Origin: Candidatus Nanohaloarchaea archaeon
GTDB lineage: Archaea > Nanohalarchaeota > Nanosalinia > Nanosalinales > Nanosalinaceae
Assembly (NCBI GenBank): GCA_047617745.1
Contig: JBLGBN010000018.1
Span: 1 to 19,174 of the forward strand
Direction: 5' to 3'
DNA: 19,174 bases
Every line of letters begins with the position of its first letter. Position 1 is the first letter of the stretch. The notes beneath the pieces are model-generated. The model ran no database searches, was not told where the DNA came from, and worked only from the letters and a program-made list of their open reading frames with translations. Shown here in pieces: positions 1 to 19,174 of this stretch. Made by a program: the position numbers and the translations under genes.

Positions 1-753
1 CTCCTTCACGGCGGAAAATGCGGTGTAGTCAGTTGAACCGGTTCCGCAGTCAACTACTTCAATACTCTGTGATTTTATACCCTTTTTCAGGCAATTCTTG
101 AGGTTGTTAGAGGTTTTCTTGGGGTCCTTTGTCACAACTATTTTCCTCTCGCTTCTTTCACTGACAAGTTGGCCAAGTGATTTACCAAGTCTGTAAGCGA
201 AGCTCTCGTTCAGCTCCTCCGGGTATTTTCCACGTATATCGTATCTCTTAAAAACCTCCTCGAACTCAGGTGGAGCAAGATGGCGGATTATCTTATCTAA
301 CCCCTCCTTCTCCCTGTCCAGATGCAGTCCTGGCAACTCCACTCTTTCAAGCTCCTCCTCCCAGTCATCTATCAGGAAGTCGATACCGCCGACTTCTTTG
401 GTGCCTTCAGTTATTATTTCATAGCCATCTACGTACTCCAGGGCTCCGGAGTACTCGAGTTTTTCTTTCTGTATAACAGGGTCTCCACGTGTAACTACAA
501 TTACTTCGTGCTCGTCTCTGAGCTTCTCCAGCTCTTCTATATCGCTGTAAAGGTGTTTCCGGCAGTTCCTCATCTCATCCAGAAGCTCCTCCTCGCTAAC
601 ACCCATTATATCTGCGTGTTTCTGGAGGTTGTAGAAACCGTCCTTCTTGGCCTGGTCATATGTATCGCCAAACTTCGGAAATTCTGTGTCCAGCTCCTGT
701 TTGAAGCTGTCAGTATCAAATAGAACTCTGTCAAAGTCTATACCTATCTTCAT
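1..753 (-). CDS. HAD-superfamily domain fused to phosphomannomutase/phosphoglucomutase (3' partial, runs off window)
   Basis: Manual translation from ATG 753 shows no stop down to base 1: MKIGIDFDRVLFDT...VVTRG...GTK...FLIDD (HAD motifs I-IV), then EEVFKRYDIRGKYPEELNESFAYRLGKS...VVTKDPKKTS...VVDCGTGST (alpha-D-phosphohexomutase domain I). The start overlaps the upstream stop as ATGA. Absent from the ORF track. Confidence 0.85.
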   Translation of the reverse strand, partial: MKIGIDFDRVLFDTDSFKQELDTEFPKFGDTYDQAKKDGFYNLQKHADIMGVSEEELLDEMRNCRKHLYSDIEELEKLRDEHEVIVVTRGDPVIQKEKLEYSGALEYVDGYEIITEGTKEVGGIDFLIDDWEEELERVELPGLHLDREKEGLDKIIRHLAPPEFEEVFKRYDIRGKYPEELNESFAYRLGKSLGQLVSERSERKIVVTKDPKKTSNNLKNCLKKGIKSQSIEVVDCGTGSTDYTAFSAVKE

Positions 754-1946
754 TTTACATCGCCGTCTTTCAGTGTCTTTCCAGAGGGAACATTTTTATC
801 GACCTTCTCACCGCTATCGGTCGCTGATCTGTGTCCAATTTTTCTGCCGGGCTTGATCGAGTTGTTAACCCCGAGTTTTGCCTCTGAACCTATGATTGCA
901 CCCATTTTCTCCCGTCCTGTATCGTGTATTTCTCCTTTGACCAGCATCTTGATGTTTTTCTCATCCCCCCGGAGGTTTGCCGTCTTTGTGCCGGCGCCGA
1001 TGTTAACGTTTTTCCCAAGGTATGAATCACCTATATAGCTGAAATGTGGGGCTGCTGAGCCTTCCCTGATCACAGAGTTCTTCACTTCCGAATTACCGAC
1101 TTCGACGTTCTCTTCCAGTACTGTTCCTCCGCGGATGTAGGTGTTCGGCCCGATTTCACACCCTGATTTAATTACTGCCGGTCCTTCAATTACGCAGTTT
1201 TCATCGACCTCAACATTCTCCTCTATAACGGTATCTCCTCTAACCGTGGTTGACTCCGGTATTTCTGATTTGATCGATCTATCGGGTTTCAGAAGCTTCT
1301 CGTTTGCATTTATCAGCTGCCAGGGATAGCTGCAGGGAATCCATCTATCCGATTTAATGACCTCAATGGTTTTCTCTTCAATGTACTTTTTCAGAGCGCC
1401 GGTTATCTCGTACTCTCCTCTCTCCGATTCTTCTACCCTGTCTAGAATATCGAAGAAGCTTTTGTCAACGGAGAAACACCCGGTGTTAACAAGTTCTGAA
1501 GGCGGTTGATCAGGTTTCTCAACAAGATCTTCAATCTCACCGTTATTTTCATCGTAAACCCCGTAATTGCTTGGCTTTTCCGCTTCTGAGGCCAGTACAG
1601 AGTTCCCTGTTTCAATTACTTCCCGGATTTTCTCTCCGTAAATGTCATCACCGTTCAGGATTACAGCTAAGTCCTCGATATGTTCTTTTGCCTGGAGCGC
1701 TGCGTGGGCTGTTCCGAGAGCCTTTTCCTGTTCAACTATTTTCACCTGGGTGCCGGAAAAATATTCCTGGAATTGTTCTATTCTGTATCCCGCTACAACT
1801 ATTATCTCGTCGACATGTTCTTCTACAAGATCGATGTTATGCTGGATGATTGGTTTTCCGGCTACCGGTAGCAGAGGTTTTGGTGTATCCTCTGTTAATG
1901 GTTTCATCCGTGTTCCTTTTCCAGCTGCGAGAATTACTGCTTTCAT
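750..1946 (-). CDS. glmU: Bifunctional sugar-1-phosphate nucleotidyltransferase/acetyltransferase (archaeal GlmU-type)
   Basis: AVILAAGKGTRMKPLT...PKPL nucleotidyltransferase signature, LNGDD and EKP motifs; hexapeptide left-handed beta-helix with PHFSYIGDS...GAGTKTAN acetyltransferase motif. Confidence 0.88.
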   Translation of the reverse strand: MKAVILAAGKGTRMKPLTEDTPKPLLPVAGKPIIQHNIDLVEEHVDEIIVVAGYRIEQFQEYFSGTQVKIVEQEKALGTAHAALQAKEHIEDLAVILNGDDIYGEKIREVIETGNSVLASEAEKPSNYGVYDENNGEIEDLVEKPDQPPSELVNTGCFSVDKSFFDILDRVEESERGEYEITGALKKYIEEKTIEVIKSDRWIPCSYPWQLINANEKLLKPDRSIKSEIPESTTVRGDTVIEENVEVDENCVIEGPAVIKSGCEIGPNTYIRGGTVLEENVEVGNSEVKNSVIREGSAAPHFSYIGDSYLGKNVNIGAGTKTANLRGDEKNIKMLVKGEIHDTGREKMGAIIGSEAKLGVNNSIKPGRKIGHRSATDSGEKVDKNVPSGKTLKDGDVK

Positions 1947-1985
1947 GTAAATCCTTAGATCGTGGTTTAGTTTCTTTTATCTTTT

Positions 1986-3086
1986 CTATTTGCTGATCTC
2001 GCCCAGGTCAGTTCTTGCATCCGGCACAAACTTTACTCCGTAGATCGAGTTGTTCATCTCTACAAAACTTCTGGGCCCGATGAATGATTCCCTGATGGTG
2101 GTGTTGGACTTGATATCTGATTCCTCGGCGAGGACACAGTCCTCTATATGTGTGGATGGGTCTACAATATTTTTCTCGAACAGCAAGGAGGTATCAATGT
2201 CGCTAGATCTAAGCTGGCTTCCTCTTGAAACCGTCGAGTTTCGAACTGTCGTGTTTGAACCGATTACAGAGTTTTTGCCGATGAAAACCTTTCCCTCGAT
2301 AACAGATCCTGCTTTGATTTCTGCTCCCTTCTCGATTACTGCTTCTCCATCTATTACAGCGTCCTCATGAACTTCTGCCTCCTCTGATATCTCTGTTTCA
2401 GGTATCTCATTATATCTTTTCACCCGGTCTGCTTTCCAGAGCTTCCGGTTTGCTCCGATATCTATCCAGTAGTTTTCAACCATCTCGAACCTGACATCTT
2501 TTTCTTCAACCATTTTCTGGACAGCGTCGGTCAGATCTTTCTCACCATCCATATTTTCAAGTATGTCGAAGATTTCTGGAGTGAAAACGTACATCCCGGT
2601 GTTTACAAGTGTGTTTTCCGGGTCTTCCGGTTTTTCGGTTATGCTCTCAACCCTGTCGTTTTTGATGCTTAGAACCCCGAACTTCTCCGGGCTTTCTTCG
2701 GTGTCGGCGAGAACTGTTCCGTCTGATTCCTTCTCCTGGTGTTTATCCAGTAACGCAGATATATCGCCTTGAGAGGTCACTACGTCGCCGTTAACGACCA
2801 CAAAGTCTTCATCAATAAAGTCACAGGTCTCAATGGCTCCGCCGGTCCCGTTCAGTTCTTCCTGAGTCACCACGTTTACATTCGTGTACTCCTCGAACTC
2901 TTCACGGAAATCTTCCTCCCTGTAGTTCGCGACTATGTAGATATCGTCGATCCCTTCCTCCTGTAGATCTGATATCAGGTGTCTGACGATAGGTTTACCC
3001 ATTACAGGTATCATACCTGTTGGCCGTGACTCTGTGAACGGGTAGAGCGACTCCTCTTTTTTGGCGCACGGTATAACTGCTTTCAT
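1986..3086 (-). CDS. GlmU-like nucleotidyltransferase paralog with degenerate active-site motifs
   Basis: Likely start is ATG 3086 (MKAVIPCAKKEESLYPFT), 4 nt after the upstream stop. Same NTP_transferase + hexapeptide architecture as the neighbour; NGD, EKP and WIDIG are kept, but GxGxR and PK are lost. Confidence 0.85.
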   Translation of the reverse strand: MKAVIPCAKKEESLYPFTESRPTGMIPVMGKPIVRHLISDLQEEGIDDIYIVANYREEDFREEFEEYTNVNVVTQEELNGTGGAIETCDFIDEDFVVVNGDVVTSQGDISALLDKHQEKESDGTVLADTEESPEKFGVLSIKNDRVESITEKPEDPENTLVNTGMYVFTPEIFDILENMDGEKDLTDAVQKMVEEKDVRFEMVENYWIDIGANRKLWKADRVKRYNEIPETEISEEAEVHEDAVIDGEAVIEKGAEIKAGSVIEGKVFIGKNSVIGSNTTVRNSTVSRGSQLRSSDIDTSLLFEKNIVDPSTHIEDCVLAEESDIKSNTTIRESFIGPRSFVEMNNSIYGVKFVPDARTDLGEISK

Positions 3087-3090
3087 TGTG

Positions 3091-4365
3091 TTATCCTGCG
3101 ATTTTTTCAGATTCCTCAGCTTCAAGAACCTTTCTATCCTCAACAACTAGGCTTTTTATCTTGTCCTGCGATTTCTCCAGTTCCGGGAAATACTCTCTAT
3201 CGTGGTTTATTGCGTCTTTGATATCGAATAACGCGTTCATAAATACATCGATTTCTTTATCCCCTATTATCTCCTCATCCTTTCTACCTGCCCGGAAAGC
3301 TGCTTTCTCCAGGACTCTGAATAGCTGGTCGTGAAGATAGTTCTCCAGTTCTATTTCCTCTCCCGTATCTAGATCGTATAGTTTCTGGTTGAGCATATCG
3401 CCAGCCAGGTTTCTGTCACCTCTAACTATGAAGAAACGACACTCTTCGTTGACGTAGGCTTTCTTGTTTATTTCGGAGTATTCCCTTTTGAAGAACTTGT
3501 GACCGGTTTTTTTCTTCAGGCTCTGGGACGCGAACATTGCTTCCTCGCTTAACCCCATCCAGCTGGAGTGAAGTTTCAGTTCTATATCCCCTGCGGAGAA
3601 TTCTGCTTTTGTCATTCCTGTTGCTGTATCTGAATTAATTTTCTGGGTGTAACCGCTGTACATATCGGTGAATTTCCCGCTTTCAGGTGTTTTCGGGTGG
3701 AAATACTGGCATTCTGTTTCCTCAAGCTCCATATTCAGTTCTTCGCCGGATGCCTCGACCATATCCAGCGCATATATTTCGTGTACCATTTTATCCAGGA
3801 TATCGCCTCCTTTCACTCCGAGTCTCGCAGTGTTATCAAGTGCTTTCTCAACTCCGATTGAGCTCTCTCTGAATATTTCGATTTCCTCAATATCGCCTTT
3901 TTCAATTATGTCCAGTGCTTTCTTGACTACCGGGCTTTCTCTCTCGATGAAATCTGCTTTCCACATGGCTTCTCCCTGCTCTGATAGTTTTTTCTCTCGC
4001 AGGTGTTCGCCTCGGTTCATTGATGGAGGTTTCTCGGCTAGATGGAAGAAATCGTTCTGCATTGACTGGTAGATATTTTCCGCGTGGTTTGTTGTAGGAC
4101 CTGCGTCGTATATCATTACCTGTGTTCCCAGTTCGTTGCTGTGTTTTCGGGCGTGGGAGTACATCTCTTCTGTTTTCTGGAATGTTTCTATATGAGTATT
4201 GTTTATCTCCGCGAATTTTTCTGCGCTCTCGAGGAGTTCGAAATCTTTTTCGCAGACGCCGCATAGGTCTATCCTGTCGAATTCGCGGGAAAGTTCAACC
4301 AGTTTATCGAAACCATGTCTTCCGAAGTCACCTAGGCCTATCTGGTAGATTTTTACTTCGTCCAT
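3091..4365 (-). CDS. Gfo/Idh/MocA-family NAD(P)-dependent oxidoreductase, divergent
   Basis: Rossmann motif QIGLGDFG, GPTTNH, LAEKP, FIERESP and GDILDKMVHE match the family pattern. Confidence 0.75.
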   Translation of the reverse strand: MDEVKIYQIGLGDFGRHGFDKLVELSREFDRIDLCGVCEKDFELLESAEKFAEINNTHIETFQKTEEMYSHARKHSNELGTQVMIYDAGPTTNHAENIYQSMQNDFFHLAEKPPSMNRGEHLREKKLSEQGEAMWKADFIERESPVVKKALDIIEKGDIEEIEIFRESSIGVEKALDNTARLGVKGGDILDKMVHEIYALDMVEASGEELNMELEETECQYFHPKTPESGKFTDMYSGYTQKINSDTATGMTKAEFSAGDIELKLHSSWMGLSEEAMFASQSLKKKTGHKFFKREYSEINKKAYVNEECRFFIVRGDRNLAGDMLNQKLYDLDTGEEIELENYLHDQLFRVLEKAAFRAGRKDEEIIGDKEIDVFMNALFDIKDAINHDREYFPELEKSQDKIKSLVVEDRKVLEAEESEKIAG

Positions 4366-4417
4366 GTCTAGAAATTGGAACTGATCGGTTTAAAATGAAC
4401 GGCTTCGGGAGGGCTTT

Positions 4418-4555
4418 TCACCCGCTTACTTTCTTCTCCCGTGCCACTTTGAGAGCTGCCTGGTAATGTCTGACACAGAAGACGGAGATATCTGTGTCTG
4501 TTTCGTGTACATGCACCCCTCTCATTTCACATCCGTTTATACTGCAACTCACCAC
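4418..4555 (-). CDS. Small zinc-finger-like protein (~45 aa)
   Basis: Manual translation: (M)VSCSINGCEMRGVHVHETDTDISVFCVRHYQAALKVAREKKVSG*, with Cx4C...CxxH. GTG start (4555 or 4552) preceded by GGTG and an AT-rich promoter-like tract. Confidence 0.6.
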   Translation of the reverse strand: MVSCSINGCEMRGVHVHETDTDISVFCVRHYQAALKVAREKKVSG

Positions 4556-4604
4556 ACACCACTATGTTGTTATTGAGGAGTAAATAATAAAAATGTGGTG
4601 TGGC

Positions 4605-4991
4605 CTACCGTTGAGGCTCAAGCATTGATGCAATTTCTCTCGCCTTGCTTTTATCGGGGTTATCGCTCTCCAACTCTGAAATATATTCGTCAGCCATCAG
4701 CATTTTCTCTTTATGGCGGTAGGCGTTAAGACCTCCAAGCACTGCGGCGGTTGCTGCTACTGCTGTGCCTGCAGTAGCTAATTCCCCCAGAAATTCAGCT
4801 CCATAGGCTCCGCTCGCTGCGCTAGTTCCCAGCAGCGTAAGGGATCCTCCCGACCATCCGCCGGCCTTTTTTCTGTAATCGGCTCTGACCTCTTCCAGAT
4901 CATCTACAATTTCGTCGGAAGAGCTGTAAGAGTTATCCAGCTCCCCAATTTCTTCCAGTTCCGAGTTAACAAGTTCGTAAAACTCTGCCAT
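4605..4991 (-). CDS. Hypothetical membrane protein
   Basis: Acidic N- and C-terminal helices flank a Gly/Ala-rich hydrophobic hairpin (two probable TM segments). Confidence 0.7.
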   Translation of the reverse strand: MAEFYELVNSELEEIGELDNSYSSSDEIVDDLEEVRADYRKKAGGWSGGSLTLLGTSAASGAYGAEFLGELATAGTAVAATAAVLGGLNAYRHKEKMLMADEYISELESDNPDKSKAREIASMLEPQR

Positions 4992-5009
4992 ACTGGTCTA
5001 ATAACACTT

Positions 5010-5023
5010 CAGATATTTATCTG
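5010..5023. promoter_or_regulatory. Palindromic putative operator overlapping divergent TATA-like boxes
   Basis: CAGATA-TT-TATCTG is a perfect 6-2-6 inverted repeat in the 51-nt gap between the divergent 4991 and 5043 starts. Confidence 0.45.
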
Positions 5024-5042
5024 TTGTCACTAACTGATAAGC

Positions 5043-5321
5043 ATGAGCAAGATATCATTCAGGGCGGATGAGGACATTGAAGAGCTGCTGGAGGAACAGG
5101 ATGCCTCAAAGAGCGAGGTCATCCGTGAAGCACTCAGAGAGTACCTCGAAGACGGCCCAGAGCATGAAGATATCGAGACAGATCACCTAGATGATATCCA
5201 TACATACGGTATGAAAGGAGAGATAGAGAAGGCCGAAGAAATTATAGAAGGTTACCGTTCAGATGGAAGAGATTACGAAGCCTTTCTGCTTGAAACCACT
5301 TTGGACCAGTACCGGGAATAA
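5043..5321 (+). CDS. Ribbon-helix-helix (CopG-type) DNA-binding protein
   Basis: N-terminal KISFRADEDIEELLEE...SKSEVIREALREYL fits the beta-alpha-alpha pattern; followed by an acidic helical C-terminal domain. Confidence 0.75.
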   Translation: MSKISFRADEDIEELLEEQDASKSEVIREALREYLEDGPEHEDIETDHLDDIHTYGMKGEIEKAEEIIEGYRSDGRDYEAFLLETTLDQYRE

Positions 5322-5388
5322 TACCCTCCTGAAACATTCCCTATTTAAAACTTAAGTTCCCGTTTCTGGGTATAAGAGGTAGCTTAAA

Positions 5389-5910
5389 ATGGGAGATAGA
5401 CCTGCAAGCATTTACAGAGAGAAACCAAACCAGCCGTACACAAGACAGTCGCAGAAAGGAAAAGATAATTACATCAGCGGAGCTCCGGCTCCAAGAGTCA
5501 CACAGTACGACATGGGAGCAAGAAACACTGACTTCGAGAAATCCGTAGTCCTCCAGGTGGAGGAAGGATGCGGAATCCAGTCGGAAGCTCTCGAAGCCGG
5601 AAGAATCGCAGCTAACTCCCACCTCAGCAAAGTTCTGGACCCTGAGGAAGAGTACTACATGAAAATCCTTCCTTACCCTCACCACGTTCTAAGATACCAC
5701 CCACTAGCCGGTATTGCACAGGCAGACCGTTACTACGAAGGTATGCGTAAACCGTTCGGACGACCAATCGGGAGAGCGGCACTCGTGGACGATGACCAGA
5801 CAATCTTCCGGGTAGATGTAAACGAGGGAGACGTACAGGAAGCACGGAAGGCTCTTGAGCGAGCTAACCACAAGATGCCTGTAACATGCAGGGTCAAGAT
5901 CGAGAAGTAA
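5389..5910 (+). CDS. rpl10e: 50S ribosomal protein uL16 (L10e)
   Basis: RPASIYR, YISGAP, ALEAGRIAAN, PYPHHVLR, ADRYYEGMRKPFGRPIG and KMP motifs; TTTAAAA box at about 5344 and AGAGGT RBS upstream. Confidence 0.96.
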   Translation: MGDRPASIYREKPNQPYTRQSQKGKDNYISGAPAPRVTQYDMGARNTDFEKSVVLQVEEGCGIQSEALEAGRIAANSHLSKVLDPEEEYYMKILPYPHHVLRYHPLAGIAQADRYYEGMRKPFGRPIGRAALVDDDQTIFRVDVNEGDVQEARKALERANHKMPVTCRVKIEK

Positions 5911-5947
5911 CTTTCTTCTCTTATTTTAATTCCACTTCACTTTTTCC
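5911..5947 (+). terminator. Pyrimidine/T-rich archaeal terminator after rpl10e
   Basis: ctttcttctcttattttaattccacttcactttttcc lies immediately after the stop. Confidence 0.5.
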
Positions 5948-5983
5948 CACAGTTATTAATTTCTGCAGTTTCTATACAGTTGC

Positions 5984-7561
5984 ATGGTTGAATGGAAAGG
6001 CCGTCTGGAAGGAGAAGTAGGAGAAAAAGCGCAGATGCTGGACAGGATTGAGAGGTTTCCGGTGCCGAACTTCTTCGTCATAACTTCTGAGGAACTTGAA
6101 CAGATATTTGGCGGTAAAGCCTCGCCAGAACAGATACTTAACACCAGTATAGGATCCGACCAGAAAAAGGAGATCAAAGACGCCTACAAAGATATAGGCA
6201 TGAGCTCAGAGGTCAGAAACGCAACCGGGCGGGCAAAAAACCTTGTTGGAGGCCAGAGAAACAACCAGCTTGTATCAGTAAGGGCCTCTGAAAACGGCGT
6301 TCATTCAAAATACAGATTGAATGTCGGCTCATCGGATTTATTTGATGCTATAAAACAGGTCTCAAGCTCTTATTACGAGAAAGAACAGGAGCTTCCATCT
6401 CTGGTAGTCCAGAAAATGGTTGAACCCGAGTTTTCAGGCTCTGCAGTAACAGGCAGACACGAGGACCCGGATCTGGTTGAAGTTGTGGAAGGCCTTGGAA
6501 CTTCGCTCGAGGAAGGAGGGAACCAGCCATACTTCTATACCCGGGATTCAGGAGAGATAGACTCGAAAAAGCCGGATGAACACCTCAAAGTCACCCGTAA
6601 CCCGATAAACGGCGGTGATAGAGAGAAAAAGGTGGAGCCGGAGCTACCATTTGACGAAGCCGAAATCAGCGAGCTCCTGGGGAAACTCGACTCCGAAGGA
6701 TTAAATATCAAGTTTGCATACAAGAGAGGAGACTTCCATATAGTAGATGCGTGGAAAGAAGATCCTGAACACGAGGTCCTGAAGAACCCTGAGATACAGG
6801 GCGTCAAAGTATCGGAGGGTGATATAAGTGGAACGGTAGGTCAGGAGATAACTTACTCAGAGGAAACTTTACCTCCTGAAGAATACCGGAAACATCTTGT
6901 GGCTAGAACCGGGGGCTACACCAGCAGAGATGCTGAAAAAGCCCGGGAAGAAGGGAAAACAGCTGTTTTCAGCTTCGCGGAAAGTCTTGAACCTGGTCAG
7001 AGGATAAACATGCAGCAGGAATCACCTGAAAGGAAAAACCGGAGCCAGACCCGGATGGATGGAGGAAACCAGAACAGCTTCCCATTCTCCAAGAATAAGG
7101 AGAGAACTGCTGAAAAACATAGCAAATCTACAGATACAGATTTACCGGACTCAGTGCTTGCGACCCAGGTTCTGCCGCTGAATCCGAGGAATGGGAAAGG
7201 TGTCTTCACCTCACCGCCTTACGGAGAAGGGTATGTCCTGACAGATAGACCTTCAGGAGAGAACGAGTTCTCTCGGGAAAACTATGTGGATAGCTGTGAG
7301 AAAGCATTCCGGTTTGAGGGAGAGAAACTGATGCTGGATGTCAGAAAACTGGGAGACGAGAAGAAGGAAGTTATAGATTATCTTGAAGCCGGCACCAAGG
7401 TCCTGATCGTTGGAAATCCGGATACTGAAACCCTTAGAAAGGCTGTTGATAACGGTTTTGACACGGTTGCCTGCGAGGAACGTTTCATGGAAGGCGTGGA
7501 GACTAAGATGGCGAGAGCTGAAAAGAAGTTTATGGTGGAAAAGCTTCAGGAGCTTGAATGA
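5984..7561 (+). CDS. PEP synthase (pyruvate, water dikinase)-like protein, shortened, catalytic His replaced
   Basis: PPDK_N motifs VGEKA, FPVPNFFVIT, VSVRAS, VVQKMV and EGLG; swivel-domain motif GGYTSRDAEKAREEG (canonical GGxTSHAAIxxRExG); short PEPS-like C-terminus. 525 aa. Confidence 0.8.
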   Translation: MVEWKGRLEGEVGEKAQMLDRIERFPVPNFFVITSEELEQIFGGKASPEQILNTSIGSDQKKEIKDAYKDIGMSSEVRNATGRAKNLVGGQRNNQLVSVRASENGVHSKYRLNVGSSDLFDAIKQVSSSYYEKEQELPSLVVQKMVEPEFSGSAVTGRHEDPDLVEVVEGLGTSLEEGGNQPYFYTRDSGEIDSKKPDEHLKVTRNPINGGDREKKVEPELPFDEAEISELLGKLDSEGLNIKFAYKRGDFHIVDAWKEDPEHEVLKNPEIQGVKVSEGDISGTVGQEITYSEETLPPEEYRKHLVARTGGYTSRDAEKAREEGKTAVFSFAESLEPGQRINMQQESPERKNRSQTRMDGGNQNSFPFSKNKERTAEKHSKSTDTDLPDSVLATQVLPLNPRNGKGVFTSPPYGEGYVLTDRPSGENEFSRENYVDSCEKAFRFEGEKLMLDVRKLGDEKKEVIDYLEAGTKVLIVGNPDTETLRKAVDNGFDTVACEERFMEGVETKMARAEKKFMVEKLQELE

Positions 7562-7646
7562 TCGTAAAATCGCGATTTTTCTTATGGCCTGTTCTTTACA
7601 AGCAACCGCATCTAACTAAAAAAGTTTGCTGATCCAGTTCTATATT

Positions 7647-8654
7647 ATGAGCCAGGAACAAAAGCAGGAGCGAGAACAGTATAATTTCGAAACCTTTGAA
7701 GAAGTTCTCGAAGAGATCAAAGATAAGGATTACGACAAGATCGGGCTACAGGGACCAGATGGTATTAAGCCGCAGATCGTGGATTTCGCCTCCGACCTCC
7801 AGGAAGAAGGATTTGAAACAGTAATCGTAGGTGCTTCAACATTTGGGGCGTGCGGAATCGCAGATGAAAAAGTCAAGAGAATGGGGGCGGACGCACTTAT
7901 ACACGTCGGCCACACCAGATTCCTGCACCCTGAAAAGGCCGATATGAAGGATTACGATGTTTTCTATCTTCCGTACAGAGAAGATAGAGATCTGATGAGC
8001 GTCTTGGAAGAGCATTACGATGAGATTCCAGAGGATGAAACGCTGGGTCTTGTAGGTGTGACGCAGTACATGGACCGAGCGGAAAAAGCCCGTGACTTCC
8101 TAGAGAGTAAGGGATACGAAGTTGTTGAGGGCAAGACAGGGCTTCGAACCTCAGAGCCGGGACAGGTACTTGGATGTGACGCAGGCGCGGCACATAACAT
8201 CGCTCACAAGGTAGACGCTTTCGTCTTCCTCGGCTCCGGACACTTCCATCCTTCACAGGTGTCTGAGGCAGGCAAGAAAGTATACGTGGTTGACCCATAC
8301 GAGAAGCATATCTGGGTAGAACCAGCTAATTCGCTTGATGATGAGATGCAGGCAGAGTATGCAAGGGTTTTGAAGCATAAAGACAAGGAGAAGTGGGGGA
8401 TTGTAACCTCTTCCAAGAAAGGACAGAACTATATGAGGGCCGTGGAGATCGCGAAGGAGAAACTGGAGAAACACGGTAAAGACGTCTATGTTTTCGTCGA
8501 GGACCGTATCTTTGAAGCAGACTATAAGGGCTACGGCATCGACATCTATGTCAACTGTGCGTGTCCCCGTATGACCAAGGACTGGCAGGATCTTTCTTTT
8601 GTCAGTCCCCGTGCGCTTCAGGTCCTGGATGACGAGTTTGGAGAAGAAGAGTGA
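7647..8654 (+). CDS. dph2: 2-(3-amino-3-carboxypropyl)histidine synthase (diphthamide biosynthesis)
   Basis: LQGPDG, FGACG, HVGH, GQVLGC, GSGHFH, SKKGQ and ACPR; the three Fe-S cysteines are present. ATG 7647 is preferred over TTG 7626. Confidence 0.95.
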   Translation: MSQEQKQEREQYNFETFEEVLEEIKDKDYDKIGLQGPDGIKPQIVDFASDLQEEGFETVIVGASTFGACGIADEKVKRMGADALIHVGHTRFLHPEKADMKDYDVFYLPYREDRDLMSVLEEHYDEIPEDETLGLVGVTQYMDRAEKARDFLESKGYEVVEGKTGLRTSEPGQVLGCDAGAAHNIAHKVDAFVFLGSGHFHPSQVSEAGKKVYVVDPYEKHIWVEPANSLDDEMQAEYARVLKHKDKEKWGIVTSSKKGQNYMRAVEIAKEKLEKHGKDVYVFVEDRIFEADYKGYGIDIYVNCACPRMTKDWQDLSFVSPRALQVLDDEFGEEE

Positions 8655-8708
8655 TGTTGTCACCTTTTAACAACAACTTATTTATGTGAGTTTTTACAAA
8701 CTATATCC

Positions 8709-9431
8709 ATGAGCTTTCGTGAAATAGTAGAAAGAGCCAGAGAGCAGCAACTGGATGAGGACAATGGCGCTCTTGAAGACAATGAGTCGAAGATTGGAGA
8801 GGGGGCTAATACTTCTGCTCACATCAGCTCCAGAGGTTACGTTGTTAAGCCTGTAGCGTATGAACCTGACTCGGACTCGGAAAACCCGTTTGAACAGGCT
8901 GAAGTGGTAGAAGATATAGATCGTTTTCCGTGGGTAGAGGTGGATGAAAGGGATGTTGATGGTCCATTTAACTATGCTCTTGTAAAGATGAGCAGGAACG
9001 ATTTAACACATTCAGAAGCCGTTGAATCCTTCCATATGTCAGATGTTATAACAGAGGATCTGGACATGTTTTTCGATCTTAGAGAGGATGGCTTCACCTA
9101 TAATGACTTTAAACCAGATAATATAGGCTATTTCTGGGAGAGTGGCGAACCTAAGGCAAGACCTATTGACGTGATTGACAGCCATGCATGGGAACAGGAA
9201 GAAGACCTGCTTTATCGAAGGTTTTCAGATATTTTAGATGTTTACATCCGTGGAACACCTAAAGAAGACGGTCTTGTAGATCTTTATCCGACCTCTGTAC
9301 CAGAGGCTGAGGAGCACGTAATGGAGTATCTAGGGATGGACACAGAAAATATTACAGGTGACCCATACAAGGATCTCTTCCAGGCTATGGAAGAATCACA
9401 GGGAGAACTGGAGGATGTCCTCGCTTACTGA
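8709..9431 (+). CDS. Minimal protein kinase-like (PKL) fold protein
   Basis: Gly loop KIGEGANTSA, VVK lysine, catalytic loop YNDFKPDNIG (DxKxxN) and a DFG-equivalent PIDV, in the correct order. Confidence 0.7.
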   Translation: MSFREIVERAREQQLDEDNGALEDNESKIGEGANTSAHISSRGYVVKPVAYEPDSDSENPFEQAEVVEDIDRFPWVEVDERDVDGPFNYALVKMSRNDLTHSEAVESFHMSDVITEDLDMFFDLREDGFTYNDFKPDNIGYFWESGEPKARPIDVIDSHAWEQEEDLLYRRFSDILDVYIRGTPKEDGLVDLYPTSVPEAEEHVMEYLGMDTENITGDPYKDLFQAMEESQGELEDVLAY

Positions 9432-9480
9432 GTATCTTCAGCGGGATAAAATTTGGTAACAAATTATTAGGTGTGTAGAT

Positions 9481-10191
9481 ATGACATTATACGCTCTGGG
9501 AGACTACCACGGAAGGAGTATACAGGAGTTTCTGGAGAAAGAAGCACCTACTTCCGATGATATAGTTCTATCGACCGGAGATTTTGATCAGACAAATGTG
9601 ATCCATGAGTTTCTTGATTTAAAGGAAAGAATCGGCGAGGAATCAGTAATTGATGTGGGCGGCAACCACGATAACGCAATTCTGGAGGAACTGCCGATCA
9701 CATCAGGCACTATAGAATCCCAGTCCAAGCATTTCTACGAGATGGTCGACGAGCTACATCAGGATCCAGTAGCAAAAGATTATCTTCAGGAAATTGTCAA
9801 TAACCCAATCAGAGAGTTTGAGGTAGGGGATCTGAATGGAGTACTGGTCCATGGAGGACTGGCGGGCCATATACAGAGCCGGAATATAACTGAGGAAATG
9901 AAACCTTTCTGGTACCGGCTCTGGGATGACGAAGATTTCGAGGAAAACTTCGATCGAATGGATAGAAAGGATTACGACTTGATGATCCGGGGACACGACC
10001 ATCGAAAAGACCACGTAATGAGGCTTAAAGACGGCTACGAACCCACCTATCGGAGCCGAAATCTGGAGGAGAGTTATGAGCTGGAAGAAAGTTACAGACA
10101 TATTTTCACTCACGGTGCCTGGTATAAAGGAGAGTATCTGGTCATAGATGAAGATAGTCTTGAGGCAGAGTTCAGATCTGTGGAGAAATAG
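9481..10191 (+). CDS. Calcineurin-like metallophosphoesterase (PPP-type)
   Basis: All five motifs are present: GDYHG, GDFD, GNHD, VHGG, RGHDH. Confidence 0.9.
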   Translation: MTLYALGDYHGRSIQEFLEKEAPTSDDIVLSTGDFDQTNVIHEFLDLKERIGEESVIDVGGNHDNAILEELPITSGTIESQSKHFYEMVDELHQDPVAKDYLQEIVNNPIREFEVGDLNGVLVHGGLAGHIQSRNITEEMKPFWYRLWDDEDFEENFDRMDRKDYDLMIRGHDHRKDHVMRLKDGYEPTYRSRNLEESYELEESYRHIFTHGAWYKGEYLVIDEDSLEAEFRSVEK

Positions 10192-10232
10192 TTGAACCAG
10201 AAGATTTATCTACTGGCGTCCAAATTATAATT

Positions 10233-10520
10233 ATGTCGACGGATACTGTGGACGACGTGGTTTCTAGCTTGACTAATGAGCTCGACTCTTTGATAGAGAA
10301 AGTTAACGAAGAGGAGGAACTGGTTTCCCGGGAAGACTATAACGTAAGAGAACTTCAGAACGGCGATTATGCAATAAGCACTCCAGGCAAGACCTATTTG
10401 ATAAGGGCTGACGGCTCTATTAGCGAGCATAAAAAGGGGAAAACTGCAGAGGCATATGACGGATACGATGAGAGCATAGAGAGCGAAATTGAAGAAATAC
10501 TTGAGGAAAACTACCAGTAA
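10233..10520 (+). CDS. Small acidic hypothetical protein
   Basis: 95-aa acidic ORF with the host-like composition; its 3' end overlaps the convergent oxidoreductase gene by 10 nt. Confidence 0.75.
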   Translation: MSTDTVDDVVSSLTNELDSLIEKVNEEEELVSREDYNVRELQNGDYAISTPGKTYLIRADGSISEHKKGKTAEAYDGYDESIESEIEEILEENYQ

Positions 10521-11707
10521 TCCTTGTCCAGCAGCCTCTCCTTTTCCTCTACTTTTTCTTTCTCTCTAATCATTTCCTTAATCTTTTCCTGCCCCTTCGT
10601 GTAACCTATCATAACTGCTCCAATTAGCCGGTCGCCATCGAAGAATAGCCTGCGGTAGTGATCCTCACCGCCGTACTTCCTCGAGACTGGTTCCCCGCTC
10701 CAGTCACCTATTGCCAGGAACTGCGACCTGAAATGTCCTACACCATAGGTATTAATATAATCAAAATCCTCGTCTGGTCCAGACATGTTTTTACCGGCAG
10801 TTTCCCCCATTTCCTCACTATGATCCCAGGAGCCGTTAACAGTCCTCTTCTCAAAAACAGGGGAATAGTACTCAACCATGTTTCCTGCAGCGTAAATGCT
10901 TTCGTCCGAGGTCTGAAGCTTTTCATCAGTCTTGATGAGGCCTTTCTCAGTCTTTTTAACGTCTACAATCTCCGAGTTCGGTGTTTGCCCGATTGCTACG
11001 GCGACGGCGTCGCATTTGTAACTTTCACCCTGTTCTGTTACCACTTCTTTCACCCTTCCTTCTTCTTCTGATTTCAGTTTTCCTACTCTAGTGTTTGTGA
11101 TTACTTCACAGCCTTTCTCCTCCAGTTTCTCATGGATTATCTCGGCGCCTTCTTCATCAAGGCCGCGACTCCACCAGCATTCATCTTTGACCAAGTAATA
11201 AGTCTCAGCACCGTTTTCCGCATAAGCCATCGCTAAATCAATTCCCAGGAGGCCTCCGCCAACAACCACAGCTTTTTCTGCTTCTTCAGCTGACTCCTTT
11301 ACTGTATCTGCATCATCCATCGTCCACATGTAGTGAAGATTACTGAATCCTTCATCCTGTGGAAGTTTTCTTGGTGATCCGCCTGTGGCGACTAGAAGAT
11401 TATCGTACTCAAAGCTTTCTCCGCCAACAGTCTCCACAATCTGTTTTTCGCTTTCAACTTTGTCTACTCGAGTATCTAAATGTAGATCGATATCTCTTTT
11501 CTCATACCAGCTCTCATCATGAACCCTTGTATACTGTTTAGGAAGCGTACCTTTCATGTAGTTCTTCAGCATAATCCGGTTGTAAAGTGGCTCGGATTCA
11601 TCCGTGAAAACATGTATTTCTGCGTCTTCATTCTGGTTTCTGATAACTTCGGCAGCAGTTGCACCAGCGATACCGTCCCCGATTATAACGTGTTTTTGTT
11701 CTTTCAT
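10511..11707 (-). CDS. FAD/NAD(P)H-dependent oxidoreductase (ferredoxin/rubredoxin reductase-like)
   Basis: IIGDGIAG, YNR, LLVATG, VVGGGLLG, AIG and TSDESIYAAGN motifs; reductase C-terminal domain. Confidence 0.9.
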   Translation of the reverse strand: MKEQKHVIIGDGIAGATAAEVIRNQNEDAEIHVFTDESEPLYNRIMLKNYMKGTLPKQYTRVHDESWYEKRDIDLHLDTRVDKVESEKQIVETVGGESFEYDNLLVATGGSPRKLPQDEGFSNLHYMWTMDDADTVKESAEEAEKAVVVGGGLLGIDLAMAYAENGAETYYLVKDECWWSRGLDEEGAEIIHEKLEEKGCEVITNTRVGKLKSEEEGRVKEVVTEQGESYKCDAVAVAIGQTPNSEIVDVKKTEKGLIKTDEKLQTSDESIYAAGNMVEYYSPVFEKRTVNGSWDHSEEMGETAGKNMSGPDEDFDYINTYGVGHFRSQFLAIGDWSGEPVSRKYGGEDHYRRLFFDGDRLIGAVMIGYTKGQEKIKEMIREKEKVEEKERLLDKDYW

Positions 11708-11748
11708 GGAGTTTACTCTACCTATCAGTATTTTAAATCTCTCATACC

Positions 11749-13017
11749 TTAATCGCCTTTCTCAACACGGTACCATTCTCCGCTCCAGCTAAATATGTAC
11801 TCTAGGACCGATTTCAGTAAAATCAAACCTGATATGAAAACCACCAGGAAGCTGGTTAGAGAGTAGAGCCCTATAAATCCTATTTCTTTATCCCGGAAGT
11901 CCCTATAAGAGAGTATTAAGGCTGGTAGAGCTGTAACTAGTATAGGTATTGTGAAGAACAGTTCTATACCAGATATTACAAGCACGAGGAAATTAGCAAA
12001 GAAAACTATAAGCATTATAGGTATTATAGTGCTGACTAGCGATCTGCATGTAGCAAATACCTCTCTAGGTATACTTGACTGGCCATACCCGCGCCTTAGG
12101 CCCTTATGAAGTATCTCTACGGTCCCTATCGACCATCTCTTCCTCTGACCCCAGAAATCCCTGAAGCTGTGCGGAGCCTCCATTTTGTTAGTAACACTTC
12201 TGTTAGATTTAACCTTCAAACCGTATCTGAAACATTTCTGGCCGAAATCAATATCTTCGGTAAGCATATCATCGTAACCGTTGACCTTCTCCCATGCGGT
12301 CTTCGTTAGAACTGTAGAAGACGACTTTGCATGTACAAATCCTGTTAATTCCTGTATCTTGTATGCCATGTGAAAGACAGCTCTCTCGCAGTAGCTGAAT
12401 TTCTCTATACCGCCCGAGGGGATAGGGACACGTCGGCCTTGGAAAACTTCGTATCCCTGGTTCATATAGGCCATGGCGATACCAATGAATTGGCTGTCTA
12501 CTTTTTCATCAGCATCGAAAAGGGCGAAGTACTCCGCGTCAAGCTCTTCAAAAGCAGTGTTTATCGCGCCAGCCTTTGAACCCGGATGCTGGTTTATCAA
12601 AACATTACAGTCCAGGTTTTCAGCTTCCTCTATACTTTTCTCATCATCTGGCTCACAGATAACATTGATGCCTAAATTAGAGTAATCCGAGTTTTTCAGA
12701 GAGTTAATAGAGTTCGCCAGGACTTCATGGTCCTGGTAGACCGGTATAACAGCTTCCACTCTCTCCCCCTGATCTAAAGGTTCAAGTTTATCGCCTCTGT
12801 ACACCTCGTTCCAGAGAAGTAATGTAGCGAACAGTGTGGTAATACTGAACGTCAGATTAGAGTAAACCGCACCAAAGGTGGAAATGGAAACAGCGAATAT
12901 TATTAAATCGAAACTACGCTGGAAAGGAGCAATCCCCTCCCAGAAGCCCCAACCAAGGAGCAACAGTATCAATAGAGTAAAAAAGGCGTATTCTGCGGGT
13001 TTCTGTATATATTTCAC
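11749..13017 (-). CDS. Membrane GT2 glycosyltransferase, cellulose-synthase-like
   Basis: KAGA, FDAD, LTED and QRKRW motifs; N- and C-terminal TM helices; GTG start. Confidence 0.88.
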   Translation of the reverse strand: MKYIQKPAEYAFFTLLILLLLGWGFWEGIAPFQRSFDLIIFAVSISTFGAVYSNLTFSITTLFATLLLWNEVYRGDKLEPLDQGERVEAVIPVYQDHEVLANSINSLKNSDYSNLGINVICEPDDEKSIEEAENLDCNVLINQHPGSKAGAINTAFEELDAEYFALFDADEKVDSQFIGIAMAYMNQGYEVFQGRRVPIPSGGIEKFSYCERAVFHMAYKIQELTGFVHAKSSSTVLTKTAWEKVNGYDDMLTEDIDFGQKCFRYGLKVKSNRSVTNKMEAPHSFRDFWGQRKRWSIGTVEILHKGLRRGYGQSSIPREVFATCRSLVSTIIPIMLIVFFANFLVLVISGIELFFTIPILVTALPALILSYRDFRDKEIGFIGLYSLTSFLVVFISGLILLKSVLEYIFSWSGEWYRVEKGD

Positions 13018-13124
13018 ATCGCCTAATTTGGCTTGAACAATTTTAAACAGTTGCCGGTATATAGACTGAAAATCCCGGCCTTTATATCATTATAAAAATT
13101 ACTCCTAATAGTCTTCTATACCAA

Positions 13125-13199
13125 GCGGAGCTGGTGTAGTCTGGCCCATCATATCACCCTGTCACGGTGATGACGCGGGTTCAAATCCCGCGCTCCGCG
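13125..13199 (+). tRNA. tRNA-Asp(GTC)
   Basis: Acceptor stem GCGGAGC/GCTCCGC, anticodon arm TCACC-CTGTCAC-GGTGA, T arm GCGGG-TTCAAAT-CCCGC, discriminator G. No intron, no encoded CCA. TATAAAAA at 13091. Confidence 0.96.
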
Positions 13200-13258
13200 C
13201 TCTTAACTATCATTTTTCCCGCCCAAGTTATTTAGTGCCGAACTGCTCTTAGATATTT

Positions 13259-14008
13259 ATGGAAACCATTTTTCTGATATCATTTATTCTACTGTCTGCC
13301 GGACTAGTTAAGGGATTGGTAGGTTTCGGCGAGGCGGTCATAGGCGTAGGGTTAATCAGCTTGATACTGTCACCTCGCGAAGCTGTCGTATTAATGATAA
13401 TCCCTATCATGGTGTCAAATATTTCTCTGGTTCGTGAAATAGGGCTAGATACCGTGAAGTCCCTGCTTGACGATCATCTGGTTCTGATTTCCTCGGTATT
13501 TGGAGGGACAATTCTGGGAATGTTCTTTCTTGGAAAGATTCCACAAAACATCTTGTCTGCAGTAATCGGTCTTATACTCATTATCTATTCGGTATTAAAA
13601 TTTGAAGGTGTAGCTCTCCGACCAGAATATTTCCAACGGATCCCGAATAAGTTTGAGAGCGGTCTGACCGGTCTGCTTGGCTCTGTTGGCGGTTTCATAT
13701 TTGGCGCCACCAGTATGGGAGCTCTTATTGTAATGTACCTCGAGTACCTTGATCTTCCTAGAGAGAAGTTTGTAGGCTTCCTTGGTTTCGTGTTCCTGTT
13801 GATATCTGGTTTTAGGGTTGGTTCTTCCTATCTACTGGGTTATTACTCAGGATCGAATATTCTTTACCTGTCTCTCCTGGCTTCTGTACCTGTTTTCATC
13901 GGTGTTCAGCTGGGAGAATTTATAGGTAGAAAAGAATCGAATAAAGCGCATAAACGGCTGGTCTTACTGCTGTTTCTACTGATAGGGCTGCGGCTAATTG
14001 CGAGATAA
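13259..14008 (+). CDS. TauE/SafE (TSUP) family permease
   Basis: About 8 TM helices; AGLVKGLVGFG N-terminal motif, GFIFGATSMGA repeat and GVQLG. Confidence 0.88.
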   Translation: METIFLISFILLSAGLVKGLVGFGEAVIGVGLISLILSPREAVVLMIIPIMVSNISLVREIGLDTVKSLLDDHLVLISSVFGGTILGMFFLGKIPQNILSAVIGLILIIYSVLKFEGVALRPEYFQRIPNKFESGLTGLLGSVGGFIFGATSMGALIVMYLEYLDLPREKFVGFLGFVFLLISGFRVGSSYLLGYYSGSNILYLSLLASVPVFIGVQLGEFIGRKESNKAHKRLVLLLFLLIGLRLIAR

Positions 14009-14039
14009 AGAAAATAGGTCTGAGCGGAAAGCCCGGTTT

Positions 14040-14132
14040 CTATGCCGTGCTTTCGGCTGTTAGATGTTCAGGTGTCTCCTCTTCCTGTATTTCGACAGGA
14101 ATAGAGGTTATGACCTGTAGTTCTAGTTCCAT
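14040..14132 (-). CDS. Putative 30-aa acidic small ORF (or structured RNA)
   Basis: MELELQVITSIPVEIQEEETPEHLTAESTA*; GGAGGGG lies 8 nt upstream of the ATG and TTTATTTTAAA further upstream. Confidence 0.5.
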   Translation of the reverse strand: MELELQVITSIPVEIQEEETPEHLTAESTA

Positions 14133-14249
14133 TAATTGTTCCCCTCCCGGATGGGAAGATTGGAATCCCTTCCATTTAAAATAAACTGTGTTGTAGCGAA
14201 GTTAACACTCTAGATAAGAAAAGAAGAAAGAAAAGTTGGGGGAGATACT

Positions 14250-14852
14250 CTAGTTAAACGTACTGGAGATATCTCTGTAGCGTTCATGTACGTCTGTCCA
14301 GTCGATCAGCTGGAAGAAGTTGTCGATAAACTCTCCCCGCTTAGGTCCGTAGTCGTGGTAGTAGCTGTGCTCCCAGACATCGACCGCCAGAACAGGGTGC
14401 GCTCCCCAGACTGCGCCTTCATCATGTCCATCAACCGCGACGTTGTGGAGCTCGTCTTCTCTCGGTATATAGACAAGCAGTGCCCATCCCGAAGCGGACG
14501 GTGCTGCCGCTTTGAACTCTTTTTTCCAGTTTTCGTAGCTTCCGAAGTCCTCCTTGATCTTTTCCAGAAGCTCTCCCTCTGGCTTTCCTCCGCCGTTAGG
14601 ACTCATGTTTTTCCAGAAGATTTCGTGCAGCACGTTTCCACAGAAGTTGTGCGTGAAGCTGTTAAGTATCGCGCCTGTTGAGGAATAATCGTCTTTTCTC
14701 CTCTGCTCCTCCAGGTCTTCTTCTGCCTGGTTCACCCCGTTCACGTATCCCTGATGGTGTGTGTCGTGGTGCCATTCCATTACCTGTTCGGAGATATGCG
14801 GTGTTAGAGCGTCGTAGTCGTACGGTAGTTCGATTAATCCATATTCTGCCAT
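14250..14852 (-). CDS. sod: Fe/Mn superoxide dismutase
   Basis: LPYDYDAL, WHHDTHHQGYV and DVWEHSYY motifs. Start ATG 14852 follows an AGGTGA RBS. A T-rich terminator lies downstream (about 14215-14235). Confidence 0.96.
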   Translation of the reverse strand: MAEYGLIELPYDYDALTPHISEQVMEWHHDTHHQGYVNGVNQAEEDLEEQRRKDDYSSTGAILNSFTHNFCGNVLHEIFWKNMSPNGGGKPEGELLEKIKEDFGSYENWKKEFKAAAPSASGWALLVYIPREDELHNVAVDGHDEGAVWGAHPVLAVDVWEHSYYHDYGPKRGEFIDNFFQLIDWTDVHERYRDISSTFN

Positions 14853-14954
14853 TGTTTGATTCACCTATTTGTTAATTGTAGAAGCTGGGACTTAACAGTT
14901 TTTACTGTGGTCAGAAAGAAAAATTGAAAGAAGAAATGTGTTTTCCGGGCTAGG

Positions 14955-15572
14955 TTACTGTGTCGTGTTGCCGGAAGGCTGTTGCTGCTGTTGAGCTCGT
15001 TCGATCAAAGTGTCGATGTTCATGTACGACTGCTGTCCGAATGCGTTTGTCGCAGGGAATAATAGCTCGCCGTCTGGAGAGATAAAGTAGTTCTGTGAGG
15101 CGGATCGGGTTCCGTTCTCCGTCTCAACTGAACTGTTTATTGTTGCGTAAAACATGCCGTTTCTCTCTGTAACGGTGAGTGAATCAGGCTGAGAGCCAGT
15201 GGCTTCGAATAGCTGGTTGAGGGAATCTCTGACTTCTGCCTGACTGCCGCTGTTCGCCATATTGACTGCGAATCCTGCGACAAGTCCAATCACAAGTCCT
15301 GCAAGTACTCCTCCGACAAGGACTTTTTCCCTGTCAAAGCTTCCAAGGAATCCTCCTGAAGTTTCTTCTTCAATTTCTTCTACTACTTCCTCTTCGGCTA
15401 CTTCTTCCTGTTTCTCGATCTTCTTTTCCAGGAATTCCTTGACTGTTTTCCTGTCATCTCCCTCTTCTTCGAGGTTGAGCAGTTCCTGATAATCTGCATC
15501 TTTCAAATCTTTGACTGCTTCCTTTACATCGTCAACGTTCTGATCTAGAAGCTCCTTGTAGTTTTCAGACAT
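14955..15572 (-). CDS. Single-pass membrane protein, hypothetical
   Basis: Acidic helical N-domain (...EEEGDDRKTVKEFLE), one TM (VLVGGVLAGLVIGLVAGFAV), and an external domain with YFISPDGELLFP and N-x-S/T sequons. Confidence 0.8.
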   Translation of the reverse strand: MSENYKELLDQNVDDVKEAVKDLKDADYQELLNLEEEGDDRKTVKEFLEKKIEKQEEVAEEEVVEEIEEETSGGFLGSFDREKVLVGGVLAGLVIGLVAGFAVNMANSGSQAEVRDSLNQLFEATGSQPDSLTVTERNGMFYATINSSVETENGTRSASQNYFISPDGELLFPATNAFGQQSYMNIDTLIERAQQQQQPSGNTTQ

Positions 15573-15691
15573 GTGAAGTAATTCAACTGAAACCCTTTTA
15601 TAAATTAGCCGCTGTGAGAGGCTTTTTGCAGGGTTTTTATATCTTGTCAGAAGGTTAAAAGAAGAATACAGTATGTAGACTGGAGGCTGTT

Positions 15692-15886
15692 TTAAGCCAT
15701 TATTTTGTCTTTCCAGTCCTTGTTCTCAAGTTCGTCTTCAGTTTCTCGGTCTCCCTGTGTCTCTGCATTGTACTCTCTGATACACTTTGTGCATTTGTTC
15801 ATTCCCTGGTGTTCTGTGATTTCTGCTCTGTTTCCGAACTCCTCTTCAAGTTCTTCAGTTGTTCTTCCGCATACTTTGCATTTCAT
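15692..15886 (-). CDS. Small CxxCG...CxxC zinc-finger protein (64 aa)
   Basis: MKCKVCG...NKCTKC followed by an acidic tail; likely start is ATG 15886 rather than 15952. Confidence 0.75.
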   Translation of the reverse strand: MKCKVCGRTTEELEEEFGNRAEITEHQGMNKCTKCIREYNAETQGDRETEDELENKDWKDKIMA

Positions 15887-15985
15887 GGTTACATGCACTA
15901 ATTTCTCCACAACACTTAATAATCTTTCATTGTTTTCCAGTAACAACAACATCTGGTTTAAATATGTATCTATCTTTTTCTGGCT

Positions 15986-16363
15986 GTGAAAGGAAAAGTA
16001 TTCTCCGGCGAAGGAAAGGCTTCCAAGTTTCTACAGATAGACGAATACTCCGAATTTATACAGGAAGAAGCCGGTTTTGAGCCATTCCCCGGGACGCTGA
16101 ATCTCAGAGGAGACCCTCAGGAAATCAAAAAGCTGAAGTCTCAAACGGAGAAAAGTAGGCTAGAAGGATTTGAAACAGATGGAAGAGAATTTGGAGGTTT
16201 AGAAATATATTTCATAGAGATTGAAGGGTTAAAGGCCTGTCTTATCGATCCAGACCTCTCAAGGTACGGCAAAGATGTAGTTGAAGTGTGTAGCTCTTCT
16301 AAATTACGATCTAAGCTTGGAATTGAAGACGGGGATAAGGTCGAGATAACTTCCAGCCGCTGA
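15986..16363 (+). CDS. ribK: CTP-dependent riboflavin kinase (stand-alone, no HTH)
   Basis: GKVFSGEGKASKFL, PFPGTLNL, GREFGG and VVEV...LRSKLGIEDGDKV motifs. Confidence 0.9.
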   Translation: MKGKVFSGEGKASKFLQIDEYSEFIQEEAGFEPFPGTLNLRGDPQEIKKLKSQTEKSRLEGFETDGREFGGLEIYFIEIEGLKACLIDPDLSRYGKDVVEVCSSSKLRSKLGIEDGDKVEITSSR

Positions 16364-16430
16364 ACTGTTTTAAAGACCTTAAGCTATCTTAAAAGTTAAT
16401 TTGGACATTTTAGGTAGTAGTTTATCGAGA

Positions 16431-16535
16431 GTGATTCAACTGGAAAAGAAATGTGTGAAAGACGGATGCAGCAATCACACAATGTTCGGCCTATGTAATA
16501 GATGCACCGGTGAAAGAGTCGACTTTCATATCTAG
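16431..16535 (+). CDS. Cys4 zinc-finger-like microprotein (~34 aa)
   Basis: Manual translation: (M)IQLEKKCVKDGCSNHTMFGLCNRCTGERVDFHI*, with Cx4C...CxxC. Start codon uncertain. Confidence 0.55.
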   Translation: MIQLEKKCVKDGCSNHTMFGLCNRCTGERVDFHI

Positions 16536-16639
16536 GGATCTGAACAGTCACGAATGAAACCGCAGTTGCCGCATTTCAGCTCACATGCAACAAACTTTCT
16601 CATCTCTGAACCGCAACGCCAACAGGTTGTATCAACCAT
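16532..16639 (-). CDS. Cys-rich zinc-finger microprotein (35 aa), resembling the haloarchaeal HVO_2523-like type
   Basis: MVDTTCWRCGSEMRKFVACELKCGNCGFIRDCSDP* has two CxxCG knuckles and a terminal DCSD. It starts 4 nt after the LEA-2 stop. The family resemblance is from recall, not a search. Confidence 0.75.
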   Translation of the reverse strand: MVDTTCWRCGSEMRKFVACELKCGNCGFIRDCSDP

Positions 16640-16643
16640 CTTC

Positions 16644-17792
16644 CTAAAGTATTGCATCCGTTAGACTTCCACTATCGTTTGAACCATTTGAACTGTCGTC
16701 ATCTCCAAGCAAACCATCTGAACCGGAATCCGAGCCACTATCATTATCAGATACTCCAAATCCAAGTCCAAGCGATTCCTCCTCACACCCGGTAAATTCC
16801 GAAGCGGTTTCCTGGTCATCCACAAGTATACCGGTCTGGAAGCTGAAACCACAGCTTAAACCACCGTTCCTAGGGATCTGGAATGTCTGACCGGCTATAT
16901 CGAACCCAAGTCGCAGGTTGATTTCTCCGCTGGTCTGTTCATCTCTGGAAGCATGGCTCACAAACCAGTCATCAATATCCTCGTTGGACATATCCACTCT
17001 GAGCTTGACCTCCTGGTTTTCACCGGGAGCGATCATACCGTTTTCGGGAGCGCTGGTTACTGCAACCTCATTCGCCTGCCATTTCGCTATCTCGATAGAG
17101 TTCATATTCAGCTCTCCGTTGAACTGAGGGACCGGAATCGGGTAGCTGTTAGGGTTCCGGACATTCAGCGTGACAAGGAGCGGTGTTTTTTCCCGGGTTA
17201 CTCTGCCAAACTCTGCACTTCCATCAACGATCTCTATCTCGGTCTCAGAAATCTCTGCGCCTGTTGGACTCCAGGAGTACGTTCCCTGAACCTGTCCGAT
17301 TGCCTGATCCATCTTTGATTCGAGGTCGGTTTCTATACTGTCCGAATAACTTATCCCATCCAGAGTAATTGATCGGTTGAGGATCCGGTAGTCAATGGTA
17401 AGAGGTACCTCAAGCTGGGATACCTCATCATTTCTAAGGTGCCGAACCCACCAGTCAGGAACCTTCTCCGGCTTTAAAGTGGTCTCGACTTCGACAGTGT
17501 TGTTATCTTCCGCAGCTATATTGAGGCCATCCTTGAAGCCCTCTGCCAGTTCAACATCATTCATTTTCACACGGTATGCTATATCTAGGCCGGAAATGTT
17601 GATACCGAAGGAGTTAGGGTTGTGGACATATCCCTGGCTGGTGATATTGATCGAGTTCTCAGTCACTGCTCCCCAGTCCCCGCGGTCCTCAAGCCCGTAC
17701 TGAGGTTTTTCAATAATTCCTGCAGCGACAGCGCCGCCACCTGCAACTATCAGAAGTCCCAGCGCGCCGAGAATTTTCTTTGAAAGTATCAT
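16644..17792 (-). CDS. LEA type 2 (WHy) tandem-domain membrane-anchored protein
   Basis: N-terminal TM; two repeats (VHNPNSFGI...MND...WWVRHLRNDEVS and VRNPNSYPI...MNS...WFVSHASRDEQT); D/S/G-rich tail. Confidence 0.85.
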   Translation of the reverse strand: MILSKKILGALGLLIVAGGGAVAAGIIEKPQYGLEDRGDWGAVTENSINITSQGYVHNPNSFGINISGLDIAYRVKMNDVELAEGFKDGLNIAAEDNNTVEVETTLKPEKVPDWWVRHLRNDEVSQLEVPLTIDYRILNRSITLDGISYSDSIETDLESKMDQAIGQVQGTYSWSPTGAEISETEIEIVDGSAEFGRVTREKTPLLVTLNVRNPNSYPIPVPQFNGELNMNSIEIAKWQANEVAVTSAPENGMIAPGENQEVKLRVDMSNEDIDDWFVSHASRDEQTSGEINLRLGFDIAGQTFQIPRNGGLSCGFSFQTGILVDDQETASEFTGCEEESLGLGFGVSDNDSGSDSGSDGLLGDDDSSNGSNDSGSLTDAIL

Positions 17793-17831
17793 ACTTCTAG
17801 TTTTTATAGAGAGTGTTAAACGTTTTGTTCT

Positions 17832-18137
17832 TCAGTACCACTCAGGTTCAGAAATCTTGATGTCGCCGTAAACCTTTACCTGGCACGACAGCCGGAAATC
17901 ACCTTCAAGCACTTCCTCACCCTGGAAACGCCTTAAAGTATTTTTTTCGTCTTCCTGCATATCGGACACGTTTTCCGCTCCCTCCTCTATCTTGATCCTG
18001 CAGGTTGTGCAGTTGCAGAAACCTCCACAGGCGTGCATCCACTCGACACCACCCTCCAGCAGAGCGTTTAGAACATCCTGACCATCTTCTGCCTCAACTT
18101 CTTCATCCCTGTCAACTACCTCGATTGTGTGAGTCAT
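17832..18137 (-). CDS. 2Fe-2S ferredoxin (adrenodoxin/ISC-Fdx-like)
   Basis: HACGGFCNCTTC...RLSCQ (Cx5Cx2C...C). Confidence 0.92.
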   Translation of the reverse strand: MTHTIEVVDRDEEVEAEDGQDVLNALLEGGVEWMHACGGFCNCTTCRIKIEEGAENVSDMQEDEKNTLRRFQGEEVLEGDFRLSCQVKVYGDIKISEPEWY

Positions 18138-18175
18138 CTTTCTGTCTAAATTGATTGGATATCAGATTTTTAACT

Positions 18176-19174
18176 TCAGAGGAAAGAGGCTGAAACCCCT
18201 AGCAGCAGTGAGAGCAGTAGCAGCGCCCACATAGCCAGAGAGAATCTGTTGACGTTCACTATCCCATCCTCTCCTACAAACTCTGAAGTGAATGTTTCAA
18301 ATACCAGTCCTCCATCCAGTGGTTTGATCGGTGCCATGTTGAATAGACCGATCAGGAAGTTCAGGAAGGCAACAGTAGTTAGCAGTGAAATGAACCAGCT
18401 TAAACCGTCCTGATAATCCGAGTACTGGTCTTTTACCGTGTTCTGCTGCCCCATCAGTATCCCTATGTATCCGCCTTCGTCACCTTCTCTGTCAGTTGCG
18501 GTTACTGTAAAGTTACCCTCTGAAGTCCAGAGGGTCACCTCGTCGCCTACCTGCACCCTTTCAGTAATGTTTCTGAGTTGATCAAAGGATTCAACTCTCT
18601 CACCATTCACAGCGATTATTGTTCCGTTATCCATTCCTGCTTCTTGAGCAGGATACCCTTCCTGGGCGTTGTAGAAGAGTGTTGGTGAAGTCAGTGCTGC
18701 TGTGAGGCCTGTAGCCATCAGTATGAATAGTGCTGCGGTTATGTAGTTAGCGAAGCTTCCGGCGCATAGAACTTTCAGTCTTGACTTCCAGTTGCCGACA
18801 TCCCAGGTAGCCTGAGATTCGTCCTCTTGTTCTCCATCTTCGTCTCCGGGTAGCATCTTTTCGCCTTCCGGCTCTACAAATGCTCCAAGCGGGAGGATCC
18901 CAACAATTACCCAGCCAACTGATCTGAGTTCAATATCTTCTGCTCTTGCAACTATTCCGTGGCTGAGTTCGTGGACTGTCATCATAATTATAATCGAGAT
19001 AACCCAGTATTCCGCGGGTACAAAGCTTACTCCTGCCTGGAAAGTGGTCTCCGAGACAGTTCCGGGAAGAATAAGAGATGGCCCGTTCTGCGCTGACTGT
19101 CTCGCGATCATATCATAGAACGTGTATAGAAGCATTGCCAGTGCCGCAAATACGCTGATCAAGCCGGTGAAGAC
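18176..19174 (-). CDS. Site-2 protease (M50 family) with PDZ domain (5' partial)
   Basis: VHELSHG, GAFVEP, AGSFAN, a PDZ segment (YPAQEAGM...IIAVNG) and NMAPIKPLDGG; the frame stays open to the window edge. Confidence 0.93.
   Translation of the reverse strand, partial: VFTGLISVFAALAMLLYTFYDMIARQSAQNGPSLILPGTVSETTFQAGVSFVPAEYWVISIIIMMTVHELSHGIVARAEDIELRSVGWVIVGILPLGAFVEPEGEKMLPGDEDGEQEDESQATWDVGNWKSRLKVLCAGSFANYITAALFILMATGLTAALTSPTLFYNAQEGYPAQEAGMDNGTIIAVNGERVESFDQLRNITERVQVGDEVTLWTSEGNFTVTATDREGDEGGYIGILMGQQNTVKDQYSDYQDGLSWFISLLTTVAFLNFLIGLFNMAPIKPLDGGLVFETFTSEFVGEDGIVNVNRFSLAMWALLLLSLLLGVSASFL

Follow-up and report, generated by a model that had tools for sequence, protein, structure and literature searches.

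A kinase-like gene and a metallophosphoesterase gene form a two-gene unit, not a trio, in a hypervariable slot of a nanohaloarchaeal genome (834 kb, 89% complete). The initial annotation had joined these two genes and a gene for a small acidic protein into a candidate phospho-switch; the locus is real and conserved but smaller than that three-part switch, and its function is predicted. We tentatively propose, with slightly less than even confidence, that the pair forms an accessory cassette in an exchangeable slot, in which a protein kinase and its cotranscribed eraser would have a role in conflict.

Results

Layout of the locus

Features are given as coordinates in the window, the whole 19,174-nt stretch of DNA that was analysed.

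7647..8654, + strand: dph2, the conserved gene that bounds the variable slot upstream (context, outside the cassette)
8670..8685, + strand: putative promoter-like element (ACAACAAC followed by TTATTTAT) upstream of the kinase gene, at about -39 to -24 relative to its ATG
8709..9431, + strand: minimal protein-kinase-like (PKL) enzyme, P0001, 240 aa, of a new nanohaloarchaeal family
9469..9473, + strand: putative Shine-Dalgarno (SD)-like AGGTG before the phosphoesterase gene, suggesting an internal cistron
9481..10191, + strand: calcineurin-like metallophosphoesterase, P0002, 236 aa, non-PPP, partner of the kinase, assigned by fold and invariant metal ligands
10195..10232, + strand: own promoter region of the 95-aa gene, 37/38 nt identical in G069
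10233..10520, + strand: 95-aa acidic protein, P0003, separate slot cargo outside the pair, found at 1/5 pair loci and alone in G069
10511..11707, - strand: FAD-dependent pyridine nucleotide-disulphide oxidoreductase, the conserved, convergent gene that bounds the slot downstream (context)

As first described, the three ORFs (240, 236 and 95 aa) are co-oriented between dph2 and the oxidoreductase gene, with spacings of 49 nt (kinase/phosphoesterase) and 41 nt (phosphoesterase/95-aa gene). The identity of dph2 was clear (Pfam Diphthamide_syn, E 8e-60; TIGR03682 above cut-off), and it was matched in 46 of the other 49 genomes of the family; the convergent oxidoreductase gene overlaps the 3' end of the 95-aa gene by 10 nt. 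Compared to metagenome locus L040, the kinase and the phosphoesterase were under purifying selection (pN 0.15 and 0.16; pS 0.88 and 0.84, saturated), and a single contig from another run covered 8231-10224 with 6 differences; together these results indicate that the locus is no assembly artefact.

The kinase

P0001 had the PKL core that the initial annotation had recognised in gene 1, namely GEGA (30-33), VVK (45-47), DFKPDN (133-138) and a downstream Asp, D154. Residues G30, E31, G32, K47, D133, K135, N138 and D154 were invariant in 22/22 aligned sequences, as was P136 of the catalytic loop, and D133 and D154 were invariant in all 27 members of the wider family. The Gly loop, beta-3 Lys, catalytic Asp/Asn and Mg-binding Asp of the PKL superfamily were thus all present, and the predicted PKL fold was borne out by the bilobed kinase fold that we found. 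The candidate alpha-C Glu is E65 in helix 60-67 (Glu in 17/22, counted from the printed alignment). The DxKxxN catalytic loop of Hanks-type kinases was present and aligned with HRDLKPEN of CaMK1D.

The remark that gene 1 has no visible activation segment also held, as neither DFG nor APE motifs occurred in kinase alignments A1 and A3 and none of the 27 family members matched Pkinase; profile matches stopped near D154. Likewise, no transmembrane domain was seen in the kinase: hydrophobic segments were absent from all three proteins, with highest 19-residue Kyte-Doolittle means of 0.41 for the kinase, 0.75 for the phosphoesterase and 0.25 for the 95-aa protein. Since it has no sensor and no activation-segment motif, the kinase probably does not answer to a signal but is controlled through expression, partner binding or an opposing enzyme.

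The family is unclassified and invisible to Pfam and NCBIfam, neither of which gave a match for P0001; this included Pfam HipA_C, and HipA was not among the 50 fold matches listed. Profile matches of P0001 were to protein kinases (NleH1, E 0.0011, was weaker than CaMK1D), and in the fold search small-molecule kinases tied with protein kinases. Fold and residues suggest that gene 1 encodes a soluble, stand-alone, Ser/Thr-type protein kinase, of which the activity and substrate class are predicted. Kinase relatives were found only within one nanohaloarchaeal family, in 12 of 70 genomes (one marginal), and the named relatives of both kinase and phosphoesterase were all nanohaloarchaea. One kinase relative, P0022, belongs to Ca. 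Nanohalovita haloferacivicina.

Four genomes had off-slot kinase relatives, with no phosphoesterase neighbour in the regions read; off-slot copies included L105:3759-4436 (-), L035:5821-6498 (+), L034:7306-7923 (+) and L039:7107-7736 (+). Several had an altered catalytic loop, including loss of the loop Lys, or an altered beta-3 Lys, and one adjoined an integrase-like gene. A further kinase copy in G050 was interrupted by internal stops.

The phosphoesterase

P0002 scored above the Pfam Metallophos cut-off (E 4e-9) and combined a calcineurin-like fold with binuclear metal ligands; D8, H10, D34, N62, H63, H124, H172 and H174 were invariant in 23/23, in agreement with the claim that gene 2 has all calcineurin-like metal ligands. 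Its naming as a phosphatase stood only in part, because this metallophosphoesterase is missing the motif-2 Arg of the two-arginine clamp that, in excerpts of PMC8249667, defines PPP protein phosphatases: motif 2 was GDFD in 23/23, with no conserved Arg after it. P0002 shares with lambda phosphatase and PP1 the calcineurin-like fold, metal ligands, catalytic His and HGG, but these PPPs matched it with Z of 12-13, lower than 3RQZ and 1NNW. The nearest structures were not PPPs and included SapH and phosphodiesterases; small metallophosphoesterases of the 3RQZ, 1NNW and SapH type were 17-22% identical to P0002, and no sequence-profile match to P0002 was found in the PDB.

An alternative that we regard as unlikely, if still substantial, is that the substrates of the phosphoesterase would be nucleotides or other small phosphoesters (e.g. 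dinucleoside polyphosphates), with the pair either making and breaking a small phosphorylated metabolite or serving separate arms of a single stress or antiviral response. The absent motif-2 Arg and the nearest structures are consistent with this, as are sub-threshold NCBIfam matches to YfcE (17/23) and ApaH (8/23) among the phosphoesterases and the tie of small-molecule kinases in the kinase fold search, whereas the invariant catalytic-loop Lys and the profile matches of P0001 argue for a protein kinase. The phosphoesterase, for its part, carries HGG and RGH motifs and an invariant R146 between motifs 4 and 5, a candidate structural counterpart of lambda Arg162, and its N-terminal third weakly matched phage proteins annotated as Ser/Thr phosphatases (E 0.03-0.05), all of which speak against a small-molecule substrate.

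Start signals

SD 5-mers preceded 40% of 173 inner genes of the source genome vs 9% of 246 first genes. A start-region model trained in-sample on these genes, rough and partly reflecting AT content, grouped the kinase and 95-aa genes with first genes and the phosphoesterase gene, which has an SD motif, with inner genes; in this model the kinase promoter-like element outscored 97% of inner genes. Most of the 11 slot kinases displayed had a comparable T/A tract equally far upstream. By eye, AGGT/GGTGG-type motifs lay upstream of the phosphoesterase at 4/5 pair loci, the exception being G064, with a TATA-like tract and no SD, and in G027 the kinase stop and phosphoesterase start overlapped. The caveat that each gene has its own AT-rich upstream tract and may be transcribed separately was therefore apt for the 95-aa gene but not for the phosphoesterase, the upstream region of which resembles that of an internal cistron. 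These signals suggest that the phosphoesterase would be cotranscribed from the kinase promoter.

Recurrence of the pair

The region downstream of dph2 was read in 44 of 50 family genomes, leaving out three with no dph2 match and three with dph2 at a contig end. Kinase-family genes lay directly 3' of dph2 in nine of the 44. The phosphoesterase came next in three of these (G000, G064 and G027, representing three genera), was absent in five with both flanks visible, and could have lain beyond the contig end in one; thus, the kinase occurred without it in 5/8 readable genomes. Two further pairs in metagenome loci L040 and L042/L043 (near-identical and counted once) brought the loci read to five, and wherever a close relative of the phosphoesterase was read with its surroundings, it came after a kinase (5/5 loci). 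Genome-wide, the phosphoesterase profile gave three strong matches in 70 genomes, again G000, G064 and G027, and one additional marginal match that was a different enzyme. The phosphoesterase thus showed a one-way dependence on the kinase. The neighbourhood conservation looked for in a trio was found for kinase and phosphoesterase, which recur side by side, and not for the 95-aa gene.

For 13 of 21 kinase relatives, the longest contig was exactly the same size as that of a phosphoesterase relative in a set of 28 (a jitter null averaged 0.06 matches and never exceeded 2 in 20,000 draws), and in four of these 13 pairs the contig left 138-790 nt to spare. For 12 of the 28 phosphoesterase relatives no kinase was matched. 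Two of 13 more distant kinases also shared an exact contig size with phosphoesterase relatives. Two of these 15 size-matched pairs duplicate directly read loci and the rest (about 13) are putative pairs; they are not independent samples. Kinase and phosphoesterase distances correlated over 17 pairs (rho 0.82, after removal of a fragment pair and a probable duplicate), as linkage alone would also produce; the separate trees were poorly resolved.

Linkage without a shared function, whereby both genes arrived in the slot in a single event and have since travelled as a block, is an explanation that we consider improbable. The kinases that lack a phosphoesterase, the accumulation of unrelated cargo in the slot and the TATA-like tract of G064 would fit it, but the phosphoesterase was behind a kinase at all five loci read, G027 keeps it beside a deeply divergent kinase with overlapping codons, and the pair endures across synonymous saturation while third genes change.

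We judge it less probable again that the pair is a strict toxin and antidote, as had also been suggested, with the kinase poisoning its own cell unless the phosphoesterase reverses the effect, as in KKP (excerpts of PMC11341870). Two small, adjacent, patchy and exchanged genes, with the phosphoesterase depending on the presence of the kinase, would suit such a system. Five genomes (one complete), however, had an intact-looking kinase and no close phosphoesterase relative genome-wide (this antidote scan covered the phosphoesterase only), and the putative toxin gene is the upstream one. A toxin that is always accompanied by its antidote was thus not what we observed, and the phosphoesterase is no obligatory antidote.

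Under our preferred reading, the kinase would phosphorylate a protein other than its 95-aa neighbour, and the phosphoesterase, which the kinase could do without, would strip that phosphate, thereby limiting or reversing the kinase effect; the pairing is observed and the chemistry predicted. The writer/eraser part of the original proposal thus gains from the kinase fold, the metallophosphoesterase and the recurrent pair, and loses its 95-aa target. The role in conflict would be antiviral or aimed at the haloarchaeal host.

The small acidic gene

P0003 is acidic and rich in Ser/Thr/Tyr, as originally noted (95th percentile for both D+E and S+T+Y in a crude set of 886 genome ORFs). The other four pair loci had nothing or an unrelated 382-aa gene in its place. 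Its sole clear relative in 70 genomes, a protein 63% identical, lay alone between dph2 and the oxidoreductase gene in the congener G069 (84% complete), which had no kinase or phosphoesterase match; there the 38-nt promoter region abuts the dph2 stop. A weak relative was alone in G047. The claim that the 95-aa protein is a member or target of the module was thus not supported, and the gene is an independent passenger of the slot. From the recurrence of the pair and this independent gene with its own promoter, we infer that the indel unit is kinase plus phosphoesterase, about 8655-10194.

A second acidic family was alone in four genomes and followed the kinase in one (G053, 97 aa); it gave no profile match to P0003 (probability 0.4%). 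It is very improbable that the kinase writes, the phosphatase erases and the 95-aa protein is the target, as the closeness and co-orientation of the genes, the composition of P0003 and the G053 arrangement are outweighed by the solitary occurrences of both acidic families, the conserved promoter and the single pair locus with P0003.

Members of the second family (96-107 aa) included L030:6788-7078, L071:5930-6250, L056:1125-1415, L059 and L072. Both 95-aa alleles (window type and G069 type) co-occurred in runs X2 and X12; they share the promoter and first codons (window 10195-10265), a possible recombination anchor.

The hypervariable slot

The stretch separating dph2 from the oxidoreductase gene (8655-10510 in the window; also seen in loci L027-L081) was hypervariable across the family: in the 40 genomes where both flanks could be seen it ranged from 113 to 5,033 nt, and in eight it held no ORF of 60 aa. 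Cargo comprised at least a dozen unrelated families, many unannotated and enzyme-like, and included nucleotidyltransferase-like proteins, another phosphoesterase, a protease, a glycosyltransferase and a tRNA synthetase. The nucleotidyltransferase-like proteins conserved GG...DxD in 8 aligned proteins from 7 genomes, with AbiEii matches below cut-off. In a published genome, three hypothetical genes between dph2 and a dehydrogenase were transcribed (RPKM 149-910; excerpts of PMC10266531).

Slot kinases formed two groups (support 100/99, 11 rows). Two pairs of congeners, G000/G068 and G064/G065, were sisters on flanking genes, yet each was split across the kinase groups, and trees keeping either pair together were rejected (AU p 9e-6 and 0.002); in a 44-row tree the second group was weakly supported and G027 formed a long branch. 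The simplest reading of this conflict is allele exchange via the conserved flanks; ancient duplication with differential loss could also account for it. Overall, synteny and tree conflict demonstrate that slot content has been gained, lost and swapped between lineages, a pattern expected of conflict genes. We found no viral or phage relative and no terminal repeats at the cassette ends, and the flanks are housekeeping genes.

Other slot cargo was observed as follows. Nucleotidyltransferase-like proteins (alignment A5) occurred in L055, L063, L049, L073, L078, L050 and L032, several with a fixed neighbour gene as candidate toxin-antitoxin-like pairs. Family A4 (300-390 aa; L040:6540-7685, L061:1237-2169, L062:1288-2193, L075:1340-2437, L052:3640-4815) has the motifs EIDLL, GxxxGTxxxLGL and R..E...ID, had no database match, and lies 3' of the pair in L040. 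Kinase-like motifs (Gly loop, VK, D..N, later Asp) were seen by eye in L058:1792-2538 (+), L074:167-913 (-), L069:1084-1671 (+) and L058:1078-1739 (+), the last seemingly split in two ORFs; profile comparison showed no relation of these four to P0001. A 206-aa protein adjoining dph2 (L064:5551-6168 (+)), for which no family match was found, has a YHG motif that we take by eye to be reminiscent of ADP-ribosyltransferases. A class I (Tyr/Trp) tRNA synthetase occupied the slot of two congeners (L052:2412-3614, L054:4063-5265).

Discussion

Kinase-phosphatase accessory modules are already known; the combination of these two families was not found in the literature searched, and the cassette is not described in excerpts of 10.1101/2025.02.15.638363. 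Like KKP, it sets a kinase against a neighbouring phosphatase within an accessory locus, and by analogy it may work like that module. KKP (PfkA/PfkB/PfpC), however, comprises a PP2C phosphatase and two Pkinase proteins that bear CSD and FHA domains, in prophages of Gram-negative bacteria (excerpts of PMC11341870), whereas the cassette has one bare 240-aa kinase without CSD/FHA domains and a dispensable calcineurin-like enzyme, in a chromosomal slot rather than a prophage or mobile element. We thus rejected it as a KKP member.

P0001 also resembles OspG/NleH, minimal kinases without subdomains VIII-XI (excerpts of PMC12756638), in lacking these subdomains. It differs in matching no Pfam OspG model (14% identity), in continuing for about 85 more residues C-terminal to D154, in its archaeal origin and phosphoesterase partner, and in having no known secretion route. 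OspG/NleH matched it with a Z tied with dozens of other kinases (Atlas feature 0.96), and we found no secretion signal or membrane segment in the kinase. Compared to Bud32/RIO, P0001 had 10-15% identity, no family HMM match and scores tied with eukaryotic kinases, and its family is patchy and fast-evolving, not universal.

A bolder and improbable reading is that OspG/NleH-like minimal kinases would serve nanohaloarchaea as interchangeable weapons, housed in a fixed slot and directed at viruses or the haloarchaeal host, and that a cognate phosphatase of non-PPP type would restrain the kinase inside the symbiont. If true, the kinase would be the first of effector type in a DPANN symbiont, the phosphatase would found a new class among protein phosphatases, and more candidate conflict genes could be sought in the slot. 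Little is known of how DPANN symbionts affect their hosts or withstand viruses; host lysis is described for one cultivated nanohaloarchaeon (excerpts of PMC11291902), and the words kinase, phosphatase, toxin and effector are absent from the main text of that paper. Should the phosphoesterase reverse the kinase, protein dephosphorylation would be extended beyond PPP chemistry; should the pair be metabolic or merely linked, it would add two new families to known superfamilies. The enzymes are small, soluble and testable in Haloferax, and the other cargo of the mapped slot is open to screening.

Elsewhere in the window, a 525-aa PEP-synthase/PPDK-like protein (5984-7561 (+); a weak match, to the N-terminal ATP-binding domain only) was always upstream of dph2 and far more divergent than it (36-83% vs 76-95%). 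A tRNA gene (Rfam RF00005) lies at 13125-13199 (+). A second variable slot (4605-5321, at the same position in L027-L043, before a ribosomal protein gene) usually carries a divergent ribbon-helix-helix-type protein.
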